The translations under genes and the position numbers were made by a program. Below the pieces are notes generated by a model that did no database searches, had not been told where the DNA came from, and saw nothing but the letters and a program-made list of their open reading frames with translations. Below, in pieces: positions 1 through 64,000 of a stretch of 64,000 nucleotides of DNA (position 1 is the stretch's first letter; each line of letters begins with the position of its first letter). The stretch lies in the NCBI GenBank assembly GCA_000182565.2, contig KQ257462.1, one strand, 5' to 3'. The stretch is from Spizellomyces punctatus DAOM BR117. Its lineage: Eukaryota.

Positions 1-1803
1 AAGTCTTCGCCGAGTTTTGCCGAACGATTGAAGTTTCGAGCATCCGGGAATATGAAGAACGACAACTCAAGTTGACCCAAGAAGTATCCGAAAAGCGAAT
101 GCAGTTCGAAACACAAAAGGCTAAACTGGAGAACCAGTAAGCGCCATGACAGGGTTGCAGTCCCTATACTTCAACAACTAAACCATTCTACAGGCTGGAA
201 TTTGAAAGAAGCAAAGCGAAAAGTACTGAAGAGCGAATCCATAAAATGGAATCCATTATGGTCAGCGATAGAGAGAGCATTGCTCAGCTGGAGCAAGAAA
301 GGACTGCCCGCGAAGCAGAGAAGGCAACTCTTGCCAATGAGATCGAAGAAGCCAGTGAACAGCTTGATTCTGTAAAGCAACTGATGGAGGAGAAAGGGAC
401 GGCAGTATCGAAGGTTAAAAAACAAATACAGAAATTACAGAAAGAGGTTGAGGGAAGCTCGAAGTCTATGGCAGCGAAGGTGAGTGTTATCTTCTCCGAA
501 CTGTGCTCGTGTTGAAGCCCGGCTTCATGCATTTTATTCAAATTTGCCCTTAGGAATCAGAAATTGAGAAATTATCTGCTGATAAATTCTCGATTTTCCG
601 AAAATGTAAACTAGAGGAGATCAAATTGCCTTTCTTGGAGGGATCTTTGGACGATCTCTCCTTGGATCAATTGGAGGTATCAGGAAGCAAGCATTGCATT
701 AGATGTGACAGAATGGACGACCAACCGCTTCTTTTCCACCGCTAACCCCAGATAGGGGGAGCCGATTCGATGGAGATCGATTCACAGACTCTAAGTTTCT
801 CTGCTCGAGTGCAAGGGTTTCAAGTGGACTTTAGCAATTTGAAACCTGCTCATAAGCAGGTGAGTCGACCCATGCGATATGAGAGAATACCGCAATCTAA
901 CAAATTGTCACAGAATGGTTCGGACGAAATGGAAGTGGAGTTCCAAGAGACGCTGAGGAACCTCACGACTGAGATTGAGAGAATGGCTCCGAATATGAGG
1001 GCGGTTGACAGGTGTGGACACTAGCTTGTGCTTTTGCATTTGCCGGTGCTAACCGCGTTGGCGGGTCCGAAGATTGGATGAGGTTGAGCACAAGTTGAAG
1101 GAGACTGCAAGAGAATTTGATGCTGCTCGAAGAGAGGCTAAGTCAGCTAAGGATGCGTTCATGAAGATTAAACAAGAGCGGTGAGTAGCCTTATTGCCGT
1201 TTTGGAGATGATATTCACTCATTCCATCGCTCCTACCCCCAGTTACGATCGTTTCTACCGGGCGTATACACATATTGCTGAGAAGATTGATCCAATATAT
1301 AAGGAACTCACCAAATCCAAGACATTCCCAATGGGTGGCACTGCGTACTTAAGCTTGGAGGACAGTGAGGTAGGGTTACTTTTTCCACTGCTCCTCAGCA
1401 GACGGAGTGAGGGTTGTCTCTGAACATGTCATTTTCATAGGAGCCCTACAACGACGGAGTCAAATACCATGCGATGCCTCCCATGAAGCGGTTCAGAGAT
1501 ATGGAGCTGCTGTCTGGTGGCGAAAAAACTGTGGCAGCCCTGGCACTGCTCTTTGCTATCCACAGCTATCAACCTGCGCCGTTTTTCGTCCTGGATGAAG
1601 TCGATGCCGCCTTGGACAACGCGAATGTCGCCAAAGTTGCCAATTATATTCGACGAGTCGCCTCCAACTCGTTTCAGTTTATTGTTATTTCACTGAAGCA
1701 TACTTTCTATGAAAGAGCTGAAGCTCTTGTTGGGGTTTACCGAGATCAGGGCATAAACAGCAGTAAAGTTTTAACCTTGAATTTGGAAAGATTTCTGGAC
1801 TGA
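1..1803 (+). CDS. SMC1: Cohesin SMC1, 3' part (5'-truncated by window edge, multi-exon)
   Basis: C-terminal SMC head: [48 protein letters not shown] (ABC signature plus Walker B), preceded by coiled coil and [10 protein letters not shown]; stop TGA 1801-1803. Confidence 0.95.
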
Positions 1804-2108
1804 ACGGGATGGATGGATGTGATTGTAGTGGAGCCTGTAGTGTCATTATGCAGAGATTCGCTTGTATATAGTTGTGCTTGTTCGAAGATTGTTCAGGATT
1901 TATGAGACCGTTTTTTGTTCATTGCTTAATAGCATGCGGCTTCAGTTCGGTGCAGATTGTTGTATTCAGGGTCGGTTTTATGCAACATTTCTTTGACCAT
2001 TACTGCCTTTTGCCCTCTATCTATAGGCTCTTTCAGACCCACAACCGACATCAAGTCAAATGTTTGAACCTTGCTCAACTACAACGCTTTGGGCTACCTA
2101 TCTGCTTG

Positions 2109-4043
2109 CTACTGGAACAGCATACTGGCTGCAGCATCGGCATTACCGCCACTTGCATCCAATGCCGCTATGGCCTCCGCCCTGGATACCCCAAGATCCT
2201 CGAGCATTTTTATCTTTTCCTCAGAATGCCGTGGAACAGCACCAGCCGTTGTGGACGTGGGAGCACCTGTCGGCGCACCTAAACGTCCTGCCTGTGCAGC
2301 TCCAGGTCCTGGCACAGATGCAGCTATGCCGGCTGGAGGAATGTGAGGATGCAAGCCCCCCGGAGGGTGAACCGCGCCTAATCGAGGACTGAGTGATCGT
2401 TCATTACCAGCAACTCTGGGATCATACACGTTACCTTGTGCTGCGGAGCCCCCTTCGACTGGGGACTGTACATCTCCACTTCCAGTTGCCTCCCACCGCG
2501 CCTTGTCCGGCAATTCGTGCTCTGACAGGAAGCGCACTTCCTCACCGTGAATTCGTAAAACATTCTTCTCCAGATCAATAATAGCCTGATAGAGGAATCA
2601 CGGATCAATCAGTGGGCCGTTCGTCACAATCGACAGGAATGCAGGGAAAGACTAAAGACTCTTAACCTGATGTCGTTTCAGCATATCTAATCCAAAGAGC
2701 AGATCAACTCCTTTGCCCTAAGGAAGGGCACAGACTCAATTAGCTTTTCGTCTAAGGGGTGCATCGTAGGCCCAGTACTTCACGATTGTACCTCCATAAT
2801 CGTGAAAGAGCAAGGTAAAAACTGGCTTCCTATCTTCATCTGGGCGCTATGAACCCTCCCCAAAATTTTCGCTGTACCCACTCCCTGGGCAATTCCCGCA
2901 AATCGTTCATCCAGGAGATGCATAATATTGCAGGCTTCCGCCAACGCTGGGCTCATGATTGTTGCCTGAGCGCCGGAATCTACAAATGCTTTCACTTTGT
3001 GACCGTTCACCTCGGTATCTATATAAAGCATAACCACCTGGGTGCATACCAATAGTTATTTTCATTTACGCAAGGATGGACGCAAAAAGCTGCGTGCTTA
3101 GCTTGCAGGGTATAGATACCTACCCGGCCGAACGACTCAGGATGATATTCCATAGCATTCTAAGGTTTGTGGGGGTGGATAAGCGGTTGATGTATCATTG
3201 CTTCATAGTCAGTACGCGACACTCACCTCCAGATTCTGTGCGATATTTTGTTTCCGAATTTCCTCCTCAATGCGCCTCTGAGCGTCAATATCAAAAGGAT
3301 CTGCACTGTCCAAGGCAGCCTAATTGACCCATAATCAGCGGCTAGAGGTTCCAAACCTTCCACAACCGCGAGACAATGAATACCATTTGCTGTCTTTGTC
3401 TTTCCTCAAGCTCTCTCCTCCGTGATTCTAATTCCAGATACATGCGCTGAAAAGTTGCAGGATCGTTCATGGCAGCATTGGCCAGTTCTGGTTGTTGCTA
3501 TCGATGACAACGTTTCAACAACCCATCTTCGTGATCAGAGCAGCGATGTACGCACTCACACTTGAGAGTTGCTGCAGCATCCACGGATCTGCCAAAATCT
3601 GCTGTCGCACGGTTTCTGCAATACTTTCCGGCGTGCGCGTTATGTTGCTAAAAAAGCGAATCGGTTGGACAAGAGTGTTCTCTTCCTTTCGTACACGGAG
3701 GTACACCGTACCTCCCTGCCGGACTTCTACGCCGCACAAGCAGAATATCATCTGGACGAATACCCGACGCGGTAATTGACTTGCTCTTCTCAGTCAGCTC
3801 TACGCCGTTGTGCAGCAGCACTTGCTGCCCTGCGGGAATGTTCATCTCGGCCTCTACTATTGCCATAAGGTTTTCCAACTGCAAAAATACATTCCAACAA
3901 AAAGCATCCGTCCCATTAGAATGTCATGATGATAACGAGATGGGGCAATGCACCCCTTGAGAGACAAAGCTCCGCACCTCCATACTGCCATCCACGTCCA
4001 CGTTATGAACTTCTCCATTATCGTATGTTAAATGGATACGCAT
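2109..4043 (-). CDS. DDI1: DNA-damage-inducible protein 1 (UBL + retroviral-like aspartyl protease + UBA), multi-exon
   Basis: N-terminal UBL (MRIHLTYD...[21 protein letters not shown]); protease motif [29 protein letters not shown]-terminal [24 protein letters not shown]. Confidence 0.95.
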
Positions 4044-4155
4044 ATCGTATTGTCGTCTTTTACCAATAAAAGCAACGTAAACACGATTTTTTGGGTGTCA
4101 AAACAGGTCATGCAGTGGCAGGCTTTTTGGCAGGAGTGGGCATCTTTTGTATCTG

Positions 4156-4172
4156 ACGCGTTACGAGACGCG
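4156..4172. promoter_or_regulatory. MCB-like ACGCGT plus a second ACGCG upstream of DDI1
   Basis: GACGCGTTACGAGACGCG about 115 nt upstream of the DDI1 ATG. Confidence 0.35.
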
Positions 4173-5047
4173 CTCCTTTCTTGCCTCCCAAACTCCTCAT
4201 CTTTCATAGCAGACCAAATTCCAAATGTCTTGGGCTAATTTACAAACAATGCCATGTGAAATTCTATCCCCTACAATCAGTGCCAGTTGTAGCAGCGAGA
4301 ATTCGCCATATCTGCCGGTCTCTGTCCCGCGTCATTACTGAACCAGATCTTGGTCGTATTCTTGGACGGCAACTGGAGTGTGCATCTTGAAGACAAACGT
4401 CAATTCCTCGAGGGAATGAAGCAGTTGGGGCGACGCTATTGAACACATGTAAGACCACATGTGTAAGACTGCATGTGTTTCGTAGAGTCGTCCCTACTGC
4501 AACTCAGACCAGTTTATCCGAGCCAGTTGTCACCGGTTGATTCCCTGGAGGCATTGACGTTTGTCTACAAAAATGAATGTTTTCTGGTTGAGCCTGTTCC
4601 CAAGAAGCGCAACAATCACGAGTTCAGTTTGATCCTTCGACCAGCAGAAGCCATTCTATTGCCCATATGAGTTAGGCCTGCTTCAATTTTATCCGCATGT
4701 TCAGCAACTCCATTGGTTCCTAATCTAGCAGCTGATGGACGACATAACAGAACGGTATTGCAGTCGCCATGCCACATCGGATTTGTTTAACCGAATCGCA
4801 CTGGCCTTCCTAAGGACCGAACATCAGTCACCATACTACGGACCATTCCTTTTCAAAATGGAAAGCATTAAGTGACGGGAATCTTCTCTGGACGACAGAA
4901 GCCATTTTCAACGCAGGTCATTTGCGGCATTTCCAGCATTTGAAGTGACGTTGATGACTAGTTGTCCCAAAGCTGCTTATGTAATGCGCGTCGTGCTGTG
5001 ATGGAAGTTCAATTATAACCAAAGTCCAACGAAAGCTATAGGAAACC

Positions 5048-7334
5048 ATGGCTGTTGATTTGGAAGAAGGTGCTGAAGGTTTGTAATTACTCCTTGGTTG
5101 TTTATATTTGCACTTTTGCCAATCCTTTTTACATGTCCCAGCCCTTGAATATGTGGGAAATTTTGAAACAGACTATCATGATGCCTGCCGTCGTAACGGT
5201 GCAAAGCCGTTTAACATCCTCAAAATACGGCACCCACTGCCACCGCTTCCAATTGCTATGACACCTCGCCCACTTTCCGGTGCAAGTGGCCAAGATAAGC
5301 TCTCCGATGGACAGTCACAACCCGCCGCTATAGAAGGGGATGTATCAGGAGACGGCGTATTGACGAGACCTCTCCCAGATCGAACGGAAGAAACCATGAC
5401 GGCAGGGAAAGCTGAGGAAGGAAAGCTTTCAGAGTTTAAAATCATGACCTATAACTCGCGTTACCGTTTTACGCCGACCATCGTGTTAGAAACAATAGAT
5501 GGAGACGATGACGACGAGCCCCAGAAGTTAGAAGTGCGAGGGTGGAAGCTCCCATATGGGATTATCGAAGTTTTGAGCGGAGTGATACCTGCATGCGGTA
5601 CCATAACAAACCTAATGTAAGCCCCGGAAAGGCGCTGGAGGGTCCATTTGTGAATCAATGATTCAGTTGTCTGCCTAGAGTCAGCCTCTTAACACGGCAT
5701 GTTACTCTACAGACTTTGGAACTGCGGATTAGACGAGACACATTTCTCCTTGCTGCTTACGACGGTGCTCTCAGCAAATATCCGTGTTCTCTCATTAGAT
5801 CGAAACCCGCTCATACCGGAGCACCTCTGGCCCTATCTCATCACCGAAGAGTCATCCGTTCGATCGTTGTCTTTGCGTTCTAATAATATCGGAGACGCAG
5901 GACTGAAGGGACTAGCCGAGCAGCTTAAATCCAATCGAGTGTTAGTGTCGCTAAACTTGTGGAACAACAAAATCACAAAAGAAGGCGCAGAAAACCTTGC
6001 AGAGGTGCGATTGAAGCTGGACATCATATATGCAATTGACGAGCGACAACTCAATTAACGATTCACAGGCATTGAAGCTCAATCAAAGCTTGACATCTTT
6101 ATCCCTGGGTCTGAACAATATTGGGGATGAAGGCGCGGTTGCGCTCGCGAAGGTATAAGATGGTGGCATATAGTAGAATCGGATTTTGTAACCTGAGCGC
6201 ACATTTAACCAGGTTCTGGCGAACTCCCCGTTGCTGCATGATGAGCTGCTGGCCTCAAGACGAAAAGCGATGGCTGAAATGGACAAGCAGCGAAAAGATC
6301 AAGAGGAGGTAGTTGCCATAACCCCCTATTCCAGATGTCCTGACTTTACCTAATAAAACCACTCAGGATCCTATCGTCAAAAAAGCAAAAGGACGCATGC
6401 CGACCGCAGCTACCGGACGGAACAATTCCGCAAAGTTAGAACGCACATCGTTTATTTTCTTAGTTAACCAACCACCCTAATGCATGGATCCACCATATAT
6501 GTAGAGTCAAAAGCGAAGAGAGCATCATAGCAGGAGGAATTAAAAAAGAGTCCATTGCGGATCTCAAAGCTAAACGCCCGATCAAAGGTGGTAAGAAGGA
6601 GGAAGGAGGCTCCGCGGGTGGAAGTAAAGGCACTGCTACCCAGCCGAACATCGGCAAGCAAAAATCAACCACCGAGGTGGGGGTGGCAGCCCAGCCTCCG
6701 GGCCCCAAGAAAGCTGCGACAGCTGGTGCTGTTGTAGTCGAAGAAAAGGGTGCAGCAAGCAAAGGGAAAGAGAAAAAGGGCGCCGTCGCAGCCAAATCTG
6801 GCAAGAAATCCAAAGCAGAGGAAACCAAGGAAGAAGTCGAAGAGGTAGATCCATCCATATGGACCAGTATCTTGTAATGTCACCTAATCAACCAAATCAG
6901 GCGCCAGACTCGAACCCAACAGTCGAACCTATGTTTGAACACAACGGTCAATGGTTTGTGCTCGGAAACCGTACCCTAAACAATTTGAATCTTTTCCGGA
7001 ACAATATACGCGAAGAGGGACTTAAAGCCTTCCTTGACGCTGTGACGGATCAGGAAATAACGACGGAAAATACACCGGACGCACCTATCGGACTTTTCCG
7101 ACTCACGTTGCAAGTAAGTTAGACATCATTCTTATAAAGCCATTCGCAACTCATCGGTGAGATCTGTAGGACAATGCTTTCGATGTCGATGACCCAGCTT
7201 ACAGGCAGTTAACATCTATTCTAAACAGCAGGAATCCATATTATGAGAGCGCGGAGGGGGAAGGTGGTGTTAGGATAGCGCAGGAAGGAAATGACAGCGA
7301 TAAGGGCGAAAGCACGAGCGACGCAGGGACGTAA
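5048..7334 (+). CDS. RNI-type leucine-rich repeat protein, LRRC71-like (cilium-associated), multi-exon
   Basis: EYVGNFETDYHDAC N-terminus, LEVRGWKL, LRRs (LSLRSNNIGDAG, LNLWNNKITKEGA), Lys/Gly-rich insert, GNRTLNNLNLFRNNIREEGLK; spliced frame traced to TAA 7334. Confidence 0.65.
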
Positions 7335-7413
7335 TGTGAACGCAGGATAGTGCCATTGCTCTGAACAGTTGAAATGTTCACCGGAGGGATTTGCACTGGA
7401 CGTAAATCCCGGT

Positions 7414-9874
7414 CTATTGCATGTGTCGCACTAAAATCTGTCGCACAAGATCCTTAACATCTGACTTCTGAGCTAGCCCATCTGGTGATCGTAGCGGAAT
7501 CTTGTAGGCATCTTCGACACTTGATATGCGGATCTGTAGGTACGATGAAGGCAAGTCGGTGCCATAGAGGTCCACAACGCACCTGGCAGCTGAAGTCAGC
7601 TTTGTAATAGGACCGAGCAAGTTCATATACTTCAACGAACCGCAATGGTATGTTTCTGGTTCTTATTAGGCCCTTGACTGACAAGTCATCCACATGCCAT
7701 TTTTTCACTCCGCCGGGTATACCAATAGAGACTCCTAAAGCATTGGCTTCCTGAACAACCATGTGCACACACGCCCTCCAGACTTCTTGTCGAAGGTAAT
7801 CTTCGACTTCCGAAACGTGTAGCGATGAAGAAGCCATGTCGAGTATGGATGTCTGCGCCACTATATCACCAGAGACGCGTAGAAATAAAAGTACTTGCCA
7901 CCTGGACCACATCTTAGGTTACAACGGGCAAAGAACCATCGTCCATACTCAATACCATACCGGCCGAAGATTTGCAGGGTCCACTTAGTATCTATGTCTC
8001 CAGACGTAACGCGTTCGCGGCGTACTGAAATGTTGCATCGCTCACTGACGTATCCAATAGTTTTCTGCATCGCAAATGATATTTGGCTGCGAATGTTCTG
8101 AATTTCTGTAGTTCTCGCTAATCGTGCGAGGACGGACATCTGCTCGTTCCTGTTGACACATCTCAGTCAGAGAATATCTGACAAATCAATAGGTCATGCA
8201 TGCACACACTTTTGAACCCTTCCGACCCCAGTATAACAGCCTGCTGCTTCCCGCTGTCTTCGAATATTTGTTCGATGTTGCCGTCTCAGTGCTTGTTGTG
8301 CCACAAGCTCCAACAGAGCACCATCGGGTTGGGAAATAGAAGTGACCTGAGATGGCTGCTGCGCATCATCTGAAGTACATGGGTTTGGCACAGTTTCATC
8401 ACCATCGACTAAGCTCACTACCAGCTTGGTACTCGTCGCCCCAACTGATGCAGCAACTGCGTTTGGCAAAATCCGTGTAACCTCTGCTGCACTTTCACGG
8501 GCCGCCTCTCTTGAAACCTGAGGATGGAATACGAAAACGAGATGAATAACCAAGAGAATTCAACAACGTTGGACTGCCTTAACATACGTGGTCAAAAATT
8601 TCTGCGTCGAAGATGGCGCTTTGAGCCCTGGAAAGCTGTCGATAAAGCCCACTTTCCTTCCGATCTTTATAGCAACACACATTAATCGAGATTTTATCTG
8701 GCCTCCCCAACGCATATCTTTTACCATTCTCGTTCGCCCAATGTGACCAGAAGTCAGAATCCTGTCTTCGCTGAAATTTCTCGTCGCTCATGCGGGTCAG
8801 GCCCGACACAGTAGTGATTCTCATGCGCTTGGCGTTCACGCGTGGTAAAATTAGATCGACCTCCTCCTCCACATTATCCTCTCTTTTTCTCTTCTCTGGT
8901 GCCGTAAGGTTACGCCATATTTCTGCATGACCAACTTGATAGTAATCCGATCCGGCTGCATCAGGAACGATACAAAGTCAGAGAACGAGTGACAAGCAGG
9001 CAAATAAAAGTGAGTAACACCTTGTCCAAAGCCATAATCGACATATAGGCCACGTTCCGAGCCGCTTCTGGCTTGTAGAACCCAATCTTTCGATCGCAGA
9101 TTGGTGGTGAAAGTACCATAAAAACTTTGATCCCGATCCAATGATGTCTGCAAGCGTTCACCGGCATCCCGCAAGTTTTTGGCGACCAGCTTGAGATGCT
9201 AACAGTGGGGTACCACGGTTCAGATTGACGCCAGATCCATACTCTGGAACAATTGTTACCCTAACCTGAAATTTTGCTGAAAGAATCAGTTGGAGGTCAT
9301 CGATCTGCTGTCGTGGGGGTGGAGCAGGTTTACGTGGAGCCGGCAGGAGGCGCAAATAGGAATTGTCCGCATCCTGTGAAGTCCGTTTTTCATTTGCCAG
9401 CAGCCTTTCCACCAAATCCAGCGAGAACTGAACTTCGGCCCACGCAAGGCTATATTACAACACATATATCAGATCCTCTTCCAACAAGTTAAGAACCAGC
9501 TGAGCAACTTCCACATACTAAATATTTTCTTTGATGGCCTCTAAGCGACCGGGTGTGGTAGTGGCAACAACCGCTTCTGAGGTGTCCTCTTCTTCACCCT
9601 GCCCTCTTCCAGTCAATGATTTCTCCTTTGTCCATCCTGTAGTGGTGGATAGAACTTTGCTGAAGTCAATCTGGGTGACATTTTCCTCTAAACGTGCTGC
9701 TGCAGTCTTTGGCCTGGCAGCCAGATCAGTTCTGTGGTGTCCATCTGCGGAGGCAAAATATCCGGCTTCTTACGGTTCTGGTATTTCTCCACTTTCTGTT
9801 ACGTCGAGAATGGCAGGCTCATCGCTGATGTGGAGTGCCACTCGTACATCATCTTGTCGAGTAACTTCGTCCAT
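7414..9874 (-). CDS. MED17: Mediator subunit 17-like, multi-exon
   Basis: LRDAGERLQTSLDRDQSFY..LRSKDWVL, LYVDYGF and LSRAQSAIFDAEIFDHVSREA resemble Med17/Srb4 conserved blocks. Confidence 0.65.
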
Positions 9875-10025
9875 CTGGGATGTACATGTATAGTCTATCC
9901 ACTGGACGTGACAAAGGCGATTGCCACGTGACACTGCTCAAGTAAGCAGTCGGGATCGGAGTAAAGTTATTGTGGATTCAACTGTACCACATCTGTGAGC
10001 TGGGCAGCCGTCCAACAGCTGCACA

Positions 10026-14790
<4,765 letters not shown>

Positions 14791-15015
14791 AAAAGGAAAG
14801 CTGCAGTTTTTCCAAGAGAAGAAAATGCTTATAGATAGTTAAAAGATCTTGTCTTTCTCAATTTGTCAAAGCTAATGATGTTAACAACGTTGTAAATTGC
14901 GCTAACATTCGGACTTGCTTACCATTTCACCACATCAGCGCGTCCAGGCGCAGGGTGGCTTATCCCTACTGCTCGCGTATACAGTTTGAAGATCATTACC
15001 AGCGTTCGGTCAGTG

Positions 15016-16896
15016 ATGAACCACGACGTGCGCAACCTTCCGCTATCCCAAGATCTGCTAAACTATTATCGAGAACGACTAGGTACATTCTGCGATCTTT
15101 GGCGTTTTTCATTTTGGCTATACTGATAGCAAGCGCGGCAGAAAGATGCGAGCATGACTACAAGGAAGCACTAGATAAAATAGATGCGTTACGGATTCCG
15201 CATGACGACGCGCACCGTGTGACGTGGGAGGCACACAAAAAGGCAGAAGAAGTTGCTAGTCTCCAAAAGGCACTCAGGGATGCCGAGCTTGCCCTGTTTG
15301 ACGAGAAGCGTGCCTTCCTAAAATTGCTAGCTGAGAATGACGAACTGAAGGGCAAGTATTTCGTTGTGGAGGTTGAGCTGACGCAACTATGTGGAGCACA
15401 GCTAACAGCTCGTTCAGTGCAGGAGCTGAAGGATCGGAAAAAGATCCGCTATCTCTTGAAAATAGCTCCATGTCCTGAACCGGAAACAACATACTTTCGT
15501 GAGAAGCTTGACAAACGACTGGTGAAGATCTCGAGAGGAAAAGAGAAGCCAGTGGAAGGAAGGGATAAAGGAGAAGGAGTACGTTCAAGCGTATTCTCTC
15601 ATAGCCGCAGATATCTCATGTTGCGATCCTGTTGATGAAGATCGGCGTGGGAAACCTGGACCAGCGAGACATGATTATAATGGAGGATGAGATTGAGGCT
15701 TTGAAGCTGACAGTGACATCTTTGCGAACACAGCTCGAAGAACAGGTGAGTATCCTTACACACAGCCTATTGATGCGACGGCCTGTTTGTTGATTCCAAA
15801 TTTTAAGGGCCGAGCATATGAGGCCACAGTAGCTGCGTTGAAGCGTGATCGACAAACGCAAATAGATGAAGAAAAGGCACGGAGGGAGCATGAGTCACAA
15901 AGGATAAGTGAGCTACTGGAGAAGCTTCAAAAGTTACGGGCGTTATGTCGCGAGAACATTCGAGGTAAAACTCGAGGTCGAGCCCCATCCATCGCGGTAT
16001 TCATGTTCTCATTCCGATCTATCAGAGTTACTTCACACAAAGAAGGCTTCCCATGCCTACGAGAAGAAACTAGTGGAAGAGAAGGCCGCCTTGCTAGAGG
16101 ACCTACGTTCTACTGGTAGTCAGCTGGCAGTTGAGAGGGATAAAGCAGAGTCCGCTGAAAGAGTGGGTTGATTGAGAAAACTTATTCAAGACGAACACAG
16201 TTCTTACCGTTCACTAGACTATTGAATCAAGAGTAACAAAGAAGCAGGAAACTTTAGTTGGAGATCTTCGCTCGCAATTAGGAAAGTATGAGAAGGAACT
16301 TCACACTGCCAAGGTAATGCAGAGTCTTGCACTGGCATATGACCTGAACTAACTAACCATCTCGTTTCCATCTAGTCTAAATGTGATGAAATCGAGAGAA
16401 CCTTTAAAAAGAAGGTCGAATATCTTCAAAGTCGCCTGTCTGCAATTACTTCCAGGTCTGTTGTGGTCTCGTCCCTGTCCAGTTATCTATTCTCAATTGA
16501 CTTTCGTTGGGCTACAATTTTAGTTACACTGCTCTCAAGAGGCGCCGCGATTATGAAATTGAAGGTTTTACAAATGATATTTTAATTCTACGGAAACAGC
16601 TGAAAGTCCTAGAGCGGAGTATACTCAAATATGCCCCTCTGGAAGATAAGGAGCTTGTATTGCTCAATCTAGGTAAGTTCCAAAGCTATTCAGAGATATA
16701 AAGCCATCGTCGCAATCTTCTCATATCTCGATAGCAAAGGAAACTGGTGAAAGAGTAGGAAAGATTTCATCGGAACTGCATGGTCTTAAGGTGCGCTTCT
16801 GTGTTTTCAAATAACTAGTGTGCTTCGCGCTTAACGCCAAGTACGTAGGCCAAAGTTTATGCCACCGAGGAGGAAGTACGATCATTAAAGTACTGA
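15016..16896 (+). CDS. CCDC77: Coiled-coil domain-containing protein 77 (centriolar), multi-exon
   Basis: LPLSQDLLNYYRERL; LQKALRDAELALFDEKRAFLKLLAENDELK-VQELKDRKKIRYLL; RRRDYEIEGFTNDILILRKQL. Confidence 0.85.
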
Positions 16897-17079
16897 CGTG
16901 GATATGATTTGCTGATATAATTTGGGAGACAAAATTTCCTAGTGCTTCCTGTGGCTGCCATGTACATAAAAAATTAAGTATTTTTGTTTCTGAGAGAGTT
17001 CGGACAAGGAGAAAGGCGTTGGTATTTCGCTTATTGAACGAGTTTTACAAGCAAATCATTCCTCCAAAACTTTTCGGTC

Positions 17080-20014
17080 CTATCTATTAATATCCCTCTG
17101 GTTGAGCGCAAATATGACATGTGGGAGCCGTTTTGGTAAAATTTCCTCTAGCTGGCCCGTGAGCTCGCGAGAGATAATATTTTGATCGAGATTGATGCGT
17201 ACTGGCCGCCTGTCTCCGCGCTCCCTGACCTTTGATAACCCTTTTTGAAGGTCATGTACGCCTCCATCGCCGATGAAATTATCTCTTAGTGTCAATTCGG
17301 TAATGTGTGTGTCAATCAATAGTTGCGCGAACCCTTTGCAACTATCATCGCCAAGTGCTTGTCGTGAAAGGTTCAAGTGCCTTAAACTGGTATTTCGCCG
17401 CAATGTCTTTAAAAGGGCCAAGCAACCACGATCTCTTAAAACATGACCTGTGTCTGCGCCTTCCAATATCAGCTGCGAACATTGGAAACTTGGACATTGG
17501 AAAAGGGAGCCCAACGAGTGTGCTATGGACTCGTTAAACAATATGCCGCTCATGTTGAGCTCCATCACCATCAATGTGGCATTCTTTAGACCGTCCGTCA
17601 ATATTTCACAGAATTCGGCGATCCGCCTCGGTAAGAGTTTGCTAGAGGAGACATCCACACGATTCACAGTTCTGTTTGTTCCCAACAATAGGGCTTTTGC
17701 CAAGTAGACCAATGATGCGTTCAAGTCAATCTGGGAGAAATTGAAGTCCAGAATCCGGCGGTTCCCCTTAAGAACATCGATCAGAGCGACCACCCCTAGG
17801 GTAGTGAAGTGATTTCCTGAGAGCACTATCTCCGTAAGCGCACAGCTTGGGAGTTCTAGTGACTGTCCCAAGGCTCGGGCTGCTTCGTAGGCGTGTTTGT
17901 CTTCTGAAGCGATATTCCAGGATATATCGAGATACTGTAGTGTTCGATTACTACTAAGAGCACGCGCGAGCCGTATAATACCCGCTGACCCAAGACTACA
18001 ATGCGCAAGCCGTAGCCGATGTAGTAATGTTGTGCACGTTTCCAAAGTATGCCCTAGCATTTCGGCCTCATTGAGCCCTAATGGCTGTTTTGAGAGATCC
18101 AAATCGGTGAGAGGGAGCATACGGGAGGATTGCAACAGAGCTGGTCCTATCTGTCTCCACGGCGAACCACGTGGGGACGATACAATAGCCATTTTTGCGC
18201 CCTCATCGTTTCCAATATTGACTCGATGGCTTACTTTACTGTCAAGAAACGCACCAGGTAAAGGGAACACCGGTTGCCAGCCAGCGCTGGCACGTAGAGC
18301 AGGAGTCCGCACCCCATTTTTATGCACGGTCTCTTGCGACGAAGAGGTAATACCTGGTACAGTAACAAGACGTGCAACATCTTGGATCTTGACGGCATCT
18401 GAACATGGGAATTCCAGCCGTAGCGCTCGTCCTGGCACGACAAGTGCTTGCAGAAGCGGCTCCAAGATAGCAGGAGCTGGGTCCTCTACAGTTACATGAA
18501 TGGCTTTTAGATCTGGAAGTTTCTGAACAGCAGTAGCCCAAAGGCTGAGCGAACGATTGCCCGTTGAAGAATTTACAGTCAAGCTGATCTGATTCAAGTG
18601 TGTCGCCTCCATTTGCATCACTTGCAATAGCTTTGACTCAGCAGATGGTGGGAGCTCGCGACGCAGGCATTCGTCAATATAGAACTTGACGCATATTTGG
18701 CGAAGACTTTCTCGTAAATGACCTGCTTCTGACCAATTCAACAGTTTGGTATAGCTGTCCTGCTCATCGCAAGGACGCGTCGCTTGTATTTTCAGGAAAT
18801 TTCGGATCCAGATTGACGTTGTATCGAGAGATATTCGCCCGTTTGAGTTGCATTCCGCTCCCCGCAGCGGGTGTTCGCATGGATCAACTAGCTCATACTC
18901 GCTTATGCACAAGTCTCCAATACTGAGACGCTTGAGTACGTTTCGTATTAGGGGTTTTGGTAGACCACCAAAAGAAGTAATACCTAGACTTGCGAGAGTA
19001 ACTCGCTAAATAATCTATTTAACAATCGTTCAGGCCATCCATGCACTTACTATCAAAATGCGTCGCTGCATTAACAGCACACATATCCACGAGCCCAGGT
19101 AAGTCCAGGTAGACAGAGGCCTCCATGATCTCAAAAAGCAACAAGGTTTGTGGCCGATATGCTGCCGGTCGAACTGCCAAAGTCGCAAACTTCCGCGTAT
19201 ATCTTGCGGTGAGATCGGCAAACAGACTTGGCTGATGAGATTTGCACCACAACCAGTACATGTATGCTACCACTTCTGCCATTACCGCCGTAGTTGTTGT
19301 TGGGAATCTAATGACTCCTTCGAGATGCTCCTTAAATGATTCTATCAAAGAGAGATTACAACAGGTCTGTGACGGCATCTGATCGAATAGCAGCTACCTA
19401 CTAGCAGAGCAGTCAATGTGTTTGATTGTCCCCGACATATATGCAACTGCAGCCGGAAGGGCATAAATAATACATTCTTTTCTTGAAGAATCCCATCCAG
19501 AAGGTGGATACAGTTCTGGCGCATCCCCAGCAAGACGGACCCACTTGTCTCGGTCAGAAAAACATTTGTGACATGCCTCTATCAAATGGAGACGGAAATC
19601 ACAGCTTTCCGAGATTTCACTCAAATCCCCTCCATGGCTGACTTCCAATATTGTATCTCTTGGATCTTCTTTAGGTGTTATCCGCTGTGGTGTTGCGGGG
19701 AGCTGTACAACCCTTCCCGATCCCGAAGAAGAATCGCTGGATGTTGCAGTCCATTTACATTCTTGCAACATATAGATAGGACTCATGTCTCTTTTAGACT
19801 TGTTAGTACCGTTTACGACGTTGCTTCCGCAGGTTTTTGGTCCTGGAAGGTTCGGGTAATTGACAATCGATGCCTTGTCAGCGACGGTACCGAGACACAA
19901 GCCGACTTGTATAGTAGCCCCTGCACTCCAGTGAGGCCTTTCTGACTTTCCATCCCGTCGCAATAGTCGAGGTGCAATCAGCGATCTGCGAGTTGGACTC
20001 TCGCCGGGGGCCAT
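17080..20014 (-). CDS. Skp1/Elongin-C-like (BTB fold) domain fused to RNI-like LRRs; start uncertain (in-frame ATGs near 20014 and 20148)
   Basis: AAVAYMSGTIKHI / VIRFPTTTTAVMAEVVAYMYW / EIMEASVYLDLPGLVDMCA, then a 610-aa LRR exon (LQYLDISWNI, LRHLNLSRQALGD, LTLRDNFIGDGG). Confidence 0.7.
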
Positions 20015-20482
20015 CGTTCTTAAAGGAGTGCCACTTCGTTCATTACGGGAGTTCTGTATCCGCTGCGTCCTATCATTCAGACTACTCTCATCAAGTAAAC
20101 TACGATTGGCAGCATAATATCTTGCAATCTGAAAGCCCTCTGAAAGCATTTTCGCAAGCTCGACGGGTCGGAACCTGAAATGAGGAAATTGCAAAACTCT
20201 TGTATCGGAGAACTCTTGAATAAACCAAAACGTCTTAAGAGCATGTCAATTCAGTATCTTGCTGCCTACCAAATAGCAAGCGGTTTCCAGCCATGCTTTA
20301 TCAGCTCTATACATGTTGACGGTTTCAGTTCAATCGCAGGGAAGCTATCGCTTGGGAAAAAACTCCGAAAAGCGCGTCCAATTCGCGTCTGCTTACGAAA
20401 GCAGGAGAGTTGGCACAGTCATAGGAACAGAAAACGTTGATCGAGCTTGTGATGGTTGCAGTTATTTGTCCTTCGTCCAGAC

Positions 20483-22969
20483 ATGGCGACAGCCGATAAC
20501 CACGACCCAGCTTTGCGGAGAAGAAACTATGTGAAAGACGCTTCTACCTCACGTGGAATGGCCCGCGGCAGCCGAGAGTCGGGAATGGACGCAAAGCTCC
20601 GTTCTAGAGAGGAAGGACAGGGAGGTACAAGCCGGAAGCGGCCGTGGGAGAAGACAGTGGAAAGCGAGGTTGATACTGCGAGCTTAGACCTTCGGGAGCC
20701 AAAAGCGAGAAAAAAGAAGCGTGGGGGGAAGCATGCGAAGGAGAAGGAGTTGAAATGGAAAATTGCCCATGGACTTGTCGACGCTGATAATCAAAACGTG
20801 GAAGCGGTAAACCAGGGAGCGGTGGCCACTTTGTCAGGGGCCTTCCATCCACACAACTCTGACAACAATGTGAACACTGCTTTGGATGATGGGGTAGCAG
20901 CTAGCGGTGGCCTATCTGATGCAACCACTAGCTTTTCGACACAAGTCAAACGATCCAAACCTTCGAAGACAGCTGGACTACCTGCTTGGATTTCTAACCC
21001 CCTTACCATCCCGGCCCAAATAACGAAGTCATCAGAAAGCGACGTTGCCGATATCCGTTGGGGGCTTTCCCCAAGAATTCTAGCCCGGCTCCGCGAAAAA
21101 GATATCTCCCACCTATTCCCTGTACAGATGGCTGTCCTCCCTCGCTTGCTCAAAACTCGCCATTCATCAGCATCCATTCCTCCCGGGGATATCTGTGTTT
21201 CAGCGCCAACCGGGTCGGGAAAGACGCTGGCGTATGCCCTCCCTATTGTGGAGGCACTTCTTGATCGCATAATTCCACGTCTTCGTGCGCTCGTAGTCCT
21301 TCCAACCCGAGATCTTGCGGCGCAAGTTAAGGCCACATTTGATATGCTTCTTCGCGGAAGCGACTTACGGGCTCTGCTTATCACAGGGCAAACTCCTTTC
21401 GCCTTAGAACAGCAGCAGCTTGTAGCCAGTGAAGCCTGGGAGGTGGCAACAGAGGAACATGGCTCAGGCAAAGTGGATATCGTAGTTGCAACGCCAGGGA
21501 GGCTGATGGATCACTTGCGAGGAACAAAAGGATTCACATTACGGCATCTGAGATATCTGGTGATCGATGAAGCCGATAGGCTTCTCAATCAGAGCTATCA
21601 GGATTGGTTGACCCATGTCCTTGCGGCAGCCGTAGCCCAGCCAGAGAGGAACCTTGCGGATGGGATAGTGTCCGAATTCGGTGAGGCGACTTCAGCTACG
21701 TGTGAACCTCAACTCGATGAAAATGAATTCCTTTTACATAAGACTGCTACTTGGCGTCGGTCTCAGATTGTTGACGGCAAGGTCTCAGCTGCTCATTCCT
21801 CTATTCCTTCCGTGCATCACTACACTCCTCTCCAAAAATTACTTTTTTCCGCCACTTTAACGCGGAATCCAGCCAAGATCGCATCTCTCAATTTGTATGA
21901 TCCTGTTTATATTGCCGTGGCTCCAGCAGGTTCAGCCTCAACCGATTTACAGCAGGAAACCGTTGTTGAGCGATTGACTACTGATGCACGCTTCGTTGCT
22001 CCGCATACATTGAGTGAACGAATGATAGTGTGCACTTCCGCGGGCGAAAAACCACTAATGCTATTACACCTGCTCTGCAATCTCGGACTGACCGGTGCGT
22101 TAGTTTTTACCAAGTCCGTTGAAGCAGCGCATCGGCTGGCAGCATTGCTCCAGCTTTTTTCCTCGTCCTACGAGATGCCTGAAAGCAGTAGCGAGGATGA
22201 GAGCACTGAAGGAGGTGCCGTAAAAGAAGCTAAATCCGCGAGCACAATTGCTCAAGCCTTTTCATCCGATCTTCCGCCTTCTGAAAGAAAGCGTCTTCTA
22301 TCCTCCTTCAGGGATGGAAAGCTCACCGCACTAATTTGTTCAGATGTGATGGCTCGCGGAATGGATTTGGGCGAAAGTGTCAAAGCCGTCGTCAACTACG
22401 ATGTACCGACGCGCGTAAAGACGTACGTTCATCGAATCGGTCGTACCGCTCGAGCCGGGCGCGTGGGAGTCGCTTACACCATCTTGGAGGATAGAGAAGT
22501 AAGATGGTTTAAGGGAGAGATGGCAAAAGTTGAACGCTCTGGAAGTGAGAAAGTCGAGAAGTTAAAAGTAGTCTCGGATGACGTGGAAGGCCTTACCGCG
22601 CCATATCAAAAGGCCTTGGCGGAACTTGGAGGTCTGGTGAAAGGAAACCATGTGGAGAATGAACATCCAGGAGGGTCATCTGATTCTGAATCTGACTCAA
22701 GTGATAACGAGTCAGATACCAGTGCAGACGAGATTAGTGGGGAGGATACCGTAGATAGTGGCAGTGAAGAAAGTGAAGAGGAGAGTGGATCTCCTCAAGG
22801 TAGGGGAACGGACGACACGACGGAACACTCAATGATAAATATGGACCGAGAAGTGTCCGTTTCTGACTCCCGTCTGCTGCATGAAAACACTGGCCGGTTG
22901 GAGGCAGCCTTGAAGTCGGCAGCCGAATTCGTCAGCTCGTCTGGTGGGACATTGAATTGGTGGTCATAG
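20483..22969 (+). CDS. DBP6: DEAD-box RNA helicase Dbp6/DDX51, intronless
   Basis: LFPVQMAV, GDICVSAPTGSGKT, PTRDLA, TPGRL, DEADRLLNQSYQDW, LQKLLFSATLTRNP, ARGMD, HRIGRTARAG. Confidence 0.92.
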   Translation: MATADNHDPALRRRNYVKDASTSRGMARGSRESGMDAKLRSREEGQGGTSRKRPWEKTVESEVDTASLDLREPKARKKKRGGKHAKEKELKWKIAHGLVDADNQNVEAVNQGAVATLSGAFHPHNSDNNVNTALDDGVAASGGLSDATTSFSTQVKRSKPSKTAGLPAWISNPLTIPAQITKSSESDVADIRWGLSPRILARLREKDISHLFPVQMAVLPRLLKTRHSSASIPPGDICVSAPTGSGKTLAYALPIVEALLDRIIPRLRALVVLPTRDLAAQVKATFDMLLRGSDLRALLITGQTPFALEQQQLVASEAWEVATEEHGSGKVDIVVATPGRLMDHLRGTKGFTLRHLRYLVIDEADRLLNQSYQDWLTHVLAAAVAQPERNLADGIVSEFGEATSATCEPQLDENEFLLHKTATWRRSQIVDGKVSAAHSSIPSVHHYTPLQKLLFSATLTRNPAKIASLNLYDPVYIAVAPAGSASTDLQQETVVERLTTDARFVAPHTLSERMIVCTSAGEKPLMLLHLLCNLGLTGALVFTKSVEAAHRLAALLQLFSSSYEMPESSSEDESTEGGAVKEAKSASTIAQAFSSDLPPSERKRLLSSFRDGKLTALICSDVMARGMDLGESVKAVVNYDVPTRVKTYVHRIGRTARAGRVGVAYTILEDREVRWFKGEMAKVERSGSEKVEKLKVVSDDVEGLTAPYQKALAELGGLVKGNHVENEHPGGSSDSESDSSDNESDTSADEISGEDTVDSGSEESEEESGSPQGRGTDDTTEHSMINMDREVSVSDSRLLHENTGRLEAALKSAAEFVSSSGGTLNWWS

Positions 22970-23090
22970 TGATCAGATTTAGAGCAAAAGCATCTTGTAT
23001 ATAGAATTTAGCATAGTTACATAATCTTTTCTTGCCGCTACCTTTAGAGGCCGCCTACAGGAATGTACTATATAGTGTCTAAATAACAAA

Positions 23091-25829
23091 TCAGAGGCCT
23101 ATCCAATATGAACGTCCTCCGATATTGTGAATGGTCGATGCCCCTCCAACCAGTGCGGTCTCAGGGGTAGAATCACTAGCAGGTAGAACGGGGACAGCCG
23201 CCCATTCGTACCAGACCTTCCTCGCGTCGCACATCCGCCAGAAATGCAACTCTATGCTTGACCCGGTTGACAGGTAAAGCGGCACCTTTACAGATGTGAG
23301 AAGAATTGACAGAGAAGCGACCTGCTTTAACCTACTGTACCTTCAAGGGAAAGAAAATGGGGAACCAACTGAACATTCCAGGAGAGTGCGTTTTTGGATG
23401 GATGCTGATCATTACGTCTTTGTAAAGGATAGCCTCGAAATAACCTGCAATACCATGCTATGTCAAGGGTTTTAGGCATTGTCATCCGTTAAGGAAACAA
23501 CGAATATGTCACTCACCATCATCGCATCCTGTGAAATTTGGAATCTTTGTTTTGAGTATCGGTTGTTATGCTCATTAAAATTGGGGCTTCCTGTGCTCTC
23601 AGTATTAGTGAAGATCTTTCATCAATTAAACCCAAACGGGAAGGCACCTGGTTCCAACTTCAGTCCGCGATGAGGATGTTCGAAAGTCCACACAGGAAGT
23701 GGCGCGCCTATTACGAGCAGTGCAGATGTTTGTCTTTGGCGCGAGAATGAGCATCAAGTTCGGAACAGACCTAGCTCGTGGACCGCTCGGAACTTCACCA
23801 CATATGGCGTTTCCAAATGAGCATTGTCACCGTAAGAAGAGACTTCGTGGTACAACTTGGTCGACGATAAGGGGGAAACAAATGCAGTATAACTGGATGG
23901 TATTGAAATTCCGTTCTCTATATATATTCGCAATCAATGTCTGCTGCTGCACTTTGCTCGTAGTTGCACTGACTGCACGCAAACTACTCATACCTTTGAG
24001 AAAGCGTTGAGCTCCATCCAAGCATTCCGGCGACAGCTCGTTATCTACATAATAACTGTGAGCGGTATCTGCCAGGTACGATTGCTAATAACAGCTACTG
24101 ACCTCCAAAGGATCCCAAAAGTTCACTGACCAAAATGTCCGCCTGCTCTGGAGCCTCCCAGTATCGCATATCGCAATGGATCACATCAACTAGGTCTTCC
24201 CATTCAGATTCCTTTCTGCATCTCAGACTGATATGACATCGATTAGTTACCTCAAGAACAACAAAGAACAGGTAGCTCCAGTCTTACGTAACAACAGCGT
24301 TCGGATTCTTCTCTATCGCATAGACTTTGACCTTGCGATTTGAAGCTACAGCGGCTTGAAGAGCACGTTGTACCAAGGGCCCCCTTCCTGCCCCCACCAC
24401 CATTATAACCCTGCGATGGCCAAATCTAAACAATAATTCACTGTGGCACAAAAAGAGAGGTACGTACGTCACCCTATCCGAACCGTCAGGCACTCGGTCG
24501 AGCAAAGCTCTATATATTGCCTGACGAGCGACATACTGCGTGTTAGCAAAGATTGCTTTAATGCATCCGCACATCCTACCAACCCTCTCGTATTCTTGAT
24601 ATTTGATTGGATCTTTCTCAAAGACCTCGTAAGTCGCTGATTCCAGATTATCCATCAGCGGCTACAGATGTGGTTAACGGCATAATCTCAGATAAAGCCT
24701 CAGCTGGGCCAATACCTGTAAGGGCTGCTGCAAGTAACTGGAAAGAAGGTGTGATTCATTCTTGTTGTAAGAATCACCAGTCTCATTCTCTAAACTCACT
24801 CATGATAGCCACTGGCAAATTTGTCGACAACATCTGGCTCCGGTCGCGTTCGATATAGGTGCTGGATATACTGCTGATATGCTGGAAGCCCTCCTGACGG
24901 GTGAATATTTTCGTCCGCTGATTTCGCGCTAACGACAAATTGAACATTTTGCTGTGTATAATGTAGGTTAAAATCGAAATGACATCGAGATGTATAGAGC
25001 AAGAGGTCTCACCTCCATCAGTTTCCGAACAAACGACTGATGTCGCTTGCTTAAGACCGGGAATCCTCTATTGTTCGCTATGAAGGCCGAAGTTGGCAGA
25101 ATAACAGCTTTCACTGGTTCAGCCAGCCATTGCAGTAGTAATGACTCTTCAGGCAGTTCGGCAGGAAGCTCCAACGCTAACAGCGGTTCCGATTAAAGGC
25201 TATTCATTAGGAAACGGTGGCAAGATGTGCCATACCAACGGAAAGCTTCGTATTGTGTTCACATAGGGTGCGCAAAAGGTTCCATTTCTTCCACGAGTCC
25301 CCATCTTCGCTTTCTATGCAAATGCGCACCCAAGCCTATATGACAAGGGTACTTCAGGACGTGTACGCTTCGAATCGCTAACAGGTTTGCTACCAACCTG
25401 CGTATAAGATAACATCGACAGCGTATGATTCACGGCTCTCGCAAAGTTTACACCCGCTCCCGTAGTTGGATATGAAAATAATACAGCAGATAAGCCCAAG
25501 TGGGTGGCCCATTGCACTTGTCGCTTGACGAGTGCTTCACATTTCTGCTGCAGAATTTCTACTCCAGAGTCCAGTGCATCACAAGCGGAGATTCCACCCA
25601 AGACAAACCCCGCGTAAGTCGCGTTTGTCACTTGCAGATCGCTAGGAAAGAATGACTGTCCAACCGACTGATCGCCGGCCAAAATTGCTTCTTGAACACC
25701 AGGTCGCAGAAGTTGCAAAACGCCGAAGCTGTAACCAGCTTCAGTGCTGACAGCACCGAGCACAGTCGCATCTGTAGCAGAAGCTAGTTCCAAGCCTACT
25801 GAAAGCCCGCCCCCTTCTACTGAAGCCAT
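23091..25829 (-). CDS. PRMT5: Protein arginine N-methyltransferase 5 (Skb1/Hsl7), multi-exon
   Basis: [74 protein letters not shown]. Confidence 0.95.
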
Positions 25830-26329
25830 GTTGTGCAATAAGATAATGATCTTGGCAATCTCTCGCACTTTAAAGTTGAGAAGTTTGGGTGCACGTGATC
25901 TAGGACATTGTGGCTTTCCAACCACTGTATTCGGCATTAAGAATGAATTGACAATTTAAACACATAGCGAACGTGAGAGTCGTAGTGTGATTTTAATGGC
26001 GGAGGGATTTTGTAGTATCATTTAATGTCGGATCTCGACCAATTGTGGTCAAGAATGAATTCGGGTGTTGTGAATTTTAAGCGCTCGTGGATTAGATATC
26101 GGATTGATTTGAGCTTGTTTGCCATCTATGGATACATGTACATTGAGGAGTATTTGATGATGTGTCTGCAACTTTATTGCTCAGTTTATTTATTGCACTC
26201 GTGGCAGATGATAGCAAATAGTCATGATTTTCGATACGAGAGATATCCAGTACTGCTCACGTGATATATTGCTGTACACGTCAACAGGACGCCGCGATCG
26301 TTGGTGGTGGTTGCGTTCACAGTTCAGCA

Positions 26330-29253
26330 ATGATTGGCGTATGGTGTCTCCTACCTATTTTCTTGATTGCAACTGTTACAGCCAAGGCGCCAAAGTTCTC
26401 TACTTCCGGGCTTTTTGATGTTGATGTGGGTCTCGGAGACGTGGATGGGGTGGTTGCTGCCTTTGGAGATGTGGATGGCGACAAATTGTATGCTTATCGT
26501 TTTGCCCACTAAATGAGCAACAGAGCAGGAATAAATCTCACTTTGGCCGTTTCCTCACTAGCACCGACGTTTTTGTATTAAATACTGCACAAACGAGGGC
26601 GACTGTGTTTCGTTGGGATCACGGTGGGTCCTTTTTGTCAATCAATCTAGGGAGAAGTTATTACAATTGGCTTATCTGACATTATCTGTATTTCCTCGAT
26701 ACTGCAGCAAGCTTTCGTTTTCAAAAACTTCCTGAAACGGAAGTTTCATTAGACCCTACCCACCCGGAGGATCTAATCATCACTAGTGTAATCCCGGGCG
26801 ATTTTGATTATGATGGCAAGCTCGACGTCCTCCTAATGGGCCAGAAAAATCCAGCCGGTGCCCCGAATGGCGATTTGACGATGAGAATATTTTACGGAAA
26901 TGGGGCGGACGCTTTCAGTAAGTTTCAAGACCGTAACTATCCGAAGTAACGACGAGTTCACGAATTTGCGCACCAGATCGCACACACTTTTTAGAACTGA
27001 CTCCCTCTACGGCAACGCAACCCTTTGTGCTGGACTTCAATGGCAACATGCGGTCGGAGCTACTGGGTTACCCGTCATCCCGAGATGGGCACCTGTCACT
27101 GTGGGCACCGGCGAGTGGAAACGGGACCGCGTACGTTATTTTCAGCGAGCACTGATCGTCATCACAGTGTGGGCTCATTATTGTTTTCCTACAGGGTAGA
27201 CGTGAAACTCAATCAATCCTCTACCCATGAGTGCACGATTACTCGTCCACACTCAAATGCATTTCTTGACCTCAATGGGGATTGCTTGGCAGGTGCGGGG
27301 CACCATTACTTCATGATCTATATGGTATCAGGAAGTATTTCTTATAACCAGTTCAATTTCAGACATGTTTGTTACATGCCAAGGTAGCGGGAACACGCCA
27401 AACAAGTTTCAAATCTGGTTGAATACGAAAACGGATGGTTTCCACTTTGGAATGGAGCAAACACTGCCTGCTGGTTCCGGTCAAATAACCTTTGCAGATA
27501 TGGGTATGAATCTCTGTTGTGGTGAATTGATTTTATAGTAGGCAAGGAGTTTACCAATGTATCATAGACGGCGACGGCACCTTGGATATGGTCTTCCCCT
27601 CATGTGACAACCGTCAATGCTTCATTCACATTGTTCATAATAAGCAAATACCCCTTTGTACTACCACGAATCTGGAGAACTGTCGGAATCCACATGACTT
27701 GTGCAAGGCCGATGAGTCGTTCACCTTCGACTTCAGAGAGGATTCCGGGGTAGTTATGATAGCTGCCATTGCCCTTTTTACTGCGGCACTCGTTGACGAT
27801 GACTTTCTAGAACCATGTGAAGATTCCACTGGGGGCTATCTTGCAAGATGATGAGAAGCTTGTTCTCAACATTGACACCATGAAGGGAAAGCAGCCTGTC
27901 CCATTGCGAATCGGTAAGCAGCTATTTACTAGTCCAGGGTGCTGGCCCCGTACTGAATTATCGTCAACCAACAGGGGATTACAATAATGATGGTTACCCG
28001 GATCTGCTTGCGACAACATCCAAAGCCATTCGGTTGTTAGCCTCTGTTCCATGCAGTTCGGAGCTTTGCGGTGCAGCAGGGGTTTCGTCGAAGCGCCGGG
28101 CATTTGAGAATGTGGACACAGGTGCCGACCTCCTAACAAGTTCGCCCAGTAACATGCTATTGGCCACCTTCATGGATTTGGATGAAGATGTAATTAGGAC
28201 CTGGAGCATCGTGCGATTTGGCAACAACTGACTCCCATGGAATAGGGAACACTTGATATATTCGTCAGCACTTTATCAGGAGGTAGATATCGGACATATG
28301 CGCTATTCAACAACTTCTACAACGATGCCTTTTTCTTAAAAGCACTTGGTAAGAAATAAGCTAATCGTGTTGAGATAAAGGCTTTGGAGCTAAACGCATC
28401 TCAAACTCTGCAGTGTCGAATGGTGTTTGTCCAGGGTGGTGTCCCAATGGTGTAAAGTCTCCAGTGCCCAAGGTCGGTGTGCATTGAGCCCAGTCACGTA
28501 CCGGCCAGTGAATAAATATCTCGTTTTTTAGCCTTACGGAGTAAATTATGCGGGTGCTAGCTTCAAGTACACAGTATTCGACACGTCGGGAAATAGGCGG
28601 GCCACCCAAGGTTGGCATTTTTTGAGCGCGATACTCTCATGGGAAGGTGTGCTCTAATTTTTTTTGTTGTACTTCAGCGGCACAATTGTCGCAGTCGTCC
28701 TACTTTGCACTTCAGACGCCGTATTCACTCTTTGGGCTGGGTCGAACTAACAACTATATTGAGGATCTGTTTGTTGGAGTGACGCGGCGAAAGGTATTGC
28801 AAACGTGCACAGGATAATATCATCAATATCTGGCCGTCCTTAATGCCTCCTCTCTAGGCTGCTAACGTAGCAGTGTATCAAGGAGTAATTCCAAATTCGC
28901 AACTCATCGTGATTCCGTACGAGGAGAAGCCGAGTGATACTCCGGATACGTAAGTGCTCCAGTTTGCGAAAACAGATGCTTTCCTGAGAAACAGAAACTG
29001 ACCCTTGGTCTCCAGTTGGCGACTTGAGTTATATATCAATCCTAGTTCCGCCTCGAAATCCGTAATGCTGGTGCTCTGCACCTCTTTAGTGATATTGGTA
29101 TCCGTTGTTGGATTTCTACACTGGATGGAAAAGGTAATATCAAGATGTCGCGCCGTCATCTCTTTCGGTCCTGACATTGTTCACGCCAAACAGAGAGAAG
29201 ACGAGAGGGAACGACGAAAGGCGCTACATGCGATCAATTTTGATGCTCTTTGA
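26330..29253 (+). CDS. ITFG1: LINKIN/ITFG1 (T-cell immunomodulatory protein)-like FG-GAP membrane protein, multi-exon
   Basis: Signal peptide, AAFGDVDGDK, PGDFDYDGKLD, PHSNAFLDLNGDCLA, FGLGRTNNYIE, C-terminal TM then EKREDERERRKALHAINFDAL*. Confidence 0.92.
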
Positions 29254-29506
29254 TCCCCTTGGGATGATCTCATCTTGTAGATACTTTAATTTATTGCAAT
29301 ACAGCATTGGAACATTTGGGTTGTCAGACTCGCGCCTGCATGATCCCGTTCCAGCGGTTGGGTTGACCGAATATTGTCGGCCAAACTGAGCGAAGCGGCA
29401 AAGAAGGAAAGCGCGCATTCCGTATTACAACTTCCACACGCATATATATTACATTATTACTTGAGGTTACTTCTGAAGACCTCTTTACATACATGATGGG
29501 CAGTAT

Positions 29507-30304
29507 TTACATTGCGCCCGATATTTGCAACATCTGCCGTAATGTTTCATTTTCCTTGGCCATCCCGCTCACCACCATATCCATATCCACCTCGTCCACA
29601 CTGACGGCTTCGCGGATGACTCGCATACAGGAATCAAGTTGCTCTTGCAGTGTCTTATTTTCTGTACGCAGTGTAGTGTTGATCGCCTTGGAGACATCAT
29701 GATTGGTATAAGCCAGTACACCGATACAATAGTAAAGTAAAAGAAAGGGTCGCACCCGCTCCTCTTCCAGTGTCCGCTCCAGCTTGAGTTGCAGCTCGCG
29801 TTTCTCTTTTTGTATTGATTGCTGCGATGTGAGGTAAATACAACGTCCAGTCTAGCAGCAGTCTCCGAGATAGTTCACGAACCGCCTGAGACCGAAATTT
29901 AGACATTACTATCTCTAGTGTTGACTCGTATTGCTTTATAAGCTGATTCAATAGCTGGTTTTCTTTCTGTAACTCGGCATACCGAGTGTCGTATTCTGAC
30001 AACACGTCGCGTGAGCGCCGAGCTCGCCAAGCAAAACTCTGTGGATGCCCGTCATGGGAATGGGCCTTTTCCACATTGGAGCATACCTGCGAAAGGAAAG
30101 GGTGGTGGTTCACGCTGAGCTCCTAGCTTCTGCGGGTCTCCCTGCTATGAGAAAGTTGAGTTGAGAAATATACAGGCAAGCTTAACGACAAGAATACACC
30201 TCTAAGCTGTTGACTCGCGCAGTGAGCTCTTTGACTAGGACTCGTGTTGCCTGCCATTTGCTGGTTATGAGTTCCAACGTTTCTCTAATGCCATCGTCTG
30301 CCAT
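29507..30304 (-). CDS. SIKE/FGFR1OP2-family coiled-coil protein (STRIPAK subunit), multi-exon
   Basis: ELQKENQLLNQLIKQYESTLEIVMSKFRSQ and ENETLRQMLQIS match the SIKE-family pattern; 3' end may extend to about 29457 via a short intron. Confidence 0.7.
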
Positions 30305-30472
30305 ACTCCCAGACAGGGGAGATGATCTGGCCAGGATTCCCAAGACCACAACGCTCGGCAGCTCAAGCATCACGTGACAATTATTTGCAAACGAAGCACC
30401 CATATTTCCTTTATACAATGTTTGTACAAGTCCATTTCTCTGCTCTATACATATACCTATACAAAAAGATGC

Positions 30473-31967
30473 TCACGAGATAAACCGTTTCGTGAATGGC
30501 ATCCGCGCCTTAACTTGCGCCTGTGCAGCGGAGATTGCGGACTTGTACGATAGACGATGTTCCATTAGAGAGTTGGTCTGGTGCGCCAACAAAAGCAAGT
30601 TATACTTACCTCATCCAAATTCGCGTGGGTTGAGTTGAGGTCCTCCCAAGGCAAACCCCATTTACTGGAATCCAGCTTATCGGGTCGGTCCATAATGCTC
30701 AGGACTTCTTGATGAATCATTTCACAGATATCATCGACTGGAATAGGAACAAAACATTAGTTCATGTCCTCCGCAGCGAATGAGCAATCATCCTACTTGG
30801 TAGATCATTCTCGTCAAGTCCAAATGGGTTTTCAATTTCACCTCCAATAGCTTCCAGGCCGAGTAAGGTGAAGGCAGCCAACAACGTAACAGGGACTGCA
30901 GTAGATGTACTTAAAGCGCCGCTCGCAGAAGTTATGACATATGCAGTCAGCACTTACTGGTGCCCCATTTGTTGTCAACAACTAGTTGGAATGGCAGCGA
31001 GAGGAGATAAACAATTAGCGTCTGTTTCAAATGGATCGAGTAGGCGAAGGGCAAGGGCGTGTTGCGAATCCGCTCGAAGCCAGTGAAACACTCTATCATG
31101 GCATTCAACGAGTTGGTCATACAGCCTAGCTGCGACACGTCGATTTGACCATGCTCCTTTGCTTTCATGATGTACCCCTGATCATGTCTTCAATAAGGGC
31201 TAATGTTGTGGAAGCAAACTCGCTAGCTTGGCTACGTACCCCAAGCTGGAAGGAAATCTCTAGCGGCAGGTTTTTAATATCGGGTTGATTTTGGTTATCC
31301 ATGGCAAACTCAGGTAGGTGACTGATAAAAGGATAGATGTCGTCATAGTGTAGGCCCAACTCATTACGTAGATAATGTTTCGTAGCGTGCATATATGCCA
31401 CAAGTAGATTCATTGCCCCACGCTTCTCGAGAGCATCCTGCGCATTTTTGGCCGATACTCCAATCCAGATAAAGCGGGACATGTTGCGAACCTAATAGCG
31501 TGTCAGATCGTCGTGAATGAAAGCTTTACTCAAACCGATTCTCATACCTGGGTTTCCAATGTGCCCCAGAGACGACGACCCTCCCAGTATCGCTCGTATG
31601 CAGTGTTGTTTCGAAAAACCAGCAATAGACCCATCACCAAACTCACGATGGTAATGAGAAGAGTTGACTTGGGCAAAAATCCTTTCAAAAAGTTTACTTC
31701 GTCGACCATAAAGAACACCGTCCATATGGCACCCCAAGCCGTTATCAAGATGGCCGGGAAAAAGACTTTTGGAATTACGCTTCCGCTCAATCGAAACACT
31801 GAATGGACCATCAATGAGCGTGAGTGTGACTGAGACGAGCCATTGCTATTGTAAACAAACTCACAGTTTTGCGCCTGGTGATAGTAGTTTGACTGGTTTT
31901 TCACCTTTATTGGCTGCGTTGGCCGCCGTGGCGGGGGAGCTGGTCGTTGGCGACGAGTTTCGGGCAT
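30473..31967 (-). CDS. Bestrophin (UPF0187/RFP-TM) anion channel, multi-exon
   Basis: GLLLVFRNNTAYERYWEGRRLWG, ERIRNTPLPFAYSIHL, IGGEIENPFGLDENDLP. Confidence 0.9.
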
Positions 31968-32187
31968 TTTCGATTGCTGTTCGTGAGCAAAAAGTCTGGA
32001 ATGCTCACTGTGGATAAAAAGCAGTAGAGGAAAGAGTGGAGGGACGACAGGCATTGGTTCCGTTCCGCATTCGAGTGTACCGCAGTGCGCCGGATCCAAA
32101 AGTATCCAGCGATTGATGACTAACCAACGGGCGATCATTTGGTCAGATCTCCATCAGCAACTCGCCTCACTCATCCCGCCCCCTGGA

Positions 32188-33451
<1,264 letters not shown>

Positions 33452-33663
33452 CAACCACTCGCCATTTTTCGCGATCGGTGCTCGTAAATATTCCCTCTGA
33501 AGATTGAAGTCCCCCGAGGGAACAACTAGCGACGCACTGCATTGTTGATAATCCGTTTTCGCGCCAAAAGCAGTGGAATACATGTTGTAGTCCATATGTA
33601 CATTATTAGCAAAAACTCTATATTACATTAAATTACGACCACCAGTGTATAGCGCGGTGAAGA

Positions 33664-36600
33664 TCACCGATCTCGGGTTGGTTCATGAAAGCGCGTTTGT
33701 TTCATGCGAGTGCCAGTGGCACTTGACCTTAACCTGCTACTGCCACCTGGTGGTTTCCAAGCTGCTCTGTTGATATCCACCCCATTTGTAGCCGAGGAAC
33801 TCGATGAAGGTGGACCCCGCTTTGACTCTGGCACAGTTCGGTGGACAGCATAACCGTTGCTTCGAGGTGGAGAATTCGAGGTAAACGTGCGCACTTTGCG
33901 ATCCTCGTATCCCGACACCACGTCCTCTAGCCTATGAGAATGGTTAACTGTAAAAGTCATTGGCAGAACGGCAATAGCAGCACACTTACTTCTTCTCCCA
34001 CTCCATGTCTAGTTGTTCCTTTCTCCTTCGCCATTCCATCTCCAACCTCTCCAAACCTTGTTGCTTGCTCCTCGCCAAATCATCTCGCATCGTTCTCAAC
34101 GTGTCTAGATATTTGCCTTTCATTTTCTGCAGGCTCTCCTGAAGATCGCGCGTATTGCGGTGTTTTGCATCCAGCAACGCTTGATTATGCTCGAGAGCAG
34201 CTCGCGCCAAGGCATCTTTGAGCGAACTCACAGTATCCTATGCGCATGAGATATACCACGTTGAGCGACGGGATTTATATGGCTCCTCAAATGCAACACG
34301 TACCTCAAGTTCTTGTACACGATTCCGCCACATCTCACCGCGCTCATCTTTCTCTGTATATCTTCCAGAGCTACCGAGTGCCGAATACTTTATTTTCACC
34401 TCATTCACGAACGCCGCTTTCTCTGCGGCATATCGTTCAGCCAACTTTTCCTCGGATTTTGCATAATCTGCTTTTAGCTTCTGGATGGCAAGGTCATAGG
34501 CTTGCGCACACTGTTCCTTCAGCCGACTCGTGATGTGCAGTATCTCCTGTCGCTGTTGCGCCACCAATTTCATCCGCTCCTCCTCATTCCGTGACGCCGC
34601 TTCGGACATTGCCGTCTGATGTCGATCCATCATATTCTGCAACGCAGTCGCATGAGCAGCTTTCTGGGCAGACAGTTCCTCCGAATGCTCCCTTTCTACA
34701 GTTTCCCGAAATTGCCGTAGCTGAGTCGGGTAGTTTACCATAAGTTCATTCAGAGAGAGGTTTTTTGGAGATGAAGGGATGTTGGCGCGCGCGGTGAGCT
34801 CATGTTTTAGTGCGTCCGAACGTTTTCGCTCTCCATCCAGCTGACTCTGAACAGCGGAAAGCGTAGCTTCATAGCTACTTCTAATCTGTGAAATCTCTCT
34901 CTCCAAATGCTGCACCATGTCGGAATAACCGTCATACTGTTGACCAAAGTCCTCCCTATCAGGACGCCTCGATCTCGTGTACAGGCGTTCTTCCAGCTGA
35001 GCAAGGTCATCGTCGCGCTGCATCACTGCCTTTCGCAATCTGCTTATTTCGTTCTCGAGGCGTTCCTTATCATTGTGGAAATTGTTTTCCTGGATTCTCA
35101 TTTCCTCCTTTAGCTTTCTCGAAAGCTCCTCTTTATCCACTGCCATTTCGCGACGAAGTTCTTTTAGTTGACGCTCCTTTTGCGCTGCGAGCTCCTTTTT
35201 TATGCTCAAAATATCCAGGTCCTTCTCCCGTTGCAAAGTACTGCGAATCGAGGCCATTTGATCCTGGGCTATGCGGGATTTTTCAAGCTCTTCTCTCACA
35301 GAAGCTAGATCCTGCTGCAACAGTTGGTTCTTCTCTGATTCTTCTTGCTATATGATATAAAATGCGTGTGACTGATGTTCACCATACAAAACTCTATATC
35401 GTCACTCACGCGAACGGCTCGCAGCTTTTGCTCGTATTCTGCGCGCAGATTGATTTCAAATTGTCTCTTATCGTCCATTGCAGCGTCTAGGAAAACGGTC
35501 ACATCAATCGACCTCGTTACGGTGATTACGATAAAGTTACATTGGACTGTACCTAAATTAGCTTTTAGTTCCTCATTTTGCTGCAGAAGTCGCTCATTGA
35601 GAGCTCTGAGACTTTGACATTCATTACGGGCTTCGATAAGCATGTCTTGGAAAGGTGACGAGTCCGTCCCTCCAGCAATTCGCAGATGGGGCGTCGACGC
35701 CTCTTGATAGGGCGACTCTAGCGCGTGGGTTGCATGCTCCGGCTGTGACGGACTGTTATTTTCATCATGTTGAGTAAAAGACATTTGGTCCACGGTAGCT
35801 CCGAATGGGGAAGGAAAGGCTTTCAACTCAGGAGCGGCCATCCGTCCCTGGTGATGAGGTCGCGGAGTAGGGGATGGAGATATGTACCCAATATTGTCGT
35901 TGAAATGCTCATTTTCAGGTGACAGTACACCAAGAGAGCTCTCAGGGCTTTCAATATCCCGAGTCGCTAAAGAATGTTTGGCTGAAGCGGTATCGTAAGG
36001 ACCTGGATCTTTATATTGGCTTTGCCTATTTTCTGAAGCTATACACGCAAGGAATAGATTTATTAGTCCCACCAATTTTGGTAGAAAGTAATCGTAAAGC
36101 TACTCACAAACGAGTGATTCTCCTCGCTGATTTTGGCCCCCAACCCCCACTGGCGTCGGGGTTCCCATCAAAGACGAATCCCAGGGTTCTGGCAACTGCG
36201 TTCGGATGTCCCTTCCATAATGTTTAGGAGATCCCTTTATAGCTTCATCGTAACGCACGTCCTCCGTGTCTCGTTCTAGGCCTGTAATCTCAAGATCCGT
36301 CAAGCCTTCCAGTTTGGAAAAATCTTGGTCATGCACATAATTTCCTTGTCCTTCATCATCAAGATCATCCAGTTCTGCATCCAAAAGCTCCAACGTAGGA
36401 GCGTTCAAATAATTTTGGGTACTGTATCCCTCGTCGGGCGGAGCGGTTGAGGTGGGTAGCTCGGAAGTGTATAGAGGCTCGTCGTGTTGGTCTTGCGGGA
36501 ACTGTTCCTCTAAACTAATCTCCTCCTCCGATTGCTCTTCCTCATGTTTTATGTCAGTAGAGTGCGCGGTATGTCGCGGAACACTGTCGAATGCGTTTTG

Positions 36601-37074
36601 ATGCCGGTCCATGAAGCCGTTCAATTGAGTGAATTCTTCATTATCCAATTCCTCTACAAGACGCTTGAACTCGTCGTCCACAAACTCAGAATCGTCTTCA
36701 GAAAATATCTGCTCTTCCTGAGCGGGAAACGGAGTCCCGTAGGGACCACGTTCGCTATTCTTCCAAGTTTTGGCTGGAGTGGTATTGCGGCCATTATCAC
36801 TGAATTGCCGAGAATCTGGCCGATAGCCTGCCATGGCAATGGGAAACGGCGCATGTGCAGGACTTCCGTATGCGGTATTCGGTTGGTCACTGAATGCACG
36901 TCGTTGGGTAGACGAAGCATAAACTACGGTGTTGCTTGACCGGAAAGGGGTATGGGCCCCGCTGTTGGTCCGGCGGTTCAGGCCACCGTTAACGCTCTCG
37001 GTTGGTTGTAGTGGTGGGCCTTCTGGCACATTGCTTTGTGTGGAGGAACGAGGTGAAGAGCGAGCTGCGAGCAT
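33664..37074 (-). CDS. Large acidic-N-terminus coiled-coil protein, possible CEP152/Asterless homolog, multi-exon
   Basis: Acidic helix EDDSEFVDDEFKRLVEELDNEEF, long coiled coils, and MKGKYLDTLRTMRDDLARSKQQGLERL near the C-terminus. Confidence 0.55.
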
Positions 37075-38184
37075 TGGCGACGTGGCATACTTTTTCCCGT
37101 CCCAAATATATCAAAGATCTCCGCCCTGGTAATGAAGTTATCAGCACGAACCACGGACAAAAAGGATGTCCGAGAACGGACGCGTCGTCCAGTTCTGCGT
37201 CCAGTTGCTCCTGCACCAACGCGACTTTCTTCTTTCAGATCTACATGCCACCAATCTTAACTCTCAAATTGAAAGACCGAGCCTTTCCAACGCTGGGAAT
37301 GAATTCACCGATTACGAGCTCTTGATGGCTGGTTTCAATATGCTCAAGATTGTGGTGAAGATTGGCATGGTTATTTCGTCTGTTGACGACTTTCAGTCAG
37401 ACAAGTTCACTTAAAATGATGACCTGGGAGGGAAACGATAAAACTGAAGATTACTTTCGGTTTTGGTGCATATTGACAGCTGTGGCGGTTATGGAAGACG
37501 CCGAGTGGGTCATTCTACTTAAAATTGAAAGCACGAGGACCAAGCCTACGGTATACGCAGACTTGATGGCTATGAACGGTCTTTGCCTCACAGCCATCCA
37601 AAATGATTGAGTCTAGTATGGAGAGGGTGCATGATATTACGAATCTGGATGAAGTCTGTCTCACATTGGAGACCAACAAATGGCCGATAGAGCCATTCTT
37701 TCCTTCAAGCCTTGATCGCTTGACACTCTCGCTGCCTGACGACCTTGCAATGTGGAATTTTCTAAACTGAGTGACCACAGAAATCCGCACTCGGCGAATT
37801 GATTCTCGTTAAAGGGATCTGCATGGTGATTCTCTAAGCTACAGGCACCTCCATCCAGTTTTATAATTCGTGGCGATACAGCCGCTACCGCTAAATCGCG
37901 AACGCCCTCCTAGACTTTCCTCTATACATGCAATACTGATATCTTCATTGATTATAGTTATTAGTGCCCTTCAAAAGTAGCAAAGGGGGAGAGATAGCTA
38001 CAGGCGTAAATTACCTTTGGATATCCAGCAGCAGATGGCTACAGCAACCGGGATGTGACTAAGCACTGCGCCACGCCTATGTTGGGGGCAGCGACAAAAC
38101 TCGTCTATCGACCATTACGGTAGTTCCTTCTCTTGAACCACCCGCCATCTCCTCGATCGTCCATCCCGGAGCAGCGAATTCATC

Positions 38185-39459
38185 ATGGTATGTATCCATC
38201 CATCCATCCATCTTCACACCATTCGGCATCCCCGAGATGGTCTCCAATACGGAAGACAGTTTTTCGGTGGACCGTTGAATTGGTTGTTGCCCAGCTAGCA
38301 TGTGTCAACATGCAATGCCGGACGCAACATGGGCCCTTTTAGGAGACCTTGTCCTAGTGACAAACTCCAATGACTTTAGGAGCTTCTCCCTCTTGAGGGA
38401 GACTCTGATGACCCAGATTTGGCCCAACTAACGGTTTGCCGTGCTCTTCTCCCTGTGATCGCCATTTTAGCCCAAAGCCGTCGGCAAGTCCAAGAAGCCC
38501 GCTCCCGCTCCTTACCCTGCCAAGGGTCAGGCCGTTGCTAAAAAGGCCAAGAACCCTTTGATTGAGAAGCGTTCCAGGAACTTTGCTATCGGTACGCTTT
38601 TGGTTTTTGGGAGAATGCCTTTTCGAGGGCAATTGTGGTTGACTATTGGTGCATGTGTAGGCCAGGACATTCAGCCCAAGCGTGACCTTAGCCGTTTCGT
38701 CAAGTGGCCCCAGTACGTGCGCCTTCAGCGCCAAAAGGCCATCCTCAAGCAGCGCTTGAAGGTTCCCCCAGCGATCAACCAGTTCACCAAGACCTTGGAC
38801 AAGAACACTGGTGAGGATCCATGAGAAGCACCAGGGAAAACCCAACAGCAGTCGCTTACTTGTTTTTTCCAATGTTCAGCCACTCAGTTGTTCAAGCTCT
38901 TGAACAAGTACCGCCCTGAGTCCAAGCAGGAGAAGAAGACCCGTTTGACTACTGCTGCCGAGGCTGTTGCTGCTGGCAACAAGGTTGACCAAGGCAAGAA
39001 GCCCGTTGTCGTCAAGTACGGTATCAACCACATTACTGCTCTGGTTGAGGCCAAGAAGGCTCAGCTGGTTGTCATTGCTCACGATGTCGACCCCATTGAG
39101 GTGTGTGATATTGTTTTTGTCCAATTGGTGTGAGTTGTTGACATTGTTTGATTTTTTATTAGATTGTCATCTGGCTTCCTGCCCTTTGCCGCAAGATGGG
39201 TGTCCCATACTGCATTGTCAAGTCCAAGTCCCGGCTCGGTACTGTTGTCCACAAGAAGACCGCTACCGCTATTGCTTTGACCGAGGTGAAGCCCGAGGAC
39301 AAGCACGAGCTTGCTGCCCTTGTTGGTGCTGTCAAGACCAACTACAATGACAAATTCGAGGAGATCCGCAAGACCTGGGGTGGTGGTATCATGGGTCAAA
39401 AGTCTAACAACAAGACTGCGGCCAAGGAGGCCAAGGCCGCCAAGGAGATCCGGGTGTAA
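38185..39459 (+). CDS. RPL8: 60S ribosomal protein eL8 (L7a / yeast L8)
   Basis: Coding part of exon 1 is ATG only (38185-38187, then GTATGT); [48 protein letters not shown]; strong codon bias. Confidence 0.97.
38188..38470 (+). other. 283-nt structured first intron of RPL8
   Basis: GTATGT donor, ACTAAC branch point near 38427, TTTTAG acceptor; several perfect short hairpins and a (TCCA)n run. Confidence 0.75.
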
Positions 39460-39767
39460 GATGTTTTGTATAAGCATATCAAATATACAGATTCTTCACA
39501 CCGAATATACCCCGTCTCTGGTTTTGCACCCTTAAGGAATTTCCGTGCAACTGATCAAAAATGATATGAAGTGATGTATTCGTGAACTGCTTTGAACGAT
39601 TCTTTTTTCTGACAAACAGTGGCAATGGAAGGAATACAGAAAAAAATTCAAAATTGCGAAAACTAACTTTTGTACAACGAGTTTTGAACCATTCCCTATT
39701 TTTTGCTTGCAGAGATTCTGCAGCGGTGAAAAAATGGACTACATGCGTAACATGATGAATGCGGTGT

Positions 39768-41599
39768 TCAGGCAACCGCCGCCAGCCTCTGCGGCTCCAC
39801 CAATCCCAAGTCCTGATCGACAACAAGCTGTTCAACCTTGCAACCATTGCCGACTCCAGCCCGTCCACCGACAGCTTCCCAATCCTTTTCCATTTTCAAA
39901 CCGCGTTCGTGCCAGATCGTGTCCAGAGCATCCACGAGCACATCCATCAGTTCCGGGTGGTGACCTGGAGTCGGGGTAATCCGCAGCCTCTCCTCACCAA
40001 CAGACACGGTGGGATAATTGATGGACTGCACGTAAATCTTGTACTTGTACAACAGCTCGTCTGACACTGACTTTGCAGTCTCGGCATCACCCACCAACAC
40101 TGGGACAATGTGACTCGGGTTCGGGACCACGGGAATGCCAATCTCTCCAAGACGAGATTTCAAGGCACGGGTATTGAGCTGCTGGCCAATACGCTCCTTT
40201 TGGGATTCTTTGAGGTACCGAATAGAGGTGAGAGCACCAGAAACAATGGCAGGGGGGAGGGAGGTAGTGAAGATGAAGCCAGGTGCGTAACTACGAATCA
40301 TGTCAACCAGGGGTGATGAACCAGCTAGAAGAGATACCACATGTTAGCAATCCACATATATAGAAATGGGACGCTGTCATTGCGCTACTCACCGATATAC
40401 CCGCCAACAACGCCGTAAGCTTTGCCAAGGGTTCCAGTGATAATGTCGATGTCATCCATGGCATCGATATATTCTGCAACACCTCCGCCGGTGGCGCCGT
40501 ACATACCCACAGCGTGAACCTCATCGAGGAAAGTGATGGCATTGTATTTTTTGGCAAGAGCAATAATCTCTTTGATGGGTCCAATCGAACCGCACATGGA
40601 ATAGACTGATTCAAAAGCAATAATCTTGGGTGCATTGATGTCAACCTGCTGGAGTAGCGACTCCAAGTGGGCTACATCGTTGTGACGGAAAATCTTCTTT
40701 TGAGCGCCAGAGTGGCGAATACCTTGAATCATTGATGCGTGGTTCGACGAGTCGGAAAAGATTACACAGCCAGGCATCTTGCCCGCCAATGTGGACAGCG
40801 TAGCGTCATTGGCAACGAAACAAGAGGAGAATACAAGAGCAGCTGGCTTTCTGTGAAGGGATGCCAACTCTTGCTCCAAGCTCAAGTGAAGTTGGGCATT
40901 TCCGGCAATGTTCCTGGTACCTCCGGCACCAGCACCGTACTTGTCCAATGTAGCTCTGAAAAGGACACCTTGGTAAGTATGCACAATGATATTCCAAAAA
41001 TGGCAACGAGTAACTTACTTCATACTGTCCACTACCACCGGGTGTTTGCTCATACCAAGATAATCATTCGAGCACCAAACGGTAACGTGTTCGCCGGTAC
41101 CCGTATGAGCAGTAGGGAAAAGCTGAGCCAAACGGTTAATGTTGTTAAAGTAACGGTAGCTCTTGTCCTTGTGCTTCTTGTCCAATTCATGCTGATAAAA
41201 GGACTCATAGTCAAAAGGCTTGGTGGCACCTTGCACCGGAGCGTGTTTCTCAGTTCGAGCCTGCTTGTGCTGAACAGGGCACCGAGGAGCCGCGGAAGCG
41301 GACTGAGGGTTAAGGAACGTCGGGGGCTGAGCACGGGGAGGGACAGCCGAGATGCCATCGACGACAGCAGCATAAGGGCAGACAGACGACGAATGCATCG
41401 ACCTTGCGCCATTCTTTTTGGACTGAACGGCGATAGCTTTGGACATTACGGGGCATTGTTGCGCGGTGGCAAACAAGGCAGTCGTGGGTTTACCCGATGT
41501 CGTGCGCACAGGGACGGTAGAGAGTTTCCTCAAAGCTGGGACCGGAGTGCGAGCAAGGAAGGGGCACGCCCTGGAAACGTTGGAGAGAAGTGCCTCCAT
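39768..41599 (-). CDS. HEM1: 5-aminolevulinate synthase, mitochondrial (3 exons)
   Basis: [55 protein letters not shown] (PLP lysine), FIFTTSLPP. Confidence 0.97.
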
Positions 41600-41842
41600 T
41601 GTATGTCGAGATGCCAAAGAACGAAAAAAAACTAGAGAATCACACAAGAATCGAGATCAGACCAAGCCCAAGCAAACAATTGCCAGAGCAAACGAGTAAT
41701 ATACATACACAAGGTGCTAGAACGACAGACTCCGAGAAAGGTGCAAAGTGAACGAACCCGTTCAAAAGAGCAAATGTGCAAAAGTTGAAAGAAACGAGGC
41801 CAGCGATGGAAATGGAGATGGAGCGTAGAAACGACCTCTTTT

Positions 41843-41860
41843 TGTGTGTGTGTGTGCGTG
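41843..41860. repeat. (TG)n microsatellite in the HEM1 upstream region
   Basis: tgtgtgtgtgtgtgcgtg. Confidence 0.8.
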
Positions 41861-42739
41861 GGAAATTCGCCCCCCCTCCAACACCTGGGTTGTCACTTGG
41901 ATACCAAAGGGAATTTCCCCGCTTGAAACAAAAAACAACAAACGCGGCGTGAGAAAATCGGCTGATTGGATGTGTACTACATCAAAGATGTTTATTTACC
42001 CATTTTAGGAAATTCATTCATCATTGATGGAGAGCCGGTTTTACTTTCACTGCAACCGGCTTGTTTAATGAATATTACGAATATTCTGAATATGGTTACT
42101 TGCATTAAAGGCATTTTAACCATAGATGGTGGTAGTTGAAATCTTGTGTATTGATGGGATTTTCAATGTGCCAAGCAGTGACAACAGCCTTTGGATAGTT
42201 GGCAAATGGACAACAAAAAAGGACAAGGTTGAGCCGCAATGCAAAGGAGGAGTGGATGCCAAGAGCAGAGCGGAATCGCATGGGTAGGACCAAAAGTCTT
42301 ACTGCGCAAACGTTCCCATTTGAATGGCTTCAAGGTGTTGTTTAGAGAGAACGAATGCCCAGGATTTGATGGCAGCAAAAGGGGTCTTGGCTTTTTGAGT
42401 GGTGTGGGTGGGTGGTGCCTAAAGTTGGGGAGTTCGAATCCCAGCACCCGCATTTGCAAGGGTCCAATCGTTGCTTTTTTGTTAAAACCACACAAGAAAG
42501 GGGGACCGCCGCGCGTGGCCCCCGAAAATGTTTCAGTTGCGGTCGTTTGTTTTGGCCAAAGCTTGCTCTTTCCTTCCTCCCGCTCTGGACATGGAGTGAT
42601 CTCTTTTTTTTTTTTTTTCTTTTTACAGTTTACTTGCCATTTGCGTTGAGATTGTGAACAGGAGTTCGACTGGCGCATATTCGGTCGTGAAATAGATTCC
42701 GTACTCGCACGACTCCCACAAGCACGCTGGCAACGAACA

Positions 42740-44211
42740 ATGTATTCGTCCCTGTCACTTTTCATAAACTTGGCCATCCTCCTTCTCCCCTTTGCCAACG
42801 CAGCCTGTACAGACGTCTCTACAACAGCCGTCTGCAGAAATTTTGCGACTAGTAGCGGTTTGCAGATCCAAACGGACGGTGCAAATAGCGCCGGGTTGTC
42901 GACTGTAAAGAATGGAGTTGACTTTGACAACGTCCTGGGTGCTTTCACATCGATCCTGCCTCCCGAATTGGGCTGTCAGAATCTGACAGAGATGATGGTG
43001 AGAAGCAAAGTGCCACTCTTTCGATTTGCATTGAGCTATCAGTGCCAAGAAGCTCTCCTACAATCGAGTTGCCCCGCGCAAAACGGGACAGCCAGACCCG
43101 TCCGACTGTGTCGGAACACGTGCAATACGTTCCGGGATGACATGATTGGGGTGGGATTCAACTCTGTTTGCGGGCAAAGCAGTACGGCGAATGCAGCGCG
43201 AGAAGCATGGCGAAAGAGAGTGGGAGATGTCTGCTCCCAATTGACGGATGAGCTTGGATGCCTGATGGCCGTAGATGTCGAAAGGAATAACTGCGGCTAC
43301 GGGAATACAGAGAACGGCGTCAAGCAAGCTAAAATGACTTGCCAGGACAGACAATCGGATTGTTGTGCAGTGGAATTAAAAGTGGTTGACGTCAAATCTG
43401 CGGAACAGACCGCCAAGGACGACGCATCCGACAAACTTCCATTGTTCGCGGGTATATCGGGGGGATTCTTCTTTGGGATCATTGCACTTGCAGTGTCAAT
43501 ACTGAGGTGGACAGAATCGCGAGGGGGTGGAACGAGTAACAAGGCTAGAGCATCTATCCATACTGAGCGAGCGGCAGCAGGCGCACGGGCTAGTGGAATG
43601 TGGCCCACTTCGTCCCCCGTTCCCAACATGAGACCTTTCGGGGAGGACGGACTCCGATCGCTACCTCCCACATCTTATGCGGACGACACACTCCGCTCTC
43701 CCGCACCTTATGCGGACGACACACTTCGTTCACTACCCCCCACATCTTACGATGACGACACACTCCGCTCTCTACCCCCTAAACCAAACCAGATCATCAT
43801 CACCAATCTCAAAGCCCCGTCACCCGCTTACGTCCCCTCCCAACAAGCGCCGCCATCCTCCCGTCCACCAACAGAGTCATACGCAAAACGAACACAATCT
43901 GTTGCATCTCGGTACTCGATGCGCACGGATTCGCATACGATGACGAGAAATGGCAATCCAAAGATACAAGATTTTTATCGGGCGGTCGTCACGGAGTCAT
44001 ACGACCCATTAGAGGTCGACGAGGTTTTGTTGAATGTCGGTGATATTGTGCATGTGCATAAAGTTTTTGATGATGGTAAGGCATACTGCTTTTGCTCTGG
44101 TTAGAGGTTTTTTTCTTACTAATTTTTGAATGGGCAGGCTGGGCATACGGCGTAAATACGAATACAGGACAAACCGGCGTTTTCCCACATGTTTGTTTGC
44201 AAACATTGTGA
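42740..44211 (+). CDS. Single-pass membrane protein: signal peptide, Cys-rich (Frizzled-CRD-like) ectodomain, TM, Pro-rich repeats, C-terminal SH3
   Basis: MYSSLSLFINLAILLLPFANA; SCP..PVRLCRNTC; TM LFAGISGGFFFGIIALAVSIL; SH3 SYDPLEVDEVLLNVGD..FDDG|WAYG..GVFP after one intron. Confidence 0.85.
43643..43780 (+). repeat. Four coding tandem repeats (33-39 nt), consensus DDTLRSLPPTSY
   Basis: GACGACACACTCCGCTCT-type units encoding EDGLRSLPPTSYA/DDTLRSPAPYA/DDTLRSLPPTSYD/DDTLRSLPP. Confidence 0.9.
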
Positions 44212-45054
44212 AGCTCTGTTACATACGTAGCTAGAATTACTGTAGAGCACATCAGTGTAGAATCTGTACGTAGGGAGCTGGTCTCTTTTGTTTTCATATT
44301 GTTTTTTTTTTTTTTTGCCGTTTTCTATTAGTATGGTGTGATCCATAGATCTTAGAACTTTCTTTTGCTAGATTTGTAAGATATAGTTTGTACATGTCCT
44401 TGTTTGCATAAAAGTGGATCGTTTAGATACATGGTAGCATTCTGAACGTCTTGGAGACTCATTTTTTGCGTCTGTTATTGTCTTGCCAAAAAGGTATACT
44501 TTTCGACATTTTACAACAGGCAACAAAGAGAGAACAAAATGTTTGACCGCGGCACAACCGACAAGACAATCCCAAAGTGCATCTGTGGTTGTTATAAAGG
44601 TCCGTTCTATTCTTCGCACCTGTAGAAAGAATGTACCATGGCCACTCAATTGTAGTGAGGGTGTACAGGGTAAATGGTGCGGGAGGGATTTGATCGTTAT
44701 GTCTAACGCACTGGCCGGTTTCATCCCCTTTGGGTTTTGCTTATAGGGTTGCAGGTGAAAGCGGACAGTGGGCATGACAGACCCATTGCATTGGCACATG
44801 GGGCCCAAGGAAAGAAGGAACAGGGCATCCCGAATTGAACGGGATTTTATTTCTTGCAATGGGGTCACGTGGTTGTGGTTCAAATGCTGACTACTGGCTG
44901 ACGAGATCCGATGGTTGATTGCAGCATGTTAAAATTGCAGTTTACAATGTACTTTCAAGTCTAATCCGAACAGGACCTTTGAAGCGTCGGGACACTATCT
45001 ATTGCAATCAGAACATACTTGCTAATCACAAACATATCTACAAACAGCCACATT

Positions 45055-46963
45055 TCAAACCCTCCCATATCCAAACATTCCCGGCCCAGCAACCCATCCC
45101 CCACTAATCACACAATCCTTCTTGTGCACGCCAGCATGCGCCATCATACACTCTTCGGTACAATACCAAACCAGTACGCCGCTCGAGGCGCATATCTCAC
45201 ACTTAATGGGCTCGGACACTGAGCTCATGCAACAAAACGTACATTGGACACGAAGATTCACCCTTGAGCGGCGGGAGAGGAGCATACGAGGTTTGGAAGG
45301 TTTTTTGGTGGGTAACTTGGGGGAGGGTGCGAGAGGGAGGAGACGTTTGAGAGCGGCGGATGAGTATACGGTTTGAAGAAAGGGCTCGATAGTCGGGATG
45401 CAGGGTGAAAGTGACTGGACGTTTTTTCGGGAATTGTCGAGGTCAATAAGAAAGGGCCGACTTAGAGAGTGGGTTTCCAGGAGAGTGTGCGCGATGGGTT
45501 CTTGTCGTCGTTCGACTTGGACGATAGCAAGCTGGTGTGGATCAGAGTCAGGACCAATAATCGCTTGCCCAGACGGATCATCCGGTGAACATACCTGGAG
45601 GGCTACGACCCGTGCAAAATTTGTGTCATTGTCTGCCAACGCACGCTCGAGTGCCACTGTGAGGTACTCTACAGCTTCCTCCAACAGCTCCCGGATGCTT
45701 ACTACTCCCTCTGCCTGCAGAACATTGCCGGTGCCTGGGACTGCCACTGCTACTGGAGGACTGGACGCGTCGTCAGATCCACCCGCAAGATCAAGAGCGT
45801 AGCCGTAAGCCAATGAACCAGCTGCCAGAAAAAGTCGTGCGTCCCGCGCAGACTCTGATGGGTCGAGAGATTTGTTGGGTTGGTCTTGCTCGAGCTGTCG
45901 AGCGATCTTGATCACTGCGCGAGCATGATTTAAAAGTTCGCAGTTGGGATAGTGCAGGGATCTGCCGCATTCTGTGAGATGAGAGCGGATGGATCTGTCA
46001 ATGAACCATGATGAGGATGACTTGCACACGATTATCCAGTAAAAGGCGGGGGACTCACTTGAGCAAGAGCGGATCGACTTGAAGTTCTCGGTCAACTTTA
46101 CCAAAAGGCCACTCGACTTGCAATAAATCGATGGTCCTCAACCACGCAGCATACGCACCATCCAGATCCCCAAATGCTTGTAGCGCTCGCCCCAACGCTT
46201 CTTGTGCGAGTATGTGGGATTCGGGATCGGCACATGCTGACGGATCGACGCTGGCACCCTCGTCTTGAGCCTGCCGAACGGCTTCCACAAGAGCGACTTC
46301 GTGTAGAGTCACCCATCTTGTAGCCAATTCGACAGCGAGCTCAGTACAATCTGACAATGCCAAAGCGTCATCGATTGCATGCAGGAACACCTTCCGATGC
46401 TCACTTATCGAAAGCGGGATGTGCGATAGATGGGAGACGTTGAATTTGAGGCGGTCAAATGCAAATGTCGCACACAGATGCATGTGCAGGCCGTGACGGG
46501 CGTTCCCGGCTTTTGTCATGACGATACCCAGCGCCTGTGCTATGCGTGCGACACTTGCTACCGCGCTGGCATGTTCCGCGTCGACTATCATGCCACGTGG
46601 GAGAATGCTATCAAGCACCTTGTCATCGTCGTCACCTGGCCTCTCGGGGTGATGGGTGATCCACCTTGTCAGTCCAATGCCAGCGTCCAACGCAAAGAGT
46701 GCTCCAAAAAGGGCTTCAATCCCGTCCAGCGGGTTCCCCAGAGCACATTTCAGACGCGCAGCGTGATAAAGCGCGTCTGCGTAGATCCATGTTGCGTCTG
46801 GCGGAGGGTGAAGGCTGTAAACCCAGTCTGCAAGAGGTTCTAGCGAAGCGTCATTGCTGCTGACAGTGGACAAGAGACAGGATGCTTCTGACAGAAGGGA
46901 CGCTGTGTTCTCTAGAGGATCTTGAATGCGTTCCAAAATGGTCCTTGATGGGGCTGCCAACAT
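45055..46963 (-). CDS. Helical (TPR-like) protein with C-terminal MYND-type zinc finger, multi-exon
   Basis: CTFC..KCEIC..WYCTEECMMAHAGVHKKDC; Ala/Leu-rich helices (EALGRALQAFGDLDGAYAAW); introns join the two long ORFs in frame. Confidence 0.7.
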
Positions 46964-47517
46964 GTCTTCATTTCTCGTTTTACTTTTCAGCCCACCTAAC
47001 CCTCAAGCTTTTGCTTTCCAACAATCAATCATCAAAGATATCCATCACACACACATCACACACGCATGGTTGAACACACACATGAAAAAATCTATCTGTC
47101 CCATTATCCCCCAGCGAGATTCGAACCGTGGAACTCCATACCTGAAAGGTTAAATGCAACACGTGCCAAGTATCGATAAGATATTCTGAAACACAGCCAC
47201 AAGTTTAGCCGCATGGGCGCCTCGAGTCACACATACGGCCAAACTTTATTGGGGGATCCAATCTAAAACAAAACTCTAACGGGCTTTGAGGATCTTGTTT
47301 ACGACGGCCCATGGATTTACAGATAGTTGGGTTGCAGTAAATGACATGTAAATATCCGATGCATGATAGAAACCAAGGGATATCCCCCAATGTAAATAAA
47401 TCATCGGAAGATAAAAATAGTGACATTTGCCAAGATATCTTCTATTTTGAGTGACGACAGACTGACGGTAAAGGAGACAAGACAAGTGAAAAATGCGGCT
47501 CGGCCGTTTGATTTTTG

Positions 47518-47620
47518 ACGCGTTTTTGTCACCGCTTCTGGGAGGCTTTCGGCGTGCTTTTGCGCCCTTTGGGTGCATTTGCGCAGCATGCATTGGCAAA
47601 CGAGATTTCTTGTATAAATA
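47518..47620 (+). promoter_or_regulatory. PSA1 promoter: MCB ACGCGT (47518) and TATA box TATAAATA (47613)
   Basis: Exact motifs about 220 and 125 nt upstream of the ATG. Confidence 0.5.
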
Positions 47621-47740
47621 GAGCATCCATCGTTCTCCCCAATTTTTTCATTGACACTCGGCAAGCAACAAGCAAAGCAGCAAAGCAAGCAGCTCAAGCA
47701 ACAAGAACATTCAAACACACACACACTCTCTCTAATCAAC

Positions 47741-48823
47741 ATGAAGGCTCTCATTCTCGTCGGTGGTTTCGGCACTCGTCTTCGCCCCCTCACCTTCTCC
47801 AAGCCAAAGCCGCTGGTCGACTTTGCAAACCGCCCCATGATCCTTCACCAGATTGAGGCACTCGCCAAAGTTGGAGTCACAGACATTGTCTTGGCAGTCA
47901 ACTACCAGCCACAAACCATGGTCGATGCCATGGAAAAAGTCGAACACGAGTTCAACGTCAAGATTCACTTTTCCATTGAGACAGAGCCTCTTGGAACTGC
48001 TGGTCCATTGGCTCTCGCTCGCGATGTGTTGAACAAGGACGATTCCGCATTTTTCGTTCTCAACTCGGACGTCATTTGCGAGTTTCCCTTCAAGGAAATG
48101 TTGGACTTTCACAAATCCCACGGCTGCGAGGGCACGCTCATGACAACTCCCGTTGACGATCCTTCCAAATACGGTGTTGTCGTACTCAAGGAATCCACAT
48201 CACAGATTGACCGATTCGTAGAAAAGCCAAAAGAATTCGTCGGAGACTGCATCAACGCCGGAATCTACATCTTCAACCCATCCATCCTTAACCGCATCGA
48301 GCCCAAACCCACTTCCATCGAAAAGGAAATATTCCCACACATGGCCCGCGACGGTCAATTGCACGCCATGCCCCTCAAGGGATTCTGGGCCGATGTCGGT
48401 CAACCAAAAGACTTTCTCACAGGAACCGCACTCTACCTCAACTCCTTGGCATCACACACCCCCGAGACACTTGCATCCGGTCCACAAATCGTCGGCAACG
48501 TCCTTATTCACCCATCCGCAACAATTGGTGCCGGATGCAAGATTGGCCCCAACGTTGTTCTCGGACCCAACACCATTATTGGCGACGGTGTCCGTCTCTC
48601 CGACGCTGTCATCATGGACGGCTCCCGCGTAAAGGACAATGCCTTGATTCGCGACTCGATCGTCGGCTGGTCATCTTCCGTTGGACGGTGGTCCCGATTG
48701 GAGCGAGTGACCGTCCTCGGTGAGGATGTGCACGTCTCCGATGAAGTCTATGTCAATGGAGCTTGCGTCCTACCCCACAAAAGCGTCGGCGCCAACATCC
48801 TCGAGCCAAAGATTGTCATGTAA
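47741..48823 (+). CDS. PSA1: Mannose-1-phosphate guanylyltransferase (GDP-mannose pyrophosphorylase), intronless
   Basis: [50 protein letters not shown], hexapeptide repeats, LPHK..PKIVM*. Confidence 0.97.
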
Positions 48824-49135
48824 AACAAACCATCTACTCGTCGTCTCCTTTCTCTTCTATATATATATATATCTCTCTTGTGTGTTGTGTTCTCTATCCT
48901 AAGTATATAGTATGAGGATGGGGGGCATGTTTATTATACATATGGGCGCTGTCTGTGTGTGTTTAGTGTGTTTATCCTAATAGGCCGCTAATATATAATA
49001 TCGAAAGGCAATTTTCGCATGACAGTTATTGCAAACTCTGCAAGTGAGTCTCAGAAGCCACGGGAATCGCTATCACGTGGGTATTATACCCACGTGACGA
49101 CAACTTTGAAATAAGCCTCTAGTTTCAAACCATCT

Positions 49136-51003
49136 TTATACAGTCCAATCCCACATGATAAAAAGCATGTACATGCCCAAACTCATACCCAAAACCTCTC
49201 CAACAAATCTCCCAACTAACCTCCACGTCCTGGCATCAACCTTCCACCTCTCCCCAACGTTGCTCCGTCGTCGTGGGAGCCCACTCAGCTGATTATACCC
49301 AAACAAAGGAATCTCAACGTAGGATACCGATTTTCGGCGTATTTGATAGGCAGAGTACGGAATGAGGAGGAGAAATGTTAAGATGGCGAGAAAAATGTAC
49401 CAAATGTAAATACGTAGTTGAGGTGCAAGTGTACAGGCCTGGAGGGTGGGGCTTCCTGCTTGGGGAAGGGTTAGGAGCGCAAAGCCGGGGTAGTGATTGC
49501 CCTTTGTGATACAAGTATGTAAGAAAAAGCACAGAAAACCAATAAAGAGTGAAAAAACAAACCTGCATCCAAGAAAACGTTGCAATGGTATGCTATCGTT
49601 TCATTCAAAACATTAGCCTAATCGCCTCAATAAAATTTATAAAAGATGGACATGGAAACGGACCTCGATGCTCTCCACACCGCCAACTCGATGAGTATAT
49701 TCGCCTAAAAGAGAAAACGCTCAGCATCCATCCCACATATCAGCAATCACATCCGAATAACATACACCAATCGTGATCGTCTCCGGATAACACGATACTG
49801 GGTCGAATCTTTGTCAAAATTTCCTCAGAAAGAGTCTCTACAACTAGGTCTGATTCGAGCCCGTTAGTATCGCATGTCAGGCAACACTAGACAATATCAT
49901 ACTTTGGTATTGATAGCCCGCGCCTTGATGTATTACGGGGTGTCGTCGTCCTGGGCCGCATCCGGCGTCGTGGGAGCGAAAGAGTGGGATGTGTGTCAAT
50001 AGTACACGGGATTTTTGGGAGGGATCTTGTATCTTTCTAAGTACATGGCGACAAGAATGTGTTTAAATAATTGGTCAAGCTTTACCTTTGAAAGAATCCA
50101 AAAATGTGCGGGCTTTGTCGTAATGTATTGGGCCGGGGGTTCCGCTCAGGCTAACAGTGTCCAGAGCAACTACAGTAAAGTTGGCAAGGTCGACAGCGTA
50201 GTTGGGTTCGCCAAATGTTTTGCGAAAGCGGGCGTAGGCGTCTGGGAGGACTGACATGGGTCCCGTCAACCATGGATGGGAAAGACGTACACCTCCACTA
50301 AGGATCACTTACCTTTATTGCCAAACCCTATATCGTGGTTCCCTGCCACCCACAATACCCGCGTCTTTGGACTTCGTATCCAGAATACTCTGCGCACCCT
50401 TTGTAGCTCTTCTTCGAAACTGGCCACCCAACTGTTACTTTTATGACCATGACGGGGAACTTTCAAGAAATTAAAACTTACACCTGATCATCCGCCCATT
50501 CCCGCCCTCCATCCATGATATCCCCCAAGAAAACCACTACATCGGGCTCCAATTTCGATTGAAGGACCTTAAAGTTCCGCTTCATGTACAGATCAGAGTA
50601 GAACTGGGTCAAGGCGAGGCCCAGTCCCTAACAGATAGAAAAGAGTGAAAACTGAGCGGTGGGCCAACAATTATATGGTCGGCTGGATGCTGGAGATCAT
50701 GACTTACGGATTGGGAATAAGAATATGCATCGGTCAACTGTGGATCTGCAATAACGACCACTCGTATTGGGTTCGCTCCATCCTGTTTGTAACCCCCTCA
50801 CATCATCAGCCCAACTTTCTCACAAACGATCAGCCATGAACCCGTCTAACCTGATCACTAGCCGGCCAAGAACACCGCCCGATATACGCCCTCGATAACC
50901 AAACTTCGCAGACAAAGACGTTTACAATCCATAATAGGACAAACGGGTTATAGATACTGAGACGGATGAGGTTTCTGGATACGGAGAGGAAGGCGCGATA
51001 CAT
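49136..51003 (-). CDS. CDC1: Cdc1/MPPE1 (PGAP5)-like metallophosphoesterase, multi-exon
   Basis: N-terminal TM, IADPQLTDAYSY, FLGDIMDGGR, GNHDIG, LLTHIPL, VLSGDDHDWC, C-terminal TMs. Confidence 0.85.
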
Positions 51004-51142
51004 GTTGCGGGTTTTGGGTCTCCTAATAATGTAAAGGGATTAGCGACCTGTCGTGGAAAAACATGCCTTATAGTGTCATGTTACTTACATCCCGGCACTT
51101 CGCCGTCGTTTAAGTCGTTGGGCTTCATAAAAATCGCTGGAC

Positions 51143-54018
51143 ATGTGCTGCTCACTACCAAACAAGCCGGTCGTGATCAGATCCCCCCCTCCCAGATCGT
51201 ACAATACCCAGGGTCAGTAAACCGTCAAAAAGTTCCATAAACTCGTCTCAGTTCCTGCTCCAAAGCCGTAATCACGTGACAGACGCGGTTGATGTCAACA
51301 AGGAATTGACCTTTCACTCCGCCTTTGACCAAGCTTCCTTTTCCTCAAACATGAGCGCCATCCATTGCTTCTTCTGCGGAGGGAAGGACTGTAAATGGGA
51401 AAACTGGAAATTATGGGCTGAAAAAACGAAAAACAACGCCATTGATGGATTATATTCAAATTGGTAATTCATTCTAGAGTTTTAATCCAACCATCACCTC
51501 ACTCACGCAAGTTTTCTTGACACTGAAAGGATAACAGAAAATATCCTAGCCATGCAGCGCCCTTCCACTCGTCTCATATCTGAATACAATCTCACCAGCA
51601 AGTTCCGACAACTGGGCATTGGGTCCATCTTCAATTTGGAAGAGTTTGGCGAGCATGCGAGTTGTGGTGATGGTATTGAGCTTACGAGTGGGTTCAGTTA
51701 CCTTCCCGAAGTATGGATGGATGCTGGAGGTAAATATTTGCTGTTTGCTATCAAGAGTTCTGATTGTTGAGTACGAGTGTGTTGATTGATCTATCGTACG
51801 CAGCGTTTTACTATAACTTTGGATGGTAAGTAATCCCCATTGCTCTGTAAGCTTTGCATTCCGCACTTCTAACTTTTTGAAAAGGCAAGACATGGTATTC
51901 ATGATCCATGCCTTGCTACTTTTTGCATCTCATCCTGACCGTCGTGCATAGAACGTGCCTGACTTTAGCCACATGCTCAGTATCGCTCAAGTCATGGCCT
52001 ACGCGCTCGAGGAAGGACAAAAAGTCGGTCTGGAATGCTGATCATATACTCATTGATAGTATCCTCTAGACCCTTATTCACTCCCACGTACTTTTGATTA
52101 GATTGCGGTGCATTGTCATGCTGGCCTAGGTATTTAACATTGTCCAAACTCACATGTGAGAATGAACGTCTGATGTTTATTGATGTAGGAAGAACGGGAC
52201 TGGCAATTGCCTGTTACCTTGTTTATGGACTGAACATGGACGGGAATAAGGCAAGTATGAATTGAAATGCAGTTCACAAACTTTTTAAAAAACTCATTGT
52301 AATCTCAATAGGCCATCGAACTCGTCCGGAAACAAAGGTATTTCATTGCAACGACGCCCAACCATGATTGTGGTTGATGCGAAGCCTCCAAAAGACCTCT
52401 TTCAGTCCAAACCCGTAAACAGGCTCTCTTTGTCCTGCAATTTGAAGAATACATCAAACCATTCAAAGTCTATTTTCCGGGGATATGCTCCAAATCTCCC
52501 ACCGAGTACTCGAGCGTCAGTTTAATAACCTTTGAAACGTTTTTGGAGAATCAGCGTCGGTATTTTCATGGCAAGGAGCAGAGGCAGTTGAGATTTGTTC
52601 CAAAGGTGTGTACTTTCCCAACGACGTGCTGGGTTTCAAAGTTGGGAATGTGACATTGACCTGGAAGTTTTGGTAACAGGTGATATGGGCGATCGTGGAA
52701 AAGTTGACCGAGATGTGCGAGAAGGAGGATATGGCGACGAAGGTGGTGGATGCGTTTAGGTATTTTGAGGGATTGGCAGTGGTGCCGGAAAAGATGATTG
52801 ATCTCCAGGTAAACGTTCAAACCTAACCATATCTCGCCAGTTATTCGATATCTAACATCCCCAATCTTGCATCAAAGGCAGAAATCAATTCTGGAAACTG
52901 GTCAATAGTCAAGTCGTTCACTGATGCGATTCCTCTCGTTCACACGCTCCTATATTGGATTACATCTCTGAAGGTACCGGTCATGTTTCCTCTATCAATG
53001 TCGTTTCACTGCACTCAATGTCAGACAGGATCCTCTCGTACTATCCACCCACTTGGCATCCCTTCAAACCAGTGACCACCTTACGCTCCTGCATCAAATG
53101 GACAAAGGAACTCTCTACACACTAAACACCCTTCTCAACCCATTTCGAAACGTATGTACCCAGTAAATCTTGCATTCGCTCAACGCAATCCCACCTTGAC
53201 ATTTTTTCCTCAACCAGATCAACACCTCGTCCTCCACTCTCCGCGAAGTATTTACATCGCTCGCCGTCATCACAACCCATCACAGAACATCTCTCAAATA
53301 CCCTTTCAAACCGCAGTTAATCTACGCCAAAGACATTTTACCCCCGCTTCATGGGCAGAAAAACTCAAAAGCCCGAAGTAGACAAGCATCTGAACGGCCT
53401 GTTGAGATTGTACCCACGCAGAATGAGGATCCGGGTGTCTTGATGGTTGATAAAAGCGAGCTGGAGCCTTTAATCGCATTTCTAAAATATTTGTATGAAA
53501 ATTGTCGGGCGGGTGCCGATGGGCGTCCTTTGTCGGAGGACGTGGATGCGGGTGGTGATGAAGGCGAGGAAGATCAGATGAGTGGTATTGGGCCGGCGGC
53601 ATTGGTTCAAGAGTCAGCGGCGGCGGGGAGGGACGTGCGGACTTTACAGGTGAATCCATTTTCAACTGCTTCTATTACTCTTTTGCAATATCGACTAACA
53701 TGACGTCCTCGAACATTCCAGTTGACACCCATGACAAGCACACCCTCTCTTACCGCCCTCCCCTCCTCCCCACTCACATCTCAACCCCCGCAGACACCCC
53801 ACCCATCAACTTATTGGGCTAGCATCCTCATCCTCCTGGACACGCTGGCAGAAGCAAAAGCTTTCAGCGAACCCACCAGTCACAGTTTGCGTAAACTGTG
53901 TTTGCAAAAGTACCAGGGGATTGAGATTGCTTATGAAGCGTACGGTCGTGAGGAGGTTGGGGAGGCGGAAGGGTTCAAGAGGTTTATAAGGGCTCTGACG
54001 GATTTGGTCGAATGTTAG
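51143..54018 (+). CDS. PTPDC1: PTPDC1-like dual-specificity protein phosphatase, many exons (start may be 51351)
   Basis: CFFCGGKDCKWENW, NAIDGLYSNW-ITENILAMQRPS, GEHASCG, FSYLPE, catalytic HCHAGLGRTG, SVQTRKQ. Confidence 0.88.
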
Positions 54019-54150
54019 TTTCTGGGTGAATTGTAGCTTTGTTATAAAGGTAGATGATGGGCAATGCATATCACATATAGAATAGATGCAAACGCAGTAT
54101 TATGTGCTTTTGGTTTTGGGTAGTATGTTCCGTTTTCGCCCTTTTCGTTG

Positions 54151-54275
54151 GAATTCAGTAAGGCGTCCCGCCGAAACCTGGTGAGTTTCCCACAGTGGTT
54201 CAAACGCCTTGCTGATTCTCGGCAACCCGCTCAAGTATGGCAAGGGTGGTTGACAAATTTCCAGCCTACCAAGGC
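54151..54275. ncRNA. Candidate structured RNA element between the PTPDC1 and UTP11 3' ends
   Basis: 15-bp stem GAATTCAGTAAGGCGT/ACGCCTTGCTGATTC enclosing a GAAAC/GTTTC hairpin, followed by two more hairpins. Confidence 0.35.
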
Positions 54276-54368
54276 ATATCCACTACACTATTCACGCTAG
54301 TCGTGCTATTCTATAAATACAATGACAAATCTAACGCCATGGGCTAATATACAAACTATTTACCATCG

Positions 54369-55258
54369 CTACTTCTTTCTCTGCGCTTTCCACTTATATA
54401 CCGGCAACCCCTGCTGATCCACCCCAACCTTCTTCTTGGCACCTTTTCCCATCAAATTCTTTTGTAACTCCATCTCCAATTGAGCTTTCCGCAATTGTTC
54501 CTCACGAGCAAGACGGGATGACAGTTCCCGATAGGAACTTTCACGCTGCTTGTCCAGCTTTTTTTGGGTTTTTGGATCGGGTAGGGATATATCGGCCGTT
54601 TTGAGCATGGCAGTTGTGGGCCGGTTGAATTTTCGATGGAGGAGCTCGGCGGGGGTGTCAAAGTAGGTTGATGGATCAAAGGCTTTGGCTGGACAATTGA
54701 AAAGTGTTGATTTAGTATTACGTCCAATGAACGTAGAACCCTCAAACCAAACACACCTTCCGCCTCATCATCCACAAAAATCGTATGTCTTGGTTTCGAC
54801 TTTACTCTTGGCTCACTTTCACCCTCTCCATCACTCTCATCCCCCAATTCCATCCCGTCTTCCTCCTCCTCTTCCTCCTCCTCCTCACCTTCCAACATGT
54901 GTAGTCGATCCTTTAACCTCTCAATCTTCTTCCCATTGATACTCCTTTGATAATTTACATAGTTCTGATCCTGCGTCTTTAACAATCGCAAGAAATCATG
55001 CTCAAATTTCTCTTGTCGTTCCACAATATGTACACCCTTCTTGGTTTTTGCATTGATCATGCCAAAGTAGAACTCATCAGGATTCCGGAAGGCGGCCTTT
55101 TGACGGAGTGTTTTGAGAGCATTTTGCTTTTTGTGGTAGTCTCGGGCTCGGAGGACATAGTCTTTGTGTTTTTCGAGGAGACCTAACCGTTCTCGGGAGG
55201 CGAGTTGGCCTCTCTCCCGGTGGTTTCTTCGTTGAACGGCGTTGCGGAGGGAGGACAT
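54369..55258 (-). CDS. UTP11: U3 snoRNA-associated SSU processome protein Utp11 (2 exons)
   Basis: MSSLRNAVQRRNHRERGQ..LGLLEKHKDYVLRARDY..RNPDEFYFGM; ends VYKWKAQRKK*. Confidence 0.96.
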
Positions 55259-55602
55259 GGTGGTGAGTGGCGGGTGCTAGAGTCGATATGCCTATTCAAA
55301 ATATCTGTGGTGCAAGTCTGAGTAAAGGCAATGAACAAAAGCTTTGCTGATCTATACCACAGATCACCTGGAATAAAAAGTCAAAAGAGGATGAACCAAA
55401 AGAAAGCAATTGAGGGAGAATGGCACGTGTTTTACGCCCACGTGATATCATTCGTACAAGGCGACTTTTCTATTTTCTAGGGCTACCTACTTTAATAAAC
55501 ACAGAGCACAAACTACATAAAAAACCAAAAACAGCTAGATACAGAGTAAATGTCAATATAACAAGACACACAGAATAACTGTCATTTATAAATGGCATAA
55601 AA

Positions 55603-57467
55603 TCAGGATGATGACTGCGGCGCGAGGATTGTCATTGGGAAGGCACCGTGTTGCCCAGTACGGAGATTTGTCCCTGTACACCAGCCGTCACTGAAGGCTT
55701 GGCTAGAGAATTCAAAAAGAAAAACTGAGACATGTATTCTCTTTTCAAGTAATAAGTGGATAACAACAATTACCTTATGACAACAGCATCACCAGGAATG
55801 ATGACAATCTCATCAGGCTGTGAAGGCTTGAAGGCCATGGTAGCAACTCTCTTTTGGCCCAAGTCTTGCGACAGGTGCTTAGAGTCTGGAGCAGCTACAG
55901 GCGTACTGGAATCACCTTGACTGCCGTCGTCAGATCGAGCGAACGTCTGGTAGGCTGGCAAAGTCTCGTAAGGAGGGCCATGGGAGGATCCACTGGCAGT
56001 AGCTGCCTCTGCTGCTGCTTCCGCTGCCTTGTACACAAATGCAAATCCTGGCGCCTGCGCCGGGGGCTCTGCGATTGTGTTCTGAGTTGATCCATGAGCA
56101 CCAGAAGGTCCTTCGTGCGACTCAACCATCGTCTCTGCCGATGGGGTGCGCGACGTCCTGTTGGCTGGCAGTGATGATTTCCTCTCAAGGGACGAGCCAG
56201 ACGGAGCGGTCCTTAAAGAGTTCAAAGCAACGCCCACAGGAAGAATCTCATGAACTGGGGCAAGATTGCCGAAACCGGTGTACGAGACCGGATATGACGG
56301 ACCCGAAGGGGCGGTCCACGGTCCACCCGTACCAGGAGAAACTACTTCGACTCCGCCCGGCCCGGCCGGTGACGGTACGTTTCCACTTCCCCATTGACCA
56401 GGTCCCATTGCATCCATTCCACCAAGTCCGGCATTCGGGGAGGGAAGTGTACCAGGAGTGCCCCACTGACTGTTTCCAGGTAAAACTTCAACTCCACTTG
56501 ATACTGGAAGAGTGCCATAGTGCCCACTTGATACTCCATCAACTCCGCCGCCACCGTAGTTATACATTGACGGGTTCATACTCTGAAAATCCGGTTGCGG
56601 TGACACGCCTCCAAAGCCAACCGGACTGTACCCGCCTGCTGTAGGGTAGCCTCCACTCATAGGCCGCTCGGGGGCAGACGTCACAATTTCCTCATGCTGT
56701 ACACTAGGCGGACTTGTGGGGCGCAAAAACTTGTTGTTAGCACCAAAAAGATCAGACATGGGTTTCGAGCGTCCGAATTCTTCATTGTCACCCTTTCTGG
56801 CCCGTTGACGCCAACGTACCACACCCGTACCAACTAGCCCAATAACGGCCATAGAGAACAAGCCGCCGATTATGCTCCCCACAATGACCGCCGTCTTCTT
56901 TCCTGCATTTTGACCAGAATCGTTTACTCCTTCGATAGGGACAGCGCCTGTCACCGGGGTGGTTGTGATCGCAGGAGGAATATCTACTATCACGGTCGCG
57001 GTAACCCTAGGAGTTCCATTTGACGTGAAAGTGATCAGCTGGGTACGCGACGTCGGTGGTGGGGTGATCACTACCGGCGATGGCGGTAGAGGTGCGGCAG
57101 TGGTGGATGCACGAGGAGATGGCGCAGGCTGTGTTGGCTGCGACGATACCGGCGGGGGCGGGGCCGCTGTCGTGCTTGTGGGTGGTGGCGATGGGGGTGC
57201 CGATGAGGACGAGGGTGGGGGCGCGGGCGCCGTTGTGGACGAAGGCGGGACGGGATTCGACGACGTTGGTGGGACGCTAGAAGTAGGAGGACGCGGAATC
57301 TGCTCCGTGTTTGGGGGATCCACTATTGGGCCTCTGGTCGCAGTCTGTGATGGCAACGGTTGCCCGTATACACCCACAAAGGTGGAAGCCAACAGACAGA
57401 GTGCGATCAACAGAAGGGGAAGGAGTCCACTCGCCCCGCGGTTGCGATGTCGCGTTATTCGGGGCAT
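55603..57467 (-). CDS. Mucin-like single-pass membrane protein with C-terminal SH3 (2 exons)
   Basis: Signal/anchor LLPLLLIALCLLASTFVGVYG, Pro/Ser/Thr-rich ectodomain, TM VIVGSIIGGLFSMAVIGLVG, SH3 FKPSQPDEIVIIPGD..FSDGWCTG..GAFP. Confidence 0.85.
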
Positions 57468-57900
57468 TCTGCAACTTTTGAGTCTTTCACAAGGGTCCTT
57501 GCTACGAAAAAACTGGAAGCTGGTAGTATCGGGCGAGGAGGGCGCGAACCTGTGTGATGATCTGGTGGTCAGCCTATTAAGCAGTATGCAAGATGAACTC
57601 TTTAACGAGAATGCCAATGTACTCCGACAACCCAGCAGGGACTAACACTGCCCCCCAGGTGTGCGCAGCTAAACAACTTTTGCCATTTCCCTACCTTTGC
57701 ACCTTTCCAAATTCCTTATCCTTGAGGCAAATTCACGTCGAACCTCGACTGCGACAAGTTTCGTTACTGTGCGCTGAAGCCTGCCAAAGGTTCCGAACTG
57801 AAAATGCTGCGAGAAGGGCGGGCTTTCCGTTGGATTTTCGCCTTGATATAAAGTCGCGGGAAAGAAAATATCTTGTGGCAGGATAGCTGAGGGCTGAGCA

Positions 57901-57914
57901 GCTGCCATGGCAAC
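57901..57914. promoter_or_regulatory. RFX X-box-like palindrome GCTGCCATGGCAAC
   Basis: 13/14 match to GTTGCCATGGCAAC, about 430 nt upstream of the mucin-SH3 gene. Confidence 0.45.
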
Positions 57915-58133
57915 AGCGAGTTTCACACCTCCCCCCGATTTGACACATGGGCTGTGATGGAGATATCGTTAAGCCTTTTGGGCTGTGGGCTTTTTGTCGA
58001 TATTTATTGGGGTTAGACTTTCATGATTGAGATATTTTTCATGCATGTTTGTAAAGAGTTTTACAAGTGAAGGACAGCAGTGAAATATCATTCATCAAAA
58101 TGTACAAGCGATTATTGGGATATTGAAGTCATT

Positions 58134-58679
58134 TTACAACCGACTCTTGCCCATTGGCCTTCCTGTCCCACTTTCTGCGTTAGCTAATCCACCAGAATGA
58201 ATTGGGCCTTTCTGAGGGGGTGGAGGAACACCACCGCCTTCCCTTCGTCTATCTTTCTCCTTCTCATGACGGCCGGCATCCTCACTGTCGCTGGACGAAG
58301 GAGCAGACGATTCACCTTTGCTGTTTTTGAGATGGGCGATTGGCTGTGCTTGGGAAGATGAGTTGGGCAAGTCGCGATGGGGAGATCGAGCATCTTCGGG
58401 AAGGGTGTGCATTGGTTTTGGTGGGTTTGAGGGAGGATTCAGCTTGCGGCCATCATTTGCAGCCGTTACAAATGTGGAAGGCGGCTTTGGCTCGGATGAG
58501 AGTTTGCGACGAGATGCTTCATCTGGAATGGCTCTGTAGGGTGCAGCAATGTCCGCTCATTAAAATCCTTTTCTTCCAGATGATAATCTGTTGTCAAACT
58601 CATACCTTTGAAGAACCTCGACTTCTGCTGAAGGGACATCAGGTTTGTCAGGGTTTTCAATACGTTTGTCTATTTGCAT
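58134..58679 (-). CDS. Orphan disordered protein of about 157 aa with C-terminal PTS1 (-SRL), 2 exons
   Basis: ACATC-ATG start, GTATGA...CTACAG intron (about 58605-58533) joins frames, ends GRPMGKSRL*. Confidence 0.65.
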
Positions 58680-59561
58680 GATGTTGTCAAAGAACAGTAA
58701 AAGAGGATGCGTGCTTTTTGGATGTGCTGCTAGAACAGGTGCTCGTTTGTCCTTTTTATATCAGCGACAAAGTGATGATCGACGGGGGGATTATGTCACA
58801 GCCGCGTTGGATCATGGTGACGCTGGTGGGGGCGCTCGCGTCCAAAAGATGGATACCGCTAATCTATCTTTCTGTTGCGGAAACCAACGGAATTGCATCA
58901 AAAGGCAGCAAATGTATGCAGTGACCAGCATCAGATTCACCTCAACTTAACTGATTAAATAGTTACTGGGTTTGCATCTCTCCGAATGATCGTCATCTGG
59001 TGCAGCGAGTAGCAATTGAAAGTCACGCACAAAAGTATATGAATTGAAAAACTACTGATTGCTCCGATGCAAAGGAAAGTCCATGAAGTGGAGTATTTTT
59101 CATTCTGATTATACCAATCATCGCTTCTACACATCACTGTATGGTCAAGAAACATGATCGACTGAAGCCATCTGCTGTACAAAATAATGCGAAGCTCGTC
59201 TGATACATTGACAAGACGTCACGCTTGGGGAGAAAATACCATTTGAATACTGTAACTCGACTCCTGCAAGACAGTTTGACAGATTGTTGGCAGAGGATAA
59301 GAAGGTCAAGAGGAAGAGCGATTACATAACTAACGGCCACACGTGATCAGAAAGTTGGAAAGTGCCAGCGGGGGATCAGCAGCCATCTTCCTTTCATCCA
59401 TCCAGAGTCCCCACGGCCTACCTCACCGCGTATTTCCCGACGTTCTGGATATCTAAAACAACATTTAAATCGACGTACGCACGCTATCTATTTCCGCCCA
59501 TCACGGCGTTTAGCTTCTTGTTCGCCCAAAAAAAACCGTTTCTGTTTCCTCAAAGTTTGCA

Positions 59562-61042
59562 ATGGAGGCTCTGTTCTTTAACGTTGAGGACGGGTTCCTT
59601 GAGGCCATGGTCCGTGGGTACAAGGCTGGAATTCTTAATTCGACGAATTATATCAATTTGACGCAGTGTGAGACGTTGGATGGTGCGTGGCATATTATGA
59701 ATTGCGTTATAAAAGCATGTTTCAAAACATATTGGTTCCACTGCTCACGCGAATTTCATCGACGCAGACCTCAAACTGCAGCTTGCATCTACCGATTATG
59801 GAAACTTCTTGCAGAATGAACCTTCTCCGTTGGCAACCACGACTATTGCAGATAAGGCCCGTGAAACGCTCGTGTCGCATTTCCAGTACATGAGGGCGAA
59901 TGCAGTGAAGCCTTTGGCAACGTTTTTGGATTACATTACGTGAGTTTTCTGTTGTATAGGCTATGGGGAAGAGTGTAGGGCGGGTTTCACAACGTTGATG
60001 CAATCGGACGGAGACACAAAGCGTTTTTCAGTTGATTTCTGAGACCTCGAGAGCTGAGCCTCCAGTTAACCTCTGCATTGATTTGTTTGTCAGCTATGCA
60101 TACATGATAGACAATACCATCCTCTTGATTACCGGTACGCTTCACGAACGCGATACAAACGATCTATTAGAGCGATGTCACCCTCTTGGCATGTTCGATG
60201 GTATCGCAGCGCTATGTGTCGCAACAAATGTTGCGGAACTCTTTAACACTGTCTTGGTTGAGTCCCCATTAGGTAAACTGGCCTCAACTGATAATGTATC
60301 AAAACGGAGTGTACTAAATGTCCTTTCATGATTTTAGCACCGTACTTTGAAAAATGCCTTTCAGCGCAGGACTTGGATGAAATGAACATTGAAATCATCC
60401 GGAACACGCTGTACAAAGCTTACTTGGAGGATTTCTATGGCTATTGTTTGCAATTGGGTGGACCGACTGCCGAGGTTATGGGAGAGATTCTGCAGGTAGG
60501 CGCGAAAATGACAATCTTGCGTGTCACGTTGTGCGCTGGCTCATGTCGCTGTCGCATAGTTTGAAGCAGACCGCCGAGTCATCAACATCACGATCAACTC
60601 TCTAAACACAGAGCTTAGCAAGGATGACCGAGCAAAGCTGTTTCCGACTTGCGGAAGACTGTACCCAGAGGGAACTTATAAGCTTGCTCGTGCGGATGAT
60701 GTAGACCAAGTTCGTCTGGCCGTAGAAAATTACCCGGTAAGCGTGGCATCCCTTTGCCAACTGGTCAATGCCATTTTCAACCAAGCATACCAACCATTTT
60801 GTTTACAGGAGTACAAACAATTCTTTGACATTCCCGTCGGATCGGACCGATCGCTCGAAGACAAATTCTTTGAGTACGAAGTCCACCTGAACAAACGGGC
60901 CTTTACGCAGCAATTCCAATACGGCGTATTTTACGCTTACGTCAAATTGAAGGAACAGGAGATTCGCAATATTGTGTGGATAGCGGAGTGTATCGCTCAG
61001 CAGCAGAAGGACAGGATTAACAATTACATTACAATCTTTTGA
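59562..61042 (+). CDS. VMA6: V-ATPase V0 subunit d, multi-exon
   Basis: [80 protein letters not shown]. Confidence 0.97.
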
Positions 61043-61155
61043 ATGCTGTTTATGGCTGTAGTGAATAGAAAGCGTTTTCTTGAGAATTGTTTCCGCAGAC
61101 TATCCGCCCCTCTTTTATTGCAATGAACTTGGACAATTTACATAATGCTAACCCG

Positions 61156-63794
61156 TCACACAACCACTCGGTTGATCGCAACAGGGTTGATGACTGATGA
61201 AACAGATAATTCGTAACCATACATTCTCGCATCAGCGTATACTAACAAAAAAAGCGAACCAACGTCAGTTTCGAGATACAATAAATAATTTGTATTTAAT
61301 GCTTTGTACTCACGAAAATGAACTCGATAAAATGACAAAGCAGCATCCACGGGTGACGGATGTTTGGAAACAAACATGCCAAGTAAGGGCGCATTAGGTG
61401 GGACGTGATGCGGAAGGACATCTTCCACGGCCTGTGGTTGAACCCAAAATTAAGCCTCGCAAAAGGCCACCAGGAATATTTAAAACTTACGAGCATGAAT
61501 TTACTCTCACTAGTTGCCTTATCGTGGGTTCTGAAAAACGGATGCCGTCTTTTAAGAAAACAGTGCCATCTGGTTCAACGAGAGTGATCACGGTATGTAC
61601 CGTAAGAGCCGGATAAGTGCTGCTGTTCCCTTTTGACTTGCCACAACCGCGGCACTCAATTCCTCAATCCATTCCACCATGCACAGTCCTAATAAAGTTC
61701 ATTAGAAACAACCCAATACGTTGTCCCAAATACAAATATGCGGAACACTCACGATCATACAAATTCAAAACAGGGTCCATCCTGGGATCGAACCGACTAA
61801 TGACCTTTTGTATCATATGCAGCGTGTTCAGCGTCTCCGTGTGCAAAAGAAAAAGATTATCGACACTCGTGCAGAGGATCAAATCTCGCGGAAGGTCGCC
61901 TGCTAATTTGATGCTGTGTGGGGGCGTTGGGACCATTGGCCGCTGCCGCCACTGTCTCCACCAGCTTAACGGGCGGTAAACAAAGGGGTAATAGGATTCT
62001 GTATCAGTTGAGGCAGAATCATCAGATTCATCAACGATTTGAGATGTATCAGAGTCACTATCTGTTATTTGCGGCGGCAAGGGGGGGATGCTAGAAAAGC
62101 TTTCATTTTCATCCAATATGGAAGACCATTCGCTGGCCCCCTCGTCTTCGAGATTGGGTGCGGGGTATCCAGTCAGCGAGGTGGTTGCATCCATTGGATC
62201 GCTGTCAAGAGGTTCGGCCAGGGTGGAAAGATTGCTGGTGTGGTCCATGAGGAACATAGCTAAGCGGGATTCTGAGTCAGGGTCTTCACCATTTGTTGTT
62301 TCCAGCTCATTTTGAGGAACGGATGGGGATGTGTCGTTTTCTGGGAAAGGATTTGTCGGGAATGGGGATTCAAGGGCCATATCTTCCGGTAAATCCATGA
62401 CCATGCACGTATCACCAGTAGCTACTCGCTCCACCTCAATTGGCTCCTCGTCAACATCAAGAACACTGTCGTAATCAGTATCATCCATTCTGACGGGCTC
62501 GACATCAGAATCAGAGTTGTCGCCAAAATCCTCCTGTGAAGCCTCGGACGCCGTGTCCCTCTGCTGATTAGACGTTGTATCGGGTACCGAGGGGCCAGTA
62601 TCGGGTACAAGCCGTTGCCGTAGCGTTTGCAATACATCCTCGCGACGTCGTTTGAATGGGTTGCATTCATCTGGCGTGGATGACGGTATGTGTTTGAACA
62701 ATGAGGGCTGAATGAAGCGGGCAACCCACCCCCTGGACGATGAAACATTAGAATAATTTTAAATGGAGACCGTGGCTATAGATATGCTGCAGTACCATTG
62801 CCCGTCTACTTCGCGAGAATAAAGAGTCTCGCCAGTTTTGATGTTCCATATTCGGAGAGTGCAATCTAAAAGGGTCCCATGAATCAGATTGCTGACACCA
62901 TCTTGCGGATATCGCAAACAGAATATAACACCTATAGAACATGATAGCAGGTACCTCCCACATGAACTGAAGTCAATGGCAGGAACATTATGTTCGTGTC
63001 CCACAAGCTCTCTCTTCTCAACGCCGCCGAGTGGATCGCCATCTCTGTCACTGACGAAATTGCCATGGCTTTGATAGCTTGACCTCAGATTCCATACCAT
63101 AATAGTATGCGAATTAGCCGAAACAGCGAGTAAATACGACGGTCCGTGTATCGCAATGCCCCACGCCGAGTCTCGATGCCTTTTTTGACGTGCAAAAAGA
63201 AGGCCCGTCAACCATCACACCATGAGGGCACAACTGAACAGTGTCTTGTAACGCACTGCAGTACAATTGGGTGGCGATCTAGATCTGCGGTGAACCAGAC
63301 GTGGACGAGGTGGTTGTCGTCAACTGCTACAAGGACTTCTTCGGTTCCGATTTCTCCGACTCGAATGGCATTGATCGGTCCATCATGTTCCTGGTAGTGA
63401 GAAATAAAAACGCAAAGAGTCGATTAATAAAACCTCGCAAAGCGTATGAGCTGGCCGATATTTCCCCCAAAGAAATCCTCACGCACCTCACCAGAACCAC
63501 TCTTGAGCACACGATACGGTGCAATCGAGAAGCGCTTATCGAACCGATGCGGATTACGATAGACATTGATTTGCTGATTAACGGCTACAAAGAAAACGTC
63601 GCTATCCCGTACACTGGCGGCAGTCAAGTTCATTCGCTTCACAGCAAGTTGAGTTGTCAATGAGATCGTGTAAACTTTTATGACTACGGCATACCCACCC
63701 AGGTTGGCGCATGGTCCAGACCACTTATGCGTTGTCCTGCATATAGATCTTCAATAACAATGGGCTGATATGGGCATGCGAGAAATGTGGGCAT
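61156..63794 (-). CDS. CRT10: CRT10-like WD40 protein with acidic insert, multi-exon
   Basis: W|RMNLTAAS..FFVA, INAIRVG..EVLVAVDD, SAWGIAIH..LAVSANSHTIMVW, GHEHNVPAIDF. Confidence 0.75.
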
Positions 63795-64000
63795 GACTTG
63801 CAGATCTGACCTGGGAAGCGGTGGAAGCTTGTGTTGTTGATGACGAGACGGGTTATAAACTTATGATCACGAATCGTCACGTGTTAAATAATTATAATCG
63901 CTACGATCAGCTTACGTTTACCCAACCAGAAAAGGATATGCAGGACGCTTGCAAAACGCAGCAAATTGGACGCCAATAAAAGGGAAAGGGAGCAAGCCTT

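Follow-up and report, generated by a model that had tools for sequence, protein, structure and literature searches.

The first intron of the ribosomal protein eL8 gene of Spizellomyces punctatus DAOM BR117 follows a bare start codon and, at 283 nt, is longer than the other introns of the gene, which raises the question of whether it houses an RNA element controlling its own removal or is simply long. eL8 is the eukaryotic homologue of L7Ae, of the kink-turn (K-turn)-binding family, and binding of a ribosomal protein to its own pre-mRNA is a classic means of feedback. A sequence-only reading had proposed a structured splicing-control RNA in this intron, with a K-turn protein as its ligand, and had given the proposal specific forms: a cloverleaf, a poison 3' splice site and an intronic snoRNA-like RNA. 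The locus is considered here within a window of 64,000 nucleotides (64 kb) of contig KQ257462.1, the whole stretch of DNA that was analysed; features lie on its plus strand unless stated otherwise.

Exon 1 (38142-38187) is composed of a short 5' UTR and the bare ATG (38185-38187). The RNA contig pieces of this exon begin at 38142 or 38158, reach 38183 and continue in exon 2 (38471-38591), itself delineated from the sequence and from contig pieces. A loose end bearing adapter sequence is present at 38142 among the RNA contigs. Intron 1 (38188-38470; GTATGT...TTTTAG, phase 0) is a true intron, the first of the eL8 gene, and is spliced at canonical sites: RNA contigs join 38187 to 38471 (X1 record 1; X19 record 4, depth 95.7). 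Its unusual length, already pointed out from the letters, is confirmed by sequence and RNA contigs, the other three introns measuring 69, 69 and 62 nt. These three possess a YTNAY branch motif 18-21 nt from the acceptor; in intron 1, whose branch-site motif is ACTAAC (38427-38432), the branch A at 38431 is 39 nt away from the 3' splice site. A (CCAT)n run (38194-38212) directly follows the 5' splice site, and a blastn comparison of intron 1 with the 64-kb window and the related loci matched this repeat alone, hence nothing points to a repeated mobile element. The sole variant in the RNA data for the intron is a T>C change at 38339, in one run.

Intron 1 is also the sole eL8 intron found unspliced in the RNA data. 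In run X19, an unspliced contig (record 3, 38158-38499) has a depth of 7.91 versus 95.7 for the spliced form, i.e., unspliced RNA amounts to ~8% of spliced in this one run, and introns 2 and 3 show an unspliced depth of 0. In run X3, record 8 extends from 38302 into exon 2, keeping the last 169 nt of intron 1 in a molecule from which intron 2 is spliced out, and in run X23 roughly 2 of the 24 raw reads fall within intron 1. This accumulation, read from the X19 and X3 contigs, describes a single state rather than a comparison between conditions. Read through, the unspliced RNA encodes ATG and 36 codons followed by a stop, so that nonsense-mediated decay is expected.

The arrangement recurs in other fungi. 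Fifteen of 16 measured fungal loci combine the ATG with an intron of 219-271 nt, and a UAGAG...CUCAAUGA pair is found upstream of exon 2 in 28 distinct sequences among 84 loci, the source of the family being metagenome loci. At least 28 other fungal eL8 genes possess an ATG-adjacent intron with a conserved, covarying hairpin beside the 3' splice site. This hairpin, bounded by the invariant UAGAG and CUCAAUGA, is built of a 3-bp stem, a UUC/U internal loop and a 5-8-bp stem. Its polypyrimidine tract is paired with an upstream purine strand, the branch site being looped out, and it terminates in an invariant CUC-AAU-GA, a K-turn-like bulge that adjoins the 3' splice site. In the lineages of L050/L053 and L051, the hairpin stands 20-38 nt from the splice site, and divergent members retain only UUAG, a helix and CAAUGAY. 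Across 27 family sequences, 91.0% of cells are paired (81.8 +/- 1.3 in shuffles) and 28 cells are changed on both sides (9.0 +/- 2.3 in shuffles); the covariation score reaches 0.276, versus 0.138 in shuffles and at most 0.184 in slid controls. For each of these three measures, the observed value was reached by none of 500 shuffles. The available text of Li and Breaker 2017 (PMC5640933) describes a two-hairpin motif in introns of fungal L7, L8 and S3 genes, and the present family is possibly their 'rpl7-l8-s3' candidate motif, as far as that text goes.

Two models of the family were used, R1, which extends over the 3' splice site into the start of the exon, and R2, restricted to the hairpin. 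Run on 53 loci, R2 picks up untrained members of the family and no other sequence, scoring L060, L053 and L038 at 52.6, 43.1 and 29.4 bits, and, lower, L059, L066 and L078 at 20.7, 19.5 and 13.6 bits. Over the 128 kb searched, R2 also matches 38337-38374 on the sense strand, within intron 1, at 8.3 bits (E 6.3), the second of 4 matches; scaled to the 283-nt intron, E is ~0.014, on a rough calibration. This candidate copy reads UUUUA-[GGAG]-ACC-[UUGUC]-CUAGU-[GACAA]-A-[CUCC]-AAUGAC: UUUUAGGAG and CUCCAAUGAC correspond to the family core with one extra G-C pair, and the hairpin has stems of 4 bp and 5 bp separated by a 3-nt/1-nt internal loop (ACC/A). Its gene position is that of the family, in the first intron directly after the bare ATG of eL8, and its fold lies +0.7 kcal/mol over the minimum free energy (MFE), forming the left domain of the MFE structure of the 65-mer 38342-38406. 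The R2 match is one of two end words with a local skip, its 8.3 bits falling below the weakest accepted member (13.6 bits), and R2 was built after the resemblance had been noticed, so that it is not an unbiased test. The three other matches in the window score similarly, and the two inspected look like chance. A 15-sequence nhmmer profile gave no match at E <= 100 over 38330-38470, and R1 gave none at E <= 10 over the whole window, its best sense-strand score in the intron being 3.0 bits. The candidate neither encloses the branch site nor abuts on the 3' splice site, since it ends at 38374, with the branch motif at 38427-38432 and the splice site at 38470. In L010 and L014, relatives that share the gene's other intron positions, the first intron measures 64 and 56 nt, respectively, and does not contain the element. 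Two further collinear mappings onto the family made by eye (38375-38472, and the cloverleaf as an alternative pairing) were discarded, having no model support; such mappings are easily found because the words GGAG, CUCC and UUUAG repeat.

Folding of the intron goes beyond chance only modestly. It folds better than most shuffled controls, with z of -2.66 (2 of 200 shuffles as good) and -2.42 in a separate set of 100; z <= -2.66 is also reached by 2 of 31 other 283-nt windows of the 64 kb. The 65-mer alone gives z -2.15 (5 of 200 shuffles as good). Three domains defined on the MFE structure yield z of -2.67 to -2.84, with limits picked once the fold was known; for one of them, the opposite (minus) strand folds equally well (z -2.54). 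Domain I (38214-38284) is a predicted long hairpin drawn from MFE helices (z -2.84, 2 of 200 shuffles as good), without comparative support. Domain II (38285-38329) is a predicted hairpin of UGUUGC/GCAACA and GCAUGU/ACAUGC (z -2.78; helix P 0.80-0.99). Domain III (38330-38426; z -2.67) is a predicted multibranch structure closed by UGGGCC/GGCCCA (P 0.81-0.96), which holds the region of the proposed cloverleaf; UGGGC has an alternative partner in the GCCCA of the 3' splice site (38470-38474), at a cost of +5.2 kcal/mol. Within it, hairpin 2 (38365-38382; CUCC, loop AAUGACUUUA, GGAG; P 0.83) is K-loop-like and constitutes a competing local fold, of a pattern class seen 6 times in the 64 kb (both strands) versus 1.0 in shuffles, and hairpin 3 (38385-38402, UCUCCCU-CUUG-AGGGAGA) has P 0.83-0.95 and -9.7 kcal/mol.

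The words on which the sequence-only reading built its cloverleaf are all in place (GGAG 38342-38345, CTCT 38403-38406, CTGATGA 38405-38411, GGTCTCC 38239-38245, TTTTAG 38337-38342), as are the pairs TTGTC/GACAA, CTCC/GGAG, TCTCCCT/AGGGAGA and GCATGT/ACATGC. The four-way junction assembled from them does not survive calculation: it reaches -19.0 kcal/mol versus -22.5 for the MFE of the 65-mer, with an ensemble probability of 0.0018 (~0.2%), and in the pre-mRNA context its closing helix has a pairing probability of ~0. The alternative pairings put forward with it are costly as well, GGTCTCC/GGAGACC at +11.5 kcal/mol and GCCCA/TGGGC at +7.7 kcal/mol. Two other structural ideas were rejected. In MFE structures, to which these distances refer, the 5' splice site and branch site lie 35 nt apart, versus 238 nt in the linear sequence, and 150 shuffles bring them equally close (35.4 +/- 12.5). 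A complementarity between the 3' splice site and exon 2 (11 nt, 91%) has a predicted P of at most 0.03.

By count, K-turn arrangements in intron 1 are at chance level. At 38365-38373, a C stem is followed by AAU and GA, with UA on the opposite strand instead of the canonical GA. The polypyrimidine stretch CUUCUCCCU followed by GUGA (38446-38458) contains an exact 9-nt repeat of 38383-38391, and its part 38448-38458 may form with 38395-38402 (GA-GGGAGA) a canonical K-turn core having a 6-bp C stem UCUCCC, a UGU bulge and tandem GA, albeit with a poor NC stem. Among 1000 shuffles, 7.9% contain a K-turn core with a 6-bp stem, as do 5.7% of the 210 genomic windows, and a strict scan of the intron finds 2 arrangements versus 3.5 +/- 2.2 in shuffles.

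The leading explanation, held tentatively and at rather less than an even chance, is that the hairpin at 38337-38374 is a diverged copy of the splicing-control element. Barely behind it comes an ordinary long first intron, likewise short of probable: a lineage-specific expansion of ~210 nt, with hairpins typical of its length and composition, a chance match of two words to the family, and slow removal, to which the ~8% of unspliced RNA could be due. The available text of PMC2518113 reports that first introns are longer in eukaryotes generally, a trend this account would simply follow. It also accommodates the fold z of only -2.4 to -2.7 equalled elsewhere in the window, the branch distance no better than in shuffles, the chance frequency of K-turn cores, the failure of nhmmer and R1 to see intron 1, the window-wide E of R2 with its chance-like companions, and the short first introns of L010 and L014; moreover, the block has no Rfam match and no copy elsewhere in the window or the loci. 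Against it speak three observations: in 28 or more other fungal eL8 genes, an intron of similar length at the same position holds a structured element that is conserved; the window repeats the two flanking words as well as the closing G-C pair and the 3/1 loop geometry; and intron 1 alone is found unspliced, including in a molecule already freed of intron 2. The broad idea of a structured splicing-control RNA in this intron that could have a K-turn protein as its ligand is partly supported, and indirectly so: those other genes carry a covarying hairpin with a K-turn-like AAUGA in the same intron, the family's core words reappear at 38337-38374 with its loop geometry, and intron 1 is the only one found unspliced.

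If the hairpin is such a diverged copy, the following mechanism may be envisaged, in which we infer that the window copy is homologous to the family and that its motif is a K-turn, as well as the protein and the feedback. The extra ~210 nt of intron 1 would fold into local hairpins, and a K-turn-binding protein, most simply surplus eL8, would bind the AAUGA-type motif and stabilise a fold that slows intron-1 removal. The unspliced RNA, with its early stop, would be lost to nonsense-mediated decay, and retention combined with decay would exert negative feedback on eL8. The full form of self-control goes further and is unlikely: eL8 would bind a K-turn-like motif (helix-AAU-GA opposite UUA) and lock the polypyrimidine tract and 3' splice site in a fold that prevents splicing, in a circuit common to ascomycete-type fungi and rearranged here. 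In the switch that this reading proposes for the window, hairpins 2 and 3 (on) would give way to GGAG/CUCC, GGGAGA/UCUCCC and UGGGC/GCCCA (off); the off state is computed to lie 7.5 kcal/mol above the MFE, a cost that, by this estimate, may be within reach of a tight protein-RNA complex.

snoRNAs are often hosted by introns of ribosomal protein genes, which counts for another reading, namely that intron 1 yields a stable small RNA, a non-canonical snoRNA-like or K-loop RNA released after splicing; this is improbable. Its support in the intron is the box-C-like CUGAUGA (38405-38411) together with the K-loop-like loop of hairpin 2 (AAU-GA...UA). Two precedents can be counted as well, namely the intron-derived K-loop RNAs bound by 15.5K in mammals, per the available part of a preprint (10.64898/2026.08.03.742641), and the fungal L7/L8/S3 motif in the portion of PMC5640933 cited above. 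In a word scan, CTGATGA stands alone and also fits the branch-site consensus CTRAY. The only TGATGA and the only CTGA of the intron overlap there, the TGATGA being preceded by C and not R, and neither strand of the intron contains another C-like box within one mismatch, nor does the antisense strand contain a CTGA. The proposal that CTGATGA serves as box C is thereby contradicted, no CUGA lying downstream of it, and for the same reason the boxes that define klRNAs (a C box at most 7 nt from the 5' end, CUGA next to the 3' end) are not found. A strict scan for the terminal K-turn stem of box C/D RNAs returned no arrangement with CTGATGA. A further proposal, that the word serves as D box in a snoRNA related by descent to the ascomycete element, was rejected, the CUGA of the family being its branch-site consensus and L051 having CUGA outside the hairpin. 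For an H/ACA RNA, domains I and II abut without a single-stranded hinge, UUGGUUGU holds no ANANNA when read by eye, and the ACA at 38327-38329 sits within a stem. Rfam gave 0 matches over the whole window at gathering thresholds, rRNA included, and 0 on 20 related loci; over 38100-38560 at E <= 10 only sR10 appeared, at chance level (9.7 bits versus a gathering threshold of 45, E 7.2), and on L082 2100-2700 only SNORD14, on the other strand and again at chance level. ARAGORN found no gene on 37900-38700. Of the intronic snoRNA once suggested there remain neither an H box in the hinge, nor a family match above chance, nor a tRNA-like gene. The reads show no pile-up of starts or ends, in a sample of 24 from libraries that are not small-RNA.

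Least probable is a poison 3' splice site, in which an internal AG (38342 in TTTTAG, 38337-38342, or its look-alikes at 38379 and 38416) would give a frame-shifted or stopped mRNA destined for nonsense-mediated decay: TTTAG|GAG does occur twice (38338-38342 and 38375-38379), ATG joined to 38343 does translate as M-E-T-L-S-stop, a product ending after 5 codons, and unproductive splicing of eL8 genes in C. elegans (rpl-7a) and human is cited in the available text of a review (PMC8047918), but YTNAY is absent within 125 nt upstream of 38342, unlike in the other three introns, whose acceptors follow such a motif by 18-21 nt, the AG is predicted buried in UUAGGA/UCCUAG (P 0.46-0.69), and in the four runs (X23, X3, X19, X1) no piece or joint begins at 38343, 38380 or 38417 and 38187 is joined to no internal acceptor, canonical and unspliced forms both being assembled, in a junction search whose contigs lose rare forms and in which decay would mask the product. 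The acceptor proposed at 38342 thus appears to be unused in these runs.

To our knowledge, the eL8 genes of S. cerevisiae contain no intron, and in the literature searched no feedback through binding to its own pre-mRNA was found for eukaryotic eL8. The family hairpin, present in many fungi, would open the question of eL8 self-binding to direct testing, to which a genuine window copy would add a rearranged version in a more distant lineage. Were eL8 autoregulation true, it would parallel, at the level of splicing, the leader K-turn of archaeal L7Ae. Should the window copy be a chance look-alike, intron 1 is an ordinary long first intron and the value lies in the family in other loci.

Several known systems can be set beside the intron. 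Box C/D snoRNAs and mammalian K-loop RNAs are, like it, intronic, with one UGAUGA word and GA-containing loops; the window intron differs in having no D box partner, no terminal box arrangement and no Rfam match. The fungal eL8 intron-1 hairpin shares the gene, the intron position, a similar intron length (219-271 versus 283 nt), the flanking words UUAG...CAAUGAC, and a closing G-C pair that leads into a short stem, separated from a second stem by a 3-nt/1-nt loop. In contrast, the window copy has an extra G-C pair and a short UUGUC/GACAA in place of the purine/pyrimidine stem, leaves the branch site outside, is 97 nt away from the 3' splice site and scores only 8.3 bits. Archaeal L7Ae, according to the available text of PMC5539422 and PMC6298567, regulates its own mRNA through a leader K-turn. 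That control is translational and acts in the 5' leader, whereas the window proposal concerns splicing, and in the window motif the non-bulged strand reads UA, not GA, and an NC helix is not clearly formed; the protein family, a K-turn-like proposed ligand site and the logic of negative feedback would be common to both. Finally, yeast RPL30, RPL22B, RPS9, RPL7B, RPL18B and RPS22B are described, in the available texts of PMC12311795, PMC13232506, PMC4838235 and PMC3315480, as autoregulated by inhibition of splicing via intron structures. These genes respond to their own protein, whereas dependence on eL8 is, by analogy, a candidate property of the window gene; what the window gene has in common with them, as far as those texts go, is a ribosomal protein host, a structured intron with alternative pairings, detectable unspliced RNA and an early stop upon retention.

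The eL8 (RPL7A-type) coding stretch lies at 38185-39459 on the + strand and encodes 263 residues in five exons. Exon 1 ends as a bare ATG (38185-87) and is followed by intron 1 (38188-38470, + strand, GTATGT...TTTTAG), whose branch motif ACTAAC (38427-32, + strand) has its branch A 39 nt upstream of the acceptor. The long intron after a bare ATG, pointed out in the sequence-only reading, is borne out: it measures 283 nt against 69, 69, and 62 nt for introns 2-4, each of which has a YTNAY motif 18-21 nt before its acceptor. All the words quoted in that reading were also found where it had placed them. Intron 1 is real and is spliced at its canonical sites. Four public RNA runs (X1, X3, X19, and X23) were compared with window positions 38000-38850, and contigs containing the canonical exon 1-exon 2 junction come from X1 (record 1) and X19 (record 4, depth 95.7). 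Record 3 of X19 is a contig spanning the entire unspliced intron (38158-38499, depth 7.91), in a run in which introns 2 and 3 are at depth 0. In X23, about 2 of 24 raw reads fall within the intron-1 stretch 38232-38347 (from a depth table covering 24 reads only). A retained intron 1 reads as ATG plus 36 codons, then a stop. The unspliced X19 contig differs from the window over 342 nt solely by a T>C at 38339, a position variable within the conserved element described below. In the root metatranscriptome X3, record 8 matches the window at 100% from 38302 across the acceptor into exon 2, with intron 2 spliced out. It is the only window-identical contig of X3, and none of the X3 contigs compared joins exon 1 to exon 2 of this organism; strong retention, an internal start, and an artifact of assembly are all possible reasons for its beginning at 38302, inside intron 1.

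Scanning metagenomes with the last eL8 exon gave 497 relatives, of which 80 loci were kept. Intron 1 of locus L082, taken from a genome collection, is 249 nt long and contains conserved-looking words, which prompted a systematic survey of eL8 first introns. Many loci display ATG|GT, a long intron (219-271 nt in 15 of the 16 loci measured), and an exon 2 starting with CC. The pattern UAGAG...CUCAAUGA is found within 45 nt of AG|CC in 28 distinct sequences among 84 loci. UAGAG and CUCAAUGA are invariant in this family element, which lies in intron 1 of the eL8 genes of many other fungi and was recorded in L021, L028, L033, L034, L037, L039, L041, L044, L045, L048-L051, L053-L055, L057, L060, L061, L064, L070-L072, L075-L080, L082, L038, L059, and L066. 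Its hairpin, defined by RNAalifold and our own pair counts, possesses an invariant outer stem (GAG/CUC), an asymmetric internal loop (UUC/U, with three nucleotides in the 5' strand and one in the 3' strand), and an inner stem of 5-8 pairs between a purine strand and the polypyrimidine tract. Most members harbor the branch-site word CUGAY in the hairpin loop, and AAUGA(Y), then the acceptor AG, follow immediately 3' of the hairpin. The inner stem is supported by covariation: across 27 sequences, 91.0% of cells are paired (81.8 +/- 1.3 in shuffles), 28 are changed on both sides (9.0 +/- 2.3 in shuffles), and the covariation score is 0.276 against 0.138, with slid controls at or below 0.184. For each of these three measures the observed value was reached by 0 of 500 shuffles, and the outcome on 25 sequences was similar. 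The three outer pairs are uninformative either way because they are invariant; likewise, pairing of an upstream GGCU with the splice-site AG|CC, available in 13-14 of the 15 aligned sequences, is unproven, being invariant.

Other conserved words occupy the 5' half of the long intron 1 (L033 3231-3340, and the same stretch in L028, L039, L043, L044, L051, L057, L061, and L072) and resemble two small hairpins, CUCG...CGAG and CGCA...UGCG. The L082 gene (2169-3303) is a eukaryote-type, intron-bearing eL8 gene in DNA of ~47-54% G+C. The 6.65-Mb record that contains it bears the title of an actinobacterial MAG chromosome, which suggests a mislabelled or chimeric assembly. L002, the closest cDNA-like relative (74-77% identity), opens with GTCTCTCTAGAG (1-12), some 70 nt before its ATG. 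The strand immediately 5' of the family hairpin consists of the same words; in L002 they could be there by chance or as a leader version of the element. CCAT repeats lie no more than ~100 nt from the start codon of eL8 both in the window (38194-38212, in intron 1) and in four relatives, where they occupy the 5' UTR or intron 1 (L002 18-67, L006 23-34, L010 43-54, and L014 146-155). CCATCCATCC is present in four copies in the window, against 0.17 expected.

Intron 1 of the window forms a comparable hairpin at 38337-38374 (+ strand), UUA-(GGAG)-ACC-(UUGUC)-CUAGU-(GACAA)-A-(CUCC)-AAUGAC, with paired strands in brackets. It shares the outline of the family hairpin, including the 3-nt/1-nt internal loop, and has one additional G-C pair. 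With filters off, the divergent members L038, L058, and L078 retain nothing beyond UUAG, a helix, and CAAUGAY, and exactly this combination is present in the window. The fold at 38337-38374 lies only 0.7 kcal/mol above the best predicted fold (MFE), and the 65-mer MFE contains it as its left domain. Two structure models were built, R1 with the hairpin, acceptor, and exon start, and R2 with the hairpin and its two flanking words only. On 53 untrained loci, the R2 matches are six, all of them members, at 52.6 to 13.6 bits. With filters off over 128 kb it gives four matches, the second being 38337-38374 (8.3 bits, E 6.3), where UUUUAG...CAAUGAC is aligned and the interior left out; two of the three others were inspected and look chance-like. 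Scaled to a 283-nt target fixed in advance, the match would amount to ~0.014, a rough calibration for a model built after the resemblance had been noticed. That the region 38342-38406, singled out in the sequence-only reading, contains a rearranged copy of the conserved eL8-intron hairpin, itself a candidate for splicing feedback, is plausible and unproven, and we favor it by a very narrow margin.

It is almost as probable that intron 1 is an ordinary long intron that resembles the family element by chance. Against membership of the family stand an R2 score below that of the weakest accepted member, a branch site outside the hairpin, and a distance of 97 nt to the acceptor; in L050/L053 and L051, hairpin and acceptor are also separated, by 20-38 nt. 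R1 gives eight weak matches in the window, none within intron 1; limited to intron 1, its top sense-strand score is 3.0 bits. A 15-sequence nhmmer profile with filters off has no match over 38330-38470 at E <= 100. It yields 20 weak matches, one of them at 38173-38198 (minus strand, E 8), where the ATG and the CCAT stretch lie. Its best match in the window, GATGAAAAGGCTTGAGCAAT at 22237-22266 (- strand, E 0.15), is like the C-like box plus GGCUUGAGC of the ascomycete element. By tblastn, L010 and L014 alone both share this gene's introns at residues 92 and 166 and extend to the 5' end. Each begins with a bare ATG, and the intron 1 that comes next is short (64 and 56 nt, respectively) and lacks a structured block, which argues for a lineage-specific expansion.

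Predicted folding disfavors the cloverleaf proposed earlier. The four-way junction reaches -19.0 against -22.5 kcal/mol, with an ensemble probability of 0.0018; in the pre-mRNA context its closing helix has a probability of ~0, and forcing the junction costs 4.7 kcal/mol. The GGUCUCC/GGAGACC and GCCCA/UGGGC pairings, proposed alongside it, cost 11.5 and 7.7 kcal/mol, respectively. The stable predicted structures are hairpin domains I (38214-84) and II (38285-329), a multibranch domain (38330-426) closed by UGGGCC/GGCCCA, hairpin 2 (CUCC/GGAG), and hairpin 3 (UCUCCCU/AGGGAGA). Folding better than shuffled controls holds for intron 1 to a modest extent, with a z of -2.66 (matched by 2 of 200 shuffles) or -2.42 in a second run; 2 of 31 other equal-length windows reach -2.66. 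Folding is predicted to cut the 5' splice site-branch distance from 238 to 35 nt, with no shortening beyond chance (shuffles 35.4 +/- 12.5 nt, 48% as short or shorter). The acceptor region (38461-38471) and the internal TTTTAG region (38332-38342) are each 10/11 complementary to GCUAAAAAGGCC of exon 2 (38537-38547 and 38538-38548, respectively), with predicted pairing probabilities of at most 0.03.

Repeated words provide alternative pairings. TTTAGGAG occurs twice in intron 1 (38338-45 and 38375-82), so that CUCC can pair upstream in the family-like fold or downstream in hairpin 2, with predicted probabilities of 0.15 and 0.83. CTTCTCCCT is also duplicated (38383-91 and 38446-54; three copies in 64 kb against 0.59 expected), so that AGGGAGA has two possible partners, one closing hairpin 3 and the other in the polypyrimidine tract, 12 nt upstream of the acceptor. 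Pairing with the tract yields a canonical K-turn core, UCUCCC-UGU-GA with GA-GGGAGA; cores with an equally long stem are also seen in 7.9% of 1000 shuffles and in 5.7% of 210 genomic windows. For UGGGC, the possible partners are GGCCCA (38421-26) and, at the acceptor, G|CCCA. When the K-turn stem is forced, both remaining family-like pairings form with it, in a fold 7.5 kcal/mol above the MFE. These pairings are facts of the sequence and their function putative; they are given little weight because repeats make by-eye mappings cheap.

A stable small RNA encoded in intron 1, suggested earlier by the box-C-like CTGATGA, is improbable. The single TGATGA and single CTGA of the intron overlap, and it has no second C-like word within one mismatch, so that a canonical box C/D RNA is impossible. 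The snoRNA reading likewise finds no support: Rfam and ARAGORN return nothing for intron 1, the box pair is missing, and inspection reveals no ANANNA-box hinge between domains I and II. A strict K-turn scan of the intron found 2 arrangements against 3.5 +/- 2.2 in shuffles. A mammalian K-loop RNA was considered and rejected, as intron 1 lacks the boxes that define that class (preprint 10.64898/2026.08.03.742641). Use of the internal TTTTAG (38337-38342) as a poison acceptor is highly improbable, as no branch-like motif lies in the 125 nt before it, folding predicts it to be paired, and none of the four RNA runs has a record joining exon 1 to this or any other internal intron-1 acceptor.

The family element has no Rfam match (20 loci) and may be the published rpl7-l8-s3 candidate motif (Li and Breaker 2017, PMC5640933). 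The main text of Gao et al. (2021) does not mention eL8, and a literature search brought up no study describing a K-turn in the pre-mRNA of eL8. The family helix followed by AAU-GA opposite UUA has the outline of a putative K-turn bulged strand, with UA rather than GA in the partner strand. This AAU-GA is presumably the same as that of the U4 5' stem-loop. Its position and K-turn-like bulge make the conserved hairpin a good candidate for a site of splicing feedback, exerted by eL8 or by another protein of the L7Ae family. Comparable control of its own mRNA has been reported for archaeal L7Ae (PMC5539422, PMC6298567).
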